IMG/VR virus record: IMGVR_UViG_3300014866_000001
Span: 4,377 to 68,376 of that record
From: a virus
Lineage: Duplodnaviria > Caudoviricetes
DNA: 64,000 nt
Direction: 5' to 3' (one strand)
Part shown: piece after piece, positions 1-64,000 of the stretch
How the letters are laid out: every line of letters starts with the position of its first letter
Position numbering within the stretch: position 1 is the first letter of the stretch
Made by a program: the position numbers and the translations under genes
The notes under the pieces: model-generated
What the model saw: only the letters and a program-made list of their open reading frames with translations
What the model was told of the DNA's origin: nothing
Databases searched by the model: none

Positions 1-179
1 AGCAATCGATAAGCGACCAAACGTGAATACGAATCTGGCCTCGCTCTGCCCGTACAATCTCACCTAAATACTCAGACGTGCCGAGCACCCGGGCACTGTT
101 CCCCTAGGCGCACCACGCCAGTGAACCCCTAGACTCCGTATCTAGGATCTTGCATCCCATTCTACCGAAAGGATGCAAG

Positions 180-773
180 ATGAACGAGTTCTCCGCTATC
201 CGCGCCAAGGCCAAGGAACGCCACGACCGCCTGGTTGTTGAAGCACGCGAGCAGTACGAGCGCACTTTATCCCAGATCGCCAACCTTGAGAACGACTTGA
301 CGGGACGCACGCGACTACGGAAGTCGATAGTCGCCAGCATCGAAGCCGTGATCCCCGACGACCAAGAATTCTCCGTGGACGATTTGATGCTCTCGCTCCA
401 GCAGATGGACGACACCAGGGTCTGGAGCAAGCCCAAGGTGTGGAACCACATTGCCAAGCTACGACGCAAAGGACAGATTAAGCGCACTCGGCGGCATAGC
501 TACAACGAACCGGCCTTGTACGTGCGGACTGGCGTTGAAGCTCCAGAGCGACCATTCGCGACCACGCCACTAAACGACGTTGTCGCTCTGGTGCTGGCCG
601 ACAAGCAGATGACGGAGCTGGAATTGACTGTAGCGGTCTTGGAAGCCGGTTACGAGTCCAAGCGGTCAAGGCGCAAGCTGATGGAAGCCATTGGCCAGAT
701 TCTGCGGAAGGACGAGCGGTTCAAGATGGACGGGGGAAAGTGGGCGCTGATAACTAACTCACGGCCTCTCTGA
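180..773 (+). CDS. Hypothetical protein, N-terminal coiled coil plus probable winged-HTH segments
   Basis: ORF 150..773; ATG at 180 follows an AAAGGA SD-like sequence; basic helical segments. Confidence 0.6.
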   Translation: MNEFSAIRAKAKERHDRLVVEAREQYERTLSQIANLENDLTGRTRLRKSIVASIEAVIPDDQEFSVDDLMLSLQQMDDTRVWSKPKVWNHIAKLRRKGQIKRTRRHSYNEPALYVRTGVEAPERPFATTPLNDVVALVLADKQMTELELTVAVLEAGYESKRSRRKLMEAIGQILRKDERFKMDGGKWALITNSRPL

Positions 774-1296
774 GCAGCTCCAGTCCTCGCGAACGTCTTT
801 CGTCATTCTCACATTTTCTCCATACCACTGGATCGGCGAGTCTTTCCGATCCACAAAGTCTGTGTAGGCGCGAGTCCATTTCAGCAAGTTCCTCAACCAT
901 TCTTTTTGTTGGGTCGTCATCTCCCACGCCATGCTTCAGCCATTCGACCGATTCACGCAAGTCTGAATATTGCCTAAACAAATCTGAGTGTTCCTTCTCT
1001 TGCGATGCAAACGGCAACACATTCAATATCAGCGCTATGATCGCTGCCGCAAATGCAATGAAGACTCCAACCACGTCAATGGTTTCATCCAAAAAATGTC
1101 CGCTTTCAGGTGTCGCCCGATACAACCATGCTGCAAGTGCCGTCGCAAACCCAAGAAATGCAAATACTGCGGTCACAACTTTGGCGATTGCATCTAAGTT
1201 CCCTGATCTATGGGCTTGATGCTGGTGATACCGCTGATTCATTCCGGCAACGGTACTTATGTCGTATTGTTTGTTTAGGAATTCCTCTAGCTTCAT
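754..1296 (-). CDS. Two-TM SLATT-like membrane protein
   Basis: N-terminal helix (MNQRYH), two hydrophobic helices, polar C-terminal helical tail; matches SLATT architecture. Confidence 0.5.
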   Translation of the reverse strand: MKLEEFLNKQYDISTVAGMNQRYHQHQAHRSGNLDAIAKVVTAVFAFLGFATALAAWLYRATPESGHFLDETIDVVGVFIAFAAAIIALILNVLPFASQEKEHSDLFRQYSDLRESVEWLKHGVGDDDPTKRMVEELAEMDSRLHRLCGSERLADPVVWRKCENDERRSRGLELLREAVS

Positions 1297-1496
1297 TCTT
1301 TCGGCGTTTCCGATGGTGATGGAGGTACTGGACCGGCAGTCGTTGGCCGTTGGATCGGTTCAGTTGGATAATGCGTTGGGCGATTTGTTATTGGCTGTGG
1401 CGCATGCCCTTCGATTACTCGCCCTAGTTGTCCGTGATGTTCCTTGGAATACCGTTCCGGCCGATCCTGGCGTCTGTCGTTATCCTGATTCGACAT
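1293..1496 (-). CDS. Small Pro-rich disordered protein
   Basis: MSNQDNDRRQ... start after a GGAGA SD; stop overlaps the start of the SLATT-like gene. Confidence 0.4.
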   Translation of the reverse strand: MSNQDNDRRQDRPERYSKEHHGQLGRVIEGHAPQPITNRPTHYPTEPIQRPTTAGPVPPSPSETPKE

Positions 1497-1643
1497 GGAA
1501 TCCATCTCCCGTTGACGTGTGTAGACCGGGAGACGTACCATGTGTTTACGTAGATCACACGGCTCCCAGCCGAATAAGTAAAAGCCACGAGTTTGCCGCT
1601 CGTGGCTTTTGCATTTTATAGCCATTCCTTTTTGTTGCGTAGC

Positions 1644-2588
1644 CTATTTTGCTGATTGCAACAATTCCTTGATCGACCAGACGTGTTCTGTCAATCCGCT
1701 GGCCATCGCTGGCGTCTGGTTGCGAACAGCTTCGTTGCGTCGGCAGAAGTTGTACCACGCGACAAACAGTGCCGTCATCGCTGCGTGGTGACGGCTCGAC
1801 TTGCTGTGTGCATTCGTCAACCGAGTGTATCGGCGAATGTGCATCCGAACGGACAGGTTGAGCCGTTCCGAATAGCTCGTCGAAACTTCGTCCATGTTCG
1901 GGCTACCGAAGCGCGTCACGATCTCGATGCCGGTTATCGTCGCTGGGCTGTACCGCGTTTCCTCTTGGCTGCTTTTGTACGACTTGATTAGCTGAGCGTA
2001 ATCGCAACGCGAGCCGAGCGCGAACGGGACACCGTTTGTGTAGATTCCAAGCCCGTCCGTCGTCACTTGAATGCGACCACTGGTTGCGTTGTTCAATCGG
2101 TTCAGAAAACGTTCGCCAGTGTACTCATCACGTTGGCCAACGGCATGGGAAAGGATTAGCTTGGTGTCTGCGTCGATTCCCAACCACGTCCAGATATCTC
2201 CGCAGTCATCGTCGCGGCCAAGTCGTTCTTTGGTCTTTTGCTTGCATCCCGAAAAATCCCAGATTTCATCAAGCTGCGCGGCGCGAGTCTTCACGTTAAC
2301 GATTGCCGATTCCAGGAACTTATCGCAGTTCTCGCCAACGTGAACAATCAAATCGCAGATCGTTCCTGCCTTCATGCCGGTGATCCGCGAACAAGCGCGG
2401 ATGCTCATTCCCTCCAGCAGCATGTTGAGAACAACGCAAGCCTTATCCATGTCGACCCGCATTGCACCCAAGGGGCGCTCTTCGTTGCAGGTGAACATTG
2501 CGCCACAATCGCGACACTTCCAACGTTGCTGGCCGTTACGGATTCCACGCTTTGCTCGGTTCGTGTGTTGACATGCGATAGCGATCAT
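1644..2588 (-). mobile_element. IS1-family DDE transposase
   Basis: N-terminal Zn ribbon (C..H...CRDC), HTH, then QLDEIW / TTDG / ERLNLSVR catalytic motifs; terminal inverted repeats not found. Confidence 0.88.
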
Positions 2589-2653
2589 CTAGCGATTCCC
2601 GTTTTCTGGGGCGGTCGCTAGAATGCTCTTGTCTAGGGAGGCTTCTGGCTAAC

Positions 2654-2707
2654 CGCCGGTTGTCTTTCGACCCGACAGCGGATTGACGTCTGCTGGCGGG
2701 TTTTTTT
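2654..2707 (+). terminator. Long hairpin followed by a T tract (terminator-like), antisense to the transposase leader
   Basis: CCGCCGG...CTGGCGGG then TTTTTTT. Confidence 0.4.
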
Positions 2708-2738
2708 ATCGACTCAACTCTCAAAGAACTGCGACTAT

Positions 2739-2802
2739 TGTACGGACATAAGTACCGCAGTCAATAGGCCTGGGCTTGAATTCCGAGAATTTTGTCCGTA
2801 CA
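2739..2802. promoter_or_regulatory. 10-bp inverted repeat (candidate RHH operator) in the divergent intergenic region
   Basis: TGTACGGACA (2739-2748) and TGTCCGTACA (2793-2802). Confidence 0.5.
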
Positions 2803-2997
2803 CTTGTCGGCATGGAAACCAAGATGGGTAGGCCACCCAAGGACAAAACAGGCCCAAAACGTGAGCGTATGGAAATACGGGTTGAGGAATCGGAGAAGGC
2901 AGCTATGGAGAAAGCGGCCTCCGCCACTGGACTGTCGTTGTCTGATTGGGTTCGGGCAACCCTCTTGAAGGCATCCAAGCGTAGTGTAAAAGGGTAA
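2776..2997 (+). CDS. Ribbon-helix-helix protein (DUF1778/CopG-like)
   Basis: MGRPPKD...RMEIRV..EKAAMEKAA...LSLSDWVRATLL; true start probably 2812 or 2824. Confidence 0.75.
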   Translation: MNSENFVRTLVGMETKMGRPPKDKTGPKRERMEIRVEESEKAAMEKAASATGLSLSDWVRATLLKASKRSVKG

Positions 2998-2998
2998 G

Positions 2999-3064
2999 TG
3001 GAGCCGCCGGTATCGAAACCGGACGCTAGGCGTATAAGGTCCCTGCGTTCTTCCTGACGGCCCC
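2999..3064 (-). ncRNA. Compact tRNA-like RNA resembling the tmRNA tRNA-like domain (putative)
   Basis: GGGGCCG/CGGCTCC acceptor stem with G3-U70 and discriminator A, T-arm CCGG-TTTCGATA-CCGG, central stem ACGCAGG/CCTAGCGT, no D stem, no encoded CCA. Confidence 0.45.
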
Positions 3065-3270
3065 AAAAAGCCACCTCCCCCAGCGGGCTGCGCTCACTAC
3101 AGCCACGGCCCGCTGGGGTGTGCTTCTTCGCCACGCTAAGCGGTGGAAACCTTAGCGCCGCTACCCAGTATTGACATTTGTGCGACCTCCACATCAGGTC
3201 TGTTGCTAAATCTAAGTAGGGGGTAAGATGTGAACAGTGAAATCGTAGCAACCATCTAAACAGCAACAAG

Positions 3271-3348
3271 ATAGCGCTATAAGGCGCTGCATCTCGGCGA
3301 GATCTCCGAATGTAGCGCGGCATATAGCGCGTGGATGTAGCGCTACAT
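3271..3348. promoter_or_regulatory. Cluster of TAGCGC motifs and palindromes (candidate operators)
   Basis: ATAGCGCTAT 3271-3280, two TAGCGCG half-sites, ATGTAGCGCTACAT 3335-3348. Confidence 0.45.
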
Positions 3349-4018
3349 GACCGATCCTGATGAACCAAAGTACTCCGCTCTGGACCTGTGGCATTTCGGG
3401 CATGAACTGCTGCTGCTGGTAAACGAGATTTCCAGCGCACTGGCTCAATCGCAAGTTGAAGAAGAGAAACGCAAAGCCCGCGAAGGAATGCTTCGATTAG
3501 AACTGAAGCTGTCTCGCGAGTTTGATAACGACGCAGTTAGCCACCTCATGGCCGAAAAATTCGTCGCTGAAGTAATTAACGCAATTGAAAGCATTCGAAC
3601 GACATTGCATCGAACCGTCATCGCTTGGGATGCTCAATCCAAAGTCAAGATAGCGCCATACTTCTTGGAGTCGTGGCCATACTTAACGAGAACTCTACAG
3701 AGCAACTTGGATACGCTCGCAATGCTCCAACCGGACGTTCATCGCACTGTTTACCGCAAGAGTTTGGCGAGACTCCGCGCAGAGCACCGTCTTGCGGACA
3801 ATGCGCAGGAGCCAACAATTAAAAAGACTCCAACCGCACGACAAAAAAAGGCTCTGGACTTCGTCAGGGAAAAAGGGCGGGTGAAGGGATACTTCCTCGC
3901 AAAACATTTAGGAGTCAAAGAATCGACGTTTCGGAAGCATTGGGAACCTGGACTGCGACCATTCGGGTTACGAAACGACAGAACTGGTGATGGATACTAC
4001 ATTGGCGATGAGTCCTAA
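3347..4018 (+). CDS. Hypothetical protein with C-terminal winged HTH
   Basis: TARQKKALDFVREKGRVKGYFLAKHLGVKESTFRKH. Confidence 0.65.
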   Translation: MTDPDEPKYSALDLWHFGHELLLLVNEISSALAQSQVEEEKRKAREGMLRLELKLSREFDNDAVSHLMAEKFVAEVINAIESIRTTLHRTVIAWDAQSKVKIAPYFLESWPYLTRTLQSNLDTLAMLQPDVHRTVYRKSLARLRAEHRLADNAQEPTIKKTPTARQKKALDFVREKGRVKGYFLAKHLGVKESTFRKHWEPGLRPFGLRNDRTGDGYYIGDES

Positions 4019-4575
4019 TAATCATCCCAAGTAGAGCGACCTAGGCGCACCAAACGCGCGATACGTCGATAGCAGGATAGGCAATAGCCACGAACTCTTG
4101 CTGGCTTGTTGCAGCCGCGAGTTTTGCAGCAAGCGTAGTTTTGCGGCGGGCTGGTAACCTCGCTCGGATATTTCTGTTTTGTCGAACTAGAAACCGGCTG
4201 TGACTTGGTGTGTTTGCCGGTGGCCAGTGCGCATAAACCAGCGCTGTCCACCAGAAATCGCGGACCCACGAAAATGCGGCGAATTGGTGCATGGTGCGCC
4301 TGACGGAACAGTGCCAGCACCCGGAACAAGTATGCCACACCGCCGTCATTGACTCGCACACACATATGCCGACCACGAGTCTTCACCAACCTACCCGACA
4401 GAGCCACATCCAATACTCGTTGCCCCGTGGTACAGGACTTCCTGTTTCCAGGCTGGCCGTTTCTGGCTGGCAGATTTGACAACCCTATTTTCATGCAGTG
4501 CGTACCCACTGAGTGGTACGACGGCACCGAAACCGAGTATCTGACGACGTGACAATACGGATTTTTGGTCTTCAC
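4015..4575 (-). CDS. Possible small Zn-finger protein; only the C-terminal part is convincing and the start is uncertain
   Basis: C-terminal CKTRGCNKPARVRGYCLSCYRR. Confidence 0.35.
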   Translation of the reverse strand: MKTKNPYCHVVRYSVSVPSYHSVGTHCMKIGLSNLPARNGQPGNRKSCTTGQRVLDVALSGRLVKTRGRHMCVRVNDGGVAYLFRVLALFRQAHHAPIRRIFVGPRFLVDSAGLCALATGKHTKSQPVSSSTKQKYPSEVTSPPQNYACCKTRGCNKPARVRGYCLSCYRRIARLVRLGRSTWDDY

Positions 4576-4688
4576 TCTTCATTGTCCAATCCTCCTAATA
4601 ATTCCGATCGACTCCCCGAGTGATCGGCAAAGTGAAACGACGCGGCCAGGGAATACGAGACAAATGACCGCGATAATTACAACAACCT

Positions 4689-5111
4689 CTAATCCTCCGA
4701 TTGGCATAACTCACACTCCAATCTTTCCATTTCTTCCCACGACATTGTCGGAAGAACGGCGAAGTCATTAGTGATGCATTGGCCGCTGGCGGCACGCATT
4801 GTGTACTCACCCACTCCACCGACACGAGACTCTCCGTCAAGCGGATAGTCTCCGGCCAGCGGCAACGCTCCGGCTGACATTGGCCAGAGCAACTCGATTA
4901 ACTTTTCAATTTGCTCGATCGGTGGACGGCATCGACCACTCGACCATCGTCGCACTGTTTTCTCGTCCACTCCAAGTAATCGACCAATCTGCCGAGCCGC
5001 AGCAGCGCGTCGCACAAACACCGCGATATCTGGACACTCGTTGCGATGCCGACCTTTCGGCCAGTGACCACGTCGGTCTGCTCGCTGTGATGTATGTCTC
5101 ACGTTACGCAC
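4689..5111 (-). CDS. XRE/Cro-like HTH protein
   Basis: ARQIGRLLGVDEKTVRRWSSGRCRP. Confidence 0.6.
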   Translation of the reverse strand: MRNVRHTSQRADRRGHWPKGRHRNECPDIAVFVRRAAAARQIGRLLGVDEKTVRRWSSGRCRPPIEQIEKLIELLWPMSAGALPLAGDYPLDGESRVGGVGEYTMRAASGQCITNDFAVLPTMSWEEMERLECELCQSED

Positions 5112-5140
5112 CCTTGTTTTGCACCTTAATCAGTTCGTCA

Positions 5141-5464
5141 TCACAGATTTTTCCACTTCACGACAACCGCTTCAATTTGCTTCAAGCCACGTCCAATCGA
5201 TTCTTCCGAGTCATCCCACTCGAAAGACCAGTCCGGCCCTCCGAACGATTGTTTATGGTTGCTCACGCGAGCTTGGGCGACTTTTTCTCCTTGGCAACCA
5301 TCTTCACCAACCGACCAAATATCGATGTAGCGACTGCTGCTTCCAGGCCGGTCGTCAACTTCGCAAGTCATGCCGTGACGATCAGCAATTGATTGCATTG
5401 CCTCCAGAATTCGAGAGAGAAATGCCTCAAAGCGTTCAATGGCCAAATCCACTTCCGATCTCAC
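5141..5464 (-). CDS. Phage hypothetical protein
   Basis: 107-aa ORF in a co-oriented run of small genes. Confidence 0.55.
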   Translation of the reverse strand: MRSEVDLAIERFEAFLSRILEAMQSIADRHGMTCEVDDRPGSSSRYIDIWSVGEDGCQGEKVAQARVSNHKQSFGGPDWSFEWDDSEESIGRGLKQIEAVVVKWKNL

Positions 5465-5491
5465 GTTACGCTCCCTTGTTTCTGACTGCGA

Positions 5492-5767
5492 TCAGTTGCG
5501 GCAACTCGCCCTCAGGCCGCACTTACTCCCAACCAACTCGGCCAATTCGTTGCGGATGGCGACGGTGATTTGTCGATCAGTTCCGCAGTTTTCTGGAGTC
5601 ATCCACGCCACGCACCATTGACGAGATCCTTTTGCAAGCCGCACGTAGTAGCCAGCGCTGCCATTTCTCTGCACATGCGCCCCGTACATCAGACCCTTCA
5701 CTGTGCGGCCTTCAGGAATATTTGTTGTCAGTCGGACAGTATTTTCTGCAATTTGCGTGGTATCCAT
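5492..5767 (-). CDS. Phage hypothetical protein
   Basis: 91-aa ORF, same run. Confidence 0.55.
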   Translation of the reverse strand: MDTTQIAENTVRLTTNIPEGRTVKGLMYGAHVQRNGSAGYYVRLAKGSRQWCVAWMTPENCGTDRQITVAIRNELAELVGSKCGLRASCRN

Positions 5768-5789
5768 GTATTGATCCCTATATTAATCC

Positions 5790-6122
5790 CTATATTAATC
5801 TCGCGCCATTGACCTCAATCCGCATTCCTTGAGCAACTCCAGTCGGTCGGCAGTCGACATCAGCCGTAGCACCGGATTCCACGATCAGTCGATATTCCTG
5901 CTTGGTGATTTCTTCCGTCTTGCGTTTCCCGATGCGATTCATGATTTGGCAGGTCAGCACGATTTCTGCGCCGTCCTCTGACTCTCCCGAATGATTTGCG
6001 GATACCCACTCGTTGCCAGTCCTAGACTGGATAATGGCTGCCCCATTCACGCTGGCGGAAAATCGGCCCCATCCCTTACTGTTGCTGGGCTTGTCGATCA
6101 GTTTGAATTCGATGGTCGTCAT
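5790..6122 (-). CDS. Phage hypothetical protein
   Basis: 110-aa ORF with GAAGGA SD. Confidence 0.6.
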   Translation of the reverse strand: MTTIEFKLIDKPSNSKGWGRFSASVNGAAIIQSRTGNEWVSANHSGESEDGAEIVLTCQIMNRIGKRKTEEITKQEYRLIVESGATADVDCRPTGVAQGMRIEVNGARLI

Positions 6123-6210
6123 TTTTCATTTCCTTCAATGTGGCCGCGCTGGCGGCTGTTTAAGCGGCCCCAGTCGGCCGAGGGCACCGACCGGGGCAAA
6201 GGGGATCGGG

Positions 6211-6447
6211 TTAGGCGTACGCGCGCATTGCTGTTTGCGGCTCGCGAGAGTGTCGCTCGATTTCCGATTCCGCGACCAAGCAGTTTCCGTCGTCGTGAAG
6301 TTGCTCACCACTCTCGGCCCAGAATGTCGGGCCGTAGGCGTTTTGATTTCGACCAGCGATGCGCATGGCCCCTCGATAGCTCGTTGCCTTGCCTTCGCAC
6401 CGCATCGTCCCGCGCCAGTACTTCACAATGATTTTCGTAGTCGCCAT
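6211..6447 (-). CDS. Phage hypothetical protein
   Basis: 78-aa ORF with GGGAGA SD. Confidence 0.55.
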   Translation of the reverse strand: MATTKIIVKYWRGTMRCEGKATSYRGAMRIAGRNQNAYGPTFWAESGEQLHDDGNCLVAESEIERHSREPQTAMRAYA

Positions 6448-6545
6448 TGCATTCTCCCTATTCGCTCCCTCTGCATTTCCCCGGCTTGGGACGGGCGCGA
6501 CTGGATGGTCGCGGCTGCATTGAGCGCCCCGGACGGGGGCGGGAA

Positions 6546-6800
6546 TTATGGATGATCAACAATCGACACAGTGAAATTGCCTCGATTACGGACTCCAGCA
6601 AGCATTCTTACTCCGCGCAGTACATCAGATTCGTCGGCATCGGCTGTAGTCGGCTTCGTCCATACCTTTGCCTCGTCATCCCAGACCCAGCCGCCGCTTT
6701 TAAGCGAGTGCCGGATCATATATGTGTCGCCAGTGATAATTGCCATACGTGCCATGTTTGCTTCCTTGTTTCCATCCCGGCTTGTTTTCGGGGTGCACAT
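6546..6800 (-). CDS. Phage hypothetical protein
   Basis: ITGDTYMIRHSLKSGGWVWDDEAKVW, a common phage small-protein motif. Confidence 0.55.
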   Translation of the reverse strand: MCTPKTSRDGNKEANMARMAIITGDTYMIRHSLKSGGWVWDDEAKVWTKPTTADADESDVLRGVRMLAGVRNRGNFTVSIVDHP

Positions 6801-6936
6801 TTGATTCGTCTTTCTCTTTTCGCTCCTCGTCTCGACACCCGCATTTTACACTATCTATTCGTGGCCACAATAAGGATATCGTCGTTTTCGACGAGATTTC
6901 TTGAGCGTCCGCCGTAAGTCCAATAGAGGTATACGA

Positions 6937-7257
6937 TTAGGACTGCTGGATATTTTCAGAATTCGCGCGAGAAAGTGCCTTTTTCGCTTTCGCCGCCGCT
7001 CTGACTCCGGACTTTTGCACGCGGGCCTGGACGCTGGCGGTAGCGCCAGCCAGCCCCCTCTCTAGCCGGACGCCAGTCAGTTCGGACGCACGCAGCGGAG
7101 ATTTTTTCAGCCGAGCAAGCACCGCGCGTATCACCTCGGACGACGCGATATCCTCGCCGGTGAGTTCCGCCAGCCGCGCTCGCTCGGAGGCAATCAGGGA
7201 TAGCTCGTCCGCGCGAAAGCGGACTCGTAGGATTTTATTAGTCATTATCAATTCCAT
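6937..7257 (-). CDS. RHH-like DNA-binding protein
   Basis: ILRVRFRADEL...SSEVIRAVL; first gene after direct-repeat copy A. Confidence 0.5.
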   Translation of the reverse strand: MELIMTNKILRVRFRADELSLIASERARLAELTGEDIASSEVIRAVLARLKKSPLRASELTGVRLERGLAGATASVQARVQKSGVRAAAKAKKALSRANSENIQQS

Positions 7258-7268
7258 GTCCGAATAGA

Positions 7269-7328
7269 GTCACCTATATATACCCACGATTTGGAATAGG
7301 CAAGGCCAGCCGGAGAAAAAGTTGCACC
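7269..7328. repeat. 60-bp direct repeat, copy A
   Basis: 55/60 identical to 9943-10002. Confidence 0.9.
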
Positions 7329-7480
7329 GCGACACGACACTGTCTGCTCCAATCATCATTACCGGATCGAGAACGTACAACACCTCTGGTGGCAGCACAA
7401 ACACTCTTGCTTCTCAGTTGTGACTGTTTCGGTCCTACTCCTACTCAATGTCTCGCGCCGTGGACCGTTACCGACAGATC

Positions 7481-7588
7481 GTCGCAGCGTTCAAAGCCCT
7501 GCGCGGCTTGTGTTTCTCTTCACCCGGAAGCAATGGAGCACATCCTGGCAATGTCGCAGCGTTCAAAGCCCTGCGCGGCTTGTGTTTC
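7481..7588 (-). CRISPR. Mini CRISPR array: two identical 36-nt repeats and one 36-nt spacer; possible degenerate third repeat at 7389-7430
   Basis: GTCGCAGCGTTCAAAGCCCTGCGCGGCTTGTGTTTC at 7481-7516 and 7553-7588; internal CGCAG/CTGCG stem; 17 nt from the stop of a Cas12-like gene. Confidence 0.8.
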
Positions 7589-7605
7589 ACAGTCATTGTA
7601 ACTCA

Positions 7606-9438
7606 TTACACCGTAGCCATTGCGGGAGCATGTTGCGAGCGGCCAGTTTTTTGGTTCTCTTTGCGACCGCTCTTCTTGGCCAGCGACAACACCCAACTCG
7701 TGAATATATCAGAGCCGCGAGCTGGTCCCACAGTTTCCGGAAGCACGTCGGCTCTCGCAAGGCCGTAGCCAGTCAAGAGGGCCGATAGTTTGCCGGGCGA
7801 CACGGCTGCTAAATACTCCCTCGACCGCGATGGAAGTGGGTCAAACCGAAGTAGGTCCCGTGTGTCGTATCGCCTAATACTCGCTAAGTCGATCGGATCA
7901 ACCATAATCTCGCTGTGCAACGAGCACACTCGCCTTGCCACCGTTTCGTAAATCTTCTCAATACATCTCACCGCCCGACGCATGACCTTTGTCGCGCGGG
8001 AGATTGTCCGATTAAATTGCTCCAGTTTGTTGAACGCGCCGTTGTCCAGCGGATTCGCGCCGCAGTAATCCTCGAGCGCCGCGACACCCTGACGCTTGCC
8101 TGCTTCGGGATCGCTGCCAGTCCGCTCGATAATCTCCTCGTTGGCCAAATGGTCACATTCCTGCCGAGCAGCCGAGACAGCGAGCCGGGCATTGATCAGC
8201 CATCGCGGCAGGATCAGTCGCTCGTTAACGTGCGTGCCGAGAAAGTGACAGACCTGGATCCCGTCTGGAGTCGACCGCCACGTCAAATCGAACCCGACCA
8301 CGCCATCGCCTGTCGGCTTCACGAGTCCGTGATTCTTGACGATCGGAATAACTTCCCGCTTTCCAGATTCGCGAACAACGAGGCTCCACCTCCGAATAGT
8401 TCCATCAGTCGGTAGTGGTCGATGGAATTTTGCGCGGTAGGTAATCTGTCGGGGGTGATCCGCCGTCCCGATCTGATGGCGGACCTCGTACACCGTATGC
8501 TCGCGATTGGCCTTGTGCTGGGTGTAGATCGGCGTCAAGCACAAACATGTGTTGTCGCCGTCGATCGATTCGGATACCGGAAGGCCGCTGGCGAAGTGAA
8601 TGGAAATTTTCTCCCACGGCTTCGGCTCTGGGGCGCGATGATATTCGTACCGCATTCCCGGACCTGTCTTAGTGAGTTTCGGTTTGCTGGATTCGACAAT
8701 CTCGGCCCGAATGGCTGAATGCAATCCGCGCCCCTGGAATTCGACGGACAGTTTTCGTTGCTCAAGGTCGCACTCCATTTCCAGGCGTCCGATTGCCGCA
8801 ATGACGGCGGGATCAATCGTACCGAGTGGCTTGCGAGTGCATTCCTTGCCTTCCGCCCGGGCCTCTGATTCCGCAGCGGCTTGTTGAGCGACGTCGAGTA
8901 TCCGATACGGTTCGCCAGTCTCCGGCCACTCGATCGCGTCATACAACTTCTCACGCTTTTCCAGCGACTTGACATTTTTCCAGTCCGCCAGACTCGACCA
9001 ATACATCGCTCGGGCGCGGAGCGAATCCAGCCACGGACGCCGCAACTCTGAAATTGTCCGTTGCCAGTGGCCGCGACGTTCTCGGAGTTGCTCCAATCTG
9101 GCTCGTTGCTCGGCCAGCATGGCATTTTTGTCGCGGGTGTCGCTGTGATGTTTCTTGATTTCTTTTTCAAGCCACCAGATGGCGGCCTTCGACGATTCGA
9201 ACTCGATCATCGCCGCGAATAGCTCGGGGCACGAGTTGTTCCGCAGGTCAATGAGTCGACGGTGCCGCGAGTGAAGCGTGGTACATAGTCGCTCGCGATA
9301 TTCGTCAGCCAGTGCGAGTACGGCGATTTCGTCATCGCTGGCTTGACCGTAGACGCCGAATGTGCCGAGTGCTTGGGGAGCAGACATGAACGATGGCAGG
9401 TTCAAGAGAGAGGGGGAGCGGTGGTCGGTTATTTCCAA
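7606..9438 (-). CDS. Type V-U1/Cas12m-like (TnpB-derived) RNA-guided effector, probably nuclease-deficient
   Basis: LALADEYRERL N-terminal motif, FHRPLP, RuvC-I VVGFDLTWR, RuvC-II-like IMVDPIDL, no Zn ribbon; likely start ATG 9387 (593 aa). Confidence 0.75.
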   Translation of the reverse strand: MEITDHRSPSLLNLPSFMSAPQALGTFGVYGQASDDEIAVLALADEYRERLCTTLHSRHRRLIDLRNNSCPELFAAMIEFESSKAAIWWLEKEIKKHHSDTRDKNAMLAEQRARLEQLRERRGHWQRTISELRRPWLDSLRARAMYWSSLADWKNVKSLEKREKLYDAIEWPETGEPYRILDVAQQAAAESEARAEGKECTRKPLGTIDPAVIAAIGRLEMECDLEQRKLSVEFQGRGLHSAIRAEIVESSKPKLTKTGPGMRYEYHRAPEPKPWEKISIHFASGLPVSESIDGDNTCLCLTPIYTQHKANREHTVYEVRHQIGTADHPRQITYRAKFHRPLPTDGTIRRWSLVVRESGKREVIPIVKNHGLVKPTGDGVVGFDLTWRSTPDGIQVCHFLGTHVNERLILPRWLINARLAVSAARQECDHLANEEIIERTGSDPEAGKRQGVAALEDYCGANPLDNGAFNKLEQFNRTISRATKVMRRAVRCIEKIYETVARRVCSLHSEIMVDPIDLASIRRYDTRDLLRFDPLPSRSREYLAAVSPGKLSALLTGYGLARADVLPETVGPARGSDIFTSWVLSLAKKSGRKENQKTGRSQHAPAMATV

Positions 9439-9450
9439 GTAGCGCGCATG

Positions 9451-9473
9451 AAAAAGCCGCCCGAAGGCGGCTT
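9451..9473 (-). terminator. Rho-independent terminator
   Basis: AAGCCGCC-TTCG-GGCGGC-TTTTT on the minus strand. Confidence 0.75.
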
Positions 9474-9487
9474 GCTACGATTCGTGG

Positions 9488-9936
9488 CTATCGTGGCTTC
9501 TGTGGTATCCGCTCCGCGTCCTGGCTCGGTTCGGATTGGTCTTCGTGTTGAACTTGGGCGGGCGGCAACCCTGCCTTCCGGCGAGCGCGACGAAGACAAC
9601 CCAAGAGCCAGTATTCAAATTCGTGGAAACTGTCCTTGCTAAGGTTGTCCGGCCAAATGATTTCAGCCGCTCCCTCATCCAATTGCTTGCGTTCCTTCGC
9701 AAACCCATCCTTTGGCAGTTCCGATTTCGTTGCTGCCAAAGCTATTGGGGGGGCTTTTTTTGTTGTTGGTTCTGCGATTGCTACTTCGGACATTGGTACG
9801 TGTCCTTTCCCCTCGAAAAAGACGAACCGTTGACCTTCATGCTCGTCAATTCGTGAAATTTGAAGGGGTTGATCAAATTGGTCCACGCCGTTCGAGGTCC
9901 ACTGCACGTAGTCGCCAACCTTGACGTACCTCAGTA
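9488..9936 (-). pseudogene. Probable 5'-truncated gene fragment
   Basis: Frame runs ...YVKVGDYVQWTSNG... back to a TGA inside direct-repeat copy B; no SD or ATG; track ORF uses GTG 9907. Confidence 0.45.
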
Positions 9937-9942
9937 GAGTAT

Positions 9943-10002
9943 GTCACCTATATATACCCATGATTTGGAACAAGCAAGCCCAACCGGAGAAAAAGTTGCA
10001 CC
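9943..10002. repeat. 60-bp direct repeat, copy B
   Basis: 55/60 identical to 7269-7328. Confidence 0.9.
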
Positions 10003-10044
10003 ACGCCCCGGAAACCACTAGAGTGATTCGTTCTTGGTCAGAAA

Positions 10045-10269
10045 GTGGGGACTTCTGTGATCCAAATAATTGGCTTGATAGTTTCTGCCTACTGTTTAAT
10101 CCGTTTGTGGCAGGTTCCGTGGGAAATGTCGGTAGTATGCGGTATTGACTTGAAGATTCCTGACGGCGCCCGTTGGATGATTGTTGCTGGGGCATCGGCC
10201 TTTGGTGTTCTTACTATTGGCGTGTTGACCGTGATGCTTCTCATGTCTGGAGTGGACTTACCAAAATGA
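10045..10269 (+). CDS. Small two-TM membrane protein (moron-like)
   Basis: Two hydrophobic helices; opposite strand to the phage genes. Confidence 0.55.
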   Translation: MGTSVIQIIGLIVSAYCLIRLWQVPWEMSVVCGIDLKIPDGARWMIVAGASAFGVLTIGVLTVMLLMSGVDLPK

Positions 10270-10445
10270 ACCCTTACAGTTCTCCGCCGGATTGCACTGA
10301 ATCAAAAAGGCTCCCGACACCATCTCTGCGATTTGCGCTGGTGGCTTTCGGAGTATGCCAAGCCGCTATAATGTTTTTCGTTGTCCTATCATTATTGGTG
10401 CTCGGAATGTTCTGGCCGATTTACGTCAACATCTTTTCGCGTTAG
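10266..10445 (+). CDS. Small membrane protein
   Basis: MNPYSSP motif then a TM helix; ATGA overlap with the upstream gene. Confidence 0.5.
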   Translation: MNPYSSPPDCTESKRLPTPSLRFALVAFGVCQAAIMFFVVLSLLVLGMFWPIYVNIFSR

Positions 10446-10735
10446 CACTTCCGCGACGCCAGATTGATGATCGGGCCATACGGGTTATGCGGATCGTCGT
10501 TTAGCACTTCGACACCTTTGAACCCCACTGACTTCAGGCACTGGAGCCGTGTGACCACCTTCCAGGCTAGTTCCAAGATTGTCTTTGCCTTTGGGAATGA
10601 TTTCGTGAACTCGCCAATCCTGGAATCGGTAAACTCACTGACTTCTTCATGCGTGCCGCCGTAGGTTTTCCCGTCCAGGTGAAAGACTGTCACCCACGGG
10701 TTGCGAGCGTCGAATTCGTCTTGGGTGCTACTCAT
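10442..10735 (-). CDS. Hypothetical protein
   Basis: 97-aa ORF. Confidence 0.5.
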   Translation of the reverse strand: MSSTQDEFDARNPWVTVFHLDGKTYGGTHEEVSEFTDSRIGEFTKSFPKAKTILELAWKVVTRLQCLKSVGFKGVEVLNDDPHNPYGPIINLASRKC

Positions 10736-10805
10736 GTTTTTTCAGTAGCCGCTTCACAATGTCTTTGATTTTCTCCGACTGACCAGGCGGAATTCGTCGA
10801 GGACG

Positions 10806-11042
10806 TCATAGCTTTGTTTTGCATGCCGACTCAACAGGACTCCACACGACATAGTCGTTGGTTTCCTGTTTCCGTTGAATCAATCCGCGACTTTCTAAAA
10901 TCAGGCAGCCTTCATGCTTCCGTTTTTCTTGATCGCCCGCATTCGGCCATGTCGTCATTCCTTTGCCATACCATTTGAATTCACCTTCACCACGAATGAA
11001 TCGCAGTAGCAAATCAAGAGCGTCTTCGGTGTGTATTGTCAT
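10806..11042 (-). CDS. Hypothetical protein
   Basis: 78-aa ORF coupled to the upstream gene. Confidence 0.5.
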   Translation of the reverse strand: MTIHTEDALDLLLRFIRGEGEFKWYGKGMTTWPNAGDQEKRKHEGCLILESRGLIQRKQETNDYVVWSPVESACKTKL

Positions 11043-12808
11043 GATGTCACCATGATGGATTCCGACAAACTGTTTTTCAATTGTGCCAACGCCTCGTCCG
11101 CTACCGGATCTCCCACCGCCGAGTTCGCCCCCGCGTGCCTGCGGTGATGGAACCGTGGTCGCAAATCAAACCGCACGTCAACGCCAGCGTGATTAAATTC
11201 CAGCCACTGAGCCCAGTCGGACCAGCGCATTCGACGCCACGGGAAACGAAGGAACGTATCTCGCCGGAAGATCACCCCGCCACGCATCGGGTTGTGTGGG
11301 ATCGTCAGGATGTCTCGGTAGCCGGATTCATCAGGTAGCCAAGGCGCGCCGTGTTCAATGCCGCCGATTGCTACCGCTTCACCTTCGAGCGCCAATCCGT
11401 CCAGACCGTCGATGAGAAACGTATCGTCGACTCCCAAACACACCACCCATTCGTTAGTTGCGTGCTCGACCGCTTCGTTATACCAATCGCCCATCGGGGT
11501 GTCGGACTGTGGACGGTACTGCTTGATCCACGCTGAAACCTCCAGCGGTTCTTTGGACACAATGACAACTTCGCGCGGTGGCGGGTTCATGCGCTCAATC
11601 GCGGCAATGTACGACCGTCCGAACCTTGCCCAGTAATCGCCCCAGACGGCCGTACAGAGCGTCACAGGCGGCCCCTCTCGCTTGACTGGCTTTGGGTAGT
11701 CCGTAGTGAGATGAGAACGGTTATCGAGTAGCCATTGATCGTAGGCGGGTTGGATCGTGCTGTCCCAGTAGTTTGAACTGTAGAGATCACCAACGCCATC
11801 TTGAAACAGACACCCCGTTTCTTCCGCAGAGAACATTTTGCCAGGCCATAGTTCAACACCGATAAACTTCTTGTCGATGTATCGCCAGTTTCGGCGGAAG
11901 ACATCTTGATGCCTGAACCAGTAAAACGTGCCGGAATAGAACCAACGGTTACCCAGTTTCTTTTGACCGTGATGGAGTTTGAAACTTCCCGTCATCGCCT
12001 TGGTCCGTAACTGTTCCTCAACCATCGGCCAGTAATCCAAGCACGTGTGATACATGGCCTCGGACCAACGCAGCACGGCATGATTGGAGTCTGCCTGGAA
12101 CTTGTGCCGAACGCCTTTAGCGTGGCAGTAGAAAGTCACCTCGTTGGGATCAATGGATTCCAACTGTTCCAGCATGTTCGTGAACGTTGCCACTTCCTGA
12201 AGGCGTTTGTCGTTGTTGACAACCACGAAATCGTCCGTGAAGTCCCGCAGGTATTCCTTGACGGCATCTGGAGAATCGACCGCTTGAGACCTCACGTCCT
12301 TGCCGCCGCCAGTCGCAATTGAAATCAACCGCCGTCCGTTGAACAACTCGGCACGCTTCAGGATCTGGTCGCAGTTCCACTGCCATACTCCAAACTCCTT
12401 CACCGGCCAAACGTGCATCATGAGATTGCGGCGAACCTCGGAGAATTCGATTGGCTCGACAGGTGAAATCGCACCAGGGAACCAATGGTTGAGAATTGCC
12501 GCGCGACCATTGCAGCCGCTGCACGGTTTGATTCCTGTAAGCTTGGTAACGACTCGCGATACCGTGCTACCGAGTCCGATGGACTTATTGCAGAATCCTT
12601 CGCGAGTCAGAATTGGATTTGCCTGCGGTGCGATCTTTAGCCCGGTTTTCGGATTCCTTATCTGTCCGGTCTCCATAGCCACCCAATATTTATAGCCGCA
12701 GTCACTTGCATTCCCGTTCCCCTTGCAGAGTTGGAACAGTGCTTCATCTTTCTCGAATTGATGCCGTGGACAGAATCCTGCGGCAGGACATTTACACCAC
12801 TGGTTCAT
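11039..12808 (-). CDS. Multidomain protein: Cys-rich N-terminus, central GT-like domain, C-terminal GT-A glycosyltransferase-like domain
   Basis: TFYCHAKG and YSGTFYWF; VTLCTAVW...WYNEAVEHATNEWVVCLGVDD. Confidence 0.6.
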   Translation of the reverse strand: MNQWCKCPAAGFCPRHQFEKDEALFQLCKGNGNASDCGYKYWVAMETGQIRNPKTGLKIAPQANPILTREGFCNKSIGLGSTVSRVVTKLTGIKPCSGCNGRAAILNHWFPGAISPVEPIEFSEVRRNLMMHVWPVKEFGVWQWNCDQILKRAELFNGRRLISIATGGGKDVRSQAVDSPDAVKEYLRDFTDDFVVVNNDKRLQEVATFTNMLEQLESIDPNEVTFYCHAKGVRHKFQADSNHAVLRWSEAMYHTCLDYWPMVEEQLRTKAMTGSFKLHHGQKKLGNRWFYSGTFYWFRHQDVFRRNWRYIDKKFIGVELWPGKMFSAEETGCLFQDGVGDLYSSNYWDSTIQPAYDQWLLDNRSHLTTDYPKPVKREGPPVTLCTAVWGDYWARFGRSYIAAIERMNPPPREVVIVSKEPLEVSAWIKQYRPQSDTPMGDWYNEAVEHATNEWVVCLGVDDTFLIDGLDGLALEGEAVAIGGIEHGAPWLPDESGYRDILTIPHNPMRGGVIFRRDTFLRFPWRRMRWSDWAQWLEFNHAGVDVRFDLRPRFHHRRHAGANSAVGDPVADEALAQLKNSLSESIMVTS

Positions 12809-12842
12809 AGACGTTTTCCTTGCAGGGCTTCATCGAAAGCCA

Positions 12843-14075
12843 TCATTCCGTGATCGTTACGCTAACTGTCGGAGTCAAGACACTGCTTCCACCGCAGCAC
12901 CCGATACCTCCGAGAGTCCCAAGATTGAAAGACAACAAGATAGGATCGCAACTGCCTGTGGCTGTTGCTGACGAACCTGTACAGGGGTTCCCGGAAAAGA
13001 TTAGATTCCAGGTATACCCGCTGCAACTCAGGCGCAGACTTATCGGATGACCGCAGAACCCTTCAGATTGTTCGCCCAACCAACCCAGACCATCCCACAC
13101 CAGCGACATTTGAAAACTTCCGCAGTCCGGGCAACTCGTCGTGACGGTCGCCGTGAGGACCAGCGGCATCGTGTCGCAGCAGGTTGTTGGAATCACCGGA
13201 CAGTCACCGCATGGCGAACAAATGAAGTAAAAAAAGATTGCATCGCCGTCTTCGGTAAACGCACTAAAGAGCGCCTCAGGACTTGGGCAGGGATTACTGT
13301 TCCCACCAATACTGATTGCAGGAAAAATGAGCGATTCCTCTACGAGTGCGAATGGCGTATCAACCAACTCCAACTCGCAACAGCCTGTTTCGTAGTTCGC
13401 TGTCAGTTCGATTTCCACACCTGAATAGGTACGATAAGTCGTAGTCCCGCTCAGGCATGCTGTTTCGACGACCGCTTGCCGGTTGTCTCCGAATGTGATA
13501 ATGCAGGCGCACTCGCAGATACACCCACACCCACCGCAGACATTCCGAATCGGATTCTCGTCTGGAACGACATTGCCATAGGAGTCGACGCAATCAGATC
13601 GATTTTCAATCGCGATGTTATGTGCGGCAGAAATGCTGATCGTCAGGTTACCGACCGTCCATGACGCTCCGAACCGCCAACAAAAGTAATCCGGTGCACC
13701 TCGCTCTGTTGGGCCAACAACATGACAGTCGTCGGGAACAGTTCCGTCAACGCCAAGATCGACACTCCGAAGGCAGATATAGCACGTCTCATTTTCGACT
13801 TTGAAGATAAATGCCAAGTCAACTTCTGCGCCGTCGATAATCACTGTCCCGCTGTAAACAATAATTTCTCCGTCTGCCGTGCAGTCACGAAGGAATGTCG
13901 TTGTCGAAGAGTCGCCAGATGAATAGTCTTCAACAGTAACGCAGATTTGTTTAGGCACGCATGAGCAGCAATACTGCTCCGCTGGCTGGAGTACTTCGGA
14001 CGCCAACGACCTATCGACTGGTCGCGAGTAGCAACCGTTGCAGCAACAGTGTTTACACGATCCAGACGAGGTCAT
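12843..14075 (-). CDS. Cysteine-rich probable virion tail protein
   Basis: About 38 Cys in 410 aa by hand count; lies distal to the tape measure gene. Confidence 0.6.
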   Translation of the reverse strand: MTSSGSCKHCCCNGCYSRPVDRSLASEVLQPAEQYCCSCVPKQICVTVEDYSSGDSSTTTFLRDCTADGEIIVYSGTVIIDGAEVDLAFIFKVENETCYICLRSVDLGVDGTVPDDCHVVGPTERGAPDYFCWRFGASWTVGNLTISISAAHNIAIENRSDCVDSYGNVVPDENPIRNVCGGCGCICECACIITFGDNRQAVVETACLSGTTTYRTYSGVEIELTANYETGCCELELVDTPFALVEESLIFPAISIGGNSNPCPSPEALFSAFTEDGDAIFFYFICSPCGDCPVIPTTCCDTMPLVLTATVTTSCPDCGSFQMSLVWDGLGWLGEQSEGFCGHPISLRLSCSGYTWNLIFSGNPCTGSSATATGSCDPILLSFNLGTLGGIGCCGGSSVLTPTVSVTITE

Positions 14076-14788
14076 TGCACTTCACACGGTGGAAGACCGC
14101 AACAGAGATTGACAACAAGCCAATGTGGGACGATGTAGGCTGGGTCTGGATCGCAGATAGATGTGGAGGCTGGAAGCATGTACTTTGCCCAGCCTATGCG
14201 ACCAAATAATTCATCAGGTGGCGCATTCAAATGGCAGCCAGCCAGGTCGCATACTTCGATAACCGTTCCCCCAAGTGAAGATTCCGGGACATCCGAACAT
14301 CCAAAAGGACGGGCTAAGACTTCTCCGAGCGCGGTGCGAGTTGATTGGTCCGAGGAGATCACGCGGAACACAACCACGTCGCAGTTAGAGGCTCCGTCAC
14401 CGTTGAGGATGTACCAGCGACCGTGATGAAGCGAGACCTTAACGACATCGCCATCTTGCGTAGTTCCAGCGCGGTCCAGAGCGAACTTAGTAACCTGCGG
14501 GTCGTAGGCGACAAATGTTTCGGTGGTTACTCCGTTCGCGGTATCGTCGAATTCAAGATCACCGAATTCGACTTCAACTCGGTACAGAGGTGCCGTTGCC
14601 GTTTCCAGCGCACGCACTTGGCGAATGGTACGTGGACCGATGTCTTTTGGGTCTTCTACCTGCCCAGTGTTAAACGTCGCCTCTTGCCGATCGCGCTCCA
14701 GACCTTTCTGGATTTCGAGCATTGTCGACGTGGATAGTTGGCGAGTCTTAGCCATGTCATTTTGCGAGCCACACGTATCGCACGGCAC
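14072..14788 (-). CDS. Probable tail protein
   Basis: 238 aa, coupled; position in the tail module. Confidence 0.5.
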   Translation of the reverse strand: MPCDTCGSQNDMAKTRQLSTSTMLEIQKGLERDRQEATFNTGQVEDPKDIGPRTIRQVRALETATAPLYRVEVEFGDLEFDDTANGVTTETFVAYDPQVTKFALDRAGTTQDGDVVKVSLHHGRWYILNGDGASNCDVVVFRVISSDQSTRTALGEVLARPFGCSDVPESSLGGTVIEVCDLAGCHLNAPPDELFGRIGWAKYMLPASTSICDPDPAYIVPHWLVVNLCCGLPPCEVQ

Positions 14789-15161
14789 AAGCGGCAGTAT
14801 CGGCGCGCCACCTTAGAACCACGCTCGGTGTAATCGGGATTTGAATCGGATATCGAGGGTACAGTCTCACTATCTCAACCATTGCGCCAGCCGATTCCGG
14901 CCCCAGTTTGACGTAGTTAGTCGCGTCAAGATTGACGGCACAAAAGATCCCTTGCAGTGCGGCCGTGAACTTGGAATTCGTTGGAATCGTGATCACCTGC
15001 TCAGCCCCAAAACCGACAGTTACTGTGTCGCACAAGACTGCTTGTGTCGTTTGCGTCAGAACAAACGTCTCGTTGAAAACAGCCTTGAGCAAAGCAACCG
15101 TTGTGCTCGATGTCGGGTTGTTCAGGATCGTTTTAATCTGCGTCTGAATTTCGTTAGCCAT
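14757..15161 (-). CDS. Probable virion protein
   Basis: 134-aa beta-rich ORF in the tail module. Confidence 0.5.
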   Translation of the reverse strand: MANEIQTQIKTILNNPTSSTTVALLKAVFNETFVLTQTTQAVLCDTVTVGFGAEQVITIPTNSKFTAALQGIFCAVNLDATNYVKLGPESAGAMVEIVRLYPRYPIQIPITPSVVLRWRADTAACAVRYVWLAK

Positions 15162-15165
15162 TGCA

Positions 15166-16071
15166 TCACACGAAGTTTCCAGGGAGTGGATTCGGCATCC
15201 CGATAGAAGCGGTTAGAGCAGTGAAATCGAACTCAGGAATGATCTGGGTTGTGTTCGTAACGATGGAACCAGGAACGCTCGCAGGCGGGATGACCGCGCC
15301 GGCACCATCCAGGAAACGCTCGTTCTTTCCGAGCGAATCGTTGTCGGCAAGAATTGGGATAATCTGACCGCCACCACTGATGTACTGCGTCCCAGCGTTC
15401 AGCCACACTTCGTTCCATCCGGCGTACTTAATCCAGAATTCCAAGTGATGGTAAAAGTAATCATCGCCGCCGTGAAACAATTGCTCCCACTGCCATTGGG
15501 CAAGGAATACCATGCGAGCCGTCAACCCAGTCCAAATTGTCGCGGAGTTGCAGCGCAGCACAGCCTGGGCGCGTTGCAACATACTTATCGTTAGCGACGG
15601 ACCTTTAAGGTGCAGTGTGTCGTAGCCATCTGGAGTCTCAAACGACTTTCGTTCCTTCGCGGTCGTGTAGATCGGTGCGCCGTTCTTATCGATCGATGTG
15701 ATCCGCGTACCAGTCGCAAAACTGCCGCTGGCCTTCCACGCTTCATTGACTGGATTAGTGACAACGTTGTTTAGATTGCGTGGTCGATTACCGGACTTGG
15801 TTGTGAATGTGCAGGTAACGGTACGTTCGAGATTCGTGGCGTCGATAAGGACAGGATTGACAACTTTTTTGGAACAGATTGCGTCCGGGTTGGAGTTGGA
15901 ACCCCAGGTTAGAAAATCGCCATAGAACGGGATGCCGGTGGCAACGCTGACGTTGTCTGGGAATTCAAACGGATCAGTTACCGAAACGGCATAGACCGCC
16001 TGATAGGTAACATGACCATCCTCACCGATCTCGCGAGTGATTGATTGTGGACGCGCCGTCCCGACTGTCAT
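15166..16071 (-). CDS. Probable distal tail/hub protein
   Basis: Directly follows the tape measure gene; beta-rich. Confidence 0.5.
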   Translation of the reverse strand: MTVGTARPQSITREIGEDGHVTYQAVYAVSVTDPFEFPDNVSVATGIPFYGDFLTWGSNSNPDAICSKKVVNPVLIDATNLERTVTCTFTTKSGNRPRNLNNVVTNPVNEAWKASGSFATGTRITSIDKNGAPIYTTAKERKSFETPDGYDTLHLKGPSLTISMLQRAQAVLRCNSATIWTGLTARMVFLAQWQWEQLFHGGDDYFYHHLEFWIKYAGWNEVWLNAGTQYISGGGQIIPILADNDSLGKNERFLDGAGAVIPPASVPGSIVTNTTQIIPEFDFTALTASIGMPNPLPGNFV

Positions 16072-16109
16072 CTCTCATAAACCTTTAGTCCCCACTGAAG
16101 GTTTGTGAA

Positions 16110-18794
16110 TTACAAAGTGTATTCCTCAACTTCGATCACCAACGGTTTCTCCGCGATTGTCTTTAGGTAGGCGTTCGCCTGTTGCTGAGCCTTCATTTGT
16201 TCGCTGACAGCCGGGATAATCACCGGAGCAACACTTTTCGGTGTCGCAGTCGTAGGCACGCTCACGGCACCAATTGGTGCGGACACTACCGGCAATACCG
16301 GACCTCCACCAGCGATTGGAGAACCTGACCGTCTTTGTGGCGTAATTGCCGCTCGTTCAGCACTCGCAATGGCATCAGCCGCTTCTCGACTACCGGCTTT
16401 CATGACACTGGATGTCGCCGTGAGCGTCTCGTGGATTTGTTCCCTGAGTGCCAATTCCTTTTGCAGCGTGTCGATGATGGATAACTGCGCGGCGTCCACG
16501 CCTGCCACAGCCAGGTCATCGAGTCGCTTTTCTTCGGCTGTCATGCCGGATTGTCGAATCTGCTTCTCAAGATCCTTGACGGTATCGGCAGACTTCTTAT
16601 TGGCTTCGGCAAGTGATGATGCCGCTTCTGCTCGGTCGAGTAGCGATTTGGCAGCGTCACGCGCGGCTGGGTCGATAACGGTCTTGTCGATCTCTCGCTC
16701 TTGTTTCTGGCGGCCCGTCATGCCAGCCGTTTCTGCTCGTTCCGTCAGCCGTTCAACAAGAGACTTGGACGCCTCGACGCGGCGTTCTTCTTCCTCCCGA
16801 GCCTTCTTCTCCGCGTCGGTCTTTTTCTTTAACGCCTCGGCAGCCGCTTTCATCTCGGCTTCATGTTGTCGCTCCAGTTCCAATCGTTGGCCGAGTGCCT
16901 GCCGTGCCTCACCATTGACGCGACCGTTGTTTGCCAGTTCGCTGTTGTAAATCGCAATGGCATCCGACGACATGCCGAAGGTGTCAACCTGTAGCTGAAG
17001 ACGTTCTGTCAACTGCTGTGCATCCTCGGCAGCTTTCTGCGCAGCGTCTTCTTCCTTTCGTTTATCCTCCGATGATTCAGCAGTCGCGCGCTGTTCTCCT
17101 GATAGTGAATGGCCAAAGAACTTTTCAGCTTCGGCTACCGACACTCTGGTTTGTGCCTGCTGTTCTAGTCGACGCTGTTCGCCGATATCCGATACTTGAC
17201 CGCTGATTACGCCAACAGCCCTTGCCATAAGCATTAGTTTTGGGTTGGCACTTTCGATTGCCTGCGCCCAACTCATGATCAGGCTCGGAACGCCAGTAGC
17301 AATGATCGTGAATCCGTGCACATAGTCAGTGGCTTCACGCATCACGCCGACAAATTCCTGGTTCTTGGAAGCATCTAAGAGTAGATCGGTAGCGGCACTG
17401 GCTGCGTCTGTGAGTGCTGGTGCTAGGTCCGCCGCTACTCGCTTCCAAATGGCGTCGAAAGCGAATTGCAGCTCCTTGGTCGCTTTGCTCAACTCACCCA
17501 AGTTGCTCTTGTCCAGTTCCGTGAGCCGTCCTCTGGTGTCACCCAGGATTTGATTGGCTCGCATCAGGTCGGATACGTTCAGACGCAGGAAGTCCGTATC
17601 GCCAAAGATGCCGGTGGCTGCGCGAACGCGATCCGACGCATCGGTGAGGTTACCCAGACCTTCGGTCACCTGTCGCAGGATCTCGTCGGGCTGCTGATCT
17701 TTCAGACGCTTAGCGTCTACGTTGATCAGATCGAACGCTTCCAATGCCTTTGGCTTGCCTGCTGCTGCCTTCGAGATATTCGACAGCATCGTCTCGTAGC
17801 CCTTCGAAAACTCATCAACCGACATATCAGCGATGTCGGCTGAATGTGCCATCGCCTGGAACTGACCAACAGGAATGCTTAACTGTTGAGACCTGTTGAC
17901 AAGTTCGCTCATCGCCTTGTACTGCTCTTTGATCTTCGCCGTGGCGAAGTCGAGCGCTGAGTCAGCCACCTTCAGAATTGCCGCCCAGCCAGCCATGCCA
18001 GCGATGATCGGCAGGATAGCGGGATTGACTCCCGCCACGGTCGCCGCAAAACGACCGATAATCGGGATGCCGGTAAGTTGCGCCGCGGTAAGTTGAATCT
18101 GGGCATTACGGTATGAATCAATTCCTACGCGACCAGCCAGGTGATGTTCTTTGATTTCCGCCAACTCTTTTTTAGCTCGCACTGACACTGGCAGCCATTG
18201 CTCTTGCAACATCTTTCCTCTGGCAATGGCCTCGGCTCGATCCTTTTCGGCTTGAATTTCACCTGGCGATGCGCGAACAACCTCTGCCGTCACGACTTGA
18301 TTCTGTTTGTCTCGTGCTGCCGCAAGTGCCTTTTCTTTTTCAACCAACGAGGGGAGTGATTGGTCTAGTTTGACGATCTTACTTTGGTACTCGTCCAGCG
18401 TGATAATGTCGGCTTCCCACTGTGCTCTAAGAGCATCACGCGCAATAGCAATGGTTCGCTCTTTGTCAGCCAGAATGTCCTCGGCACTCATAAGACTACG
18501 AGTAGCCGATTCCACCTCTCGCATCCCAGCAGCGACCGCTTGCTCTAGCGCTACGTTCTGCGGGAATTCTGCCCGCAACTGGCGATTTGCCTCTGTGTAC
18601 TGCGTGAGAGTAATCAGCTTCTTGTTGAGTTGAGTTTGCAGAACATCCAGTGCTGACCCATACCGATCAATTACAGGTACGGTTGCTTCGATGATCTGTT
18701 TCTGCAGTGTAATCTCTCGGCGCGTGGCAACGACATCCCCTCGCGCCGCGCTGGTGTCGATCACCATCTTGTAAATGCTGCTACCGAGTGCCAC
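16110..18794 (-). CDS. Tail tape measure protein
   Basis: 894-aa Ala/Glu-rich helical protein with hydrophobic segments, after the tail chaperones. Confidence 0.85.
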   Translation of the reverse strand: MALGSSIYKMVIDTSAARGDVVATRREITLQKQIIEATVPVIDRYGSALDVLQTQLNKKLITLTQYTEANRQLRAEFPQNVALEQAVAAGMREVESATRSLMSAEDILADKERTIAIARDALRAQWEADIITLDEYQSKIVKLDQSLPSLVEKEKALAAARDKQNQVVTAEVVRASPGEIQAEKDRAEAIARGKMLQEQWLPVSVRAKKELAEIKEHHLAGRVGIDSYRNAQIQLTAAQLTGIPIIGRFAATVAGVNPAILPIIAGMAGWAAILKVADSALDFATAKIKEQYKAMSELVNRSQQLSIPVGQFQAMAHSADIADMSVDEFSKGYETMLSNISKAAAGKPKALEAFDLINVDAKRLKDQQPDEILRQVTEGLGNLTDASDRVRAATGIFGDTDFLRLNVSDLMRANQILGDTRGRLTELDKSNLGELSKATKELQFAFDAIWKRVAADLAPALTDAASAATDLLLDASKNQEFVGVMREATDYVHGFTIIATGVPSLIMSWAQAIESANPKLMLMARAVGVISGQVSDIGEQRRLEQQAQTRVSVAEAEKFFGHSLSGEQRATAESSEDKRKEEDAAQKAAEDAQQLTERLQLQVDTFGMSSDAIAIYNSELANNGRVNGEARQALGQRLELERQHEAEMKAAAEALKKKTDAEKKAREEEERRVEASKSLVERLTERAETAGMTGRQKQEREIDKTVIDPAARDAAKSLLDRAEAASSLAEANKKSADTVKDLEKQIRQSGMTAEEKRLDDLAVAGVDAAQLSIIDTLQKELALREQIHETLTATSSVMKAGSREAADAIASAERAAITPQRRSGSPIAGGGPVLPVVSAPIGAVSVPTTATPKSVAPVIIPAVSEQMKAQQQANAYLKTIAEKPLVIEVEEYTL

Positions 18795-18797
18795 GGA

Positions 18798-19109
18798 TTA
18801 TCTCGTATACGTTAAGTCGTTCGCGAACAAAATCTTCCACGTCCACTTCGCTCTGTAGATAGCGGTTACTTTGTCGTAGTCCGCAAGTTCTGCGGCTGTC
18901 CAAATGTGGCGGGTGAGGTTCTCCAGTCGTGCAATAACCGGCTCTGTGGCTAAGATAATTTGCTTTTGCCGCGCAATCTCTCGGCGCGTGCTCATCAGCC
19001 GCGCCTTATGAACCAAGGAACTCTCTGATCTCTCTGATCTCGCAAACACCTTCATCGGGAAAGCGGCAATCGCTGCCAGTGCCGCTAGGAAAATACGTCG
19101 TGATGTCAT
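18798..19109 (-). CDS. Tat-signal small protein containing a copy of a tape-measure N-terminal segment
   Basis: SRRIFL twin-Arg signal; 16/21 aa identical to TMP TRREI..QKQII.AT.PVI.R. Confidence 0.6.
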   Translation of the reverse strand: MTSRRIFLAALAAIAAFPMKVFARSERSESSLVHKARLMSTRREIARQKQIILATEPVIARLENLTRHIWTAAELADYDKVTAIYRAKWTWKILFANDLTYTR

Positions 19110-19111
19110 AA

Positions 19112-19821
19112 TCAGAATCCCAATCCTCTCATCATCTCATCCCACGGTTGAATTCTCGGTCGTGTCGGTGTTCGTCCACGGTTCGGCATAAACCGTTCCT
19201 CGTCTCGATAGTGATCATCCTTCACGTGCTCGTTTCCGCTGAGTCGCAATGCGTTTAATTGTGCAGAGTGCAGGTTGCTGCAGATCCGACCGACCAACCG
19301 CTCCATTTCCTCTAGGTCCAATTCCTGAGTGGCGTAAAGTTTGTCCAGGTGCTCGTCGTCGTACCTCGCCAGGATGTCTGCCAGCGTCAGGCCGCTGCTG
19401 ACGCCTCTATCGACGAGCCTCCAGAGGAACCGTTCCCAGGAGTCGCCCCGGAGTTTTTTAGTGCGGCCTCCACGTCCTTTCGTTCCACGTACAGCCCGAT
19501 ATGAGCGGCAGCCACCTCCGCCAGTTTGATCGCGTCATTGGTGTCCCACAGGTCGAAGATGCCGTTCAACGCTTCCTGAACCGTGTAGACAGTGGCACCG
19601 GTCTCATCGACTATGCACATTGCCAGCAGCACGTCGTTGCTGTACTCGTGCTTCTTTGGTTCAATTGTGCCGTCTTTCTTCTGGGTCGCTTGCCGCCATT
19701 CCCGCTGCTCGGTCCGCGTAAGCGATTGCAGGCGAATGTCCGAACCGTCCGCCAGAGTCACGATGCAATATCGACGTGACACCTTCACGCCTCGGGCTCG
19801 GATTTCTTCCTTGGTTAGCAT
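19112..19821 (-). CDS. Tail assembly chaperones G and GT via a -1 frameshift
   Basis: G = 19387..19821; slippery A AAA AAC at 19459-19453; the -1 frame is open into ORF 19112..19321. Confidence 0.8.
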
Positions 19822-20096
19822 CTCCCCACTTCCTTTCTGAGTTCTGGAAAATCACAAACGCCGATGACTGTAAACGTCAGCCACGGCATGTTTCGTTTAT
19901 GCGCCTCGACTAACGCTCGACATTGCGTCGTTCCATCCGAGAACTCTTCCAGCAGTTCACAGGTTCCCGTGTACGTCAGTGGTCGCTTGGAACCGAACCA
20001 CTGACGCGCGGTGCATGGGTTGCCAGTCCTGCAGCATTCGCCACAGCGGTTGCACGTCAGCGGTTGGTTCAGCACTGGTAGCATCAATAAAAACAC
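19815..20096 (-). CDS. CxxCxxCC (YkgJ-like) cysteine-cluster protein
   Basis: CNRCGECC...C...C...C. Confidence 0.55.
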   Translation of the reverse strand: MFLLMLPVLNQPLTCNRCGECCRTGNPCTARQWFGSKRPLTYTGTCELLEEFSDGTTQCRALVEAHKRNMPWLTFTVIGVCDFPELRKEVGRC

Positions 20097-20208
20097 CGGG
20101 CCGCGAGCCGGCTAAGCCGGACCGCTCAGTGGGGACGAAGCGGCTGGGATTGCTCCCATACGACTTAGCCGGCACACGACCCGGCGTGCAGTCCCCACTG
20201 CGTAACGT

Positions 20209-20580
20209 TTACGACTCGGAGGGTTCCTCCTGTGCTTCATCCGCCTCGGCTTGCAATTGCCAAAGTGGTGGCGGGAGTGCAGTGTGCGGCAATGGATTGG
20301 CGTTCCCGTGGATTTGCTTTGCCTCTGACTCAATCAACTGTTTATGCGCTTCCACGAAGTTCTCGAACTCGCCAATCGGACTGAACTGCGCCCCGGCTTG
20401 CGTGCCGATCCAGCCGACCTGCAGCCTGCACGCTGGATTTCTGTAAGCCAGTCCTTGGCTGTAGACGAATACCCTGTACTGGTTGTAGTCGATCCACCCA
20501 GGAATCGCGGCGGTTGGATCCCAGTCGCGGTGCCGTTCGAGCTTCACTTTCATCGGATCGGAAAGTAGTACTTGCGACAT
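20209..20580 (-). CDS. Phage hypothetical protein
   Basis: MSQVLL start within ORF 20209..20652. Confidence 0.55.
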   Translation of the reverse strand: MSQVLLSDPMKVKLERHRDWDPTAAIPGWIDYNQYRVFVYSQGLAYRNPACRLQVGWIGTQAGAQFSPIGEFENFVEAHKQLIESEAKQIHGNANPLPHTALPPPLWQLQAEADEAQEEPSES

Positions 20581-20609
20581 AACGTGATGTTCCCCACTTT
20601 GAAAACGAA

Positions 20610-21035
20610 TTACGAGGAGACGGTGCGCGTCGGGCCTGTCTCGCCATCCCACTTAAACTTGAATGTCTTCAACTGCAATGCTTCGGTCTCGGCGCTGTAA
20701 CCAGGCAGCATCATCACGCTGAATGCGAACGCAGTCCCGGTGACGCTTTCCGGCACGCTGGCACCGCTCGCGGTCGGACCAGTGATCGTGATCGCCTGAA
20801 CGACTTTGGTCGGATTCGCAAGCCCAGGGCTGTTTTGGTAAACGACGGTATGTTCCTCGAAGTCTTCCAACTCAGCCGGTAGCCAAGTTTCCTTGACCGT
20901 GTTGGCGAGATAGGTCTTGCGAAGGATCTTGACCGATCCAACCACTGGAGTGATCGAGATGATTCGTAACGTCAAGCCGTCCGTGCCTAGCGTCAGCGTT
21001 GCATTTTGTTGTGTATCGAATGTGGCTAATGCCAT
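20610..21035 (-). CDS. Major tail (tube) protein
   Basis: 141-aa beta-rich protein between the terminator and chaperone genes. Confidence 0.65.
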   Translation of the reverse strand: MALATFDTQQNATLTLGTDGLTLRIISITPVVGSVKILRKTYLANTVKETWLPAELEDFEEHTVVYQNSPGLANPTKVVQAITITGPTASGASVPESVTGTAFAFSVMMLPGYSAETEALQLKTFKFKWDGETGPTRTVSS

Positions 21036-21051
21036 GTCGTCGTGCTCCTAG

Positions 21052-21510
21052 TTAAGTTCCGCCGCTTTCGCTGTGCATGATTCGCAAAACAACGCGGGTC
21101 CAGTATTTTGATTTGGCGCTTCCGTCAGTCGGTTTGTCGTAGCCATCGTCTGGCGGGTCATCGACGAACACCGAATTGACGTAGATGTTTCCGCTGTACA
21201 GGTTTCTGGCCATGCTGTTTTGTGTGGTGACTTTGACGGCTTCTGCGAGCGCATCAGCGTCGGCTCGCGTATCGCCCCAGCAGTAAACGTGGACGATGCT
21301 GAGACGCCCTCCAGTGCAACCAGTGAGGTGTCTGAAAACGTTTCCGCCAGGACCGCGCGTGTAGACGACGAATTGGCCGGTTGTCCATAGTTCGCTCGCA
21401 ACATCGGGAGCGATTTTGGCGTTGATCCCGGAACCGACTCGCGACGTGATCGCGACTTGCGATTTCCAGAACACAACCAGTCCACCAGTCTTTTCATCAA
21501 ACAGTCCCAC
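21052..21510 (-). CDS. Tail terminator/completion protein (DUF3168-like)
   Basis: VHVYCWG.TRADADALAEAVK motif and synteny. Confidence 0.7.
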   Translation of the reverse strand: MGLFDEKTGGLVVFWKSQVAITSRVGSGINAKIAPDVASELWTTGQFVVYTRGPGGNVFRHLTGCTGGRLSIVHVYCWGDTRADADALAEAVKVTTQNSMARNLYSGNIYVNSVFVDDPPDDGYDKPTDGSAKSKYWTRVVLRIMHSESGGT

Positions 21511-21522
21511 ACGTCATATTTC

Positions 21523-21927
21523 CTAAAGTGCCACGCCAGTGTTCACGATCGACAACACGAGATTCGATGTGGTCGAGCCGTAGCCAATGAGTGACACCCA
21601 CTCCGGTGACGCCAGATCAGCCACAGGGCAAATGCCGCCGTCCTCGCCCAAGTAATAAAAGACGCCGGCAGTGAGGATGGCCCCCATACCTAGACTGCCT
21701 CCAATAATCAGACGGAGAGGTTGACCAGCCAATGCAGCGTGCAGCGAGATGCCTTTGACAGTCGCCGTGGCAGAAGATGTGTCGTTGTCCGCGATCTTGA
21801 TCGTCAGCGCGGCGGCGTCGAGGTAGCACGCCAAGCCAGCGGTAGTGGTCGCACCAGCCGTACCGTCAAAAGGTGTGAACCCAGACACCGGGATGATGGC
21901 TGAATCCGTGATCGTCAGGTCGGGCAT
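21523..21927 (-). CDS. Virion structural/decoration protein
   Basis: Gly/Ala/Thr-rich, 134 aa, among head-tail genes. Confidence 0.55.
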   Translation of the reverse strand: MPDLTITDSAIIPVSGFTPFDGTAGATTTAGLACYLDAAALTIKIADNDTSSATATVKGISLHAALAGQPLRLIIGGSLGMGAILTAGVFYYLGEDGGICPVADLASPEWVSLIGYGSTTSNLVLSIVNTGVAL

Positions 21928-21930
21928 TGC

Positions 21931-22449
21931 CTATTCCTTTGATTCAAATGCTTCTCGGAAGCCGTCGTCAATCGCGTCCTTCTGAGCTGGCTTGGTCGCC
22001 TCAGCGGCGTGCTGTAAATAAAATCGCCCTTTGACTCGACCGACTACATGACCAGTCCCGCGAAACCCGCTGGCTGCCTTGCGCGGCGTCTTGCGACCGG
22101 TGCCTGGAGCCGGTGCAGTCCCACCGATAACCATGTCATGGCCGAGTTCGACGAGGTGAAAATGCTGACCGCCAGCCTCGACCTTCGCGCCGACAATGAC
22201 GACGATGAATCGGCCGTCCTGGTAGGACAAAACGCGAGTCGCAGTGTGGTCCCGTAACGATTGCGTTTCGTCGCTGTCACCTGGATAGCCAGGCTTCGGC
22301 AGGTTTTGGTTCAATCGTTCTTTGACCACGTTTCCAGCTTCGCGCGCTCCGCGTTTCACTGCAGCCGTCCGACCAACGTGCAACAGGCGATCCAACTCGC
22401 TGTCGAGCTGACCGAAACTAGCAACGTTTGTGGTTAGGCTTGCGCTCAT
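21931..22449 (-). CDS. HK97 gp10-like neck protein
   Basis: HFHLVELGH...GRFYLQHA motifs and synteny. Confidence 0.7.
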   Translation of the reverse strand: MSASLTTNVASFGQLDSELDRLLHVGRTAAVKRGAREAGNVVKERLNQNLPKPGYPGDSDETQSLRDHTATRVLSYQDGRFIVVIVGAKVEAGGQHFHLVELGHDMVIGGTAPAPGTGRKTPRKAASGFRGTGHVVGRVKGRFYLQHAAEATKPAQKDAIDDGFREAFESKE

Positions 22450-22805
22450 GTCGCTGCCAACTCTTTACAACGCAACTCGTACATCGGAGCCGCGCCTGTT
22501 TTCCTGATGATGTTCGCAAACTCGATATTCAATATCCGGTCCTTATAAATCCCGTTCGTGATCTTCAATCGCATCGTCGACACCACTCCAGGAAAGTACC
22601 GACACTGGAATACGTGCGTGATCGTTGGTTCTATCTTTCGTCCTCGAAACTCTTCGTCGCCGCCGGTTGAGATAATCAACCCAGGGATGTTTGTCTTAAA
22701 AGGTGGTCCGCTAAAGTTCTCTTGGTTGTCACCATCCGCTCGGATGTCCTGCTGGATATCACATCGATCTGGGAAGTGAGTTTGTTGGCAATATTTGTCA
22801 GGCAT
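22446..22805 (-). CDS. Head closure protein (SPP1 gp16-like)
   Basis: THVFQCRY.PGV.STMRL...RILNI motif. Confidence 0.75.
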   Translation of the reverse strand: MPDKYCQQTHFPDRCDIQQDIRADGDNQENFSGPPFKTNIPGLIISTGGDEEFRGRKIEPTITHVFQCRYFPGVVSTMRLKITNGIYKDRILNIEFANIIRKTGAAPMYELRCKELAAT

Positions 22806-23394
22806 ACTCCAGCGTCCTGCCCTCGATGGCGAGCATGTTTTCAAGTTTTCCTAGCATGTCGTCATCGACACACCCCAACTGATCGCGGTTCTGATACCAA
22901 TGCGTGCAAAGAACCGTGATCGCACGTCGGTATATACTGGGTACGCTTTTCGGCGTCGTCCCATATCCGGCAACGTAGGTAATCGCCACCGAGTTAACCT
23001 TGTGCAGTGAAGTTGGCCAAGTCTGTCCGTAGGCGACTTCCAACCGCCCTTGCGTCCTCGCCGCGTCTAATTCGTAGTAGGTGCTTGCCAGCGTTTGCAC
23101 CGCTTCATTCGTGTCCGTGTACGTGACCGAACTAATCTGCTGGATCGGTCCATAACGCAAACGCACCGGCGAGCACGGCATGTAGTCGCAGTACTGCGCT
23201 CGTGTCTGGGTGATGAGCGACCGCTTAGCCAACTCCTCCACGTACCTCCGCGCCGTCGGGATAAGATCCTCTCGAATAAACTTGTGTTCAGTTTCATCGT
23301 CTATGACGTAGGCGTTCACCTTCACGTCTTCCAAGCCGACCGGCTCGACAGTCGGTTCGATCGTGACCTTGTTGGTTGGAATCGTGAAAGTCAT
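22798..23394 (-). CDS. Head-tail connector (gp6-like)
   Basis: EPVGLEDVK...RSLITQT...YVAGYG...HWYQNR. Confidence 0.8.
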   Translation of the reverse strand: MTFTIPTNKVTIEPTVEPVGLEDVKVNAYVIDDETEHKFIREDLIPTARRYVEELAKRSLITQTRAQYCDYMPCSPVRLRYGPIQQISSVTYTDTNEAVQTLASTYYELDAARTQGRLEVAYGQTWPTSLHKVNSVAITYVAGYGTTPKSVPSIYRRAITVLCTHWYQNRDQLGCVDDDMLGKLENMLAIEGRTLEYA

Positions 23395-23831
23395 GTCAGG
23401 TCGTAATACAGGATGATTTGTCCGGTCTTGGAATTGCCGGCGTTGTTTACTGTTACGGTCAGTTTGTCGCATACCACTGGAAAGGTAGCCATTCGTCCAG
23501 TTCCGGCTGTATCTTCCAGTGGTAGATATGTCTCCAGGGTCGACGTCGTGTGTCGTGCGATCAATGCCGCAATAGCGACATCGTCCATGTGTATGGAGAG
23601 GTCGACGCCTTCCTCGTCCGTCAGCACCACATCCCAGTTTGCATCCGGTGCGGTTGAGCCAGGGTCGGTTATGATTTTGATTAAGCGGCCGACAATTTTT
23701 CGTGTCGTAACCGCCACCGAACCGGTCGTGTCGTCTGTTATAAAATCAATCAACACCTTACGGATGCCGGCGCGAACACCGCTTCCATCCACACCATCGT
23801 CGTATGTGACTGTTGCTGCACTGCCGGCCAC
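23391..23831 (-). CDS. Probable virion protein
   Basis: 146-aa beta-rich ORF after the capsid gene. Confidence 0.55.
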   Translation of the reverse strand: MAGSAATVTYDDGVDGSGVRAGIRKVLIDFITDDTTGSVAVTTRKIVGRLIKIITDPGSTAPDANWDVVLTDEEGVDLSIHMDDVAIAALIARHTTSTLETYLPLEDTAGTGRMATFPVVCDKLTVTVNNAGNSKTGQIILYYDLT

Positions 23832-23834
23832 GAA

Positions 23835-24590
23835 TCACCTCAGTTGAAAAATTCGATAGCCAGCGATATGCATAATCGGATCGTTCGTTCCCGCACTTTG
23901 GCAAACGAACGACGGATAGATCGCGACAATCGGAACGTTCGCGGTCGCGGTATTCGTGCCAGTCAAAACACCGTTGACGTACTGCTCAATCTCAGTCACG
24001 CCATTGACGTAAAAGCCGAGATTAATATACGTGTCCTCTGCAATTATCGCCGCCGCGCGAGTTGCTCCCGCGCCAGCCTTTTCGCCAGTAAAGAGCAGAA
24101 TGCCGTCATCGGTAACGCACTGCCAGCCGATATGATTCGCCGAGCTATTAGCCGATGTGGCGATCAGCGTAGTATCGAGTTCCGATAGCCCGACAAAAAT
24201 TTCCACCTTGTCGTAGGTGTCAACGATTTTGATCCTGAATTCGGCCCAGATGTGCTTGCCTGCGGCCGGGAGAAAACACGCCTTGTTGTGCTGGAGCGTT
24301 GCGCCTTGTGGTGAAGTGCTGCTATTCGAATCCAGTTCAAGAACCCCAGGCGCCGCCGTGCTGATTGCGGCAGCTCCGGTGGTTGCCTGGGTAAGGACGT
24401 AATCGCCAGTGGTTGCGGCGGCGTCGTAAGTATTCCACCGCTCGTCGACCATAAATCCGATCATCGGATCATGGATGTATTCCAGCAACGGACACGTCTT
24501 CCACAAGTTTGCGGAATAGCCTGACTGTAATGTTGGATCGTAATGCGACACTCGGCGAGTGCCGGGGTCGGTATATCCGCGAGTTGGCAT
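23835..24590 (-). CDS. Probable virion protein (beta-sandwich)
   Basis: 251-aa ORF with AGGAG SD. Confidence 0.55.
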   Translation of the reverse strand: MPTRGYTDPGTRRVSHYDPTLQSGYSANLWKTCPLLEYIHDPMIGFMVDERWNTYDAAATTGDYVLTQATTGAAAISTAAPGVLELDSNSSTSPQGATLQHNKACFLPAAGKHIWAEFRIKIVDTYDKVEIFVGLSELDTTLIATSANSSANHIGWQCVTDDGILLFTGEKAGAGATRAAAIIAEDTYINLGFYVNGVTEIEQYVNGVLTGTNTATANVPIVAIYPSFVCQSAGTNDPIMHIAGYRIFQLR

Positions 24591-24651
24591 TGATCGAACT
24601 CCTTGATGACGACGCTTTCGCGCCGGCGAATGGAATCGCTGTCAAAACGAA

Positions 24652-25143
24652 TTACGTCAGGGCCGTGGCCGGCACATCTTGCTGGTATCGTCCACGGTGA
24701 AGAATAATGAGCACTGAACCGACAACAGGATCGTTGACGGCTTCGACGAATTTCATGCACAGATAGTTGTATCCCGTGTCCCCCAACTCCTCGGCTTCGA
24801 CTTCAATGATGTACATGTGGGCCGATCCGGCGGTCGTCGCGAATCCGGTCGTGGCTGCCATCGCGTAAGGGCCTTCAACGTCTGTCGCGGTGATGACTTT
24901 GTAATGAAACGGAATCGCGGTCGAAGCGGTTGGCGGATCGGCGGCATCACTGCCTGCCAGCATCGTGATCGTGGCTGACGCGGTGCCGCCGGTTGCCACG
25001 CCGTTCATCACGACAAATGTGGCTCCGCTGTAGCCCTTCATGTTGACGACGTCGCTGTACTTCGTGCCGTCATTAAAGTCGGCAATCGGGTAAATGCCGG
25101 CGACGAAATGTGCTCGCTGGGAAAGTTGACCGGACATCTTCAA
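24652..25143 (-). CDS. Probable capsid decoration protein
   Basis: Directly downstream of the major capsid gene. Confidence 0.55.
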   Translation of the reverse strand: MKMSGQLSQRAHFVAGIYPIADFNDGTKYSDVVNMKGYSGATFVVMNGVATGGTASATITMLAGSDAADPPTASTAIPFHYKVITATDVEGPYAMAATTGFATTAGSAHMYIIEVEAEELGDTGYNYLCMKFVEAVNDPVVGSVLIILHRGRYQQDVPATALT

Positions 25144-25173
25144 GTCTCCAATGAGTGTTGGTCTGTTTCAAAA

Positions 25174-26526
25174 TCACGCCCGAGTATCGAGCTTGATGTA
25201 CGGACTTTTCGTTGCGCTTCCCTTGAATGGAGTCAACTGACTGTTCCACACCGGTTGAGCATCGAACCGATAAATAAACCGGAAAGTATTCTCGTTCGTT
25301 GTGAAGCGGACGTGGATGCTCGAATCGGCTTGCATCTGGTCTTTCTCGATGCCGACGATTTGCGAGAAATCAACGAGCATAATGTCGCCGGTCGTGCCGA
25401 GCGTGGCACAGTATTCGACCGGGATCATCGGACGACCCATGAGAGTCGCGTAAGGAGACTGCGACAGGCCGCCAGGCGGCAGATAGACAGGAACGCCGCC
25501 AGTTCCAACCGCAATTGTCATGGAGTTGAGTTGCGGCTCGCAGTCCTGATTGTAAATCCAGACGGCATTCGCCCGCGACCGCGCCCACAGCCGCGCCCAC
25601 ATCTTTTGGATATTCTCGAAAACGATCGTTGCTGCCGGCTGGTTCGTTTCTTTCGCAACGGAAACTATTCCAGGGCCATTCGCAAAGCCGAGCGGCTGAC
25701 CTGCGCCGGAACCGTTGATCAAGGAATCCTCGATCATGAAGACGGTTTCTTCCGAAAAAGCCTGCATGAAAATGGCTTCGATTGCCGAGGCATCGCGAAG
25801 CAGTCGATTGCTGGCATAGGCAAGGCCGATCAACTCCTTCAACTCAAGTTCCATCGTGCGGAAAGACGGCTTCTTTGCCGTTGCCGCGTCGTTTTCGGCT
25901 CCCCAGTACATTTGGATTCCGCCCCACCGAGAACCTGTTGCTCTGCTGGTCTCGTTGATGCAAGGCAACTTGAGCCCATCGCTGTCAGATCCAATCGGAA
26001 TGATCCGAATCCGACTCTTGAGCTGTGACAATTCGTTCACGCGGGTCATCAGCGCGGTGGAGAAATCCTTTTGGATCAAATACCCGCCATCGCTCGGAAC
26101 GCCAGCCTGCGCCGATCCAGTGGCCGCAGTCAGCAATTCCCACTTCAATCGCTGGTCGCGTGCGCTGGGGTTGTCGCCGTGCATTCCGGCGTAGGCGATG
26201 GCTTGGAGCTGTTCGCCAAGGCTTTTGAACGGTTGGGGTCCAACCGGATCGATACGGGTTCCGCCTCCAAGAGCGTCCGGCTGAGTTGTGCGGCTGGCTG
26301 GCTGGGACAACTCGCTTTCCAGTGTGCCGATGAATGACAGCGTTTGCTCGTCAGTTGTCGCCTTGGCGATGTTTTCCTTGAGCGTGTCGTTCTCGGTCTT
26401 CAAGGTCTCGATCTTGGTCCGTTCTTCATCCGTAAACGGTCGACCAAGAGATGCAGCCGCTTTTGAATATGCCTTGAGTTCTTCAAGGATTGCGGCACGT
26501 CGTTGCTGCATTTCGAGTAGCGTCAC
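25174..26526 (-). CDS. HK97-fold major capsid protein
   Basis: N-terminal coiled delta domain; DGGYLI, ELKELIGL...LLRD, TLMGRPM, FRFIYRFD. Confidence 0.92.
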   Translation of the reverse strand: MTLLEMQQRRAAILEELKAYSKAAASLGRPFTDEERTKIETLKTENDTLKENIAKATTDEQTLSFIGTLESELSQPASRTTQPDALGGGTRIDPVGPQPFKSLGEQLQAIAYAGMHGDNPSARDQRLKWELLTAATGSAQAGVPSDGGYLIQKDFSTALMTRVNELSQLKSRIRIIPIGSDSDGLKLPCINETSRATGSRWGGIQMYWGAENDAATAKKPSFRTMELELKELIGLAYASNRLLRDASAIEAIFMQAFSEETVFMIEDSLINGSGAGQPLGFANGPGIVSVAKETNQPAATIVFENIQKMWARLWARSRANAVWIYNQDCEPQLNSMTIAVGTGGVPVYLPPGGLSQSPYATLMGRPMIPVEYCATLGTTGDIMLVDFSQIVGIEKDQMQADSSIHVRFTTNENTFRFIYRFDAQPVWNSQLTPFKGSATKSPYIKLDTRA

Positions 26527-26693
26527 TTTGTCGGCTCCTATGAGCCAGTGACAGCTACCAAGAAACGTTTAACGGCTGCTTGCCACTGGCGAGTTTTGAA
26601 CTCGTCCCAGATAGCCGGCAGCCGCATACGCTTCTGACGCTCTATCGTCGATGTTGGATTGTGTGGGCGAAACTTGCCGCCCGATGCTGGAAG

Positions 26694-26876
26694 TTAAGCA
26701 GATTCCCCTTTGTCGTTCAATAGTTTTGTACCACGGTTGTTTCCAGAATATTTCTGGACCGTGGTTTTGCTTAGCCCAAGTGACTGAGCAATCTTGCGGA
26801 TTGGCTCAGGGATTTGTCGCCGCTGACGGATCTCCATGCGAGTAGAGAACGGTAGTAGCTTACCGGTGTTAGCCAT
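26694..26876 (-). CDS. Small HTH protein
   Basis: IRKIAQSLGLSKTTVQKY. Confidence 0.6.
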   Translation of the reverse strand: MANTGKLLPFSTRMEIRQRRQIPEPIRKIAQSLGLSKTTVQKYSGNNRGTKLLNDKGESA

Positions 26877-27016
26877 GTCGTGCCTCAGATGGCAATGGTT
26901 CTCGCTGGATTTGTCGTGCTGCAGATGGCTTAATCTCTGGCTTAACTTCTGGATCAATAGCTATCACTGCTATTTTAGAAATAGGATCATTAAGCGCAAT
27001 CATTCGCATGTCATCG

Positions 27017-27976
27017 CTATTCCTGTTCGGCCAGATACAAGTCCAGCCGCAATGCGTCGTCACTCACAACTGGCGCAGGTGGCGATTCTGGTTCATCGGT
27101 TGGCTTCTCGATGTTCTCTACCGAGCGCGAATGCAATTCGTCTTTTTGTTTCTCTATTAGTGCTCGCGTTTCATTGATCGTCATCAGTCCGTCTGTCGCG
27201 TCGTCTTCGTCGAACCGATACGCAAGGTAGCGGTCGATGAACGCAGACAGCCGAGCCTTGATAACGTCGCGGTCCTGGTTGGCGAATTGCGCGTCGAGCA
27301 GATCGCAGCCTTGACGCACGATGGCATCCGGTAACCCGGCGAGAATGTCGGCGGAAAGAAACGAGTTCGTGGCGTCCGGATCATCAACCACATCGGCCGC
27401 GTGCAGGGCCGTTGGAAACCAGAGTGGAGGCAAGTCTTCGCCAGTTTCGTCTTTTAGTCTCTGATTGCGTTTGTCGAGCCGAAATTCTTCGTTCTTCTTC
27501 AAGACGAGAGATGCGCCAAAAGCATCTCTGTCACTCGCGGCTAACTCCATGACATACACTCCAATTGGCTTACCTCCGCCAATTGGTTCACTCAACGCCG
27601 TTGGGTCGAGATGAAGATCGCCGCGAGCAACGAGGATCTCTTTCATAAGCGGGCGACCGCTGGCATCTTTGCCGACTTCCCGCAAAACCGTATCGCTGCG
27701 AAAGCTGTGATATCGCCCCAAAAACTTTCCCATCGAATCGGAACTGGCCCTCGGATGTCCGAGCCGAGCCTTCAGCCCGCCGGTTCGCTGCTTAGCGAGC
27801 GACACAACTTGACGAATCCCACGCCGGTCAAACTCCCCGCGTTTGTCGTGAAATTCTCCTTCCTCGGCAAGAATTACGTTGCGGATAATCCCGGCTTTTT
27901 GGTCAACGTCTTCGGATTTTAGTTGCGTCAGTACGTCAACCTTTTGCCATTCTGGTTGTGCTGTCATCGTCGGCAT
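27017..27976 (-). CDS. Prohead protease-like protein
   Basis: Between portal and capsid; RLGHP, FGASLV, DVVDDP motifs. Confidence 0.6.
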   Translation of the reverse strand: MPTMTAQPEWQKVDVLTQLKSEDVDQKAGIIRNVILAEEGEFHDKRGEFDRRGIRQVVSLAKQRTGGLKARLGHPRASSDSMGKFLGRYHSFRSDTVLREVGKDASGRPLMKEILVARGDLHLDPTALSEPIGGGKPIGVYVMELAASDRDAFGASLVLKKNEEFRLDKRNQRLKDETGEDLPPLWFPTALHAADVVDDPDATNSFLSADILAGLPDAIVRQGCDLLDAQFANQDRDVIKARLSAFIDRYLAYRFDEDDATDGLMTINETRALIEKQKDELHSRSVENIEKPTDEPESPPAPVVSDDALRLDLYLAEQE

Positions 27977-28191
27977 TATGTTGTCTCCCATTGTGATTTG
28001 CTTTTGTGTTCTTCCATCGACTGCCACTGGCTGCACCAACCGTCTTTTGGAGTCGGTGGGTAGATTCCCTTTACGCCTAACTCACCTGGACGACCCGTGG
28101 CTATCGCGATCGCAGTCGGTGCATTGCGCCGGCACTCGCTAGTCAGTGCCGAGAATGCTTTGCAGGTTGAACACGTTTGTCCGGGTGTCAT
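27976..28191 (-). CDS. Small Cys-motif protein
   Basis: CSTC...CRRNAP...WCSQW. Confidence 0.55.
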   Translation of the reverse strand: MTPGQTCSTCKAFSALTSECRRNAPTAIAIATGRPGELGVKGIYPPTPKDGWCSQWQSMEEHKSKSQWETT

Positions 28192-28192
28192 T

Positions 28193-28408
28193 TCAGTAGA
28201 ACTCCAATGATGAACCAGTGACTAATCCTACGACGCTTGACATCCATGCAACGTAAAACAGCAATAGCCGATCATTGGCACGCTTATTCAAGTTGCGCAT
28301 GTCATCGTGTGCTCTTTGAGACGATAGAATGGCGCAGATCAAAGAGGCTGAATTGCCGTTTCGCGCCATATCCACAACGAGTTCATCTACCATTTCTCGT
28401 GAATTCAT
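28193..28408 (-). CDS. Small protein with C-terminal TM
   Basis: 71-aa coupled ORF. Confidence 0.45.
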   Translation of the reverse strand: MNSREMVDELVVDMARNGNSASLICAILSSQRAHDDMRNLNKRANDRLLLFYVAWMSSVVGLVTGSSLEFY

Positions 28409-30405
28409 ACGCTTACCGTCGCCCTTTCATCGTGCCACGTGGACAAGCACGCTTCGACCTTGCTTGGCAGCTCGTCCGCTGTGCAGTCCAACAGGGAATC
28501 CAATTGACGCAGCGACTCGGTGACATGCGACGAAGTAATTGACGACACCACTTCTGACGGTTGCCGCACGTCGCCGGTAGCCGTTAGGAATACCGACACG
28601 GGTTCCGACAGGCTGCGAGTCATCGTCGCCGCGTGCTTGTCGTAGAAGTCCCTCAACCGCTGGTCGAACTTGTTCGGCTTCTCAGTGATATGTTTGACGC
28701 TGTGAATCTCGATCGACAGCATACGCGCCATCGCATCGCGGAGCATTGCAGACGCGATCCGCTGCTGAGCCTGCTTCGCCTTGTCGTGCTCTCTCTGCAA
28801 TGCCTCGAACTGCTCGCGTAGTGCAGACAGACCGTCTTCCTCTGGTGTCGGCTCGTCTTCCGGATCGTCGGCGGGAGGTTTATCGCTTGGTGGTCCAGGC
28901 TGGAACGGACTAGCCGGTGCATTCGGATCACGCAATGTGATCGGACGGCGGATGCCCTTGTCCTCGGTCCAAGCCGCCTTTGCGTCGTCGGTCATCGGAG
29001 GCAGCCCAAGTGCCTGACGAAACTGTTCCTCATCGTTCAATTGCGGAGTGATGGACCCAGCCCGCACGCCAATGCCATAGGTATCCATGCTCTGCCGAAT
29101 CTCGTCACCTTGGCTCGGTCCTTGTTCGGTATTTGGATCAGTCGTCGCCTGCGGTCCCTTGGCGGCAACCTCAAGAGGAACCATCGCCTGCTGGACGAAA
29201 TGCAGATCACCAAGCGGCCCGATCGGGTTCATATCTTCTCGTTCAGCCCATTTATTGAGCGTCAGCAGTCCATTGAAGAACTCTTGCACGCTTGCCGTCG
29301 TTCGGCTGGTTTTGTCGCCACGCTCCAGTGCATCAACGTTGAACTTGGCGTAGTACGTTTTTTGTTCTTCCTTCGTCAGCAATTTGCGCCACACCTCGCA
29401 TTCCCATAACTTGAGCCACGGCATAAGAGAGTATTTGACGAATTCGATGCCTTGGTGCTCGATATTTCCGAAAGTCGCACGAAGCAAATGCCCAATCAGA
29501 TGTGGCGGGACGCCATACCATCTCGCAATTTCCTCAACCGTATGCTGTCGACTTTCCAGGTATTGCGCCTCCTGCGCATTAAACGGCAATGTCCCAATAT
29601 CCGATTCTGGTGGAAGCAACGCGATCTTTCCAGCGTTCATTGGTCCGCCGTGAGTGTTCATCCACTGGCGACGGAACTCTTCAGAATCCTCTGGCTTACG
29701 AAACTTGCCGTTTTTGAGATACGTAGACGGTCTACCGCTGTTCCCGAAGAAGGCTGCGCCGTGCGTCTCAGTGGCAAGACCAAATCCAATTGTCAGCGCC
29801 GCATTTTCAACTACACCAAGACCGACCACCCCGTCATTCGTTATGATCGACGGGACATGGAACATATTCTCCTGTTTGATTTCTGTCTTGCTACCATCGT
29901 CATTATTGACCAAGTACAGCAATCGACCGTTGCGGCGAATGATGTTTGATCTGGTTGGAATTCTGCTTGCATGAATCGGATACAACACCATAACCTGCCC
30001 GCCGCGATTCCGGCCAATCTCAGCAAAGCAATTACCGCGGTTAACTTGATGATTCATACGACTTGACCGAAAGGTCATTGACGACATTTCGGTATTTGGT
30101 TCGTCGTGAATAATTCGTTGCACTGGATGGTCGAAGGCAACTTCACTACCACCACCAGGAAGATACCTCAGTAGGTTAAACGGCAGCATTCCACCAGTGC
30201 CGCAGAGTAGCCTCGTGGATGCCCAGCAAGCCGAATACGTCAACGCAACCGCTTCGTCCACGCGAATTCCAGAAGCGTTCTTAATTGATGGAGGACCATA
30301 CCAGTAGTCGTCGAATGGATCGCTGCCAGACGATAGTTCATCTTTTGACGGCACAGCCTGATCTATTCGCTTGTCAGTCAATCCAAAGAAGCTAAGCAAG
30401 CCCAT
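28405..30405 (-). CDS. HK97-family portal protein with C-terminal extension
   Basis: GNCFAEI, AAFFGNSGRP, IARWYGVPPHLIG, LMPWLK motifs. Confidence 0.92.
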   Translation of the reverse strand: MGLLSFFGLTDKRIDQAVPSKDELSSGSDPFDDYWYGPPSIKNASGIRVDEAVALTYSACWASTRLLCGTGGMLPFNLLRYLPGGGSEVAFDHPVQRIIHDEPNTEMSSMTFRSSRMNHQVNRGNCFAEIGRNRGGQVMVLYPIHASRIPTRSNIIRRNGRLLYLVNNDDGSKTEIKQENMFHVPSIITNDGVVGLGVVENAALTIGFGLATETHGAAFFGNSGRPSTYLKNGKFRKPEDSEEFRRQWMNTHGGPMNAGKIALLPPESDIGTLPFNAQEAQYLESRQHTVEEIARWYGVPPHLIGHLLRATFGNIEHQGIEFVKYSLMPWLKLWECEVWRKLLTKEEQKTYYAKFNVDALERGDKTSRTTASVQEFFNGLLTLNKWAEREDMNPIGPLGDLHFVQQAMVPLEVAAKGPQATTDPNTEQGPSQGDEIRQSMDTYGIGVRAGSITPQLNDEEQFRQALGLPPMTDDAKAAWTEDKGIRRPITLRDPNAPASPFQPGPPSDKPPADDPEDEPTPEEDGLSALREQFEALQREHDKAKQAQQRIASAMLRDAMARMLSIEIHSVKHITEKPNKFDQRLRDFYDKHAATMTRSLSEPVSVFLTATGDVRQPSEVVSSITSSHVTESLRQLDSLLDCTADELPSKVEACLSTWHDERATVSV

Positions 30406-30553
30406 TACCGCCTCGCAATCGTGAGATAACTACCAGCGCCAGCACAATGATGCCCGTCGTGATCCAAGGCAACGCAGGATTCAGTTGGTACGAACCGTAA
30501 CCAATGGCACCAACGGCCGCGAGTGAAGCCACGATGTCAACCGTCCGTTCCAT
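30392..30553 (-). CDS. Small two-TM protein
   Basis: Typical small membrane gene between TerL and portal. Confidence 0.55.
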   Translation of the reverse strand: MERTVDIVASLAAVGAIGYGSYQLNPALPWITTGIIVLALVVISRLRGGNGLA

Positions 30554-30755
30554 CAATCGCCTCCGGTGCAAGAACCGACAACTCGATGTCCTTGGAAAGC
30601 ACCATAAACCGCAGATCCGGGAACTTGCTGGAAATGTCATCACGAAACCAATTGACATCTTGAGCGCTTCGGAATCTGGCTCGCAGAACGATGATATCGC
30701 CAGCCTTCACATCCAGTTTCGCGATCTCAAAACGAACCGCCTCGTTGTCACTCAT
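30537..30755 (-). CDS. Hypothetical protein
   Basis: 72-aa ORF coupled to TerL. Confidence 0.55.
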   Translation of the reverse strand: MSDNEAVRFEIAKLDVKAGDIIVLRARFRSAQDVNWFRDDISSKFPDLRFMVLSKDIELSVLAPEAIDGTDG

Positions 30756-32419
30756 ACTCCAATCTCAGGATTCCAGTAGTTCGAACTAGATTCACCTTGC
30801 ATCGCCCTCCCGACCGCCATCACTGAGGCCACAATGCCATCGATACGACCAGTCGACTTGCCTTTTGTTGGCTTATAATTCCCGGCATCGTCGGGTTGCG
30901 TTACGCACGCATTGGACGCCATCCACCGTAGGATCGGGTTGCCACCGTGGACTAATTTTTGTTCCAGAACCATCGCATGAAATGCCTTGCTAGGTTCGTT
31001 CATCGACACCAGCCCTTGCCGAAACTCAACGACAGTGAAACCATCGTCGTCAGCCAACTCCTGACAAATCTGGGTCGCGTTCCAGGGGTCTGCCGCGATC
31101 TCTTGAATGCTGTACTTCTTCCCGAAAGCGTTGATGTCTCTCCTCACCATCCGGTGATCGATCGTGTTCCCGCTCGTAAACGTGACGAATCCTTTATCTT
31201 TCCACAGTCTGTAAGGCACGCTGTCCCGTTGCTCTCGCTGGATAACGTTGTCTTCTGGAATCCAAAAATGCGGCAGAAGTGCAATGCGATCGTCGAATAA
31301 ACGAAACGCCATCACGAACGCTGTGACGTCGACCTTGGAAGACAAGTCAAGTCCAGTCCAACACGGCTCGCCATCAAGATCCGGCAGTTCTTCATTGCAG
31401 GAGTCCCACTTGTCCATTGGAATCCATCGAATCGCCTGCTCCGTCCAAATGTTGAGATAGAGCTGCTTAAACGTGTTCTCGTAAGCCGGGGACTGTTGCG
31501 CGAGTTCACACTCCGTTCGGTAGAAAGACTCTGGCACTGAGACGCCAAGATTCGGCTGTGCCTTGTACCACGTCGTCGGGTTCTTCCAGTCGTCTTCGGG
31601 ATCGGCAGCGAAGATAACCGGCAGAATTTCCTCGTTCTCTAAAATCCCGTCGCGAATCTTGCAAGCCAGTTCATGCTGTTGCCAGCAAATCGAGTTGCGA
31701 TCCCAACCAGCTGTTGTGATTGCAGCCAGCAAAGGCTGTGATCTCGCACCCATGCCCGTCTTCATCGCGTCCCACAAGTCGCGTTTCTTCTGCGCGTGCA
31801 ACTCATCGAAGATGACGGTGCTCGCGTTCATTCCATGTTTCGTTCCCGCGACAGCCGCAAGAGCCTTGTACCCGCCTCGCACCATTCCACTGTCCGTGTC
31901 GACGTAGGTAATGGCGTTCTGGTATGGCTTGGATCGCTCTTCCATCCATTCATTAGCCAGCACATTCTGCTTGGCAATCTCAAAAACGACCTTGGCTTGA
32001 TCTCGGTCAGCGGCGCAAGAATAAACCTCAGCGCCAGCCTCCTCATCGTTGTACAACGAGTACAAAGCGATCCCAGCAGATAACGTGCTCTTCCCGGCCT
32101 TCCTTGGAATCTCGATGTAGACCAGTCGATATCGCCGCGTCCCATCAGGTCGCATCCACCCAAACATTGTGGCGATAATGTTCTCTTGCCATTCTTCAAG
32201 CACCAGTCGACATTCCGGCCACGGTTTACCGGCGAGTGGACCTTTAACGTGTCGAAGTTCGTCGTAGAAAAACTTCAACGCCATCGCCGCGTCTTCAGGG
32301 AAATACTTGCAGTCGCCGGCAGTCTTTGACGGACTGTATCGACCACCGCTGCCAAGCGTGCAATGCTCAGCAGTTTTCGCTCTCGCCAACCAGTATTCCC
32401 AATCTTTTTCAGCCATCAT
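30752..32419 (-). CDS. terL: Terminase large subunit
   Basis: Walker A PRKAGKST, Walker B VIFDELH, GLDLS nuclease motif, GRIDG. Confidence 0.95.
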   Translation of the reverse strand: MMAEKDWEYWLARAKTAEHCTLGSGGRYSPSKTAGDCKYFPEDAAMALKFFYDELRHVKGPLAGKPWPECRLVLEEWQENIIATMFGWMRPDGTRRYRLVYIEIPRKAGKSTLSAGIALYSLYNDEEAGAEVYSCAADRDQAKVVFEIAKQNVLANEWMEERSKPYQNAITYVDTDSGMVRGGYKALAAVAGTKHGMNASTVIFDELHAQKKRDLWDAMKTGMGARSQPLLAAITTAGWDRNSICWQQHELACKIRDGILENEEILPVIFAADPEDDWKNPTTWYKAQPNLGVSVPESFYRTECELAQQSPAYENTFKQLYLNIWTEQAIRWIPMDKWDSCNEELPDLDGEPCWTGLDLSSKVDVTAFVMAFRLFDDRIALLPHFWIPEDNVIQREQRDSVPYRLWKDKGFVTFTSGNTIDHRMVRRDINAFGKKYSIQEIAADPWNATQICQELADDDGFTVVEFRQGLVSMNEPSKAFHAMVLEQKLVHGGNPILRWMASNACVTQPDDAGNYKPTKGKSTGRIDGIVASVMAVGRAMQGESSSNYWNPEIGV

Positions 32420-32889
32420 CCATGTTTCAGTCGAGATTTGAGGGAATCACTATTACTTGCCGTTTTTGGTCCACCCATCCCAGCGCGAGAAGCGGGACAG
32501 AGCCCGAACTCTGCTTCGAGTCTCGCCAGCAATTGCGACCACTGTTGAGACTGTCTGACCTGGGGATACTGTCGATGGATTAAGCCACCCTGTTTCGTAG
32601 CGGATTCGTAAGTTGTACCGTTCTCAGTAATGAACTCTTCCGCCTCTCGCCACCGATCCCATGTCAGGCAATACCTTCCCAATGCGTTGCGGTCCCGCTT
32701 TGTCAGCACGCGAGCGGAAAACAGCAGATCCACCAGCTCGTCCCACATAGTCGCCGCCTCGTCGGTCAAATAAGACGGCCGGTCTGGTCGTTCCGCTTGG
32801 GTGTGTCTGTCTATTCGATTAGTTACTAAACCGCTTCCACGGAGCTTCAAGACGGCTGTGGGGGTCGGTTTCGGCCCTCGTTTACCCAT
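32416..32889 (-). CDS. terS: Terminase small subunit (P27 family)
   Basis: MGKRGPKPTPT...EFGLCPASR. Confidence 0.88.
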   Translation of the reverse strand: MGKRGPKPTPTAVLKLRGSGLVTNRIDRHTQAERPDRPSYLTDEAATMWDELVDLLFSARVLTKRDRNALGRYCLTWDRWREAEEFITENGTTYESATKQGGLIHRQYPQVRQSQQWSQLLARLEAEFGLCPASRAGMGGPKTASNSDSLKSRLKHG

Positions 32890-33027
32890 AACTTCAATAC
32901 CCTCGTATTTGCGCAGAGTTAGTCGCGGCGGTCTACGACCCATTCGACTTAGAGAAAGTGCACCCCCCCAGTGGGATAATATCTAAGTCATCCGGCAGTC
33001 GACGTAACTCTGTGTTCGATTTGATTC

Positions 33028-33351
33028 TCATTCTCCACGGCTCGTTCTCGTTGAGTGGCATCGCGTGCATAGTGCCATGAGGTTGTCGTCGTCGTACATC
33101 TTGTCCGCATGCTGTCGTACCTTTGCGATGTGGTGTGTCTCAGTTGCCAGTGTCGTTCGTCCTTCCGCTTCGCAGTCGACGCATAATGGATGATCACTCA
33201 GGTATGCATGGGAATGCTTCTGCCATCGCTTGCTGTTGTGGGGGCGCTCCGCCTTGCTCCGTACCCGCTCACGGCGTGGTCCGCACTTCGAGCACACGCC
33301 CGCACGGACGATTCCACCACACCTGCATACGGACGGTACTGCTGTTGGCAT
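33028..33351 (-). CDS. Terminase-associated HNH endonuclease
   Basis: PLCVDC...HHI...NLMALCTRCHS. Confidence 0.9.
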   Translation of the reverse strand: MPTAVPSVCRCGGIVRAGVCSKCGPRRERVRSKAERPHNSKRWQKHSHAYLSDHPLCVDCEAEGRTTLATETHHIAKVRQHADKMYDDDNLMALCTRCHSTRTSRGE

Positions 33352-33355
33352 CGTG

Positions 33356-33874
33356 CTACGTCCTATACCCGGCTAGGATCTCTAGTACCCAAAGACTCTT
33401 TCTGTCTGACCCAGCATCAGCACTAACCTCGACCCAGTAGGTGTCTCCGTCCTTCAGTGCCACATCGTCGTCAATCGTCCCACGGTACTTACCGCTGGAG
33501 TCCGTCACGTAGGACATGGACACCGCTGTCGCGTTCGTTACTGAAATCCTCAGTTCTCCATTCGTAACGCTCTTACTCGGAGAGGCAGACAGGACTACTG
33601 CCGTGGAGGATGAGTAGCTGCTGATTGTCGTTCGAAGGTCTGATCCATCAGCACCAGCGCCAAGCAGTACGATTGACCGTGCAACATCACCCGCAACGAA
33701 AGGGCCACTGGCAACGTTCAGTGTGGTACTGGCTGCAACCGATACGGCATCTCTTGCCTGAAGTCGGTACAGCGTGAACGTGACGGTAGCGCTGTTGAGG
33801 AACAAATCGGTGCTGGTGTCTTTCAGCTCGTCGAGAATCACCGAATTGTCGGAACCGATGTAAAGTTTTGTCAT
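33356..33874 (-). CDS. Probable virion-associated beta protein
   Basis: 172-aa Ser/Thr-rich ORF. Confidence 0.55.
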   Translation of the reverse strand: MTKLYIGSDNSVILDELKDTSTDLFLNSATVTFTLYRLQARDAVSVAASTTLNVASGPFVAGDVARSIVLLGAGADGSDLRTTISSYSSSTAVVLSASPSKSVTNGELRISVTNATAVSMSYVTDSSGKYRGTIDDDVALKDGDTYWVEVSADAGSDRKSLWVLEILAGYRT

Positions 33875-33955
33875 GCGTACTCACTGTCCTGGTTTACTAA
33901 CGTTCATTCCGGCAGCATTCACCCTTGTTGCATCTTCATTACTTGCTTCTGATAG

Positions 33956-34261
33956 TCATGCTCGGACAATCCTCCACTTGCTGCGTTTGAAACAATATGT
34001 GATGCGTTTGCCGTCCAGTCGGATAATAGTCTCTGGCTCGTCTCCGTAGGCGGAATATCGAACTAACCCGCTAAACAGCAATCGCTGACGATCAGAAATA
34101 ATTCGCACGTCAACGAATTGCCCCCATACCAGCCTTTGATGCAAACCCTTTCCAGTAATTCGGCACTCCACCGCTTCAAATTCTCGATCGTATCTATCTA
34201 TTTGTACTGTAACGCCATATCGCGGATTCTTTGCCGCTAAATTAATGGTTAGACTTTTCAT
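33956..34261 (-). CDS. Hypothetical protein
   Basis: MKSLTINL... coupled to the upstream gene. Confidence 0.45.
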   Translation of the reverse strand: MKSLTINLAAKNPRYGVTVQIDRYDREFEAVECRITGKGLHQRLVWGQFVDVRIISDRQRLLFSGLVRYSAYGDEPETIIRLDGKRITYCFKRSKWRIVRA

Positions 34262-34557
34262 TAGCATTCCCCGCAATCGCAATCGACTTCCAATGTTCCT
34301 GTCAGCATCGGACTCACGGACGTCTCGCCAGTCAGTAATGGTGTGACAGTCACGCTCCCGGTCATCGCTGGCTCGACACGAATCGTTCCGCATATTCGGA
34401 ACCCGCCAATCTCCACGCCGCCACTCGCCGACGCATAATGCGCGAATGACAGCCTGTCTCCGAAGTCGATGACTTCAGACGGGTCCGACACCCAATTGCG
34501 CCACGGCAACCCAACGCTAATTGCAGACCCGCGACGTTGCTTGGTATCTAGGCTCAT
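34261..34557 (-). CDS. Phage hypothetical protein
   Basis: MSLDTKQRRGSAI start; coupled. Confidence 0.55.
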   Translation of the reverse strand: MSLDTKQRRGSAISVGLPWRNWVSDPSEVIDFGDRLSFAHYASASGGVEIGGFRICGTIRVEPAMTGSVTVTPLLTGETSVSPMLTGTLEVDCDCGEC

Positions 34558-35165
34558 GGTCCGCTCACAACCTCCCCGATCGTAGTTGTGCCGGTGACGT
34601 CCGAGACGTCCGCTTTCTGGTCCACCGTCGCAGCATCGTCGTTGTAGAGGCTGTACTGCGTTGCCGTCTGAGTCTTCCTGTTCCTCCAACCCTTGAACAA
34701 ATAGGCGAGTTTCTGAAGCGGTGTTGCATTGACAGGCGGCGTGCCTTGACCTGGCTCTGCCTGAGCGGCTGAAAGCGTTGCAACATCACCCACCGTGGTG
34801 CCAGATAGGTCCATCCCGACATCGATCCACGGCGAGTTCACCCGCTTGCCGGTTGTTTCTCCAACAATCCGAACCACGGCAGCCGTGTTAAACGCATCGT
34901 TGGGAACGTCGATTCGATAATGACCGTTGCCGAACTCGTAGACCGTCCCGGCGGCCCAGGCAGGATCAAGGACGTTGAAGTCAATCAGCGGCTCAATCTG
35001 CGAACTGAAATTGGGACTCGTTGGATTGGCGGAATAGAGACCATAGTAATAAAGGGCTGGGAACGTGGCCGCTACGAGTCCGGTAACTGGCAATCCAGCA
35101 TCGTCAACGATCTGGATCAGAATGCTCTGACTCGTTGATCCGATTTTTCTAAACATTAGGCGCAT
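34554..35165 (-). CDS. Probable virion protein
   Basis: 203-aa ORF; coupled. Confidence 0.55.
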   Translation of the reverse strand: MRLMFRKIGSTSQSILIQIVDDAGLPVTGLVAATFPALYYYGLYSANPTSPNFSSQIEPLIDFNVLDPAWAAGTVYEFGNGHYRIDVPNDAFNTAAVVRIVGETTGKRVNSPWIDVGMDLSGTTVGDVATLSAAQAEPGQGTPPVNATPLQKLAYLFKGWRNRKTQTATQYSLYNDDAATVDQKADVSDVTGTTTIGEVVSGP

Positions 35166-35968
35166 GCCCTCCGTCGATGCAGTAACAAGCCACCTCCGCT
35201 TGGGAGCGTGAACGAGTTAGTTCTCAATTCGCTCTGGTAGCCAGTTGACCACGACCGATAGAGTGCCTCAGTCTCTCTCAAAGAAAGTGGTCGGTTATAG
35301 ATTCGTAGGTCGCCAATCAACCCACCGAACGCCACCGATCCACCAGGACGGTTTGCGATGCCGTCAATCATGATCGACAACCCGGCATCCATCGTCCCGT
35401 CCGTCGTCACGTCGCGGCCGTCCTCGGTGAACAGAATCGTTCCGTTGTCGCAACTGATTACGTAATAGTGCCACTGGCCGTCATTGCTCACCGTGCCCGT
35501 TGCGGTGGCGTTCCCGGATCCGTTCATGTCCCGTAGAACAATCGTCGTTGCCGCAGTGAACTTGATATCCGAGCGGTTAGTCTCGTTATTCCACCCGACA
35601 ATATTGTTGGCGCTTCCCACGTTGCGCTTGCAGGAAAAAGCGAAGGTCCGGCTGTTCAACGTGTACTGGGTAAGTGTGACTGCCACGTATTGAGTTGACG
35701 AGTCGGTGAACTGCAGAACCGTACCGGGAACGCTCGTTGTCCAGACCGGTGAATTCGTCAACGTCCCGTGCTTGGTGACCGTCTTGCGAAAACTGCATAG
35801 ATCGTAGAGGCGTGTCGCCCAAGGATCTGGGGATGTCTTCCCTGGATGTGCCCCTGGATGCCACCAGATTTCTAACCCACGATTCAGAGGCGCGGACCAG
35901 TCGACTGGGTTTGACCAGTCAATTGCCTGCGATTCGATACTCTGCAATCGTCGTGGGACGAGGAACAT
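35156..35968 (-). CDS. LamG/concanavalin A-like domain protein
   Basis: DGQWHYYV...FGGLIGDLRIYNRPLS. Confidence 0.8.
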   Translation of the reverse strand: MFLVPRRLQSIESQAIDWSNPVDWSAPLNRGLEIWWHPGAHPGKTSPDPWATRLYDLCSFRKTVTKHGTLTNSPVWTTSVPGTVLQFTDSSTQYVAVTLTQYTLNSRTFAFSCKRNVGSANNIVGWNNETNRSDIKFTAATTIVLRDMNGSGNATATGTVSNDGQWHYYVISCDNGTILFTEDGRDVTTDGTMDAGLSIMIDGIANRPGGSVAFGGLIGDLRIYNRPLSLRETEALYRSWSTGYQSELRTNSFTLPSGGGLLLHRRRACA

Positions 35969-36568
35969 TTAGTACGTGTCCGTAGTAACCATGTGTGCCT
36001 GCGTGAACAGCGATTGACCACCCGCATAGTTGTCGACCACCACACGTAGCCGCCCGATTCCGAGAAGGTTGATCGGCGCGACAAACTTCTCCGCTTGGTC
36101 GCTTACGTCCGCGCTATTGTCGTGAGCGTAGGTGCAGGCTTCGTAGAACGTGATCGTTGTGCCCGACACGGATTTAATCCGCACGATTTCGTATTTCGTG
36201 GAATCGGACGTGTGCCCCAGGAACAGCAGATCACCGGCCGCCAAATTGGTAGCCGAGTTAACTACGCAACTCGTCGCCGTTGCGATGATGGCACCGTTGA
36301 GCGTGGTTTTGCCAACCGACGAACCGAGCTGGACAATGCCCTCGAATACCGGGTGCCACTTGTCATTGCCGCTGCTGGCTGCAGAGGCTTCGACACGAAC
36401 CACTGGAGCGCTCGTGAAGTTTGTCCCGCTGGCCCGCCCGATATCGACGTAGATGCTCGCCCATAATTTGGTGGCCACATCCTGAGCACTGCCAATCGCC
36501 TGAGCGGCCGTTGCGACCGTCTGCCAGGTGAGGAGTGATGTTCCCTGCGTTTTTGTTGGTGAACCCAT
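35969..36568 (-). CDS. Probable virion protein
   Basis: TTLNGAI...LAAGDLLFLG...EIVRIKSVSGTTIT repeat type. Confidence 0.6.
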   Translation of the reverse strand: MGSPTKTQGTSLLTWQTVATAAQAIGSAQDVATKLWASIYVDIGRASGTNFTSAPVVRVEASAASSGNDKWHPVFEGIVQLGSSVGKTTLNGAIIATATSCVVNSATNLAAGDLLFLGHTSDSTKYEIVRIKSVSGTTITFYEACTYAHDNSADVSDQAEKFVAPINLLGIGRLRVVVDNYAGGQSLFTQAHMVTTDTY

Positions 36569-36888
36569 TATCCCACCTGTGCCATGACGTTGACTAATCC
36601 GTTGACGACGAATTGCACATCGTTGTCGGCCGCCGTATTACCAGCCGCAGACACGGTTGAATTCTCAAGAACGCGCAACATGACTTGATGAGCCTGAGTA
36701 AGTGCCGAGTCTGGGTTATCCCGAATGTTCTGAGCCCATTGCAGGCGACCTTGGTGGAAGGCGGTCTGCGGATCCTCAGCAATCACGTCTGTGGATGCCT
36801 TGACCACCGCGCGAGCAACCTTTTTGTGAAGGTCGTTGGTCTGGTCGTTGAACAAATCGAATTCCTCTACATATGCCATTGATTTCAA
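36568..36888 (-). CDS. Phage hypothetical protein
   Basis: 106-aa ORF; coupled. Confidence 0.55.
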   Translation of the reverse strand: MKSMAYVEEFDLFNDQTNDLHKKVARAVVKASTDVIAEDPQTAFHQGRLQWAQNIRDNPDSALTQAHQVMLRVLENSTVSAAGNTAADNDVQFVVNGLVNVMAQVG

Positions 36889-36958
36889 CCCCTAATTAAA
36901 TTCTCTGATTTAGTTATCTCTTTGGTGCGCCTCGATGACTTCACCGTGTGCTAACTCG

Positions 36959-37513
36959 TCACGGACTGTTGATAACTTCGATCTTATCCGCCTTCGTGAA
37001 TCGAGCGTGGCCGATAAGCCCACTATCCGTCTTGATGACCTTGGTGCGGATCTCGATCGGAAATTCCGTCCCGTCCTTTTTCAGGCCATCGCACTTAGGG
37101 ACTACCACGACCTTCTCATTGTCCACGGGGCCGTCAAAACGCCGCCTGAACGCCGCTAAGTGCTGGCCCCGGTATCTAGGCGGCATCAGTTTTTCAATCT
37201 GCATGCCTCGCATTTCCGCCTGTGTATAGCCGAACAACTCCGCCGCACTGGGCGTGGCGTTGAGAATCGTGCCGTCTGGATTGACTGCGATCGAATGACC
37301 AAGTGCGGCTTGGTAGAGAAAAACGTCGAAGCTCTCTTGCGTCATGAATCCCTTGAGTTTTTCGTCTTGAGCGATCAGCCACGCATTTAGTTGCGCATTC
37401 AGCTTTTCAGTTTTCGTGTCCGGGACGAACCGAGATGCAAACTGCAAGCTCACTGGCACAACGGCTACCGCTGTCCACATGAGGATTGTTCCGATTGTTT
37501 GCCGCGTGATCAT
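36959..37513 (-). CDS. Membrane-anchored stand-alone PAS domain protein
   Basis: N-terminal TM; DGTILNAT.SAAELFGY..AEMRG..IEKLMP...GLKKDGTEFPIEI. Confidence 0.85.
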   Translation of the reverse strand: MITRQTIGTILMWTAVAVVPVSLQFASRFVPDTKTEKLNAQLNAWLIAQDEKLKGFMTQESFDVFLYQAALGHSIAVNPDGTILNATPSAAELFGYTQAEMRGMQIEKLMPPRYRGQHLAAFRRRFDGPVDNEKVVVVPKCDGLKKDGTEFPIEIRTKVIKTDSGLIGHARFTKADKIEVINSP

Positions 37514-37848
37514 TTGCTTGCTTTCAGTTCAAAGCCAAACGCTCTCGCGATTCCCGCAAAAAGTAGTTCGACAAGTGGAGCCAACTTTGGCTGAACGAAC
37601 CCAAACCCAGTCGACAACCCACAACAAATAAATCTCCAGTCCTCAATATTTACGTTCCACTGCGGCACGACAAAACGGATCAAAGCGAGTGCGCCACTGA
37701 TTACCACAACACCACTGATCGACCCCAGTAATACCGTTCCCGCTACGGTTCGAAACTTGGCTTCCTGCTTTGATTGCAGAAACTTTCCGGTGCCTCCAAT
37801 AGCCCCACTCGCGAAAACCGCGATGTACGTGATTGATTCCAGATCCAT
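37510..37848 (-). CDS. Holin-like multi-TM protein
   Basis: 112 aa with 3-4 hydrophobic segments. Confidence 0.5.
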   Translation of the reverse strand: MDLESITYIAVFASGAIGGTGKFLQSKQEAKFRTVAGTVLLGSISGVVVISGALALIRFVVPQWNVNIEDWRFICCGLSTGFGFVQPKLAPLVELLFAGIARAFGFELKASK

Positions 37849-38057
37849 TTTTCATACGGTGCCCATTAAAGTTCTAACCTCTGGTGTCCGATAATTGGTC
37901 CCATGAGAAACGGACAATGGCTACCGCCAGACAAATACATGCACTGGGCATACGTCGCGTTCGCGTTCGGTGTCGGCCATTCCATCGCGGTTGCCATCGT
38001 CGGGTATCTTTCAGTGTTGGTGCTCACTGCCTTCAAACTGCTTGGACTGCCGCCGTT

Positions 38058-38399
38058 CTAAGGGTTCTGACAGGCGTAAAGTGCATCCTCCGCCGCGTCC
38101 AAATAAGCATTGGCTGTAGCCAAATCGAATTGCAGGGAGGCTGTCAACGTCCACGACGTTGCCAGTGCGATTCCGATATTCGTGACTGCCTCTTGAGCCG
38201 CTTGGACCGCCGATTCCTCTGCCGAGCAGTCGGTCATCATCGTGGCCTTCGCATCGGACAAGGTCCTCAGTGCTATCACCAACTTGGAAACTTCGGCAGC
38301 GTGGGCGTACAGCAACTTCACATGCTTTTCGAGCCGTAATGTCAACCGCTTGAGAATCCGGTCACGTCTAGCGCGGGCTTGTTGCAGTGAGTCCATTAC
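38058..38399 (-). CDS. Coiled-coil hypothetical protein
   Basis: MDSLQQAR start within ORF 38058..38432. Confidence 0.45.
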   Translation of the reverse strand, partial: VMDSLQQARARRDRILKRLTLRLEKHVKLLYAHAAEVSKLVIALRTLSDAKATMMTDCSAEESAVQAAQEAVTNIGIALATSWTLTASLQFDLATANAYLDAAEDALYACQNP

Positions 38400-38616
38400 G
38401 TTTCTCCTTGAGGATTTCGATGGCGCGAGCATGGATCATTTCCAATACCCGTTGATCTTGCGCAGCCACATCATTGCTACGCTCTTGAGATTTCATCGCA
38501 CGCATCCAGCCAGCTTCCTGAGCTCCAACGAAGACTACGTACAGAACGACGCACTGTCCGAGAGTTTTCCAACTGGAGAGAAACTTGAAGGCAGCCGATT
38601 GCAGTATCGCATTCAT
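38368..38616 (-). CDS. Small TM protein
   Basis: One TM then a coiled segment. Confidence 0.5.
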   Translation of the reverse strand: MNAILQSAAFKFLSSWKTLGQCVVLYVVFVGAQEAGWMRAMKSQERSNDVAAQDQRVLEMIHARAIEILKEKRNGLTATSPR

Positions 38617-38831
38617 TTTCCAAACAAGTCCTTTAGGGTCTTGATGAGTTCAATAACAAACGCCAGCACCACAGCGAGCGTGCCGAGCGCCACCAAAAGA
38701 CGCAGCAGTGCCGGTGGAAGTCGCCCCTTGCCACCTCTGCCGCCCAGTGGAACGCGCACATGGACACTCGCCTCCAATGAGTCGTTCCCGTTGTTGTCCG
38801 GTATCCGCTTCCGTCCGAACCATGTTTCCAT
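38613..38831 (-). CDS. Small TM protein
   Basis: C-terminal TM. Confidence 0.45.
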   Translation of the reverse strand: METWFGRKRIPDNNGNDSLEASVHVRVPLGGRGGKGRLPPALLRLLVALGTLAVVLAFVIELIKTLKDLFGK

Positions 38832-38859
38832 CCCGGCTGCCCCGCCAGTTAGTTACGAA

Positions 38860-39237
38860 TCAGCTTTTTGCCTGGTTTTCCGCCCGCGCTCGTTCCTCAA
38901 CTCCGCCCTGTGCCACGGACGCTTCCTGCACTTTGCGATCGGCAAGAATGGCGGATCGCTGATCCTTCTCAGCCATCGCGGAGATTAGCACTTTGATTGT
39001 GCCTTGTAATTCCTCGATTTTCTTGTCCTGTTTGGTGGCACGGTCGTTGGTAAGCTCGTGCACCTTACCGATTTCGACTAGTGTTGATTCGACCTTTGTG
39101 TTGGTTGTTTTTGACGCAGCGTCTACTTTCGTGCCAGTACGCCAAGCTGTGATAATCGCGACGATCATTCCGCCAAAACCAGCGAAGATCCCGGTCACCA
39201 ACACCAACAGTTCTGCAGCGCTGTATGTCACGCTCAC
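38860..39237 (-). CDS. TM plus coiled-coil protein (holin-like)
   Basis: N-terminal TM; VHELTN motif. Confidence 0.55.
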   Translation of the reverse strand: MSVTYSAAELLVLVTGIFAGFGGMIVAIITAWRTGTKVDAASKTTNTKVESTLVEIGKVHELTNDRATKQDKKIEELQGTIKVLISAMAEKDQRSAILADRKVQEASVAQGGVEERARAENQAKS

Positions 39238-39383
39238 TTACCAATCAACAAGCAGATTCCTGCGCCGGCCGCCAAGCACCCTTGAATAACCGTCATCGCG
39301 ACGATTTGCAGGTTGGTCAGCGTCACGACCGCGTAAATAATCAGCCAAATTGCAAGGAGGATCACTCCCCAGGACTTCGCCAT
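39234..39383 (-). CDS. 49-aa two-TM protein (absent from ORF track)
   Basis: MAKSWGVILLAIWLIIYAVVTLTNLQIVAMTVIQGCLAAGAGICLLIGK; GAGGTGA SD. Confidence 0.6.
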   Translation of the reverse strand: MAKSWGVILLAIWLIIYAVVTLTNLQIVAMTVIQGCLAAGAGICLLIGK

Positions 39384-39397
39384 ACGTCACCTCGCTA

Positions 39398-40576
39398 TCA
39401 GTTCGCCTTCACTTCCGGTGGTCGCTTAAACTCCAGAATTGGTACAGCGCCAACCGCATCCTTAAAAGTTATCTGGTTGCTTTCTGGAGGAATCGTCACG
39501 TTCTCACACAGCGCCATCTGGATACCAGATTTGCAGCGGCGTTTCTCGAAGAGGTCTTCCAGTTGGTTCCCCTCTATCAAAATGTCCTCCGCATCCTGAA
39601 GGTAGAGCTGTGACATGACGTCGGCTTTGCCATCTTTGCGCAGACCGTTGTTGTAGATGCGATTATTGCTAATCGTGATGTATTCACAGCGGTCGTTTAA
39701 CCCGCTCACCTGCAGGCCGTGAGCGTCATTACCACGGATAGAGTTTTTTGAGATAACCCCGTACTTACAGAATCGCGAGACCGTGATACCGATCTCGCCG
39801 CCGTAATAGGCCTCGTTCCCTTCCACCAAGAAGTTGGAGCAGTTGTGCAAGACGATTAAATCCCCGCTGCCCTTGTTTGCTGCTGGATTTGCAGGATTGT
39901 ACGGCTGGCTTTCGCCTCGCATGATGTTGTACAGGATTCGCAGTGACACATTCCGCCGGTTCATGTTGTCCGGATCGCTGAGCACAACGATACCTTGTCT
40001 TGAACCTTTACCAGCCAGAGGGTTGATGCAGCTGTTCCTGTACAGCTCAATGTCCCGCGTGCCAGCCGCACCACTCCAAATGTGGTAAGCGTACTGAAGC
40101 CAGTTTTGGATCTCACAGTACGCAATGCGGGACCGCAGCATACCGCTGCCAAACCTGAAACCGTATTGAGTGCCGCTGCCTTGGCAATCTTCCACAGCAA
40201 CACCTTTGCTGTTCTCAAAATTGATCAAGTAGTTCGTCGTGGGAAAAGTTCCTAGCAGTTCGCAGCGGGAGATTTCGACATCCTCACAAGCGCCACTATT
40301 CGAGAGTAGCGTGTGGGCCACTGCCTGGATCGCAAGACCGTGAATAGTGACGTGTTTGGCCGCGTTCAGCACGATTGCATTTTGGATAAACTTCGGCGCG
40401 AGTAGTGTCGCGCCAGTACCCCACAAATTACATGGCTTCTTAATGGTCAGTTGCTTGCTGAATCGGAATGTGCGTTCAGGAAACTCCGCACCACCAGCGT
40501 CAATGGCGGCCTGGATCGCGACGGTGTCGTCATCAACACCGTTGCCCTTCGCGCCGTAGTCTAAAATGGATTTCAT
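39398..40576 (-). CDS. Right-handed beta-helix, pectate-lyase-superfamily protein (possible depolymerase)
   Basis: SILDYGAKGNGVDDDTVAIQAAID followed by parallel beta-helix repeats. Confidence 0.85.
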   Translation of the reverse strand: MKSILDYGAKGNGVDDDTVAIQAAIDAGGAEFPERTFRFSKQLTIKKPCNLWGTGATLLAPKFIQNAIVLNAAKHVTIHGLAIQAVAHTLLSNSGACEDVEISRCELLGTFPTTNYLINFENSKGVAVEDCQGSGTQYGFRFGSGMLRSRIAYCEIQNWLQYAYHIWSGAAGTRDIELYRNSCINPLAGKGSRQGIVVLSDPDNMNRRNVSLRILYNIMRGESQPYNPANPAANKGSGDLIVLHNCSNFLVEGNEAYYGGEIGITVSRFCKYGVISKNSIRGNDAHGLQVSGLNDRCEYITISNNRIYNNGLRKDGKADVMSQLYLQDAEDILIEGNQLEDLFEKRRCKSGIQMALCENVTIPPESNQITFKDAVGAVPILEFKRPPEVKAN

Positions 40577-40600
40577 TGCTTACCGTCGATTCCCAATGAG

Positions 40601-40632
40601 AAAAACCGCCCCGCGGCGGATGCGTTGGGGCG
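40601..40632 (-). terminator. Rho-independent terminator-like hairpin
   Basis: CGCCCC...GGGGCG-GTTTTT. Confidence 0.45.
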
Positions 40633-40654
40633 AACGCGATTTGACGCGCGTTAG

Positions 40655-41233
40655 TTATTCAGGGTCTGGTACTTCGCGCTCGCCAAGATTGGTAATCGCA
40701 CCGAAATCGCCGGGAGCACCTGGGGGAATGGTATCCTTTGCCACGAACTCTTGACTTGCAGTGGCCGGTCCCTCGTTCCCGTCGTCGTCCACGTAAGAAC
40801 GCTCCAGGCGAACGTTCTTTCCCTTCGGAACTTCAAAGGTGGCGACACCGGCCAATCGCGGAACGGTCTGACTCTGGAACTCTTGCCCGTCGACGATCAC
40901 CTTGACCTTCTGTTCTTGCACATCGACGTTTTCTGGTTTGTCTTCAACCGGAGGCAACTTGGCCTCGTAAGTGAGAATCCACATATCCGTAACTTCGTCC
41001 TTTCGTTCGCTCAGCAATACCCACTCCGTGATAGGCTCTGGAGTGGAGACAACTGGCGCGTTTAGTAGGCTCTCAATTCGGTCTAGTCGATCGGACAACT
41101 GCTGTCCGATTTCTTCTTGTCGACTATTGCCAAGGAGGACGAGCCGTTTCACTTCCTCTTGGCCCGATAAAGAGTCAAATAGCTGTCGGCTAATGAATAC
41201 AACTCGGTTGTAAATCTGGGTCAATAAACTCAT
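40655..41233 (-). CDS. Hypothetical protein with C-terminal Ig/FN3-like segment
   Basis: MSLLTQ start; YVDDDGNEGP...DTIPPGAP. Confidence 0.55.
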   Translation of the reverse strand: MSLLTQIYNRVVFISRQLFDSLSGQEEVKRLVLLGNSRQEEIGQQLSDRLDRIESLLNAPVVSTPEPITEWVLLSERKDEVTDMWILTYEAKLPPVEDKPENVDVQEQKVKVIVDGQEFQSQTVPRLAGVATFEVPKGKNVRLERSYVDDDGNEGPATASQEFVAKDTIPPGAPGDFGAITNLGEREVPDPE

Positions 41234-41246
41234 GATGCTGCCGTGG

Positions 41247-41801
41247 TTAAAATCCAAAAAGTTTACGCAGCCAGTCGAGAAATGGAGTTGGCCGCTTGGG
41301 TGGCTTAGGAATTGGAGTCGGAGTCGGAGTCGGTTCTGGAATCGGCGGACCTGGAACCGGATCAGGGTTGTCAGCCAATCCGCCCGTGAATTCGCCAGCC
41401 CACCAAGTGCCACCCTGCGCGGGAGTCATGCCGCTTTTCCATGCCCTCGACAAGCCGAACCCAACTTTAGACGAGTTGCTAGTGAGCCATCTGTAATGAC
41501 CTGGTGACCTCATCCATCGGTCGATTACTGACGCGGCAAATGCTAGATGATTACCATCCCACGCAATGATTTCTTCACCACCTCCATGTTGGTGAAATCC
41601 CTCGAACCGCATGTAGTTCGTCCACGCCTGAGCGCGACGACAGTACGACTCGTCCAACTGTTGACGCGGCAACCCGAGCTGCGCCCGTCGGCGCATCGCC
41701 TCTTCGTAGATTGCAATGATCTCAGGATTGTCAACGAGTCTTGTCATCACTTCGCCATAAAAGGTTTGGAGAACGTTGGCTCGTTGCTGCGGCAATTTCA
41801 T
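41247..41801 (-). CDS. CAP/SCP domain protein with Pro/Thr linker
   Basis: EEIIAW...IDRWMRSPGHYRWL...VGFG. Confidence 0.8.
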   Translation of the reverse strand: MKLPQQRANVLQTFYGEVMTRLVDNPEIIAIYEEAMRRRAQLGLPRQQLDESYCRRAQAWTNYMRFEGFHQHGGGEEIIAWDGNHLAFAASVIDRWMRSPGHYRWLTSNSSKVGFGLSRAWKSGMTPAQGGTWWAGEFTGGLADNPDPVPGPPIPEPTPTPTPIPKPPKRPTPFLDWLRKLFGF

Positions 41802-41915
41802 GTTCGAACGAAAAAAGGCGCGACATTCCAAAAGGAAATTCGCGCCGTCTTAGCGTCAGGTGGTTTCAACCCACACAGAATATCGGCTATACGCTGATGT
41901 TGGTCAAGTGAAAGA

Positions 41916-42125
41916 CTACCGCACGATGGCCTCGATCACGTCCATCGTCATGGGTTCCGGGTCGAATATCAGGACATCACGCTCTGCCAGCACCCCCAGG
42001 CGAACGCGCCCGTGGATCGGCTTGGCGTACACCCTGATTATCCGTTCGGACATTGACGGTGGTATTTTGAGAGTCACCTGCTCAGTCATTGTCAGAGTCG
42101 ACAGTTTCTTGGCTACCGCGCCCAT
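41916..42125 (-). CDS. CsrA-like protein
   Basis: IRVYAKPIHGRVRLGVLAERDVLI resembles the CsrA core. Confidence 0.5.
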   Translation of the reverse strand: MGAVAKKLSTLTMTEQVTLKIPPSMSERIIRVYAKPIHGRVRLGVLAERDVLIFDPEPMTMDVIEAIVR

Positions 42126-42280
42126 CAGAATCCTTTCGAGTTAGTTCCTGCCGAGTTCAGTTACCTAGTTACCCACACTTCACCGTCTTCTACGGCTTTC
42201 TTTAGACGACTCAGAAATTGAATTGTGGTGGATTTTAGTTGTTCTGCTTGACTCAAAGTCGCTGCCATCATCTACCTCCG

Positions 42281-42484
42281 TCACAAGGCGAATTTCACAA
42301 CCACATTACCAGCTTCAGTAAGACGTACACGCATATTAGCTTTGTCAACTTCGATCAATTGCGGCTCATGGAACTGCTCGACGAGAGCCCAACAAGTATG
42401 GGAGACGTGCCTCCATCCAGCGCCGCAATCTGGCGATCGGGATACGAGTCTCAAAAAATCTTTGTCTTGCGTGCTCATTGCCAT
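42281..42484 (-). CDS. Hypothetical protein
   Basis: 67-aa ORF. Confidence 0.5.
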   Translation of the reverse strand: MAMSTQDKDFLRLVSRSPDCGAGWRHVSHTCWALVEQFHEPQLIEVDKANMRVRLTEAGNVVVKFAL

Positions 42485-42513
42485 TCCACCGTGCCTCCCA
42501 ATACTTTTCTTGC

Positions 42514-43198
42514 TTACTGAATCTTTTCGATGTTGCCCTTCAGGTATTCCGTCAAAGGCATTTTCTTATTCGTCCGGTGATTGGTGACAACACCGTGGCA
42601 CACCTGAACCGTCCGGATCTTGTCCCCGCGCTCACCGCACCCAATCTGCTCCCGCCGATTAACATTGGTTTTGTGATGGTTATCGGATCGCTGCTTGTCC
42701 AGAACGCGTTGCCGCAGAACCGCTAGGGCTTTGACGCGGTTTCGTTTCTGGCTCCGCTCATCTTGGCATTGAGCCTCGATTCCAGTTGGTCGATGAATAG
42801 CAACGCAGGCCGTTTCGTTCTTCTGGCGATTTTGGCCACCAGCACCGACCGACGCCACGCAATATCGAAAGGACACGTCGGACTCCCGGAACTCAGTTCG
42901 TGCTTCGCCACCAGTCACGGCAACGGTGATCGTTGAGCTTTGGCGTCTTCCGCTACGTTCAGTGGGCGGAATCCGCTGCCATCGGTGCCCGCCCGATTCC
43001 GGCGTCATTAAGGCACGGCATCCATTGCCAGTCAGCCGCACAGAACAGAATCCAGGTCGCTTATCCATGATGACCCACTCAAAGACAGCTCCGTTTCCAA
43101 ACCTTCGTGTAGATGTCCAGTTGGTCCGGTACCAATAGCTTGGCATCGTCGCCGCCTTCAGCGGCTCGAATTTCAACAACACATGTTTCTGGTTTCAT
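42514..43198 (-). CDS. Compact class-1 peptide release factor-like protein, expressed via a +1 frameshift at CTT-TGA
   Basis: ATG 43198 with AAGGAG SD; 39 codons (EIRAAEGGDDA) to CTT TGA at 43084-43079; +1 frame carries QRIPPTER and GAGGQN. Confidence 0.85.
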
Positions 43199-43212
43199 AA
43201 TCAAACTCCTTT

Positions 43213-43413
43213 TCATAGTTCATCCCGTAATCGCCGCCGATACCAAACGAAACCACCAGCGGTATAGCAAACCTCAAAGTCGTCAGTCATACCTTCGTAA
43301 TACTCTCCTGGAGGATATCCTCGTCTCCAAGGATTCGGCGACTTACCGTCTTTGATGCGTTGAACCCTGCCAATCCGCTCCAGTTCGTCCAGGTCGATGG
43401 TCATGACTTCCAC
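43213..43413 (-). CDS. Hypothetical protein
   Basis: 66-aa ORF with SD. Confidence 0.5.
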   Translation of the reverse strand: MEVMTIDLDELERIGRVQRIKDGKSPNPWRRGYPPGEYYEGMTDDFEVCYTAGGFVWYRRRLRDEL

Positions 43414-43511
43414 CTAATCACCGAGGTTGTAAATGGGTGCCGAAAAGTCTCGTACAAAATCCTACCGATGAGCCAAATGAATCGCATGGACCGTATCTCC
43501 AGATAGCTGCC

Positions 43512-43739
43512 CTATTTAACGCCAAGACTTTGGAGCAAGCCCACCATAGCCGTATTTACAACCAGAAAACGAATCTCTGGCTGCCACGTTAACTCCACAG
43601 GACTTCGCAGCATGTTTCTCTCTTGAGGCATGATGTCTGTAACCCATACCTCGCCGTTTTGAACTGCCTCCGTCAAGCGATTCAAAAAGGAGATTGTCTG
43701 AGCTTTTAATTCTTCAGCTTGGCTAAATGTTGCAGCCAT
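43512..43739 (-). CDS. Hypothetical protein
   Basis: 75-aa ORF with GGAGG SD. Confidence 0.5.
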   Translation of the reverse strand: MAATFSQAEELKAQTISFLNRLTEAVQNGEVWVTDIMPQERNMLRSPVELTWQPEIRFLVVNTAMVGLLQSLGVK

Positions 43740-43759
43740 TCCGCGTACCCTCCAAAAGA

Positions 43760-44002
43760 TTACTGCCGTTCTGAATTCTTAAAAGGCTTCCCGGCATATA
43801 GCGGGTAGATATCCCAATCCTTTTCTTGCTTGCACCAAAACTTGTGTTCTTCCTCCTGTAATTCGGCACAGTCCTTAGCGTCGTTCAGATGCTCGAACGT
43901 CTCCCATACACCATGGGAACCATCGAAGTGAACAACCAGATAGCCAACGGGATTTGCAATGTCTGGAGCAATACCAATTACTTGCGGGCTGTGATCGCTC
44001 AT
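43760..44002 (-). CDS. Hypothetical protein
   Basis: 80-aa ORF. Confidence 0.55.
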   Translation of the reverse strand: MSDHSPQVIGIAPDIANPVGYLVVHFDGSHGVWETFEHLNDAKDCAELQEEEHKFWCKQEKDWDIYPLYAGKPFKNSERQ

Positions 44003-44026
44003 CCGAGTACTCCATAAGATTCACGT

Positions 44027-44281
44027 TCACGTTTTATCAACCGTGTCCATGTCGAACGTTGGGTGCGCCATCTCAGCAAACCGACGAACCTCACGGACAG
44101 CTTCGCCAATCACGTCTGGGATGCGTACCGCATCGTCAGCACGATTGGTCCATGTCCGAACTTCATCTTCGACGATCGCAAGTAAGTCAGCCGCTAAGTG
44201 GTACACGCCTGGGCAACTGTCGCTGTAGCCGAATTGCCTCATGCGGACAACGACTCGATCTGCAATCTTCTTTGTCGCCAT
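44027..44281 (-). CDS. Hypothetical protein
   Basis: 84-aa ORF; coupled. Confidence 0.55.
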   Translation of the reverse strand: MATKKIADRVVVRMRQFGYSDSCPGVYHLAADLLAIVEDEVRTWTNRADDAVRIPDVIGEAVREVRRFAEMAHPTFDMDTVDKT

Positions 44282-44475
44282 CAGCTATCCTCCGATACGG
44301 TTCCATAAAATCGGTTGTGGTCCGCAATCGTCTCTGGATCGTTAGAGACCATTGCCCATCCTCGACAATTCGACTCACCACAATTGCAAGGCAAGCACAC
44401 TCGGTGCTTACTGAGCTGCTCCCATGTCACCTGGCTGTTTCCGCAATATTCATCAATGAATTCTTCTCTGGTCAT
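44281..44475 (-). CDS. Small Cys-motif phage protein
   Basis: MTREEF...LPCNCG...CRGWA. Confidence 0.55.
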   Translation of the reverse strand: MTREEFIDEYCGNSQVTWEQLSKHRVCLPCNCGESNCRGWAMVSNDPETIADHNRFYGTVSEDS

Positions 44476-44731
44476 GCGTTCCACTAATCTCACGTAGGTC
44501 GCCGACGTTGGAATTGTTCGACGAGTATTGGAATCGTTCACCACCAGTAGTTCTGCCGGAATGCGGTACCACCATCGACTCCACATAGCTTGCAAGTGAA
44601 TTGGCTTCGCTCGGATTAAGACAAACAATCTCCGCTGCCAAATCCTCGATCTCGTCGCCAGCGAAGCCGACAGCCACGTTTGGCGGTTCGCTTGGAGGTT
44701 GTCGTTCTGCTTTCGTGTCTGTCATGGTCAT
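44453..44731 (-). CDS. Hypothetical protein with a bL12 N-terminus-like helix pattern
   Basis: EIEDLAAEIVCLNPSEANSLASYV. Confidence 0.45.
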   Translation of the reverse strand: MTMTDTKAERQPPSEPPNVAVGFAGDEIEDLAAEIVCLNPSEANSLASYVESMVVPHSGRTTGGERFQYSSNNSNVGDLREISGTHDQRRIH

Positions 44732-44748
44732 CTTCCCTTTGCGTACTC
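44636..44748. repeat. ~113-bp direct repeat, copy 1
   Basis: Matches 45654-45765 with 1 substitution and 1 indel. Confidence 0.92.
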
Positions 44749-44971
44749 AGTCCGTTTTTGATTCGATGTGACTCGTGATATGTTTCATTCGTTCGAGCTG
44801 ATGCGGCTCGCGAGCCCATGTCCCAAACCCAGCGTCAGCCAACTCTATCAACCGGCGAGTTTGACCAAGCGTAAGGAACGCCTCCCACTCCCCGACGCCA
44901 AGTCCAGCGGAGTAAGCCTTGTCGGCCGCGTCCATCTCGATGTCGTCGGCTTCTTTTTCAAGTCCGGGCAT
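44747..44971 (-). CDS. Hypothetical protein
   Basis: 74-aa ORF. Confidence 0.5.
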   Translation of the reverse strand: MPGLEKEADDIEMDAADKAYSAGLGVGEWEAFLTLGQTRRLIELADAGFGTWAREPHQLERMKHITSHIESKTD

Positions 44972-45001
44972 GTTTGTCTCCTACGCCGCTATTGTTTTGT
45001 A

Positions 45002-45451
45002 CTATGCGACGGGTTGAGTTTTTGTTATCTGGCTCTCGACAAACTTTCGCATTCTGGTCCACCGCGCGGCTGGGGTTTCTCCATCCTGAATCCATTTGCC
45101 ATCGGCGTCTCGCGACCATTGCTGGTATTCGTCGTTCTCGTACTCAATTTCGGCGGCCAGCGGACGAGCGATGTTAACCGCGTTCCCTACCTGCTCCGGG
45201 TCTTCGTAGTCAATCTTGCTGACGTCCACGCCGCGAGCCTTGCACACCACGCCAATCGTGCAGCATTGGCCTTCGTCGTCGATTAGCTCATCGGCAATGA
45301 GTTCCTTGACCGGCATTGCGTCCATCGCAGCGGCCAACTCCTTTAGGAAGGCTTGACCACGCTTGCCACGTGTGGCGCTTTTGACCTGGGCTCGCCAGCG
45401 ACCGGCAGCCAGATCATCGTCGATGTCGTCTACGTATCCACTTCTACTCAT
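45002..45451 (-). CDS. Conserved-type phage hypothetical protein
   Basis: MSRSGY.DD...GKRGQAFLKEL. Confidence 0.65.
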   Translation of the reverse strand: MSRSGYVDDIDDDLAAGRWRAQVKSATRGKRGQAFLKELAAAMDAMPVKELIADELIDDEGQCCTIGVVCKARGVDVSKIDYEDPEQVGNAVNIARPLAAEIEYENDEYQQWSRDADGKWIQDGETPAARWTRMRKFVESQITKTQPVA

Positions 45452-45578
45452 GTGGTTTTCTCCTGTGCGAGTGTTTGCGGGTACGGTGGGCGCGGCTTCC
45501 AGTTCTCGGATCTCGCACAACATCGCACTGAAGCCACGGCAAACTCAGTGTAATCGCGACCGCCAGCAATTACGGCAA

Positions 45579-45743
45579 TCATGGGGCGAGTTCCTTCCGC
45601 TTGGCGTCGGCCAATAGGTTGGCTTTCTTCTCACTGGTCGCTTCGCCGACGTATGCCAAATCCTCGATCTCGTCGCCAGCGAAGCCGACAGCCACGTTTG
45701 GCGGTTCGCTTGGAGGTTGTCGTTCTGCTTTCGTGTCTGTCAT
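45579..45743 (-). CDS. 54-aa protein sharing its first 30 aa with ORF 44453..44731
   Basis: Translated by hand: MTDTK...DEIEDLA then YVGEATSEKK... Confidence 0.4.
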   Translation of the reverse strand: MTDTKAERQPPSEPPNVAVGFAGDEIEDLAYVGEATSEKKANLLADAKRKELAP

Positions 45744-45765
45744 GGTCTTCTTCCTTTGCGTACTC
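45654..45765. repeat. ~113-bp direct repeat, copy 2
   Basis: Matches 44636-44748. Confidence 0.92.
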
Positions 45766-45769
45766 GCCG

Positions 45770-46144
45770 TTACAGTTCAACGTCCGTCTGCTCGACCACA
45801 CCATCTTTGACAGTTAGCCGTGTGATCGAATAGCCACCCTCCCAAACCAACAAGGCTTCGAGTTGGCCGCGACTCTCTTTCAATGCTGGCTCGAATATCC
45901 AATTGATGAACGTGCCCGACCCCTCGCCAGCCATGTCCAGCTTCGTGACAAGCAGTTGCTTTCCGTCGACTAGCGTTCCGGTAATCTCCTGGCCGCATCC
46001 ACACTCCAGAGTGACTTCGTTTTTATCGATGTTGTCGACTCTTTTCGGATGCCAGTCTTTTCGCTCGTGCCTAAAAAAAGCTTCCAGCGGAATGGTGAGC
46101 TTGTCCAACTTCTTAGTTTTCCATGTGTCGACGTTGTAACTCAT
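45770..46144 (-). CDS. Phage hypothetical protein
   Basis: 124-aa ORF with AAGGAG SD. Confidence 0.6.
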   Translation of the reverse strand: MSYNVDTWKTKKLDKLTIPLEAFFRHERKDWHPKRVDNIDKNEVTLECGCGQEITGTLVDGKQLLVTKLDMAGEGSGTFINWIFEPALKESRGQLEALLVWEGGYSITRLTVKDGVVEQTDVEL

Positions 46145-46172
46145 GATTACTCCTTGGCGATTATGTTTCGTA

Positions 46173-46361
46173 CTATGCGGGTACTGGCTTCTTCTTTGCT
46201 AATTTTGCCGCTTCCCGTTCTGCCTTGGCCTCTGCGCGAGCCAACCGCTGAAGCTCCGCAGCTTTCTCTTGGTTGAAAATGCGTTTCTCAATCTCTTTTT
46301 GTGTTGGGTCTGGGTCCAGCGGTGTCCTTTTCACCAAACAGTCGCAGTACGTTTTGATCAA
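46173..46361 (-). CDS. Hypothetical protein
   Basis: 62-aa ORF with SD. Confidence 0.45.
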   Translation of the reverse strand: MIKTYCDCLVKRTPLDPDPTQKEIEKRIFNQEKAAELQRLARAEAKAEREAAKLAKKKPVPA

Positions 46362-46458
46362 TTCGCCTCGGGAGAATGAGTTGCTCGTATGGCCATTGAG
46401 AATTAGCCGCGATAGTTGAATCGCAGCTTCTGTTCACTCCTGTTTGCTTCTTTGCGGG

Positions 46459-46770
46459 CTAGTCGTTCGCATCGGATACATCATCAGCCAGTTGTTTCGC
46501 CCAGACGTCAATATCAACGTTTGTTGGGTTGGCTGCTCGCTGAGCAATCCGAGATGCCATCTGACGCATTTCGTCACTGGCAACCGATATAACGATTGTC
46601 AGCGACTTCAGATAGGCATCGTTCTGACGAACTAATACTGTCGCATCCAGCACATTGCGCAGGCGAAGGATCTCGACTTCCGCCTTTGTCAGCAACATCG
46701 CCGTGCGCCGCTCCCTGGCGTGCGATGGAAGGTTCATTAAGTGTGTTCGGATTTCCTCAAGCAAACTCAT
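46459..46770 (-). CDS. Hypothetical protein
   Basis: 103-aa ORF. Confidence 0.5.
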   Translation of the reverse strand: MSLLEEIRTHLMNLPSHARERRTAMLLTKAEVEILRLRNVLDATVLVRQNDAYLKSLTIVISVASDEMRQMASRIAQRAANPTNVDIDVWAKQLADDVSDAND

Positions 46771-46962
46771 AGTTCTGACCTTTTGGCTATAGCTGCTATT
46801 CGTCTGTCACAAAGTTAATGAAATTGCCTACGTCGCTTTCGGTCGATTGCCTGGCAAGCCGATCAATTCCGCTCTCCGCGAATGCTTCAGGCACATAGGC
46901 TGGGTTCGCGACCAGAGTTTATGACCCCGCATTGACTCCGGTTGGCATGACTGACAATCGGC

Positions 46963-47277
46963 TCATACGTCCGACTCGTGGGCTAATTGTGTAGTCTCTG
47001 GAACGCTCGGAAATTGATACCGCTTCATCTGCTCATCAAGGAAATCTACGACCACCTTGCATTGAATCGCCGTCATATTCGCAATGTGGTCATCAGGGAT
47101 GGCCCGTAGAACATTGGCGCAACTGTTAATCAGGCTGAGCGAGCGTCGGTGCTTATGCTTTACGTCCTCCATTTCCTCCCACTCGGTCAACTCAGCCATC
47201 AGGGCAGACGTGACATCCTCCGCCGTGATCTGAACTTCGACCTCAGTTTCAACCGTCACGTCTTTTATGATTTTCAT
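46963..47277 (-). CDS. Hypothetical protein
   Basis: MKIIKDV start with AGGTGG SD. Confidence 0.55.
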   Translation of the reverse strand: MKIIKDVTVETEVEVQITAEDVTSALMAELTEWEEMEDVKHKHRRSLSLINSCANVLRAIPDDHIANMTAIQCKVVVDFLDEQMKRYQFPSVPETTQLAHESDV

Positions 47278-47299
47278 GTTTGCGTACCACCTATAAGAT

Positions 47300-47506
47300 T
47301 CAGCGCTTCGCTCGCTTCGCGTTTGCTGGATAGATCGTTCTGTAACCGACGTGGTACAAGTACTTCCCGTCCCTCGACAGCCACTCGGAATACGTGATGT
47401 TGCCATTGCCGCGTACCGCCCGACTGCGGCACAAGCCGTCATGACCTTCGGCACGGATACACACCTGACCGCCATGACCGTGTTTTATCCCGCAAGGTGT
47501 TTTCAT
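47300..47506 (-). CDS. Small Cys/His protein
   Basis: CGIKH...CIRAEGHDGLC. Confidence 0.5.
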   Translation of the reverse strand: MKTPCGIKHGHGGQVCIRAEGHDGLCRSRAVRGNGNITYSEWLSRDGKYLYHVGYRTIYPANAKRAKR

Positions 47507-47574
47507 AAGTGCTTATCGCTAATCCTGAAACTCAAGTTCGCGAGTTTTGACAAATTCACTTTTGCTTAGGCTTG

Positions 47575-48063
47575 TCACCCAGGGATGGGGTCGGCATCCC
47601 AAGTTTTTTCAGCGATTGGCAAAGGTGATGGCCTTCTGCCGGAATTCGATCGCCAGCCGTTCCGCCAATCCCACAATCCTTGGGCGCCGCGAGCTGGAAT
47701 CGGGGACTCAAGTTTCTTGACGTCCTCCAGCACCCAACAAAACGGCCCTTCCGTGTGTTCGTGTCGGTACAACTCCGACCAGTTCTTAGTTGACCCCAGG
47801 GCAATCAGTCGCTTGCGCCGCTCTGGATCCACGCCGTACTCTTGAATCCTGCTGAGATGAGGGCACGCCACCAATCTGGCAATGGCGATGATGCAGCCGG
47901 TTGGATAGTCCCTGAGTTGTTCGGCGTCCAAGTATTGCGTGCCTTTGCCCGCGTGAATCGCGAGTGGGCCGCGATACACAACCTCCCACTTGCGGTTCTC
48001 AACGAACTTCTCGCCATCGGCAATCAAACTGGCATACGGCTGGGAAATAGTCAGTGCTTTCAT
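47575..48063 (-). CDS. ASCH domain protein
   Basis: MKALTISQPYASLI..GEK.VENR...LAIHAG...RGAQGLW. Confidence 0.9.
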   Translation of the reverse strand: MKALTISQPYASLIADGEKFVENRKWEVVYRGPLAIHAGKGTQYLDAEQLRDYPTGCIIAIARLVACPHLSRIQEYGVDPERRKRLIALGSTKNWSELYRHEHTEGPFCWVLEDVKKLESPIPARGAQGLWDWRNGWRSNSGRRPSPLPIAEKTWDADPIPG

Positions 48064-48695
48064 CGTTCAACCTCGTCATTGCTTCCTCGCTCGCAAAGGG
48101 CCATCACAATCCCACGAACGTCGCCAGGCGCACGAAATAAAATCCCATTTTCCATCAACGTGAATTCGACTCCCGGAATCGAACGGATTGCTCGCTCGTA
48201 CTTTGCCTTAATTTGTCTGCCGCTGACTTCGCATGAATACGGCTGCATGAAGTGCTTTTGGCCGTTGCAAGCCGGGCACTTCCCGCAACCAATAGTGCCT
48301 TCCCCCTGACAGTCCTTGCAGTCGTACTCGTGACCACACTCCGAACATTTAAGTTCACCGCGACCATTGCACTCCTCGCAATCCTTTACGTGAGCGAACC
48401 CACCACCTTGACACTTTAGGCACTCCTGATCGGTATCAACTGTCTGGACAGATTCCGGCCACGGCCTCCACTGGTGATTACCCTCATGGTGCAGCAGGAC
48501 GACTCCAGGCACATCGGGTAGTTTGCCATCGACGACTGTGTCCAACTCACCTGGAGCCGCGACGAGCACCGCAATGGCACCGTCAGTACCGCACAGCCAG
48601 CCGCGTTTAACGAATGGGTTGCCAAGCACATAGCGAGTGCTGCTGTCGTCGCAAAACAACTGCACGTCAAACGGCGCTAATACTGTTGTTTCCAT
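48060..48695 (-). CDS. Phage protein with DnaJ-like CxxCxGxG Zn fingers
   Basis: Repeated CxxCxGxG motifs. Confidence 0.7.
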   Translation of the reverse strand: METTVLAPFDVQLFCDDSSTRYVLGNPFVKRGWLCGTDGAIAVLVAAPGELDTVVDGKLPDVPGVVLLHHEGNHQWRPWPESVQTVDTDQECLKCQGGGFAHVKDCEECNGRGELKCSECGHEYDCKDCQGEGTIGCGKCPACNGQKHFMQPYSCEVSGRQIKAKYERAIRSIPGVEFTLMENGILFRAPGDVRGIVMALCERGSNDEVER

Positions 48696-48713
48696 AGGTT
48701 TGTTTCCGTACTG

Positions 48714-50387
48714 CTAGGAAGCTGCAACGATTCTCCGCGCGATCCACTCAATACACGGGACCGCCACACTGTTTCCGATCATTCGATACCTAGCTGAGTC
48801 GCTGATCTCTTTCCCGTCATGCCCGAACCGCGTCCAGTCATCAGGGAACCCCTGCAATCGCTCGCACTCCCGCGGCGTCAGTCGGCGAACACGCATTTGG
48901 CTGTCAACGCATTGGGGCCTTCTATCTGTCTGACCGCCATCGCCGTGATTCGTAAGGGCATAAGCCACGAAGGGTACGCCACCCGTCTCGTTCCCGTTGC
49001 CAGCTCGAATTGTTCCCATCGGTCCTACGTTGGAGCCGTGGCATTGATAGGCGACGATGTTTTGGTTTGGATCGCTCCCACAATTCAAAGCTGCCGTTTT
49101 ATCGCCCTGCTCCATCACGCCACAGTTACCGGATGTCCGATAGGCGATCGCTGGCGGATGCTGTCCCTTTGCCAGCGTGTGACACGGATCACCTGGTTGC
49201 GGATTAGCTCGACTTATTGGGCTTGTTATTTGGGTGGTATCAAACGCCACTGGGATGATCGGCGTTCCCCGTCCCGTGCCGTCTTCGCTCGCGTCCGCCC
49301 CTTCGCCTCGCAGGGAATGCGTGACAACTAGCCGGGATTCTTTGGCGTCGTGATCGGCATAAGGCTTGGTGTCGAGCGGGGACGCGATTAGGTGCCCGGC
49401 CTCAACCGCCTGCTGAGTTGTCATCGCGTGGCCGTGTCGCCTTGAGTGTGCCTGAAGCGAACCGACAACTAAATGTTCTCCAGGTTCAGTTCGGAACCCA
49501 CCGTTATTTCCGCCGCTATTCAAGGTCGCTGCCACGAACGTTTCCGACTCACCATCGTACCGATTGCCTTTTTTACCATTCAGGCACAAGGCGAGGTTGT
49601 AATCGTCTTCCCGTCTTCGGCCGGCATATCCTCCCCGGCCACTGCTTTCAGTGCCTCGTGTAAGACATGCGGCAGTTCGCGCCCCCGATTCCCGGCTCGG
49701 CGCAGAATCCCACGGCAGGCTGTCGGACTCAAAAAGTACTCGGGCGGCACGTTTCCAGTCTCCAAGACATCCGACAATGAGCACACGTCGGCGTCGCTGG
49801 GCCACTCGGAACCACTGAGCGTCAAGAATGCGGTAGGCGAACCCATACCGCAGTTCTGCCAAGTCGGCCAGCACACCGAAGTAATCTCGCCCCTTATGAA
49901 GGTCGAGAACTCGTCGGCATTCATTGCATCGAGAGCACTGGCAACCGATTCGGGAGTGGGGGTGCAGTTGCTTGTGTCGCTGGTCGTGCAAAGCTCTGAA
50001 AGCGCGGAGGGTGGAACAAACCCGACAGCCACAGACCGACAAAAGACCGGGGACGTTTTCGCCAAAAAACCAACGGGGGGCAAACTCTTTGAGGGTTCGC
50101 CTGACTTCTCCCCACAATCCGCTTCGCTCGTCAGCCATGCCACCACGCTTTCCAGCCACGGAGTTACCTTGGCATGGCCATCCTGCGCAGATGATGTCTG
50201 GTCGTCCGGAAGTTGATCGAACAGAGAACGCTGTAACATCCGTGTGTTGCTCCTCATCCGACCAGTGTCGGCGGCATACCGAATTGCACTGACCGTCAAT
50301 CTCGACCGCGAAAGCGGATTCGGCCCCAGCGTTTCGGAACGCTCGGTCAAATCCACCAATCCCGCGGAATAATGATCCAAATTTCAT
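48714..50387 (-). CDS. DNA (cytosine-5) methyltransferase
   Basis: LFRGIGG, AGWPCQ, GENV, AQRRRR, RRLTPRECERLQGFP, GNSV. Confidence 0.93.
   Translation of the reverse strand: MKFGSLFRGIGGFDRAFRNAGAESAFAVEIDGQCNSVCRRHWSDEEQHTDVTAFSVRSTSGRPDIICAGWPCQGNSVAGKRGGMADERSGLWGEVRRTLKEFAPRWFFGENVPGLLSVCGCRVCSTLRAFRALHDQRHKQLHPHSRIGCQCSRCNECRRVLDLHKGRDYFGVLADLAELRYGFAYRILDAQWFRVAQRRRRVLIVGCLGDWKRAARVLFESDSLPWDSAPSRESGARTAACLTRGTESSGRGGYAGRRREDDYNLALCLNGKKGNRYDGESETFVAATLNSGGNNGGFRTEPGEHLVVGSLQAHSRRHGHAMTTQQAVEAGHLIASPLDTKPYADHDAKESRLVVTHSLRGEGADASEDGTGRGTPIIPVAFDTTQITSPISRANPQPGDPCHTLAKGQHPPAIAYRTSGNCGVMEQGDKTAALNCGSDPNQNIVAYQCHGSNVGPMGTIRAGNGNETGGVPFVAYALTNHGDGGQTDRRPQCVDSQMRVRRLTPRECERLQGFPDDWTRFGHDGKEISDSARYRMIGNSVAVPCIEWIARRIVAAS
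49580..50380 (-). CDS. Alternative-frame ORF nested in the C5-MTase gene (EcoHK31I beta-like)
   Basis: CSLSDVLET...YFLSPTACRGILRRA.NRGRELP...ALKAVA; true start uncertain. Confidence 0.5.
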   Translation of the reverse strand: MDHYSAGLVDLTERSETLGPNPLSRSRLTVSAIRYAADTGRMRSNTRMLQRSLFDQLPDDQTSSAQDGHAKVTPWLESVVAWLTSEADCGEKSGEPSKSLPPVGFLAKTSPVFCRSVAVGFVPPSALSELCTTSDTSNCTPTPESVASALDAMNADEFSTFIRGEITSVCWPTWQNCGMGSPTAFLTLSGSEWPSDADVCSLSDVLETGNVPPEYFLSPTACRGILRRAGNRGRELPHVLHEALKAVAGEDMPAEDGKTITTSPCA

Positions 50388-50392
50388 GGCTG

Positions 50393-50674
50393 CTATCTTT
50401 TGCTAGGGAAGCTGCTAAACCGCGAGCTCCCGTTGAACATTGCCAAGCCGAGCATTGAGGCTACATGCGAACACACACCGTCAGACATGGCCTCAGCAAT
50501 CGAACGAGACTGCATGCACCAGCTCGCCCCGCGTAGAGCCTGATATGAGGCAACGTGATTTGTCCACGCCACCAGAATTTCCGCTTGTTCGTCCGCCGTT
50601 CCATACGCCAATGCACGGCCGATCTGGTCCGCCGTGATTTCGACGGCTCGAATAATCACAGAATCGTTTGTCAT
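50393..50674 (-). CDS. Hypothetical protein
   Basis: 93-aa ORF. Confidence 0.5.
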   Translation of the reverse strand: MTNDSVIIRAVEITADQIGRALAYGTADEQAEILVAWTNHVASYQALRGASWCMQSRSIAEAMSDGVCSHVASMLGLAMFNGSSRFSSFPSKR

Positions 50675-50701
50675 GTTTTGACTCCAAAATCACGCGGCGT
50701 G

Positions 50702-50953
50702 TTAGTTCACCGGGCACAAGATCAATGCTGGGTCCCCGTCGATTACGTCTTCTTGCGAGTAGCCATCTTTTTTCAACTGTGGAGTCAGTCGCTCCAGACC
50801 GACATCTCCGCTCCATGTCGTGTCGGCGCGGTAGCGACCAATCCAGCCATCAGAAAGCGGAGAGTAACCATTGCCCTCTGCGTCCTTTGCCATAATCACA
50901 ATGCGATCCGGATCGTGGCGGCTTAGGAACTCGATTAATTCTTTGACTGTCAT
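50702..50953 (-). CDS. Phage hypothetical protein
   Basis: MTVKELIEFL...DAEGNGYSPL. Confidence 0.65.
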   Translation of the reverse strand: MTVKELIEFLSRHDPDRIVIMAKDAEGNGYSPLSDGWIGRYRADTTWSGDVGLERLTPQLKKDGYSQEDVIDGDPALILCPVN

Positions 50954-51006
50954 GACTTACTCCTTGAGTCGTCCCACAAACTCACGCCTTAGACCTGACA
51001 CGCGGA

Positions 51007-51249
51007 TTACATAAACGCCGCCCACGGTTCTTGCGGATCGTAGTCGTCGGCTGTGTATCCATTCGGTCCGCCAATCCCTTCCTGGAACCAACCAAGACCG
51101 ACCAGCGTTTCGACCGTTGCTCGTTCGATCGGCTTGTCAGTGCGATCGACGCAGAAAATGTCGTGCTCAGCATTGGTGTGGAATCCATCGGGGTTGTCGA
51201 AGTATTTACGAATCATCTCCAACCCGGTCACAAAATTACTTAGCCGCAT
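51007..51249 (-). CDS. Phage hypothetical protein
   Basis: 80-aa ORF with GGAGG SD. Confidence 0.6.
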   Translation of the reverse strand: MRLSNFVTGLEMIRKYFDNPDGFHTNAEHDIFCVDRTDKPIERATVETLVGLGWFQEGIGGPNGYTADDYDPQEPWAAFM

Positions 51250-51270
51250 AAGTCCTCCACCTTTGATTGT

Positions 51271-51459
51271 CTACGCGGTTTTCAGTTTCCAGTCGCGAAG
51301 GACCGCCACCGGAATCACAACCTCCAACCAGAAATCCGGGTGGAGTTGATCGTCGACGCGGACCTTCACGTACGCCTCATCAACGGACGCGACCTCGCCA
51401 TAGAACTTCGCGGCAATCGTTTTCAAGCGGCCCAGGATGCTGCGTGATGTGACGACCAC
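51271..51459 (-). CDS. Hypothetical protein
   Basis: 62-aa ORF. Confidence 0.45.
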   Translation of the reverse strand: MVVTSRSILGRLKTIAAKFYGEVASVDEAYVKVRVDDQLHPDFWLEVVIPVAVLRDWKLKTA

Positions 51460-51473
51460 GGATAATCAGTTCT

Positions 51474-51797
51474 TCACTCGCCATCTCGGTTCTCCTCTGG
51501 GACAGGTCCAAAAACTCGCAGTACGTGGAACGGTGCTCCGCGCGCCAAGTCCTCTTCCGTTAGCCTCAATGCCTCTGCACGACGTCCGAATTGTTTGCCG
51601 TCTGGCATGCACACCCACAGTCCTGGCCCTGTTGGTCGGTCGTGCCACGCTGGACACGCGAGGAACGCCGTGGCGACATTGATTGCGTCTAGTGGACTTC
51701 CAGCCCAACCGAAATCTGAAGGCTGTGCGAATATGCCTGTGGCCACCATGGGGGCATCTATCAGCCGCTGTGCAGCCGCTCGTAATTTGTCGTTCAT
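51474..51797 (-). CDS. Hypothetical protein
   Basis: 107-aa coupled ORF. Confidence 0.55.
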   Translation of the reverse strand: MNDKLRAAAQRLIDAPMVATGIFAQPSDFGWAGSPLDAINVATAFLACPAWHDRPTGPGLWVCMPDGKQFGRRAEALRLTEEDLARGAPFHVLRVFGPVPEENRDGE

Positions 51798-52084
51798 GTT
51801 TCGGACCTTGTTGCTCGCACTCGCCGCGCTGACACCGGCTCGAAGTTGTCTTCAAAGTACGCCTTCGCCACGAGCCACTGGTCAGCGTGGTTCTTTGGGT
51901 TCCTGGCAATCATGTCTCCCTCTTTTGGCGAACCGGCGTCCTTATCAACCTGAGCAACAGACACCTTTCCGTCCAATTGCTCGCCGAGAACGTAAGGACG
52001 AAGTTCCGCAATCTGCTTGCGACGATACTGAGTGAACATCAACAAATCCGTTTTTGCTTCTTTAATGTCCACTGCATTACTCAT
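51794..52084 (-). CDS. Conserved-type phage hypothetical protein
   Basis: GSPKEGDMIARNPKNHADQWLVAKAYF. Confidence 0.7.
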   Translation of the reverse strand: MSNAVDIKEAKTDLLMFTQYRRKQIAELRPYVLGEQLDGKVSVAQVDKDAGSPKEGDMIARNPKNHADQWLVAKAYFEDNFEPVSARRVRATRSET

Positions 52085-52180
52085 TCAAAGTGGTTGATTT
52101 GTTACAAAACTCGCATAGTTCAAGTGATACTCGGCTTCGTCTAGATCTGGACAATCGTGATGACGATGTTGTCCCCGACT

Positions 52181-52627
52181 CTAATTTTCTGTCCCTCGCG
52201 GCGCGTCGTAACAAGCATGATTTTCTACTCCCTGAGTTAAGGTTTCTGATTCCCTGAATTCATTCGTCCGCTGCTCGTGGCACTGCTCACACAGAACCCG
52301 TAATCCCTCGGGCTCACAAAACAAACGCTCTACGAACCCGCTGACGTCATCGATCGATTTCAAACTCCCGCACGGAACGATGTGGTCAACGTGACATTCC
52401 TTGCCCATGAACCAATGACCGCACTCCGCACACAGGTACTCCCACTTCTGCCGTTTGTTCGGTCCCTCGTACTTCCGTCGCGCCGCCCTCATCGCAAGAC
52501 GCGCCACGGGTGGCCATCGTCGCGACATCTGGCGCAGACCAGACCGGAGGAACCCATAAAAAGCTGCCTCCGTCCATTCGCCTCCTGCTCGTGTTCTCGG
52601 TACTCGTCCCGTGAGTGGCCGTCGCAT
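52181..52627 (-). CDS. HNH endonuclease
   Basis: YLCAEC...VDHIVPCG...LRVLCEQCH. Confidence 0.85.
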   Translation of the reverse strand: MRRPLTGRVPRTRAGGEWTEAAFYGFLRSGLRQMSRRWPPVARLAMRAARRKYEGPNKRQKWEYLCAECGHWFMGKECHVDHIVPCGSLKSIDDVSGFVERLFCEPEGLRVLCEQCHEQRTNEFRESETLTQGVENHACYDAPRGTEN

Positions 52628-52658
52628 GTCGACATCCTTGATAATTTCGTTGCACTGC

Positions 52659-52928
52659 CTAGTCGTATTCCAAGTCTTTGCTGTCAGCCAACCACTTCGG
52701 AATCTCGATAGTGTCAATCCAATCGCCGCGAGTCGGAGGTTGTCCGACGATTTGGCTCAGCGGCAACCAGACTTCGACGTCACGGTCCTTCAATCCAACA
52801 GCCTTATCGGTGACAACGGCAACAAACATCTCGGTTTCAAACGTGACGGTGACAGTTTCGCTCCGGTCGTCATCGTCGTCGCGGTCCCAACTTGTCGGCC
52901 ATTCACTGAGCGGCATTGCTCGCTCCAT
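52659..52928 (-). CDS. Hypothetical protein
   Basis: EVWLPLSQI motif. Confidence 0.6.
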   Translation of the reverse strand: MERAMPLSEWPTSWDRDDDDDRSETVTVTFETEMFVAVVTDKAVGLKDRDVEVWLPLSQIVGQPPTRGDWIDTIEIPKWLADSKDLEYD

Positions 52929-53544
52929 TCCAATGCTTCCGAATAATCCCCATTACTTTTTCGCGCCACACATGGAACCCGGCTTCCATATCCTGTTCGA
53001 CTTGTGCGGCTTGACCGGCTTCGCCTTCAATGCCATCCAGGGCGTCGTGGATTTCCTCAGCAGCCGCTTGAATCCAGGACTCCTGCATCTCGGCGGAGGG
53101 ATTTGGATCAAACGTCCCTAATTGTCCGTCCGAAAATCGAAGTGCCGAGTGACCATCGCGCCGCGTCTCACCTTCGTGAGTCAGCGCTTTCACCATGCCT
53201 TCAGCCAATTGCTTTGCGAGTTTTCCGCGACTACTCTTGAGGTCAGCCACAATCGCCGCCTTCAAAAGTTCCTTGTGCTTCCCCAGCTCCTCTTGAAGGG
53301 CTTCCTTGACCGCTTCGCGAACGCATTGCTGCATGACGTGCTGAAGCCAAGTCGGTTCGGTATTGCTCTGGTAGCTCGATGGCTTTCCGTCTCGGTCGAC
53401 TCTGATATTTAGCACCTGATGAACGCATTTCGTCACAAGCTCGTCGCGACCTTTTAACGCCTCTGCAACCGCGCTGGCCACGTGCTGCCGGATGATTGGT
53501 TCGATGACGTCATTCGGGACTTGTAACGTTGCTGAATCAGACAT
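52903..53544 (-). CDS. Hypothetical protein
   Basis: 213-aa ORF with GGAG SD. Confidence 0.6.
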   Translation of the reverse strand: MSDSATLQVPNDVIEPIIRQHVASAVAEALKGRDELVTKCVHQVLNIRVDRDGKPSSYQSNTEPTWLQHVMQQCVREAVKEALQEELGKHKELLKAAIVADLKSSRGKLAKQLAEGMVKALTHEGETRRDGHSALRFSDGQLGTFDPNPSAEMQESWIQAAAEEIHDALDGIEGEAGQAAQVEQDMEAGFHVWREKVMGIIRKHWNGASNAAQ

Positions 53545-53573
53545 GACATTCTCCGTTTATGATGTTGCTTATA

Positions 53574-53804
53574 TCACTGGGTTTGGAGCAACGCTTGTAT
53601 TGCGTTGATCGTGTTCATCCGGTCAGCGTCGGGAACTGGCAGGATTCGGATTGCCGCTTCCAGTTCCAATTCCTCTTTCGTGTCCGTCCCCACAAGTCCA
53701 ACCAGCGCCTTGCGGGTCAGGGCCAGTTGATTCCGCAGTGCCTCGATCTCTTGTCGGCACAGTCCGTGTGTGTCTTCATCCGCTGGGTTGAATTCAAAAC
53801 TCAT
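53574..53804 (-). CDS. Hypothetical protein
   Basis: 76-aa ORF with AGGAGG SD. Confidence 0.55.
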   Translation of the reverse strand: MSFEFNPADEDTHGLCRQEIEALRNQLALTRKALVGLVGTDTKEELELEAAIRILPVPDADRMNTINAIQALLQTQ

Positions 53805-53813
53805 GGAATCCTC

Positions 53814-54065
53814 CTAAAACAACTGAAGCTGCTTTTCCTCGACCTCCACCACACGCCGCAAGATCCATCCGTCTCCGACCGGCAGAATCGCACACTCACG
53901 CTTTAGCTGCTCAATCCACTTTTGCACCTGATCGACCAACACAGTTCGCCGCTTGCCGCCACTCGCCAGCGGTGACACCGACAAGTCCTGCGCCAGATCC
54001 GCCACGCTCAGCGGCAGCCGCGCCGACGAAAGCATCTCCAGGATCTCCGTGCGGAGGGCGCTCAC
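53814..54065 (-). CDS. Winged-HTH-like protein
   Basis: ILEMLSSARLPLSVADLAQDL. Confidence 0.5.
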   Translation of the reverse strand: MSALRTEILEMLSSARLPLSVADLAQDLSVSPLASGGKRRTVLVDQVQKWIEQLKRECAILPVGDGWILRRVVEVEEKQLQLF

Positions 54066-54244
54066 TTCTGATTAACCTCCACACCCATCTCGTCTCGGAC
54101 GTATTCACGTAGTTCAGGATCGGCAAGGATTGCCGCCCGAAGTTTTTCTATCGCTCTCCGTTCGACCTGCCACACCCGTACGTAGCTGATACCAAGAGCG
54201 GCGGCCGTCTCTTTCAATGTCAGTGGCACGCTCATTGAGGCCAC
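54062..54244 (-). CDS. Sigma-70 region 4-like HTH protein
   Basis: LTLKETAAALGISYVRVWQVERRAIEKLR. Confidence 0.75.
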   Translation of the reverse strand: MASMSVPLTLKETAAALGISYVRVWQVERRAIEKLRAAILADPELREYVRDEMGVEVNQK

Positions 54245-55092
54245 TCCAATCCCTTGGATTTCAAAACCGCAATGATTTGGTCGTCCGTTTTCTTCTGCTT
54301 CCTGCCATCGGAGATAATCCGATACGCCAGCGCGTCCTTGTTCTTTTGCTGTTTGTTAGTTGCCTGCTTATCAGCGATCGTTTTCGCTGTGCTGCCAGGT
54401 GGCCAACCGTCACTTGCTGCTTGAGATGGCAGACCTTCGCTGATCCGCCAAGCCAAATAGCCAGCCGTCCAAGCACCTTGGTTTTTGCACCAATGGTCGA
54501 TAACCGCGTTCACATCAGACGTTGAAAGACCATTGGATTTCGCGCTTTTGATGGTCTTACTAATGGAGTTCACGCCGCAAATGTTGAGTCGTGTCGCGAT
54601 TCCCTCCCATTCAGTCAACGAACGTCCGTCGCCGTCGTCCAAATTGGTTGAATCTAAGTTTGATGGTGGTGAAGAATTTGAATTTGAATTTGAATTTGAA
54701 GATCCTTGTGACAACGGCGTGACACCGACGTGACAAGGCTCATCCTTTCCACGGCACTTGCGCTGCCGCGAGGCATCGTTAGCCCGTTTCTCCGCATCCC
54801 GTACCATCCTGCGGCTGAAGATGATCCCATCAGACGTGCGACTCGGAACTCCAGCACGATCCAATTCCGACAAAAGCTCACGATACGTCTCGACGGGGCA
54901 GCCTACACGTGAGGCGACCCAATCGTCGGAGGCAGCGTGGCCATTGGTCGTCAGATATCCGTACCGTTGCGAGTCGTGCATGATGAACATCAGCCTCAAC
55001 CACAATGCTTGGGCAGAAAGCGAACAACCTGCGATGTTGTCTCTAAGCCAATCTCCAGGGAATAACGATATATAAGGGAGTTTCTTAGGCAT
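54232..55092 (-). CDS. Phage replication initiator-like protein
   Basis: PYISLFPGDWL...ALWLRLMFIMH...IFSRRMVRD N-terminal wHTH; Ser/Asn-rich linker. Confidence 0.7.
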   Translation of the reverse strand: MPKKLPYISLFPGDWLRDNIAGCSLSAQALWLRLMFIMHDSQRYGYLTTNGHAASDDWVASRVGCPVETYRELLSELDRAGVPSRTSDGIIFSRRMVRDAEKRANDASRQRKCRGKDEPCHVGVTPLSQGSSNSNSNSNSSPPSNLDSTNLDDGDGRSLTEWEGIATRLNICGVNSISKTIKSAKSNGLSTSDVNAVIDHWCKNQGAWTAGYLAWRISEGLPSQAASDGWPPGSTAKTIADKQATNKQQKNKDALAYRIISDGRKQKKTDDQIIAVLKSKGLEWPQ

Positions 55093-55149
55093 GACGGTCC
55101 GTCGTCGAAGTTGCTTGACCTTCAAGCGACATTTTCCGGCAACTCGACA

Positions 55150-55323
55150 CTACTTCCGCTCTCGATAATGCTTCGATTCAAACGTGGCCCACAACGCCAG
55201 CCGATTCTCGACCAGCACGGCCGCGACCTGTGATTCCGGCAATCCAACGTCCTTCGCGATGCGCCACAGCCGATAACCGTTGCGGCGCATGCGAAGGATC
55301 CAGTTCTTGGTTCGGATAGTCAT
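55150..55323 (-). CDS. 57-aa HTH protein (absent from ORF track)
   Basis: MTIRTKNWILRMRRNGYRLWRIAKDVGLPESQVAAVL... Confidence 0.5.
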   Translation of the reverse strand: MTIRTKNWILRMRRNGYRLWRIAKDVGLPESQVAAVLVENRLALWATFESKHYRERK

Positions 55324-55329
55324 GGCGAA

Positions 55330-55938
55330 CTACCGACTTGTTTTCACAACGACATTTCTTTGGAACTTCACTCCTGACTCCACCAATACCTTCTCAATCT
55401 TGTCGTTTAACTCAGACTCGTCAGAAGCGTCGAACAACCAAAGCTGCTTGCGCTTGCTCTCAAACTCATTCCACTGGCGAACCTCGAACGAAGATTCTCC
55501 GTGACGACGCGCGACGCAATCGAACCATCCGAACTGGTGGTCGTGCTTTCGCGACTTCAATCGCGGTCTCTCAAGATCGTCGCGAATCAAAACGCCATCT
55601 TTGTCAGTGACCAACTCAAGGTGAGTTAGTTCGTGGTCGATCAACGCGTCTCGCTCCAACTCGGACCACAATTCCCATTGATCGCCATCAATCACAATTT
55701 CAGAATCACCGCGCCCAGCAGCTCGATCTTTCAACTCGATGATTTTGACAACGGCACCGGCTGGATAACCTTGATGCTTTAGTGCCGGTCCAACCGCATC
55801 ACCGTTCTTGTCAGTGCTGGCGTGCGCGAAAATGCAATCGACTGAAACGCCAGCGTCGTGAAGTTCAGGATGGAACTTCTTCATCATGCGTTCGACAACT
55901 CGAAGCACTTCCTTCGGAGCCAATTGATACGTCGACAT
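55330..55938 (-). CDS. Putative phage metallopeptidase
   Basis: ALIDHELTH HExxH motif...KHD. Confidence 0.75.
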   Translation of the reverse strand: MSTYQLAPKEVLRVVERMMKKFHPELHDAGVSVDCIFAHASTDKNGDAVGPALKHQGYPAGAVVKIIELKDRAAGRGDSEIVIDGDQWELWSELERDALIDHELTHLELVTDKDGVLIRDDLERPRLKSRKHDHQFGWFDCVARRHGESSFEVRQWNEFESKRKQLWLFDASDESELNDKIEKVLVESGVKFQRNVVVKTSR

Positions 55939-55962
55939 AAATGTTTTCGAGTACGGTTGAAA

Positions 55963-56976
55963 TTACTGTCCCGCGCTGTGCTGATCCGGCTGCGTGTCGA
56001 GCAGCGTTCCCGGCTTCTTCTTCTTCTTCTGCAGTTCGGCCTTGCGTGTCTCACCCTCGGCGCTCGCGTCGTTATGCCGCTCTGGTGGCAGCGTCTTGAG
56101 TGATTCCGTCACTAGGTAGTCCACGTCACCAATCCGGTCGATGAGCCGCAGGCCGTTTAGGAACGCGTCCCAGGGAGGGAGTTTGGGTTGAGTCGGTTTC
56201 TCGCCGTCTGCTTCGGAAGGCGTATAGGAACTCTCTGGCAGTTCTTCGACGGCACTCTCTGGCACAACAACGGCCTCGATGGGTTTGAGCATGTTTTCCA
56301 GCTCAGTGGGATTCGGCGCCTTGTTGTCCTGATCGGGCTCATTGCGTCCGACGAACTCGGCTTCTTCCTTGGTCAGAACGTTGCCACCAATTGGCGTGAA
56401 CAGGCGGGTGGCATGATGCAGGGAAAACAGTCGCAGCATGTGGATTGGAATCTTGGCGTGCATGAACCCTGCCAACTTCGCGTACTCTTTGGCATACGCT
56501 CGGTAGATGGTTGGGTACTTTCGCTTCTTTGAGTGGATGATCGTTTCAATCCAATCAACAGTCCCGTCTGGCAACTCGTTGATCTTTGCTTCGTGACCGT
56601 CGTAGTGGTCAGTGCGGTCCAGGATTTTCACGAAACCATCAATCCCGATGATGGTCATCAGGCGACCTTTATTGTCACGACTGACGTAGATTTCTTTGGC
56701 AATCGGGTCGAGTTTGTACCGCGCGATCATGCTGATGCCGGAAAACATCTCCTGGTCAGTAAGCGGCGGTTGATCTTTCGATGTTTTCCAAACATTGCGA
56801 AGCAGGTCACAAACCTTTTGCCACGGCACACCAAGGATGCTGGCTGCGTCTTTGACGATAGATTGCTGTTTAGTGGTCTGCTCGATTACTTGATCCAGCG
56901 GAGCGGCATCTTTGCTTGTTCCGTGTGGCGTCTGCTGCCGATGTTGTGATGGTGCTGGGGCTGTCGCTGTGTTCAT
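55963..56976 (-). CDS. RecT/Bet-like ssDNA annealing protein
   Basis: LDPIAKEIY...IIGIDGFVK; adjacent to a YqaJ exonuclease. Confidence 0.75.
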   Translation of the reverse strand: MNTATAPAPSQHRQQTPHGTSKDAAPLDQVIEQTTKQQSIVKDAASILGVPWQKVCDLLRNVWKTSKDQPPLTDQEMFSGISMIARYKLDPIAKEIYVSRDNKGRLMTIIGIDGFVKILDRTDHYDGHEAKINELPDGTVDWIETIIHSKKRKYPTIYRAYAKEYAKLAGFMHAKIPIHMLRLFSLHHATRLFTPIGGNVLTKEEAEFVGRNEPDQDNKAPNPTELENMLKPIEAVVVPESAVEELPESSYTPSEADGEKPTQPKLPPWDAFLNGLRLIDRIGDVDYLVTESLKTLPPERHNDASAEGETRKAELQKKKKKPGTLLDTQPDQHSAGQ

Positions 56977-57929
56977 ACCAAGATCGCCTTTCCAAATGAC
57001 TCGAGTTGTTCGACGGATTCCATAACGGTTAAGCGGGCGCAATCAACACAGGCGTTTGCCGCCTCGTCGTTGACGGATGGCCAGTCCAGGTTGCGAAGCA
57101 TGGTGGCCATGTCGTGAATTTTTTGGACGTCTGGCTTCAAACGTTCCTGGCGTTGCCGTTCCAAGGCCGCTGCCGCCGCTTGTTGCTCGGCTGCAATGCG
57201 TTCACGCTCGACTCTGGCGCGGGCTTCCTCATCGGCTTTGATCTTGGCCTGTCGTTCAAACTCAGCACGCTCTACGCGGGCACGGTCAGCCTCGACAGCC
57301 TTCCGCTCGTCTTCTAGCCGCTTTCGCTCTGCAGCCTGTGCCGCTTCCATTTCGGCACGTTCTTTGGCCAGTCGCTCGCGCTCAACACGCTGTTCTTCTG
57401 CAACGCGGGCTTGCTCTGCCTGTTGCCTGGCAAGTTCGGCGGCACGTTCCGCTTCCAGTTTCTTCCGTTCGGCTTCGAGTTTTTCGCGTTCGACTTTTAG
57501 CCGTGCCTCTTCCGCTTCACGTTCGGCCCGCAGTCTGGCTTCCTCGGCCTCACGCTTAGCCCGCAGCTCCTCCTCAATGCGCCGCTTCTCAGCCTCTTCT
57601 TTCTCGCGGCGGGCACGTTCCTTTTCGTCGTCAACAGATTTTTTGGCAATCTTCAAGGGCTCCTCGATGCCTTCGAGCGCGGCAGTAATACGCTTGGCCT
57701 CATTGTCAACCTTTCGCCCCCAGGCCAATGCGTCAGCCTTCAACTCGACTCGCCGCTTTTCAACAGCGACTCGTAACTCCCGGCATTCTGCAATCCCAGA
57801 ACGAACTGCCTCATACCCTTCCTTGTTGGTGGCTGTCAGTCCGGTTAGCCGCTGCTTGAGTTCGCTCAGGGCCGCATCCGTGACTGAGAACACGACCGGA
57901 AGTGATTCGACTTTTGCGTCCGTACTCAT
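56973..57929 (-). CDS. Coiled-coil phage protein
   Basis: Glu/Arg/Ala-rich heptads. Confidence 0.7.
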   Translation of the reverse strand: MSTDAKVESLPVVFSVTDAALSELKQRLTGLTATNKEGYEAVRSGIAECRELRVAVEKRRVELKADALAWGRKVDNEAKRITAALEGIEEPLKIAKKSVDDEKERARREKEEAEKRRIEEELRAKREAEEARLRAEREAEEARLKVEREKLEAERKKLEAERAAELARQQAEQARVAEEQRVERERLAKERAEMEAAQAAERKRLEDERKAVEADRARVERAEFERQAKIKADEEARARVERERIAAEQQAAAAALERQRQERLKPDVQKIHDMATMLRNLDWPSVNDEAANACVDCARLTVMESVEQLESFGKAILV

Positions 57930-58574
57930 CTACGCTGCCTTTCGTTTCCATTGGGCGATTAGTGACTGCATTCGAGACAGCATCTCGTCACGAAAGGCGA
58001 GCACCGCTCGAAACAGGGTGTCAATAAATTGTTCGTCTCGTGCGACCTGGATAACCAGCAACCGCTGATCCTTATGGAAGTCGTCGTGGTAGGACACAAA
58101 GTCCCAGCGAGTCTTGCCGCACACCCACATTCCACCTTGAATCTGCGCCATGTGTTTTTTTGGGACGCCGTCCAGCAAGACGCTCAAATGGTTCTGGGCG
58201 TCTATCGGGCATTTGATTTCCAACCCGGCGTCATCTGTCAGCCCGTCTGGGCTGCACCCAACGAATCGCTCCGTGGGGTGCTTGATGAATCCGACCTGCT
58301 CGACTTTCAAGCCGGTGTGTTTCATGTATGCTTCGCGAGCGGTGTTTTCCCATCGCTTGCCGTGACGTGTGGCTTCTGACTCAATCTGTCTGGCTGGCTT
58401 GTTGGTCAACAACTCGCACATCAGCTCACGCATGTATCCTTCGGCGGAACCAGACAAATCGCCGTCCTCGCGTGCGGCCTTGCTCCGTGGCTGCTTTAGG
58501 ACATCGGCGAAGCGGCTAGCGGTCACATGCCCGAGCCGTTCCATCAACCATTCGTTGGTTCCCTGAACGCTCAC
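57930..58574 (-). CDS. YqaJ/lambda-type exonuclease
   Basis: WLMERLGHVTAS...GCSPDG...LEIKCP...QIQGGMWV. Confidence 0.92.
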   Translation of the reverse strand: MSVQGTNEWLMERLGHVTASRFADVLKQPRSKAAREDGDLSGSAEGYMRELMCELLTNKPARQIESEATRHGKRWENTAREAYMKHTGLKVEQVGFIKHPTERFVGCSPDGLTDDAGLEIKCPIDAQNHLSVLLDGVPKKHMAQIQGGMWVCGKTRWDFVSYHDDFHKDQRLLVIQVARDEQFIDTLFRAVLAFRDEMLSRMQSLIAQWKRKAA

Positions 58575-58801
58575 TCGCTGCCTCCGATCGCACGTTCTGT
58601 AATTTCTTCCACTGCGGCGTCGACGTCAGATTGCATTTTTCTGTGAGCCAACATCGCATCCGCGTACCGATAGCAGGATGCCGCCACGGACGGAGGAAGG
58701 CTGTCGTCGGATGTCCCGTCGAATGTCCGGTTTCGACCAGCTCCCCACGCCACCAGCGCGCCGATGGCAAACCAATCACGTAATGTCAACTCGTCCATTA
58801 C
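58571..58801 (-). CDS. Conserved-type phage small protein
   Basis: LTLRDWFA...YRYADAML. Confidence 0.65.
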   Translation of the reverse strand, partial: VMDELTLRDWFAIGALVAWGAGRNRTFDGTSDDSLPPSVAASCYRYADAMLAHRKMQSDVDAAVEEITERAIGGSE

Positions 58802-59025
58802 TCGCTTCCTCCGATCTCGGCAGACCTGTTGCAGTTTGGGCAATGTGCGGCAGGTGGATCGTTCCGTAAGTCGTTGCAGCGACAGGTTGCAGAGTATCTG
58901 TCCAACGCTGCCGACACCGCCTCGGACTCAGCGTGCCGGTCCCACAGTCGGTGAGACGGTTCGTACTTGTCGATCCCGCCTAACCGCGAGCCGTGGTACG
59001 TGTTGCCGTAGACGTCGTATCTCAT
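58798..59025 (-). CDS. Small Cys-motif protein
   Basis: MRYDVYG start overlaps the upstream stop. Confidence 0.45.
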   Translation of the reverse strand: MRYDVYGNTYHGSRLGGIDKYEPSHRLWDRHAESEAVSAALDRYSATCRCNDLRNDPPAAHCPNCNRSAEIGGSE

Positions 59026-59213
59026 ACCGACACCTTCCTCGAATACACGTCGGCGGCTTCGATCCGCTTTACGGCTACCTCCAGCAAGTCGCCGTCGAGA
59101 AACAGGTCTTCCTGCGCAGTCTGGTACGGCTGCTCTGCTGGAAGCTGTAACGCCAGTTCGCGTATCTCGACTCGAATCCGTCGTATGCGTTCTGCAATCT
59201 CGCGAGGGGTCAT
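59022..59213 (-). CDS. Hypothetical protein
   Basis: 63-aa coupled ORF. Confidence 0.5.
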   Translation of the reverse strand: MTPREIAERIRRIRVEIRELALQLPAEQPYQTAQEDLFLDGDLLEVAVKRIEAADVYSRKVSV

Positions 59214-59659
59214 ACATAGACCTCCACCGGCAAGCGGTACTCGAAGCGGTAGGCGTCGGCGGCCTCGTAAAAGTCACGAAGTACTTCCGCCGTGAATCCC
59301 ATTGCGCGCCAAAACAAATGTGCGTTCGTGTTGAATTCGTCGCAAACAATCTCGATTTTCGTTCGCCGAATCGGTGATAGTTTCAGTTTCAGTTTTCGTG
59401 TCATCTCCGTTCCGATACCGCGTCTCCAGTAATCGGGATGAACTGCGAAGTTCGTGATTTCGAAGTGCCGCTTGTAAAGTTCGTAGATGTAGTACCCGAC
59501 GACATTGCCATCCAGTTCGGTGACCATCGGGGCACAGTTCATCTGGCGAACGTGGTCGTTGAAAGTTGCTTCGTCCCACGGATACCGAAAGCAAAGTCGC
59601 TCGATCTCCATGAAAGACTCAATGTCGCGGCGAATCATAAAACGAGTATGTAAATTCAT
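59210..59659 (-). CDS. RimI-like GNAT acetyltransferase
   Basis: IERLCFRYPW...NFAVHPDYWRRGIG...FWRAMGF...RDFY. Confidence 0.8.
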   Translation of the reverse strand: MNLHTRFMIRRDIESFMEIERLCFRYPWDEATFNDHVRQMNCAPMVTELDGNVVGYYIYELYKRHFEITNFAVHPDYWRRGIGTEMTRKLKLKLSPIRRTKIEIVCDEFNTNAHLFWRAMGFTAEVLRDFYEAADAYRFEYRLPVEVYV

Positions 59660-59835
59660 TGCAGGTTCTCCAGCACATGTGGCTTCCCGGTTCCAAGACA
59701 ATTTTGACAGTCCACTACGCCACCGTGGCAGCTCAGGCACGGCCCGCCGCACGTCTCGCAGTCGTCCCAGTAACCTTCGCAGCACGGGCACACCGCAGAC
59801 TTCGAGCCGAGACAGACGGGGCAGTGGGCGCTCAT
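59656..59835 (-). CDS. 59-aa DnaJ-like Zn-finger protein (absent from ORF track)
   Basis: MSAHCPVCLG...CPCCEG...CETCGG.CLSCHG...CQNCLGTG. Confidence 0.6.
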   Translation of the reverse strand: MSAHCPVCLGSKSAVCPCCEGYWDDCETCGGPCLSCHGGVVDCQNCLGTGKPHVLENLQ

Positions 59836-60002
59836 TCGGGTTCCTCCTGCTCCAACCGACGCTGACGAACCTTATCGCGCTCAACCTGGATATCCTCAGG
59901 CGCGTCAATCCCCAGCCTCGCGCGAACAGTGCCGACGTTCGTTATCACAATCGTCTCGCCGATATAGACTTTTTTGTTCGGTGCAACCGTGATCACTAGC
60001 AT
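59832..60002 (-). CDS. CsrA-like protein (56 aa, absent from ORF track)
   Basis: MLVITVAPNKKVYIGETIVITNVGTVRARLGIDAPEDIQVERD; GGAGG SD. Confidence 0.75.
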   Translation of the reverse strand: MLVITVAPNKKVYIGETIVITNVGTVRARLGIDAPEDIQVERDKVRQRRLEQEEPE

Positions 60003-60004
60003 CG

Positions 60005-60205
60005 TTAAGCCTCCTTGTTACTCCGTCTGCGAAAGAACTCCCTTTCGACAACCGTTATCTCAACAAACTTCTGCGCTCGACTACCGAGCCGGGCCCGTCG
60101 TTCCGATTCGCTCCAAGTCCGCTGGATCTTTTCGCACGCTCGGCGGATGTATTCGTTCGCCTTGTCCTCGTCCACGTTCGGGTCCTTCAAGTCGTCGCGG
60201 TTCAT
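60005..60205 (-). CDS. Small phage protein
   Basis: IRRACEKIQRTWSESER motif. Confidence 0.5.
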   Translation of the reverse strand: MNRDDLKDPNVDEDKANEYIRRACEKIQRTWSESERRARLGSRAQKFVEITVVEREFFRRRSNKEA

Positions 60206-60221
60206 CCGTGTGTCACCACGT

Positions 60222-60953
60222 TTACACTGCCAGCGGCAGAACACCTTGCCGCAGTCGTTCCGCCGCTGTTTCGCAATAACCTTCGTCAACCTCAATCCCG
60301 ATTGCACGTCGTCCAGACAGCTTCGCCGCTACGAGGGTCGTGCCGCTTCCCATGAATGGATCGACGCATAGGCCTGCAGGTGGAACGATGCTGGACACGA
60401 TTTTGCTCACCAAACCAAGCGGCTTTTGTGTCGGGTGATCGACCTTACCAGGCTGACCGTAGCGGTACGAATCAGACACAAATACGTTTGACCGCTTGGG
60501 ATCTTCGTCGCCGAACCACGCGCCAGTTCGATAACCGTAAACCGCTAGCTCAAATCCAGACGGCCACCAATTGCCTTTGCCTGCAGGTGGAGGGCATTCC
60601 TTGATCCAAGCAGCTGGCTTCGCAGTAAAACCATGCCGCCGAATCTGTTCCAAGAGCAACCCAAACTGATCCCCACCACAGAACGCAAACGCAGCTCCTC
60701 TGGGCTTCACCATGGCGAGCGCGGCGTCCATCCCATGAATGACCGTAAGCGTGATCGTTGGGTGATCCCAGTCGAACTGAAGCGTTCTTGTTCCCTCGCC
60801 TTCGCGATGCTGAAAACCAAACTGATTGACGATGCCATACGGAGGATCGGCGATGACGGCATCCACCAGGTCATCCAGATCAGGAAGCACGTCACGGCAA
60901 TCGCCGTGATAAATCGTGATGCCGGCAGATTTATCCTCGTAATACGGAGTCAT
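60222..60953 (-). CDS. DNA N6-adenine/N4-cytosine methyltransferase (beta class)
   Basis: YHGDCRDVL, DPPY, HPTQKP, DPFMGSGTT. Confidence 0.92.
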   Translation of the reverse strand: MTPYYEDKSAGITIYHGDCRDVLPDLDDLVDAVIADPPYGIVNQFGFQHREGEGTRTLQFDWDHPTITLTVIHGMDAALAMVKPRGAAFAFCGGDQFGLLLEQIRRHGFTAKPAAWIKECPPPAGKGNWWPSGFELAVYGYRTGAWFGDEDPKRSNVFVSDSYRYGQPGKVDHPTQKPLGLVSKIVSSIVPPAGLCVDPFMGSGTTLVAAKLSGRRAIGIEVDEGYCETAAERLRQGVLPLAV

Positions 60954-61068
60954 CGAAAACCCTTCATACAAAAGCACTGAACGCGCCGATTCCTTCGGTG
61001 CTACTCCCGTTCCGCGTCCAGTGCCCGACTCCCCGCCATGCAAGATCCATCGTTGGGGATTGTTTCGA

Positions 61069-61527
61069 TCAATCAGCGTTTCGACGCTCGCGTTTTTGTT
61101 CTGCATCCCATTCGCGTTGGTACATGCAACCGATTGTCATACCGGCAGGAATCGTGACGCTTCCGTGCGTCGGATGGAGAACTGTCCGTTCCTTGGTCAG
61201 CACAAGTACAGGTCCGATCAGTCCAGAGTCAGGCCACGCACTAGGACGATGGAGTTGGACGCCATCCATTGAATCGAGGCAGTGACGCGAACCTTGCGTA
61301 TTGCCTGGAACCAACTGCCGATCCCTGACAGTCGGATCAGCCACCATGACGTACCCTTTTGGGATTGACTCGATAACGACTAGGTAAAGGTCGCCCTGCC
61401 GGTGTGCGTCGTTCACTGACGCCGCTTCGCTGAACCGAACCGGTTCTCCTGGTTTGATTCGCGAATCCTTACCAGTGGCGATTTTGTTGGAACGACGAGT
61501 GATTCGGTCGATAACTGCTAAAGCCAT
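61069..61527 (-). CDS. Phage hypothetical protein
   Basis: HRQGDLY...GSRH...HPTHG motifs. Confidence 0.65.
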   Translation of the reverse strand: MALAVIDRITRRSNKIATGKDSRIKPGEPVRFSEAASVNDAHRQGDLYLVVIESIPKGYVMVADPTVRDRQLVPGNTQGSRHCLDSMDGVQLHRPSAWPDSGLIGPVLVLTKERTVLHPTHGSVTIPAGMTIGCMYQREWDAEQKRERRNAD

Positions 61528-61660
61528 TTCGGAAATCTCCTTTAAGGTTGTGGTGAGGCAAATAAGTCGTTACCTACTTTTCCAGCAGGCAATCGCGACA
61601 AGAACTGAAACGACCAAGGCCACAATCGAAATACAAAACGAGAGCGTCATTCGATATTCC

Positions 61661-62863
61661 TTAGCTGGCGGAAATAACGTTGATGTTTGGCGGTCCGAGC
61701 CATCGCTGTGCGGCCTCGCATGTGTCGATCTCAGGCGGTATTCCAAGTGAGAATGTCCTGCCAGTTGGACAGACGACGACGAGTCGCTGGATGCCGTCCT
61801 TGGTTCGGTACAGAGCTTCAGGACAGCCAGTTACGTAGTTCTTTGATTCGTGTCGTAGCTCCGCGCCGGTTTCCTTCAGATATCGTGGCCAGCCAAAACG
61901 TCGAATGCGGATTGCCTTTCGGTCGGCGTTCCCGTCCGAGTCGATTTGTTTGAGAGTCTGAGTATCCGGATTCATCACGATCTGCTCGTCAACTGGAATC
62001 CCGTCAACGGTCCATACGCTCCATCCGTCCGAATACAGCACCGATGGACCAGACTCGTTGTGAAGGAACTGCCGATTGGCGTCCCAATGGATTTCCGTTG
62101 GCTTCTGCGAAATGAATGCGATGCCTTTGCAGGCGACAATGAATTGGATGCACTTCGCCCAGTCGATGAACAGGTGCAACTTATCCTGGTCGAACTTCAC
62201 TCCGCCTTGTTCTCCGCACTGGTACCAAGCCGCCCACGAACTCCAGTAGAGGCAAACGTACCATTGGAGACTGTCGAGCTGACTGTTGAGCTGACTGTTG
62301 AGCTGACTGTCGAGCTGACTGTCGAGCTGACTGTAGAGCTGACTGTAGAGCTGACTGTCGAGCTGACTGTCGAGCTGACTGTCGAGCTGACTGTTGAGCT
62401 GACTGTTGAGCTGACTGTCGAGCTGACTGTCGAGCTGACTGTTGAGCTGACTGTTGAGCTGACTGTCGAGCTGACTGTCGAGCTGACTGTAGAGCTGACT
62501 GTAGAGCTGACTGTCGAGCTGACTGTTGAGCTGACTGTAGAGCTGACTGTAGAGCTGACTGTTGAGCTGACTGTAGAGCTGACTGTTGAGCTGACTGCCG
62601 AGCTGACTGTAGAGCTGACTGTTGAGATGCTTCTTCAGGTCCGTCTTTTTTAATACTTCCCATGCACGACACGCCATTATTGGCGACGAGAAAATCAACA
62701 CAGCCGGCTCGTCCTCGGTCATCGCGCGATACATGCGTCGCACGACGGAGCGACAGGCATCCACGTCCAGCGATTCCTTCTGGTAGTCGAACCAGCGGTC
62801 GATGATGCGCCCTACCTCTTGCCACTGCTCAAAAGAGAACGATTTGATTTTCTGTTGTGTCAT
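61661..62863 (-). CDS. DUF6745-like protein with an (SQL[D/N/Y])n repeat
   Basis: Tetrapeptide tract, then LHNESGPSVLYSDGWSVW..DG. Confidence 0.8.
   Translation of the reverse strand: MTQQKIKSFSFEQWQEVGRIIDRWFDYQKESLDVDACRSVVRRMYRAMTEDEPAVLIFSSPIMACRAWEVLKKTDLKKHLNSQLYSQLGSQLNSQLYSQLNSQLYSQLYSQLNSQLDSQLYSQLYSQLDSQLDSQLNSQLNSQLDSQLDSQLNSQLNSQLDSQLDSQLDSQLYSQLYSQLDSQLDSQLNSQLNSQLDSLQWYVCLYWSSWAAWYQCGEQGGVKFDQDKLHLFIDWAKCIQFIVACKGIAFISQKPTEIHWDANRQFLHNESGPSVLYSDGWSVWTVDGIPVDEQIVMNPDTQTLKQIDSDGNADRKAIRIRRFGWPRYLKETGAELRHESKNYVTGCPEALYRTKDGIQRLVVVCPTGRTFSLGIPPEIDTCEAAQRWLGPPNINVISAS
62269..62626. repeat. 12-bp coding tandem repeat, about 30 units
   Basis: GACTGT(C/T/A)GAGCT. Confidence 0.95.
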
Positions 62864-63099
62864 AATTCCAAGCCTTCCGTATCCATGAACCGCAATTGCG
62901 ACTCACCCTTACCGGCTCCAACTTCGCGACTCTCAGCCGCCTCTCGACTCGACGTGATTTGCCACGGTGCCAGCGGTACGACTCCAACCGGCGATTCCAC
63001 GAACACGGTCTTTTCCTGTCGGTCGATAGCCGTGATTCGGCACGTGTCCACGCTGCCAATGACGGAGCACAGTCGTCCGGTGACTAATAGCGTGTCCAT
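62860..63099 (-). CDS. Hypothetical protein
   Basis: MDTLLV start with AAAGGAG SD. Confidence 0.5.
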   Translation of the reverse strand: MDTLLVTGRLCSVIGSVDTCRITAIDRQEKTVFVESPVGVVPLAPWQITSSREAAESREVGAGKGESQLRFMDTEGLEL

Positions 63100-63512
63100 G
63101 CCGAGACTCCTTTCATCCTCGCCTGTGTGAATTCCGCTTTCGCAGTCGTCCTTTGCCGGGAGTACGTCCTCCGGCTGGAATCGACGTGCCACGCTTACGC
63201 TTGCCGTTGAGCTGGAGACGAACGCCTTTGGACATCAGGACGCTCCTGTGTGTAAAGCCGCCCGGCACCGTGAGATGCCGGACAGCTCCGGGCTACCCTA
63301 GTCGCTCACGCAACGTTGCCCTGGGCATCACGAAAAAGTACAAAACGCCCGGTGCCCACATGCGACACCCGGGCTTAGTGGATAACCGCTTCCACAGCGC
63401 CGTGCGGGAATCATCCGAACTTTGGTCCCATATCCCAGGCACGGACTGTCTGGGAGTTCGGGGTGGTTACTGTGCATGCAATTCTCCACCATCAAATGAT
63501 CCGCTCGTGATT

Positions 63513-64000
63513 TCATGCCTTAATCAATTTCTTTGTCGTTCGATCAGCTTTGTATTTTGTGTCCGCTTCGATCCCATCTTCGCCGACGTATCCAACGCAC
63601 ACGCGGTATCTATTTCCGTCCCAGAAGCACGCTACGATCGCACCGTCATCGCCGGCAGACGCATAGCCACCAGCGCCAATTGACGCCGCTATGCCGGCCT
63701 TGCCGCGTTGCTCCGCCTTGGAGTAATTCCCGCTCGATGCCGCCGTGGAGGAATTCCCGCTCGATGCCGCCGTGGAGGAATTCCCGCTCGATGCCGCCGT
63801 GGAGGAATTCCCGCTCGATGCCGCCGTGGAGGAATTCCCGCTCGATGCCGCCTTGGAGTAATCCCCGCTCGATGCCGCCTTGGAGGAATTCCCGCTCGAT
63901 GCCGCCGTGGAGGAATTCCCGCTCGATGCCGCCTTGGAGTAATCCCCGCTCGATGCCGCCTTGGAGTAATTCCCGCTCGATGCCGCCGTGGAGGAATTCC
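63513..64000 (-). CDS. Partial phage protein with 9-aa repeats (DUF7666-like); 5' end outside the window
   Basis: (T/K)AASSG(N/D)(S/Y)S repeats, then ...RYRVCVGYVGEDGIEADTKYK... stop. Confidence 0.7.
   Translation of the reverse strand, partial: NSSTAASSGNYSKAASSGDYSKAASSGNSSTAASSGNSSKAASSGDYSKAASSGNSSTAASSGNSSTAASSGNSSTAASSGNSSTAASSGNYSKAEQRGKAGIAASIGAGGYASAGDDGAIVACFWDGNRYRVCVGYVGEDGIEADTKYKADRTTKKLIKA
63713..64000. repeat. 27-bp coding tandem repeat, more than 10 units
   Basis: GGAGGAATTCCCGCTCGATGCCGCCGT and variants, with no spacers. Confidence 0.95.

Follow-up and report, generated by a model that had tools for sequence, protein, structure and literature searches.

A two-guide CRISPR mini-array beside the gene for a divergent Cas12m-like effector in a complete phage genome

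We analyzed a stretch of 64,000 nt of viral DNA (hereafter the window) and found that it carries a genuine CRISPR mini-array with two guides, located on the minus strand directly behind the gene of a Cas12m-like effector. What we could observe comprises the array itself and its minus-strand orientation, the covariation of its repeats, the fold homology of the effector, the absence of Cas1 and Cas2 and the variability of spacers within the family. We regard it as reasonably probable that array and effector gene share one minus-strand transcript and that the system acts by guided binding without cutting, with rival phages or plasmids as the most probable targets. By analogy with characterized Cas12m systems we infer how the crRNAs are processed, that DNA is bound but not cleaved and what kind of target is involved, and a function as a binding-only silencer is plausible by the same comparison.

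The window comprises bases 4377-68376 of a 68,376-bp IMG/VR virus record, which has direct terminal repeats and is rated complete. A large terminase and a portal protein are encoded in this phage genome, and its probable source run is a freshwater sediment metagenome. The elements of the locus are given below in window coordinates.

7269..7336 (no strand assigned): 68-nt direct repeat, copy 1, 88% identical to 9943-10010
7315..7340, minus strand: terminator-like hairpin with T-run from a consensus scan, 3' of the array and within the direct repeat 7269-7336
7389..7430, minus strand: probable decayed terminal repeat, 42 nt, ends kept, stem and pseudoknot core lost
7431..7480, minus strand: second guide; the first 36 nt on the 3' side of repeat 2 are 7445-7480, with GATCTGTCGGTA leading in crRNA sense
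7481..7516, minus strand: CRISPR repeat 2, 36/36 identical to repeat 1
7517..7552, minus strand: spacer 1, a 36-nt guide; crRNA sense corresponds to the reverse complement of the plus strand, with ATTGCCAGGATG at its start
7553..7588, minus strand: CRISPR repeat 1, 36 nt; 46.9 bits with model R1, E 4.6e-13
7606..9387, minus strand: predicted Cas12m-like effector gene, called product 593 aa (P0003)
9943..10010 (no strand assigned): 68-nt direct repeat, copy 2, upstream of the cassette as read along the minus strand

Only 17 nt separate the stop codon of the effector from repeat 1 on the same strand, which on the minus strand starts with GAAACACAAGCC and ends with GCTGCGAC. The repeats next to which the sequence-only reading had placed its two spacers are indeed present, as identical 36-nt units at 7481-7516 and 7553-7588; with two copies and a start-to-start distance of 72 nt, they form the smallest possible array. 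The open frame of the effector reaches further upstream to a TTG at 9438 (610 aa, P0001). Guide 2 begins at 7480 and runs leftward, its 36 nt next to repeat 2 being followed by 14 nt more before the decayed repeat is reached. Since only this decayed repeat follows the second guide, the 3' end of guide 2 is undefined. In the source run, spacer 1 was found on a 96-nt unitig at a depth of 40.5, compared with 42.5-43.8 for the flanks, and a single form of the array was present, with no variant. Rfam placed no CRISPR-DR family on the array. The terminator-like sites that the consensus scan located in the region were as numerous as expected from shuffled sequence.

The two 68-nt direct repeats flank a cassette of 2.7 kb, consisting of a small ORF, the effector gene and the array. 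On the minus strand, each of them contains a hairpin resembling a terminator as well as an A/T-rich, promoter-like tract, and the promoter-like duplicated repeat may drive a 106-aa ORF (6937-7257, minus strand) that lies directly downstream of the array. The product of this ORF has no family match in four libraries, and its N-terminus appears ribbon-helix-helix-like by eye. Two small ORFs downstream of the array, positions 6463-6526 (minus strand) match the type-P1 twister ribozyme (RF03160) over the full model length with 59.7 bits (E 6e-12); the gathering score set by Rfam, 67.2, is not reached. Cas1 (PF01867) and Cas2 (PF09827) are absent from the complete 68-kb phage genome by a search that matched its controls, as they are from other type V-M and virus-borne systems (PMC11656645). 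Whatever spacer acquisition occurred must therefore have taken place in trans or in an ancestor.

The structure of the repeat RNA was analyzed on an alignment of 23 repeats from seven loci, in which two helices were scored. The first is a 5-bp stem around the loop GCGCAG, and the second is a pseudoknot helix, in which this loop pairs with the conserved 3' segment CTGCG-(A)-C. Pairing was found in 96% of the cells of this alignment. Changes on both sides of a pair occurred in six of the ten pairs, including all five pairs of the stem, and the pseudoknot helix is invariant save for one compensatory A-U to G-C change in locus L007. None of 500 shuffles equalled the covariation score, and slid partners paired at only 25-48%. 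The stem and the pseudoknot of the family repeat are well supported. Other type V systems carry the guide on the 3' side of the repeat. The crRNA of Cas12m2 likewise has a scaffold of stem and pseudoknot (PMC10442227), and this likeness places the guide of the phage array 3' of the repeat on the minus strand. Two crRNAs are consequently expected from the locus.

Besides the two array repeats, the covariance model R1, built for the family, detected only one further repeat when the entire genome of the phage was searched. This third repeat is a solitary copy on the strand opposite to the array and outside the window, at genome positions 2014-2049 (plus strand; L034:2014-2049, equivalent to L002:1502-1537). 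With 47.9 bits it has the highest score of the three. It differs from the array repeat at four positions and keeps the stem, with a C-G to U-G change, as well as the pseudoknot segment.

Next, we compared the locus with those of its homologues. In nine out of nine homologue loci read (L003-L011, all metagenomic, with the same protein in L004 and L005), a related repeat follows the stop codon after 10-25 nt on the strand of the gene. Wherever the contig continues past the first repeat, the copy number ranges from 2 to about 18. For example, L003 (66% identity) has 14 repeats with spacers of ~36 nt and degenerate terminal repeats, and about 18 were counted in L011 (39% identity), which lies on a 40-kb contig from the MAG of an uncultured Aquaspirillum. 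L006 belongs to a phage-like contig that also encodes RecT, YqaJ and a sigma factor, and carries two intact repeats followed by a stretch that by eye reads as a degenerate repeat; this layout matches the array of the window. Assemblers typically break contigs at arrays, and the contigs of L004, L005, L007 and L010 break off at the first repeat or within it, 25-53 nt past the stop codon. The core of the repeat is present in no other IMG/VR contig.

Several of these loci hold further arrays. In L006, a second mini-array of two repeats (L006:10262-10364) occupies the gap that separates recT from its neighboring gene, at a distance of 4 kb from the effector and the first array. L009 has arrays on both sides of the effector (L009:245-605 and L009:2323-2583), with repeat variants that differ in stem sequence and keep the pairing. 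The array of L011 (L011:4677-5986) mixes two variants of the repeat, namely the types CATACATAGGCC and T(A/G)TTCAGTGGCC, which suggests array recombination.

No spacer of L003, L006, L008, L009 or L011 matches another locus or the window phage. An identical spacer in all homologues, which the sequence-only reading had named as the mark of a fixed scaffold RNA, was therefore not seen; no spacer is common to any two loci, as expected of guides and not of a fixed scaffold. Its proposal that the two sequences are guides is borne out by the co-oriented Cas12m-like effector, the covarying repeats and the spacers that differ between loci. These observations bear equally on an explanation without guides, by which either a fixed structural RNA or a plus-strand ORF (7448-7768) with an internal duplication of 24 codons would account for the 36-nt units. 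In that frame the repeat reads VAAFKALRGLCF, and the ORF, which is opened by the ATG in the second guide, stays open for 106 codons. However, it is antisense to both the array and the 3' part of the effector gene, the conservation of the repeat within the family tracks RNA pairing and not codons, and homologues have up to about 18 repeats with unrelated spacers. An explanation of this kind is contradicted by the covariation and the spacer diversity, and we consider it extremely improbable.

Having established the array, we looked into the protein encoded next to it. PADLOC assigned two partial matches to the effector, namely Cas12u1 with E 1.9e-14 (profile positions 176-446 of 533 only) and Cas12f with E 3.7e-14. 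The Cas12u1 model represents type V-U1, which we take to be type V-M. No family of Pfam, NCBIfam or PHROGs was found in the protein. Among 5.8 billion proteins, 36 homologues were identified at 36-66% identity, all of them metagenomic and none with a functional name, and an exhaustive search of 1.84 billion cluster representatives gave 40 at E <= 1e-30. Relatives in IMG/VR were found neither with P0001 nor with the family alignment. The AlphaFold2 model, based on 35 sequences, has a mean pLDDT of 91.2, and its best folds in the PDB according to Foldseek are Cas12m2 (8hhl, E 7.3e-19, TM 0.50), 8pm4 (E 7.0e-17) and 8hio (E 1.0e-16). Cas12h1, the next family, is far behind with E 1.2e-7. At the level of sequence, the family profile had no match among the PDB sequences at E <= 10, and the structural alignment shows an identity of only 16%. 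Judged by its modelled fold, the effector is a phage-borne, divergent Cas12m-like protein.

A zinc finger (TNB) was not found, as the last 120 residues contain only C475, C488, H491 and H586 and no CxxC pairs; the protein ends ~90 residues past the RuvC-II candidate. The candidate RuvC positions D367, D500 and D560, placed by motif position and not by residue-level superposition, are all Asp in the effector, which may therefore have some nuclease activity. At the candidate positions I, II and III, Asp is present in 18, 29 and 31 of 35 homologues, respectively, and going by this alignment, catalysis does not look conserved across the family.

Among known systems, the closest comparison is type V-M, represented by MmCas12m, Cas12m2 (8hhl, 8hio) and GoCas12m (8pm4). 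Shared traits are a single effector of ~600 aa, for which Cas12m2 is the closest fold, a 36-nt repeat with a stem and a 3' segment capable of forming a pseudoknot (PMC10442227), and an array co-oriented with the effector, lacking adaptation genes and carried by a mobile element (PMC11656645). In contrast to Cas12m2, with its HCCC motif, and GoCas12m, with its ZnF, the effector described here has no zinc finger or TNB in RuvC; moreover, it has only the 16% identity mentioned above and is accompanied by only two guides. Its candidate RuvC triad is D-D-D, whereas the Cas12m clades have H-D-D, H-E-K or D-E-D. In our limited literature search, we found no description of a Cas12m-like family without a zinc finger.

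Type V-M systems are enriched on plasmids and also occur in some prophages (PMC11656645). A 2026 preprint on MvCas12m of the myxophage MV-1 presents it as the first phage-encoded Cas12m and reports eight spacers and a D-E-D triad that is conserved; neither IMG/VR and IMG/PR nor host genomes yielded confident protospacers (bioRxiv 10.64898/2026.09.14.751636). Going by this description, the two systems are alike in being borne by a phage, in an effector of 610 aa, in an adjacent array without cas1, cas2 or cas4 and in the lack of protospacers, but differ in that MvCas12m has eight spacers and D-E-D instead of two guides and a candidate D-D-D. A second group to be compared are the viral mini-arrays (Medvedeva 2019, Faure 2019). 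According to the passages of PMC11656645 that deal with them, they borrow the Cas proteins of the host, have repeats identical to those of the host and mostly match related viruses. As in the case described here, one or two spacers are located in a virus that carries a solitary repeat elsewhere, and a role in inter-virus competition was proposed in the same passages. Unlike these viruses, our phage brings its own effector, and no match to a related virus was found in IMG/VR or among GenBank phages.

Based on these comparisons, the following course of events may be proposed. Effector and array would be transcribed as one minus-strand RNA that ends at the hairpin 7340-7315. This RNA would give rise to two crRNAs, one of repeat 1 and spacer 1 and the other of repeat 2 and the 36-50 nt beyond it, and by analogy with Cas12m the effector would process the pre-crRNA without RuvC. 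The guide-loaded effector would then bind PAM-flanked double-stranded DNA and block transcription or replication with no cutting. For Cas12m, it was shown that DNA binding blocks transcription or replication without cleavage and that pre-crRNA processing is independent of RuvC (PMC10442227, PMC11013384). The target would most probably be a phage or plasmid competing within the same host, with superinfection exclusion as the outcome.

The sequence-only reading had reported a degenerate, repeat-like stretch at 7389-7430, and this held for its ends, which match the repeat at 7/8 and 6/6 positions. As a whole, however, it measures 42 nt instead of 36, and model R1 misses it at E <= 10. Its global alignment score is attained by 0.12% of random 42-mers, and its head/tail pattern has one other occurrence in the genome outside the true repeats. 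Judged from its sequence, the stretch is probably what is left of a terminal repeat after decay, with the structural core gone. Guide 2 is unaffected by this decay, because it depends on repeat 2 only. A third repeat that has decayed next to only two intact ones raises the question of whether the whole array is a relic, with guides acquired long ago elsewhere via a host Cas1-Cas2, targets that are gone and an array that is now decaying. The lack of adaptation genes in the phage, the lack of targets described below and the single array form in the source run, at the depth of its flanks, are also in line with a relic. On the other hand, the two intact repeats agree at all 36 positions and have a perfect structure, and the solitary copy keeps its stem and pseudoknot segment and has the top score with the family model. 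In addition, the effector ORF is intact and yields a confident AlphaFold2 model. We therefore regard a relic as unlikely.

To the sequence-only reading, the two spacers had looked like gene fragments, one of which spans a possible start codon. Indeed, spacer 1 (7517-7552) reads LHPEAMEHILA in one plus-strand frame, and 7431-7480 contains caATG-TCT-CGC-GCC-GTG-GAC. However, spacer 1 is open in five of the six frames and the 50-nt stretch in four of six, which is chance-like: we estimate that a frame of 11-12 codons is open about half the time in DNA of 54% G+C. The translated spacers showed no similarity above shuffled controls to the phage's own proteins. The ATG at 7448 lacks a Shine-Dalgarno motif (bases just upstream, TCCTACTCCTACTCA), and by our estimate roughly three quarters of all 50-nt stretches hold an ATG on some strand. 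The further idea of a target at the 5' end of a gene took its clue from this same ATG and is thus not supported. The cues first noticed are chance features, and the spacers are ordinary, variable orphan spacers that add little for now.

To what are the guides directed? As stated in the sequence-only reading, neither of them recurs in the window (<=3 mismatches). In the whole 68,376-bp phage genome, no self-target was found with up to 14 mismatches, and the only two matches, 22-23/36 to spacer 1, are at chance level. The protospacers that had been expected in a competing phage or a host gene did not appear in IMG/VR or in the other collections searched. In blastn searches with 7389-7600 (E <= 10), 50,697 GenBank phages and 72,556 PLSDB plasmids gave short chance matches only. 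An exact PAM-proximal 20-mer of either guide was not present in IMG/VR, nor was a 22-mer of either guide in the JGI metagenomes, nor an exact 22-mer of spacer 1, the only guide scanned there, in GTDB with one genome for each of 185,579 species; such exact-word scans miss mismatched targets, and these negative results do not show that targets are absent. Within the contigs of the probable source run X1 and of X2, 7431-7552 is matched by the phage's own pieces only.

Two sets of partial matches were rejected. Distal 18-mers occur in the IMG/VR contigs L032 and L033, where the full comparison gives 24/36 and 23/36 with an unmatched PAM-proximal half, and we attribute them to chance. The same applies to 401 genomes from the order of MAG G001, in which spacer 1 reaches at best 22-25/36 in unrelated genes, including FHPEA motifs of the ribulose-phosphate epimerase-like kind. 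The unpublished genomes G380 and G206 likewise contain chance-level matches to spacer 1 only.

As no protospacer was found, no PAM can be inferred, and the assignment of the guides to rival mobile elements draws on the analogy with Cas12m systems of plasmids and phages and with viral mini-arrays. Alternatively, the guides may be aimed at chromosomal genes of the host, with the phage silencing a host function such as defence or a receptor in lysogeny or during infection. A target in the chromosome in which it lives is compatible with a binder that does not cut, and the phage has a temperate look, with a CI-like HTH repressor and, by eye, an integrase-like ORF beside tRNA-Asp. Host-gene targets would also agree with the ~30 spacers of L003 and L011, which gave no usable match in the curated phage and plasmid collections. 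Against them stand, as a weak test, the missing exact 22-nt match of spacer 1 across the GTDB species genomes and the 22-25/36 in unrelated genes of the 401 genomes. Furthermore, the about 18 repeats and their spacers in L011 are not matched a second time within the 4.7-Mb genome of the MAG that carries them. The identity of the host is not revealed by the terminase, which is uninformative in this respect, and the tRNA-Asp of the phage shares no more than 79% identity with any of 400 genomes sampled from the class of G001, the sole MAG with a homologue. In our view, host genes are improbable targets, and rival mobile elements stay the preferred ones.

It could further be assumed that the array encodes regulators of the crlRNA or CreR type, which would act by partial complementarity to promoters of the phage itself, for example in the autoregulation of the effector cassette. 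Mini-arrays and solitary repeats of this kind are known from cas loci (10.1101/2023.03.03.530964), and the 68-nt repeats around the cassette may carry promoters. The phage locus resembles the crlRNA and CreR loci (10.1101/2023.03.03.530964, 10.1101/2024.10.29.618823) in having a very short array or lone repeat by a cas gene, but differs from them in the lack of partial complementarity in the phage genome at the thresholds used. For either array guide, no match of the 12-nt PAM-proximal seed (<=1 mismatch) or of 16 nt (<=3 mismatches) was found in the phage apart from the array itself. Autoregulation of this type is, in our estimation, very unlikely, and targets outside the phage remain the reading that we prefer for the two array guides.

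The surroundings of the solitary repeat suggest a possible third guide. This repeat is part of the phage's early region and lies between a small ORF, which adjoins the gene of the CI-like HTH repressor, and three structured-looking units. The sequence downstream of it has no match elsewhere in the phage, and the 20-mer of the respective guide is absent from IMG/VR. The three similar units of ~120 nt (L002:1560-1960, genome about 2072-2472) each contain a CCTTTTGGCAA box with flanking inverted segments; they had no Rfam match at E <= 1 and were not called by Tandem Repeats Finder. A tRNA-Asp (GTC) at L002:2450-2526 (minus strand) is located beside an ORF (start near L002:2600) that by eye resembles the N-terminus of a tyrosine integrase, and this neighborhood suggests a temperate phage.

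One could envisage that the two array guides and a solitary-repeat guide form a fixed set of three for a Cas12m-like DNA binder without zinc finger, the CRISPR parts having been rewired into the circuitry of lysogeny or exclusion and no longer serving adaptive immunity. The phage sequence that follows the solitary repeat would then serve as a guide directed at close relatives without the insert; alternatively, the repeat would dock the effector on the early transcript of the phage. We mention this scheme as a tentative one to which we assign a low probability.

CRISPR systems of phages that bind DNA but leave it uncut have only begun to be described. The effector presented here stands for a family of ~40 sequence clusters, which was found in metagenomes only, has no functional annotation and appears to be Cas12m-like without a zinc finger. 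As a compact protein, it could be of interest to tool builders. Should its guides be matched to targets, one would learn what a temperate phage of freshwater silences, be it a rival element or a gene of its host.

Follow-up and report, generated by a model that had tools for sequence, protein, structure and literature searches.

A compact DNA binder that by nature does not cut, Cas12m is under development for base and epigenome editing. To our knowledge, all published Cas12m proteins retain the TNB zinc-finger domain and the RuvC-III helix. The third active-site (RuvC-III) position is D or K in the published clades. The carriage of subtype V-M systems by plasmids and some prophages, together with silencing without cutting, has been published (PMC11656645, PMC11013384, PMC10442227), the non-cutting silencing by Cas12m in two of these reports (PMC11013384, PMC10442227). 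Engineered PmCas12m from which the TNB had been deleted was inactive or much less active (bioRxiv 10.64898/2026.03.26.714355). MvCas12m, encoded by a myxophage, keeps the D-E-D triad, is a presumed nuclease and a canonical V-M protein, and has 8 spacers (2026 preprint, bioRxiv 10.64898/2026.09.14.751636).

Two other groups of systems bear comparison. TldR (PMC10705468) and dCas12f/sigma-E (PMC13472631) are natural nuclease-dead TnpB/Cas12 derivatives in which one or a few fixed guides control transcription, and TldRs occur in prophages. They are of TnpB/Cas12f origin, use omega-RNA or single-guide scaffolds, have no CRISPR arrays, and are associated with the partner genes fliC, oppF or rpoE. 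Viral mini-arrays and solitary repeat units have been proposed to act in inter-virus competition (PMC11656645); the classical mini-arrays copy host repeats and borrow the host effector.

The locus considered here lies in a window of 64,000 nucleotides, the whole stretch of DNA that was analysed (positions 4,377 to 68,376 of the IMG/VR record IMGVR_UViG_3300014866_000001). With subtype V-M Cas12m (MmCas12m2, 8hhl/8hio; GoCas12m, 8pm4; PmCas12m; 23vw) it shares the WED domain, REC1/REC2 sickle and RuvC core in a protein of ~590 aa, 36-nt repeats, a crRNA scaffold with its stem and pseudoknot at matching positions, the lack of a tracrRNA-like anti-repeat, carriage by a mobile genetic element, the lack of an adaptation module, and non-canonical RuvC residues; in contrast, the phage effector is devoid of the TNB zinc-finger domain and the RuvC-III helix, and carries a conserved tail of ~50 aa. 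The locus resembles that of MvCas12m in that a phage encodes the Cas12m, an array lies beside the gene, cas1/2/4 are absent and protospacers have not been identified; it differs in lacking RuvC-III and the TNB and in having a two-repeat array. As in TldR and dCas12f/sigma-E, part of the RuvC site has been lost at the C-terminus; the locus differs from these systems in its Cas12m origin, its true repeat-spacer array, the diverse spacers in arrays of its clade and the absence of a partner gene for the effector. The viral mini-arrays and solitary units are similar in placing only one or two spacers, or a single repeat, in a viral genome, but here the phage supplies its own effector. We consider it reasonably probable that this adaptation-less, V-M-derived module carries out RNA-guided DNA binding and silencing without cutting, directed against rival elements or host genes.

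The phage and the effector gene

The record is a complete 68-kb genome of a temperate tailed phage, with terminal repeats and genes for terminase, portal, capsid, tape measure and integrase, in agreement with the preliminary description, which had been made from the sequence of the window and had called the effector phage-encoded. No GenBank phage has a terminase more than 46% identical to the one encoded here, and no tRNA genes were found in the phage. The absence of cas1, cas2, cas4 and TnpA, originally noted for the window, extends to the whole phage genome: Cas1, Cas2, Cas4 and Y1 TnpA were not detected, while control genomes were positive. As a correction regarding transposases, an IS1-like DDE transposase ORF is present at window positions 1644-2588, ~5 kb from the locus, and no link between the two was found.

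The features of the locus are listed in Table 1. The effector had been described as a protein of 593-610 aa; the open reading frame is real, and the family alignment and a database copy (P0002) favour the shorter form, with ATG 9387 as the true start.

Table 1. Features of the effector locus, in window coordinates.
Feature	Position	Strand	Remarks
Effector ORF	7606..9438	(-)	TTG start, 610 aa
Cas12m-derived effector gene	7606..9387	(-)	593 aa + stop; WED, REC coiled-coil 'sickle', RuvC core; without TNB zinc ribbon, without RuvC-III
D367 codon, RuvC-I position	8287..8289	(-)	D kept in phage effector; R, K, S, E, T, N or W in 33/56 clade members
D497 codon, RuvC-II Glu position of canonical Cas12m	7897..7899	(-)	D in 35/56 clade members, otherwise variable
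Deletion junction L543/A544	7756..7761	(-)	TNB zinc ribbon and RuvC-III helix located here in canonical and intermediate relatives
Clade-specific conserved C-terminal tail, residues 544-593	7609..7758	(-)	predicted helix 563-568, strand 582-585
Effector stop codon	7606..7608	(-)	
CRISPR repeat 1, 36 nt	7553..7588	(-)	begins 17 nt past effector stop
Spacer 1, 36 nt	7517..7552	(-)	between repeats 1 and 2
CRISPR repeat 2	7481..7516	(-)	identical to repeat 1
Sequence past last repeat	7431..7480	(-)	usable as second guide
68-nt direct repeat, upstream copy bracketing cassette	9943..10010	(-)	weak hairpin and T-run, then promoter-like TTGCTT, 17 nt, TATATA
68-nt repeat, downstream copy	7269..7336	(-)	88% identical; terminator-like hairpin (7340-7324), then promoter-like element for next gene
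139-aa ORF within bracketed cassette	9488..9907	(-)	no family match; no homolog beside other clade members
Repeats per array of relatives			L004 14; L008/L009 7; L010 10; L011 6; L013 18; L014 >=3; L016 2; L015 1

The cassette that holds the effector gene and array is bracketed by the two copies of a 68-nt direct repeat. Between the 139-aa ORF and the effector gene lies a terminator-like site consisting of a hairpin and T5 (~9450-9475), and the effector gene has no visible Shine-Dalgarno sequence, so the level at which the effector would be expressed is uncertain. No RNA runs carrying the phage were found among public runs.

Predicted structure and homology of the effector

The effector was not recognised by Pfam, NCBIfam or PHROGs. 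The AlphaFold2 (AF2) model, with a pLDDT of 91.2, confidently predicts a Cas12m fold, comprising a WED domain, a REC1/REC2 coiled-coil sickle and a RuvC RNase-H core. The best Foldseek match was 8hhl (E 7e-19), and VIA gave Z scores of 17.8 for 8hhl (Cas12m2, 465 residues aligned), 17.4 for 8hio and 17.3 for 8pm4, with 438-465 residues aligned. Cas12f and TnpB structures scored far lower in VIA, with Z of ~10.5, and 9-10 for TnpB. The preliminary description had looked to structure prediction for a RuvC/Cas12 fold, and AF2, Foldseek and VIA together gave that of Cas12m.

At the sequence level, identity to published Cas12m is only ~15%. A phmmer search of the PDB with the effector returned Cas12m 23vw_A as its sole match (E 5.9e-7), with the RuvC-I block aligned; a profile built from the clade only gave no PDB match at E<=1, although the single sequence matched. 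The relationship proposed from V-U1/Cas12m-type motifs is thus real, given this alignment and the ranking of Cas12m2/Cas12m first by both Foldseek and VIA. Homologues form a chain from canonical Cas12m through intermediates that have both zinc ribbon and tail to a TNB-less clade, and the most distant matches of the representative search are canonical, having a zinc ribbon and a DED triad.

The effector falls in this monophyletic clade, which has 56 representatives, all from metagenomes. Neither the TldR nor the dCas12f/sigma-E assignment was retained. Membership of TldR was rejected on account of the true array, the low TnpB scores and the lack of a conserved neighbour gene, and a dCas12f/sigma-E system on account of the Cas12f structures scoring well below Cas12m and the lack of Sigma70_r2 in the complete phage genome.

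Loss of the zinc ribbon and RuvC-III

The RuvC-III column is a gap in 56/56 clade members, while D occupies it in 21/22 canonical representatives. The TNB zinc ribbon is likewise absent from all 56. The phage effector contains no CxxC pair, and in the alignment canonical and intermediate relatives carry CxxC..CxxC..WDxD between two residues that are adjacent in the effector, indicating a clean deletion between L543 and A544. A missing C-terminal zinc ribbon and an unrecognisable RuvC-III had been reported initially; the former holds, and the latter has in fact been deleted at the same junction.

The remaining RuvC acids are not conserved across the clade. At the RuvC-I position, D is found in 23/56 members and R or K in as many (R 16, K 7). 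The Asp that had been read in place of the RuvC-II Glu is borne out by an ungapped alignment with canonical Cas12m, and the view of the RuvC site as crippled stands, with RuvC-III missing throughout and the RuvC-I Asp replaced by Arg/Lys in 23/56 members. Two-metal catalysis requires a third carboxylate. Since the deletion removes the entire TNB zinc-finger domain together with the third RuvC carboxylate, the effector most likely cannot cut; the sequence evidence argues strongly for a nuclease-dead protein, and the missing catalytic elements lead us to infer RNA-guided binding of double-stranded DNA without cleavage.

We could not find the TNB-less architecture with a C-terminal tail in the literature searched, and regard it as new. 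The locus had been called possibly undescribed, which applies to this architecture and not to V-M systems on mobile genetic elements or to non-cutting silencing, both already published. It represents a further stage in the known RuvC-decay series of type V effectors, with gain of the tail followed by loss of the TNB.

The C-terminal tail and the residual acidic residues

The tail is absent from canonical Cas12m and present in the intermediates that keep the zinc ribbon, so its gain preceded the loss of the TNB. It is the only feature gained by the clade, and its Asp560 is kept in 50/56 members whatever the state of the RuvC residues, which would fit an RNA-guided recruiter or activator whose tail provides a docking site for a factor from host or phage, for example RNA polymerase or a sigma factor, a helicase, or a nuclease acting in trans, so that the complex would do more than occupy DNA. 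Analogous cases are dCas12f, which recruits sigma-E, and Cas12k, which recruits a transposase. There is also a precedent in an exapted dead Cas12f that drives transcription (PMC13472631). We nevertheless regard recruitment as unlikely: an all-against-all comparison of the genes between -5 and +6 kb at 9 loci revealed no conserved neighbour, only array-translation artefacts, and the complete phage genome contains neither Sigma70_r2 nor a ResIII helicase (one helicase family searched). No longer fused forms of the effector were found, which counts weakly in the same direction, and the pLDDT of ~89 for the tail helix in the AF2 monomer model is consistent with an intramolecular structural role in replacing the TNB.

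The phage effector retains the acidic residues D367, D497, D500 and D560, and these count against the non-cutting reading as a potential residual metal site. The RuvC-I and RuvC-II Asp tend to co-occur, the latter being found in 21/23 members that have the former and in 14/33 of the others, and the close relatives P0002-P0009 all retain both. In the subclade keeping D367 and D497, which includes the phage effector, the acidic cluster could bind metal and support pre-crRNA processing or DNA nicking, but we think such residual nuclease or RNase activity quite unlikely. The helix of RuvC-III has been lost together with its Asp, leaving two-metal catalysis without the third carboxylate, and the co-occurrence may reflect shared ancestry alone. 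Cas12m2 does use its partial HDD site for binding a single magnesium ion as well as the non-target strand, but Cas12m2, with its fuller site, is already unable to cut DNA, and its crRNA processing is independent of the RuvC Asp (PMC10442227).

The CRISPR array and repeat scaffold

The 36-nt repeat noticed 17 nt after the stop codon is present in two identical direct copies separated by a 36-nt spacer, where 0 are expected by chance. A third, solitary repeat is located elsewhere in the phage genome, near the integrase gene. A candidate degenerate third repeat at 7389-7430 was rejected, as a covariance model of the repeat did not detect it. In type V crRNAs the repeat lies 5' of the guide, so the 50 nt past the last repeat can also serve as a guide.

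Arrays of 36-nt repeats directly follow the gene in 9/9 relatives with readable downstream DNA, with 1 to 18 repeats each, and the contigs of three more relatives end inside the first repeat. The long arrays contain diverse spacers. The stem and pseudoknot of the repeat are well supported, with 98.7% of cells paired and compensatory changes in 4 pairs, a result reached by 0/500 shuffles, and the pairing positions agree with the published crRNA pairings of Cas12m2 and PmCas12m (PMC10442227; bioRxiv 10.64898/2026.03.26.714355). The array has no tracrRNA-like anti-repeat within ~0.6 kb on its downstream side and 2.5 kb on its upstream side, and Rfam contains no family to which the repeat belongs.

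RNA anti-CRISPRs can take the form of solitary repeat units in phages (PMC11656645), and the array is minimal (2 repeats and 1 solitary repeat). It is nevertheless very improbable that these RNAs act together with the crippled effector to sabotage a V-M system of the host, or that the module is a decaying relic, given that the clade is conserved at full length in 56 representatives (41 invariant columns, frames intact), that the relatives' long, diverse arrays would be needless for either, and that the repeats match the phage's own effector clade, with no host V-M system known.

Search for spacer targets

No protospacer was found for any spacer of the phage or of four relatives' arrays. The three candidate guides of the phage gave only chance matches of 8-14 nt in its own genome, no target in IMG/VR (exact 20-nt seeds) or GenBank phages (best E 4), and, in 301 genomes of the class of the sole MAG that carries a relative, only chance matches or that MAG's own repeats. 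The 35 spacers from the four relatives' arrays did not match the phage or one another's loci; the L004 array had no significant match in GenBank phages, the L013 spacers had none in their own MAG, and the mini-array guides of L016 and L015 had no self-targets. Since no protospacer was found for any spacer, the role of silencing repressor, in superinfection exclusion or host control, is one that we infer.

Proposed mechanism and implications

The effector gene and the two-repeat array are 17 nt apart on the same strand and are therefore probably co-transcribed. Each repeat folds into a Cas12m-type scaffold, with a short stem whose loop forms a pseudoknot with the 3' end of the repeat, and the effector would bind this scaffold and carry the adjacent 36-50-nt guide; a third guide would probably derive from the solitary repeat. 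The ribonucleoprotein is then expected to recognise PAM-flanked double-stranded DNA, form an R-loop and stay bound, blocking transcription or replication as for MmCas12m2, GoCas12m and PmCas12m. DNA binding by a TNB-less protein is not to be presumed, given the effect of TNB deletion in engineered PmCas12m (bioRxiv 10.64898/2026.03.26.714355). The phage is temperate, and promoter-like and terminator-like elements of its own delimit the cassette; silencing from the prophage is therefore the most likely role, which would act on specific genes of competing phages or plasmids, or on a host gene.

More speculatively, and with a rather low probability in our estimation, the effector could be a working natural TNB-less Cas12m in which the earlier-evolved tail replaces the TNB structurally or recruits a partner, and which, in temperate phages with one to three fixed guides (the present phage, L016 and L015), has shifted from immunity to dedicated RNA-guided regulation of host or rival genes, as a CRISPR-array counterpart of TldR.

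A conserved natural clade that has lost the TNB and RuvC-III while keeping its arrays and crRNA scaffold offers an evolution-tested template for a smaller DNA binder, and points to the C-terminal tail as the element that may compensate for TNB loss. Temperate phages that bring their own effector and only one to three guides occupy an intermediate position between immunity by CRISPR and fixed-guide regulators like TldR.

Distribution

No relatives beyond the phage effector itself were found in IMG/VR, and no clade members in GenBank phages or PLSDB plasmids. Among GTDB genomes there was one relative, on a phage-like contig of an Aquaspirillum MAG for which the host call is not reliable. A freshwater sediment metagenome, possibly the sample of origin, was the only full DNA match to the phage among public runs.

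Identification of the effector

The open reading frame reported in the preliminary description (7606..9438, minus strand) is real; 35 aligned relatives and the copy in the database agree on the ATG at 9387 as its start, which gives a protein of 593 aa, here called the effector. It was unrecognised by Pfam, NCBIfam and PHROGs, and its one real phmmer match among PDB sequences was a Cas12m (23vw_A, E 5.9e-7), aligned across WED and the block of RuvC-I. AlphaFold2, supplied with the 35-sequence alignment, produced a confident model (mean pLDDT 91.2, pTM 0.79), for which Foldseek placed Cas12m2 (8hhl, E 7e-19) and Cas12m (8pm4) at the top. VIA-align Z scores against Cas12m structures were 17.8, 17.4 and 17.3 (438-465 residues aligned), with Cas12f, TnpB and other Cas12 types well below (Z ≤10.5). 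The Cas12m2 alignment spans model residues 1-555, and the last ~40 residues have no Cas12m2 counterpart. The effector is very likely Cas12m-derived, array-associated and phage-borne.

The phage record (68,376 bp, IMG/VR) has direct terminal repeats and a completeness rated at 100%, and a freshwater sediment metagenome is the sole public run containing it in full. The window covers G000:C1:4377-68376 of this record. Genes for the large terminase, portal, major head and tape-measure proteins were found, and these tail-phage structural genes together with a tyrosine integrase indicate a temperate tailed phage. No Cas1, Cas2, Cas4, Y1 TnpA, Sigma70_r2 or ResIII was detected in six-frame profile searches of the whole phage genome, with control genomes positive each time.

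Positions of features in the window, in the full phage record (G000:C1) and in locus contigs (L-numbers)
Feature	Position	Strand	Remarks
Effector gene	window 7606..9387	-	593 aa
CRISPR repeat 1	window 7553-7588		36 nt
CRISPR repeat 2	window 7481-7516		36 nt, identical to repeat 1
68-nt direct repeats	window 9943-10010, 7269-7336		88% identical
Intergenic hairpin	window 9450-9475	-	GC-rich, followed by T5
Tyrosine integrase	G000:C1:3719-4042	+	just left of the window; Pfam Phage_integrase E 5e-11; 335-aa open frame
Solitary repeat	L007:1489-1524 = G000:C1:2014-2049	+	full-length CRISPR repeat, outside the window
~67-nt elements	L007:1600-1933		three copies, ~135 nt apart
Solitary-spacer self-matches	window 9983-9993, 7310-7319		11 and 10 nt
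IS1-type DDE transposase match	window 1644-2588	-	314-aa ORF; 28 bits vs cut-off 24.1
Matches every 27 nt	window 63741-63992; G000:C1:29-145		short; both genome ends
Duplicate repeat-spacer unit	L011:1429-1572		exact
Mosaic array	L013:11676-12990		at least three repeat variants

Domain loss and phylogeny

HMMER, run exhaustively against 1.84 billion representatives, yielded 82 proteins in three groups. Canonical Cas12m proteins, the distant matches, have two CxxC pairs together with a RuvC-III of the WDQDxNAA type; a small group of intermediates keeps the zinc ribbon (TNB, set in RuvC) and adds a conserved C-terminal tail; the effector's clade has the tail and no zinc ribbon. The intermediates of loci L014 and L015 (P0052, P0062-P0073) combine zinc ribbon and tail with a degenerate RuvC-III (WDRDxGAC type). 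In a midpoint-rooted FastTree phylogeny of 86 full-length sequences, the canonical proteins are separated from all others; among these, the zinc-plus-tail proteins branch off first, except P0052, which is sister to all zinc-less members. The simplest history suggested by these sequences starts with gain of the tail, followed by a single loss of TNB and RuvC-III.

The RuvC triad is DED in 15 of 22 canonical proteins and DDD or SDD in the zinc-plus-tail group (n = 8). RuvC-III is absent from all 56 zinc-less proteins, Asp remains at the RuvC-I position in 23 (Arg in 16, Lys in 7) and the RuvC-II position is Asp in 35. The effector retains D367 and, as the preliminary description had read, has Asp (D497) in place of the RuvC-II Glu.

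The CRISPR array and its repeat

The clade consists of CRISPR effectors. In the phage, a 36-nt spacer separates two direct repeats, the first beginning 17 nt past the effector stop codon, where it had been placed earlier. A covariance model built on the clade's repeats found exactly three copies in the searched phage DNA: both repeats of the array, at 46.7 bits apiece, and a solitary one at 49 bits, all other matches being at chance level. No anti-repeat was found near the array.

Every relative with available downstream DNA has an array just past the gene, with 36-nt repeats and ~36-nt spacers: 14 repeats in L004 (protein 66% identical), 7 in an array shared by contigs L008 and L009, 10 in L010, 6 in L011, 18 in L013, at least 3 in L014, 2 in L016 (laid out as in the window, in a RecT/YqaJ phage context) and 1 in L015, which encodes a zinc-keeping intermediate. 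Contigs L001, L002 and L003 stop ~45-53 nt beyond the stop codon, and the ends of L001 and L003, which were read, fall within the first repeat; contig ends of this kind usually reflect an assembly break at the repeat. The duplicated unit in L011 and the mosaic in L013 hint that arrays grow by duplication or recombination and not by Cas1-Cas2 acquisition.

The clade's repeats have a stem in common, and its loop base-pairs with the 3' end of the repeat (about -28..-25 with -18..-15, and -23..-19 with -7..-3). Pairing holds in 98.7% of cells across 17 distinct repeats, and compensatory double changes occur in 4 of 9 pairs, a result approached by none of 500 shuffles and by no slid register; a second compensatory pseudoknot change was seen by eye in three further repeats (L010, L014, L015). 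These pairings agree with those reported for the Cas12m2 and PmCas12m crRNAs (PMC10442227; bioRxiv 10.64898/2026.03.26.714355).

Proposed function

No spacer target was found in searches including the phage's own genome, IMG/VR by exact 20-nt seeds and GenBank phages, so the role is drawn from the family's published behaviour and the temperate-phage context. The deletion of TNB and RuvC-III, with decay of the remaining two RuvC positions throughout the clade, strongly suggests that the effector acts without target cleavage. Silencing by binding would be the best-supported function, and we favour it with moderate confidence. A caveat is that deletion of TNB abolished or strongly reduced the activity of engineered PmCas12m (bioRxiv 10.64898/2026.03.26.714355); the tail therefore probably compensates in the effector.

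The tail residue D560 is kept in 50 of 56 clade members independently of the RuvC state, a pattern that speaks for a role in structure or interaction and against a rebuilt triad. Recruitment via the tail, with which an interaction role would agree, is nevertheless unlikely: no conserved neighbour gene emerged from tblastn of the window's neighbours or when the ORFs of nine loci (-5 to +6 kb around the effector) were compared all against all, and longer fused forms were not found (weak evidence). Residual metal-dependent activity is less probable still: two Asp residues remain, but RuvC-III is missing. That the module is a decoy or relic is the most doubtful reading.

V-M systems are enriched on plasmids and found in some prophages (PMC11656645), a myxophage carries a canonical Cas12m (bioRxiv 10.64898/2026.09.14.751636), non-cutting Cas12m has been published (PMC11013384, PMC10442227) and triads vary among Cas12m clades (PMC10442227). 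Mobile-element-borne and non-cutting Cas12m are therefore already known; what is new here is a tailed lineage without TNB and RuvC-III, neither the loss nor the tail being described in the literature searched. Neither 50,697 GenBank phages nor 72,556 plasmids contain the zinc-less clade. Most of the nearest clusters in the ESM Atlas are viral, which gives no more than a lead. The flanks of clade loci hold mostly small ORFans, with phage or mobile-element markers (RecT, YqaJ, a P22-type small protein, NAD ligase, HNH, T5orf172).

Genomic context

Only two copies of the 68-nt direct repeat occur in the window; between them lie the effector, its array and an ORFan of 139 aa. Each copy, taken on the minus strand, has a weak hairpin with a T-run, then a promoter-like -35, 17 nt and TATATA; judged from sequence, the arrangement resembles a moron-type cassette with duplicated regulatory sequence at its borders. 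The hairpin that separates the ORFan from the effector start could attenuate effector expression and no Shine-Dalgarno is visible ahead of the ATG, so expression may be low or dependent on read-through.

On the same strand as the integrase match, and ~1.7 kb upstream of it, lies the solitary repeat, which differs from the array repeats by 4 substitutions, one preserving the stem as a G-U pair. On its 3' side are a spacer-like stretch and, ~75 nt downstream, a palindromic hairpin plus T-run. The solitary repeat probably forms a third guide gene of its own. Of the partial matches between its spacer and the phage's own DNA, the best (spacer positions 20-30) fall in both 68-nt copies; they are PAM-distal, at chance level (E 0.4) and probably meaningless, though their position beside the cassette promoters is curious. 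The ~67-nt elements, which come directly after the solitary repeat and before the integrase region, are candidates for small RNAs, promoters or integrase arm sites. The transposase match may mark an insertion sequence inside the phage, and the 27-nt periodicity at both genome ends suggests that the terminal repeats contain 27-nt tandem repeats.

Follow-up and report, generated by a model that had tools for sequence, protein, structure and literature searches.

In the phage genome analysed here, a release factor gene is, as read from its sequence, translatable in full only through a +1 shift at CUU-UGA, and its predicted product is an RF1-type release factor of 227 aa which comprises domains 2 to 4 and is devoid of domain 1. 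The programmed +1 frameshift, 39 codons into the gene, and the fused protein that it yields are in our view very probably real. The gene lies on the minus strand of a 64,000-nt stretch of DNA (the window), which belongs to a complete virus record of 68,376 bp with direct terminal repeats. With this, the device known from prfB would have arisen a second time, now in phages, within a gene of RF1 type and at a different codon, a third of the genes having TAG as the stop. As a whole, the explanation that we prefer, namely a programmed +1 shift that controls an RF1-type factor within a feedback on termination capacity, seems moderately likely.

A sequence-only reading of the window had proposed a phage release factor homologue of RF1 type that depends on a prfB-style +1 shift at CTT-TGA, and this proposal holds. 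The Shine-Dalgarno sequence, the ATG at 43198, the 39 codons including EIRAAEGGDDA, and the terminal CGG AGC TGT CTT TGA G that it described are all present in the sequence (Table 1), the last of them preceded by AAA. Frame 0 encodes 39 residues (MKPETCVVEIRAAEGGDDAK...KRSCL), and when CTT-T is taken as one step, translation continues into the +1-frame segment to give the 227-aa fused protein, P0001. As had likewise been remarked, the gene escapes plain ORF calling: the ORF list holds only a 45-aa ORF and a 222-aa ORF beginning with GTG, and the first 40 residues of the latter are out-of-frame junk. The string GGAG-N4-CTTTGA occurs once in the 64-kb window, as against 0.11 occurrences expected by chance, and no RNA structure stood out around the shift site (z +1.4).

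Table 1. Features of the frameshifted release factor gene, in positions of the whole window
Feature	Position	Strand	Details	Basis
Shine-Dalgarno AGGAG	43206-43210	(-)	7-nt spacer to ATG	direct sequence reading
Start codon ATG	43198-43196	(-)		direct sequence reading
Frame-0 segment	43079-43198	(-)	39 sense codons in all, ATG included, and TGA	ORF reading, translation
EIRAAEGGDDA, helix alpha-5 tip	43142-43174	(-)		translation
SD-like stimulator CGGAGCTGT	43085-43093	(-)	family consensus CGGAGGGGT	position profile of relatives
GGAG core of SD-like stimulator	43092-43089	(-)		direct sequence reading
Shift site CTT TGA G	43078-43084	(-)	CTT 43084-43082, TGA 43081-43079, +4 G 43078	
+1-frame segment	42514-43080	(-)	188 codons and TAA; open from 43080 to TAA at 42516-42514	
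PPT, tripeptide "anticodon"	42961-42969	(-)	residues 77-79; PxT type, RF1 specificity	
GGQ, peptidyl-tRNA hydrolysis motif	42832-42840	(-)	residues 120-122; invariant in all alignments	

The frame-0 segment (VEIRAAEGGDDAKLL...) corresponds to the first beta-strand and helix alpha-5 of RF domain 2, with the strand at residues 5-14 and the helix at residues 16-36 in an AlphaFold2 model, and already by itself it matches the Pfam profile PCRF at positions 100-129. The +1-frame segment supplies the rest of domain 2/4, domain 3 with the GGQ motif, and the C-terminal part of domain 4. Taken together, P0001 matches PCRF (E 3.6e-15) and RF-1 (E 5.1e-20), and the PCRF match is confined to profile positions 100-194 of 194, so that domain 1 is absent; the protein begins 7 residues ahead of the domain-2 block, and no domain 1 is encoded upstream of the gene in the window, where the neighbouring ORF is unrelated. 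The predicted +1 product of ~227 aa with PPT and GGQ and without domain 1 was thus confirmed by translation and by the extent of the PCRF match. The alignment to the RF1 profile of NCBIfam (NF001859) spans the junction, scoring 170.5 bits over positions 105-334 of 347, and TIGR00019 (RF1) gave 165.4 bits; the respective cut-offs of 400 and 423 are not reached. RF1 (170 bits) nonetheless ranks above RF2 (93), PrfH (63.2), and ArfB (16.7), with all scores under the equivalog cut-offs, in agreement with the RF1-type assignment.

At the level of residues, P0001 aligns to positions 106-318 of Thermus thermophilus RF1 without an indel at L39/E40, these two standing opposite F and E of the cellular factor. 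Its alpha-5 tip EIRAAEGGDDA is aligned from residue 106 onwards, and E9, R11, E14, G15, G16, and D18 do not vary among 45 relatives. The corresponding tip of RF1 and RF2 reads the first base (U) of stop codons, as established RF structures show. The conserved Gln (Q74) precedes the PPT tripeptide in GGHRWQRIPPT, PPT itself is aligned with P-V-T of T. thermophilus RF1, and the hydrolysis motif stands in the context GAGGQ. The AlphaFold2 model, built from 45 relatives, has a mean pLDDT of 90.8, with 97-98 for the residues around the junction (31-50), and in Foldseek it was closest to ribosome-bound RF1 (TM 0.89, 2.6 A), followed by RF2 (0.80-0.83) and PrfH (0.70). However, the window clade carries GRRQSS where cellular RF1 has GRIHTS, that is, Arg instead of Ile at position 192 and Ser instead of Thr at position 194 (T. 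thermophilus numbering), so that the pocket for the third base differs from that of cellular RF1 and the stop-codon specificity of the product is not certain. In vitro, RF1 without domain 1 still releases peptides, and it is functional in vivo, but it is unable to stimulate RF3 (PMC1586002). All in all, we judge it probable that the 227-aa product is an active release factor for UAA and UAG.

The strongest argument for a programmed shift comes from relatives. We collected 240 loci from viral, prokaryote-genome, and metagenome collections, in which the N-terminal block and the body of the gene were located by regular expressions and then by profile HMMs; the metagenome relatives among the matches listed were all at most 50% identical. 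A +1 offset between the two parts was found in 116 loci, the window included. The sequence-only reading had named the conservation of CTT-TGA in homologues as the check on its claim, in-frame homologues being what would speak against it, and the site proved conserved: in 115 of 115 shifted loci whose start codon was found and whose junction could be read, CTT precedes the 0-frame stop at the same codon. Where a clean pair of motifs was available (112 loci), the stop lies 96 nt past the N motif in 110 loci and 99 nt past it in 2. CTT-T is invariant in all 103 unique shifted sequences, and the base after the stop is C in 77 and G in 18 of these (75% C).

Upstream of the slippery codon, positions -12 to -4 of the 103 unique relatives read C-G-G-A-G-G-(G/T)-G-T (consensus cGGAGGggt). 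An SD run of at least 4 nt occurs in 55/66 TGA-type and 28/33 TAG-type shifted genes (83-85%), as against 3/11 plain in-frame and 3/22 TGA=Trp relatives. Furthermore, where the protein reads Arg-Arg-Gly, the codons are CGG-AGG-GGN in 36 of 37 shifted genes, whereas the in-frame relatives use CGG-CGT or CGG-CGG; this codon choice is peculiar to shifted genes, which argues that the SD-like stretch is selected and not a by-product of coding. The GGAG of the window had been said to lie in the register of the internal SD of prfB, and it does sit at the family consensus position, one G short of GGAGG. Its run is shorter than the consensus (GGAG, 4 nt, then C), and the base 3' of the stop is G, not the C that gives the prfB-type cassette its poor context for termination; in both its SD core and the base after the stop, the window cassette is a weak version of the family consensus.

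Two further observations place the change of frame at this site. First, one locus (L177) reads CGG AGG TGT CTT GAC, in other words the cassette with a single T removed; the product encoded there is just the one predicted, and the locus is nested among shifted genes on the tree. Second, some relatives have a stop in the +1 frame 8 nt ahead of the site, which leaves no other place for the frame change in those loci. Relatives of the window protein fall into two classes, the closest ones with 56-70% identity over ~80% of the query and distant ones of ~226 aa that cover it fully; the partial coverage of the former arises because gene callers found only the +1 ORF. Of the genuinely split proteins with an ORF that extends through the site, 15 of 15, including 11 of 11 members of the window clade (56-70% identity), show F followed by D/E, S, or N there, which is what xxC-TTT-GA/AG/AA gives. 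Conservation within the window clade was thus inferred from called proteins and the DNA-level counts come from more distant relatives; a degenerate DNA pattern for the invariant peptide of the window clade had no match in the viral collection.

These data bear on two trivial accounts of the offset. The gene might be broken or misread, i.e., an ordinary phage RF1-like gene in which a one-base insertion or a sequencing error abolishes the full product, and indeed plain in-frame relatives of ~226 aa exist and the window cassette is weaker than the consensus. However, 115 independent loci from different samples share the same codon and always CTT followed by a stop, the upstream codon choice is selected as SD-like, and the residues on either side of the junction are invariant, both halves being conserved at the protein level. 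Chance insertion or loss of a base would not put a stop precisely where the frame changes, and a systematic assembly artefact is implausible given the varied sources and sequence contexts, so that we attach next to no probability to this account. Alternatively, the locus could be a split gene that makes a 39-aa peptide and an internally started C-terminal protein, the two associating or the C-terminal part working alone. The SD-like stretch just upstream, an in-frame ATG five codons past the site (43068-43066), and the fact that the +1 ORF alone is called by gene callers would fit this, but that ATG is 20 nt from the GGAG, the corresponding M44 is not conserved in relatives, and the TTG within CTTTGA is out of frame. 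Moreover, such a product would miss the highly conserved strand and the alpha-5 helix that reads the first stop-codon base, both of which pack with the rest of the protein (pLDDT 97-98), and the in-frame L177 allele and the in-frame relatives of ~226 aa are single chains. Two separate chains are thus very improbable.

What the programmed shift responds to is a different matter, on which the identity of the stop codon is informative. At the shift site, TGA is found in 75, TAG in 36, and TAA in 4 of 115 loci (65%, 31%, and 3.5%). In a FastTree phylogeny of 166 sequences that included cellular RF1, the truncated RF genes group together with 100% local support and separately from cellular RF1, and the shifted genes all fall into a single subgroup (115 rows) in which a few plain in-frame and TGA=Trp genes are nested. 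The tree calls for a minimum of 8 events by which the shift was gained or lost; a single origin of the shifted genes is likely, with the deep branches of the tree weakly supported. The stop type has switched at least 23 times, the well-supported branches alone forcing 8-10 switches, and some of these separate near-identical sisters. Among the shifted relatives, stop type did not track the tripeptide (PPT, or PPN or PPS, either of which occurs with TGA as well as with TAG), the alpha-5 tip, or the GGQ context, nor was it related to GC content (p = 0.24), to the stops used by neighbouring genes (p > 0.3), or to the stop that ends the gene itself (p = 0.24). Any path of single steps between TGA and TAG must pass through TAA, and the rarity of TAA suggests that selection favours a stop recognised by one RF only. 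A stop type that is so labile and follows nothing that we measured indicates that UGA-specific sensing is not conserved in the family, and the idea of the sequence-only reading that the device senses limiting UGA termination fails at this level. Its companion statement, that no simple feedback loop is at work, is fair for the window, where a PxT head faces its own UGA, but not for the roughly one-third of relatives with UAG, in which the cassette would be precisely such a loop.

Domain 1 is absent from every member of the family; long upstream frames in 11 high-GC loci and a 349-aa ORF in another locus (L017) were considered as possible sources and rejected, since they are not domain 1. The shift site aligns with the conserved Gly-Trp of cellular RF1. 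In 32 "in-frame" viral genes with short ORFs, readthrough was entertained and dropped, as they are better explained as belonging to TGA=Trp phages, a reading founded on TGA codons at Trp positions as in prfA of Mycoplasmoidaceae.

If the shift is real, it could still act as a fixed attenuator that keeps a factor that would be harmful in excess at a low, roughly constant yield without any sensing of release factors, any stop read by a single RF serving the purpose. The repeated exchange of TGA and TAG (at least 23 times on the tree) with unchanged reading head, GC content, and neighbouring stop usage is in line with this, and so is the scarcity of TAA (4/115), which is read by both RFs, as expected if a weak stop suffices; in addition, over-expression of RF1 or RF2 lowers fitness in Bacillus subtilis (PMC12421855). 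Against it, shifting at CUU-stop competes kinetically with RF binding, so that dependence on RF supply is built in (PMC12421855), and a weak ribosome-binding site would be cheaper than a five-element cassette kept in >100 diverged genes. Where the stop is UAG, moreover, the product itself should read the site. We regard fixed attenuation as rather unlikely, and that the cassette provides termination-capacity feedback rather than such a constant setting has, in our estimation, an even chance.

In the feedback model, a ribosome that arrives at CUU-UGA would pause there until a release factor acts. Fast termination would set free a useless peptide of 39 aa; when termination is slow, the SD-like stretch would pair with 16S rRNA and help the slip, the peptidyl-tRNA-Leu would re-pair from CUU to UUU, T 43081 would be skipped, and reading would resume at GAG (43080). 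For prfB this mechanism is established: the ribosome halts at a stop that is read poorly, the SD-like stretch pairs at short spacing with 16S rRNA, the peptidyl-tRNA-Leu slips, and shifting competes with termination (PMC12421855). Since slipping competes with termination, the yield should rise when the relevant release factor is scarce, and the output of full factor would go up as the termination capacity of the infected cell goes down; that the phage exploits this is what we infer. The product would then read UAA and UAG and, being devoid of domain 1, release peptides without RF3-assisted recycling. In the CUU-UAG relatives, the product and host RF1 would both read the site, resulting in direct negative feedback on RF1-type activity. 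With CUU-UGA, as in the window and 65% of the relatives, the loop would be indirect, the sensed factor being host RF2: extra RF1-type activity might take over UAA codons and thereby free RF2 for UGA, the codon that ends about half of the window phage's genes. For the window, whose UGA should not be read by an RF1-type head, such an indirect loop is hypothetical. A further caveat is that the prfB motif is shifted poorly by some bacteria (PMC12421855). That phages use an RF1 counterpart of the RF2 switch as a gauge of host termination capacity is a proposal that we advance tentatively, and we would place it somewhat short of an even chance.

As regards the genomic setting, downstream of the gene lie terminase, portal, major head, and tape-measure genes, and upstream of it methyltransferase and RecT-like genes. 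The phage has 54% GC and the standard code, its genes stop with TGA (~49%), TAG (26%), or TAA (25%), and early and late genes showed no difference in stop usage. No tRNA, tmRNA, or Rfam family reached threshold in the window, and a suppressor tRNA is likewise absent; a tmRNA-like RNA near 3.0 kb was considered and discarded, as nothing there reached threshold. Across 121 loci, no conserved partner gene was found near family members, RtcB-like genes included, the commonest true neighbour family being an HNH endonuclease at 9/121 loci. Two apparent neighbour "families" were discarded, as they consist of antisense ORFs over the RF gene itself. The copy in Archangium adjoins a glycosyltransferase of the "conflict-system" kind.

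The neighbourhood is of importance for another possible function, since the product could instead be a rescue or counter-defence factor for stalled or damaged ribosomes (PrfH/ArfB-like), or an A-site stop-codon shield against host toxins, with the frameshift serving as a stall-triggered switch. The absence of domain 1 as in PrfH, the third-base pocket of the window clade (GRRQSS) that is unlike cellular RF1, the PPN and PPS tripeptides among relatives, and the neighbour of the Archangium copy would be compatible with such a role. Nevertheless, the alpha-5 tip, the Gln, PxT, and GGQ are all kept as in stop-codon-reading RF1, the fold is nearest to RF1 on the ribosome, the scores for PrfH (63 bits against a cut-off of 167) and ArfB (17 against 100) are low, and no partner is conserved, whether RtcB-like or other, even the HNH endonuclease being confined to the few loci given above. 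The sequence-only reading had offered ribosome rescue as one option; with the stop-reading elements retained, no RtcB-like partner, and PrfH and ArfB far below their cut-offs, we found nothing in its favour, and we deem this function improbable.

If the feedback model is true, several consequences follow. The UAG version would represent the first natural autoregulatory frameshift of RF1 class, while by the UGA version, as in the window, a phage would gauge whether host RF2 suffices and respond by supplying RF1-type activity. That UGA and UAG replace each other freely would demonstrate a coupling of the RF1 and RF2 pools via their shared UAA load. Further, a stripped factor that cannot be recycled by RF3 may hold ribosomes at stops and thus bias termination toward phage messages. 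UGA, UAG, UAA, in-frame, and TGA=Trp versions of one gene amount to a natural experiment on what the cassette senses, and also on why RF2, and not cellular RF1, needs such control. Translation termination would join the host processes that are adjusted by phages of ordinary size and standard code, beyond the huge or recoded ones. On the practical side, the family provides an RF1 reduced to ~225 aa together with a range of +1 switches that could be tuned, and it exposes a systematic annotation error, as its genes are called as N-terminally wrong fragments of ~185-220 aa.

Over four decades, descriptions of the CUU-UGA +1 frameshift have treated it as a peculiarity of RF2. A 2025 survey of >12,000 genomes showed programmed frameshifting for prfB and none in prfA, and its 8,164 prfB motifs carried TGA in 98.6%, TAA in the rest, and never TAG; the absence from prfA and the lack of TAG were taken as proof that RF2 autoregulation is the purpose (PMC12421855). 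Likewise, every CUU-stop site in RECODE is a prfB gene according to PRFect (PMC10885494), GeneTack found RF2 alone among release factors, and a recoding review of 2016 stated that an RF1/UAG counterpart of the RF2 shift was unknown. We found no published description of an RF1-type frameshift cassette in a search that covered few subscription journals, so that absence is no proof, and the frameshifted RF1-type family appears to be unpublished.

Compared with bacterial RF1 (prfA), domains 2, 3, and 4 are complete and the alpha-5 tip, Gln, PxT (PPT), and GGQ are kept, but domain 1 (~105 aa, on the RF3/L11 side) is missing, the RF1 profiles give 165-170 bits against cut-offs of 400-423, and GRRQSS replaces the cellular sequence. 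PrfH, the partner of RtcB2, has an altered decoding region and always stands beside its partner gene. The window protein is similar to it as a class-I RF paralogue without domain 1 in which GGQ is kept (PMC1586002), yet it differs by its retained RF1 reading head, the lack of a conserved partner, a score of 63.2 bits against the TIGR03072 cut-off of 166.65, and a TM of 0.70. ArfB, which consists of a GGQ domain and a C-terminal tail without a codon-reading domain, is more dissimilar still, as the codon-reading domain is present here and the score is 16.7 bits against 100.

Phage-borne class-I factors that are thought to shift the balance of termination during infection are known from recoded phages, with RF1 in the TGA-recoded Jade and RF2 in the TAG-recoded Lak and Agate phages, in a paper that mentions neither frameshifting nor truncation (bioRxiv 10.1101/2021.08.26.457843). 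Similarly, the huge-phage paper lists phage RF1 and RF2 genes and leaves frameshifting and truncation unmentioned. The truncated RF1 clade includes the 32 viral genes with TGA at Trp positions; unlike recoded phages, the window phage has the standard code, ends about half of its genes with TGA, and has no suppressor tRNA.

The closest parallel is the prfB cassette itself, with which the present one shares its elements, their order, and their spacing (an SD-like purine run ~3 nt upstream of the CUU that occupies the P site, with a stop in the A site), as well as the +1 slip onto UUU and a class-I release factor as the gene concerned, no downstream RNA structure being needed or found; the C after the stop is shared by most of the family, though not by the window. 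In contrast to prfB, the gene is of RF1 type and its carriers are phages and mobile elements. Moreover, the UGA of the window should not be read by the gene's own product, which would be unable to close the loop directly; in the 36 relatives with UAG, the stop is one that the product should read. Finally, the site lies at codon 40 and in domain 2, whereas that of prfB is at about codon 26 and in domain 1 of RF2, which argues that the phage cassette is a separate instance of the same device and was not inherited from prfB.

In 32 of the loci L001-L080, fetched as carriers of relatives of the window's RF1-like gene, the N block (the alpha-5 region of domain 2) and the body of a truncated RF1-type phage protein share one frame, in which one or two Trp positions are occupied by TGA (for instance L002, L005, L006, L011, L018, L023, L026, L027, L036 and L041), and beyond this set the same arrangement was found in L107, L133, L144 and L188. 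One place where TGA recurs is a conserved Gly-Trp aligned with the Leu codon of the frameshift cassette (SD-like stretch, CTT and 0-frame stop); L007 carries TAG at this site, and L078 and L080 hold both TGA and TAG. Judged from their codons, these in-frame-TGA loci look like phages that read TGA as Trp (code 4), whose own RF1-like mRNA would require TGA decoding; prfA genes of Mycoplasmoidaceae likewise have TGA at Trp positions. Within the window, region 2998-3160 included, ARAGORN found neither tRNA nor tmRNA, and Rfam gave zero matches at gathering thresholds.

A different in-frame form is represented by L177, a natural allele nested among frameshifted genes, which reads CGG AGG TGT CTT GAC and retains the SD-like stretch and the CTT but not the extra T; it would provide a ready-made in-frame control for the frameshifted genes. 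Furthermore, the N-termini of the family's public gene calls (P0003-P0028 and similar database proteins) are systematically wrong: because calling of the +1 ORF began at an out-of-frame start further upstream or at an internal Met, these proteins appear as 137-223 aa lacking the alpha-5 block.

Among true neighbours of the RF1-like gene, HNH homing endonuclease genes alone recurred (9 and 5 of 121 loci), which hints that the RF1-like gene sits in an often-invaded or mobile region of these phage genomes. Shifted copies also occur in a complete myxobacterial chromosome (L082, shift site CTT-TAG-C) and on contigs of Myxococcota, Bradymonadia and Bacteroidales MAGs (L083, L085, L088, L091, L125). 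Next to the L082 gene lie a GT4 'conflict-system' glycosyltransferase and a gene with a weak TIR-like match, with no obvious phage genes among its neighbours, and this copy may belong to a defence island or to a degraded mobile element.

Coordinates of RF1-like genes and their neighbours
Feature	Location	Remark
In-frame RF1-like allele	L177:366-1043	
Shifted RF1-like gene	L082:3004-3676	Archangium gephyra, NZ_CP102578.1, locus 3,540,016-3,546,667
HNH homing endonuclease	L170:489-1037	neighbour, with relatives
HNH homing endonuclease	L191:5339-5827	neighbour, with relatives
CAP/SCP-domain protein	window 41247-41831	close downstream of RF1-like gene
Right-handed beta-helix (pectate-lyase-like) protein	window 39398-40576	close downstream of RF1-like gene; probably tail spike or depolymerase

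As for the window's own fused 227-aa product (P0001), its AlphaFold2 model (mdb6e1cdd849d) adopts the extended, ribosome-bound conformation, matching RF1 on the ribosome with a TM of 0.89, unlike the compact form that RF1 and RF2 take when crystallised free of the ribosome (TM 0.54-0.58).
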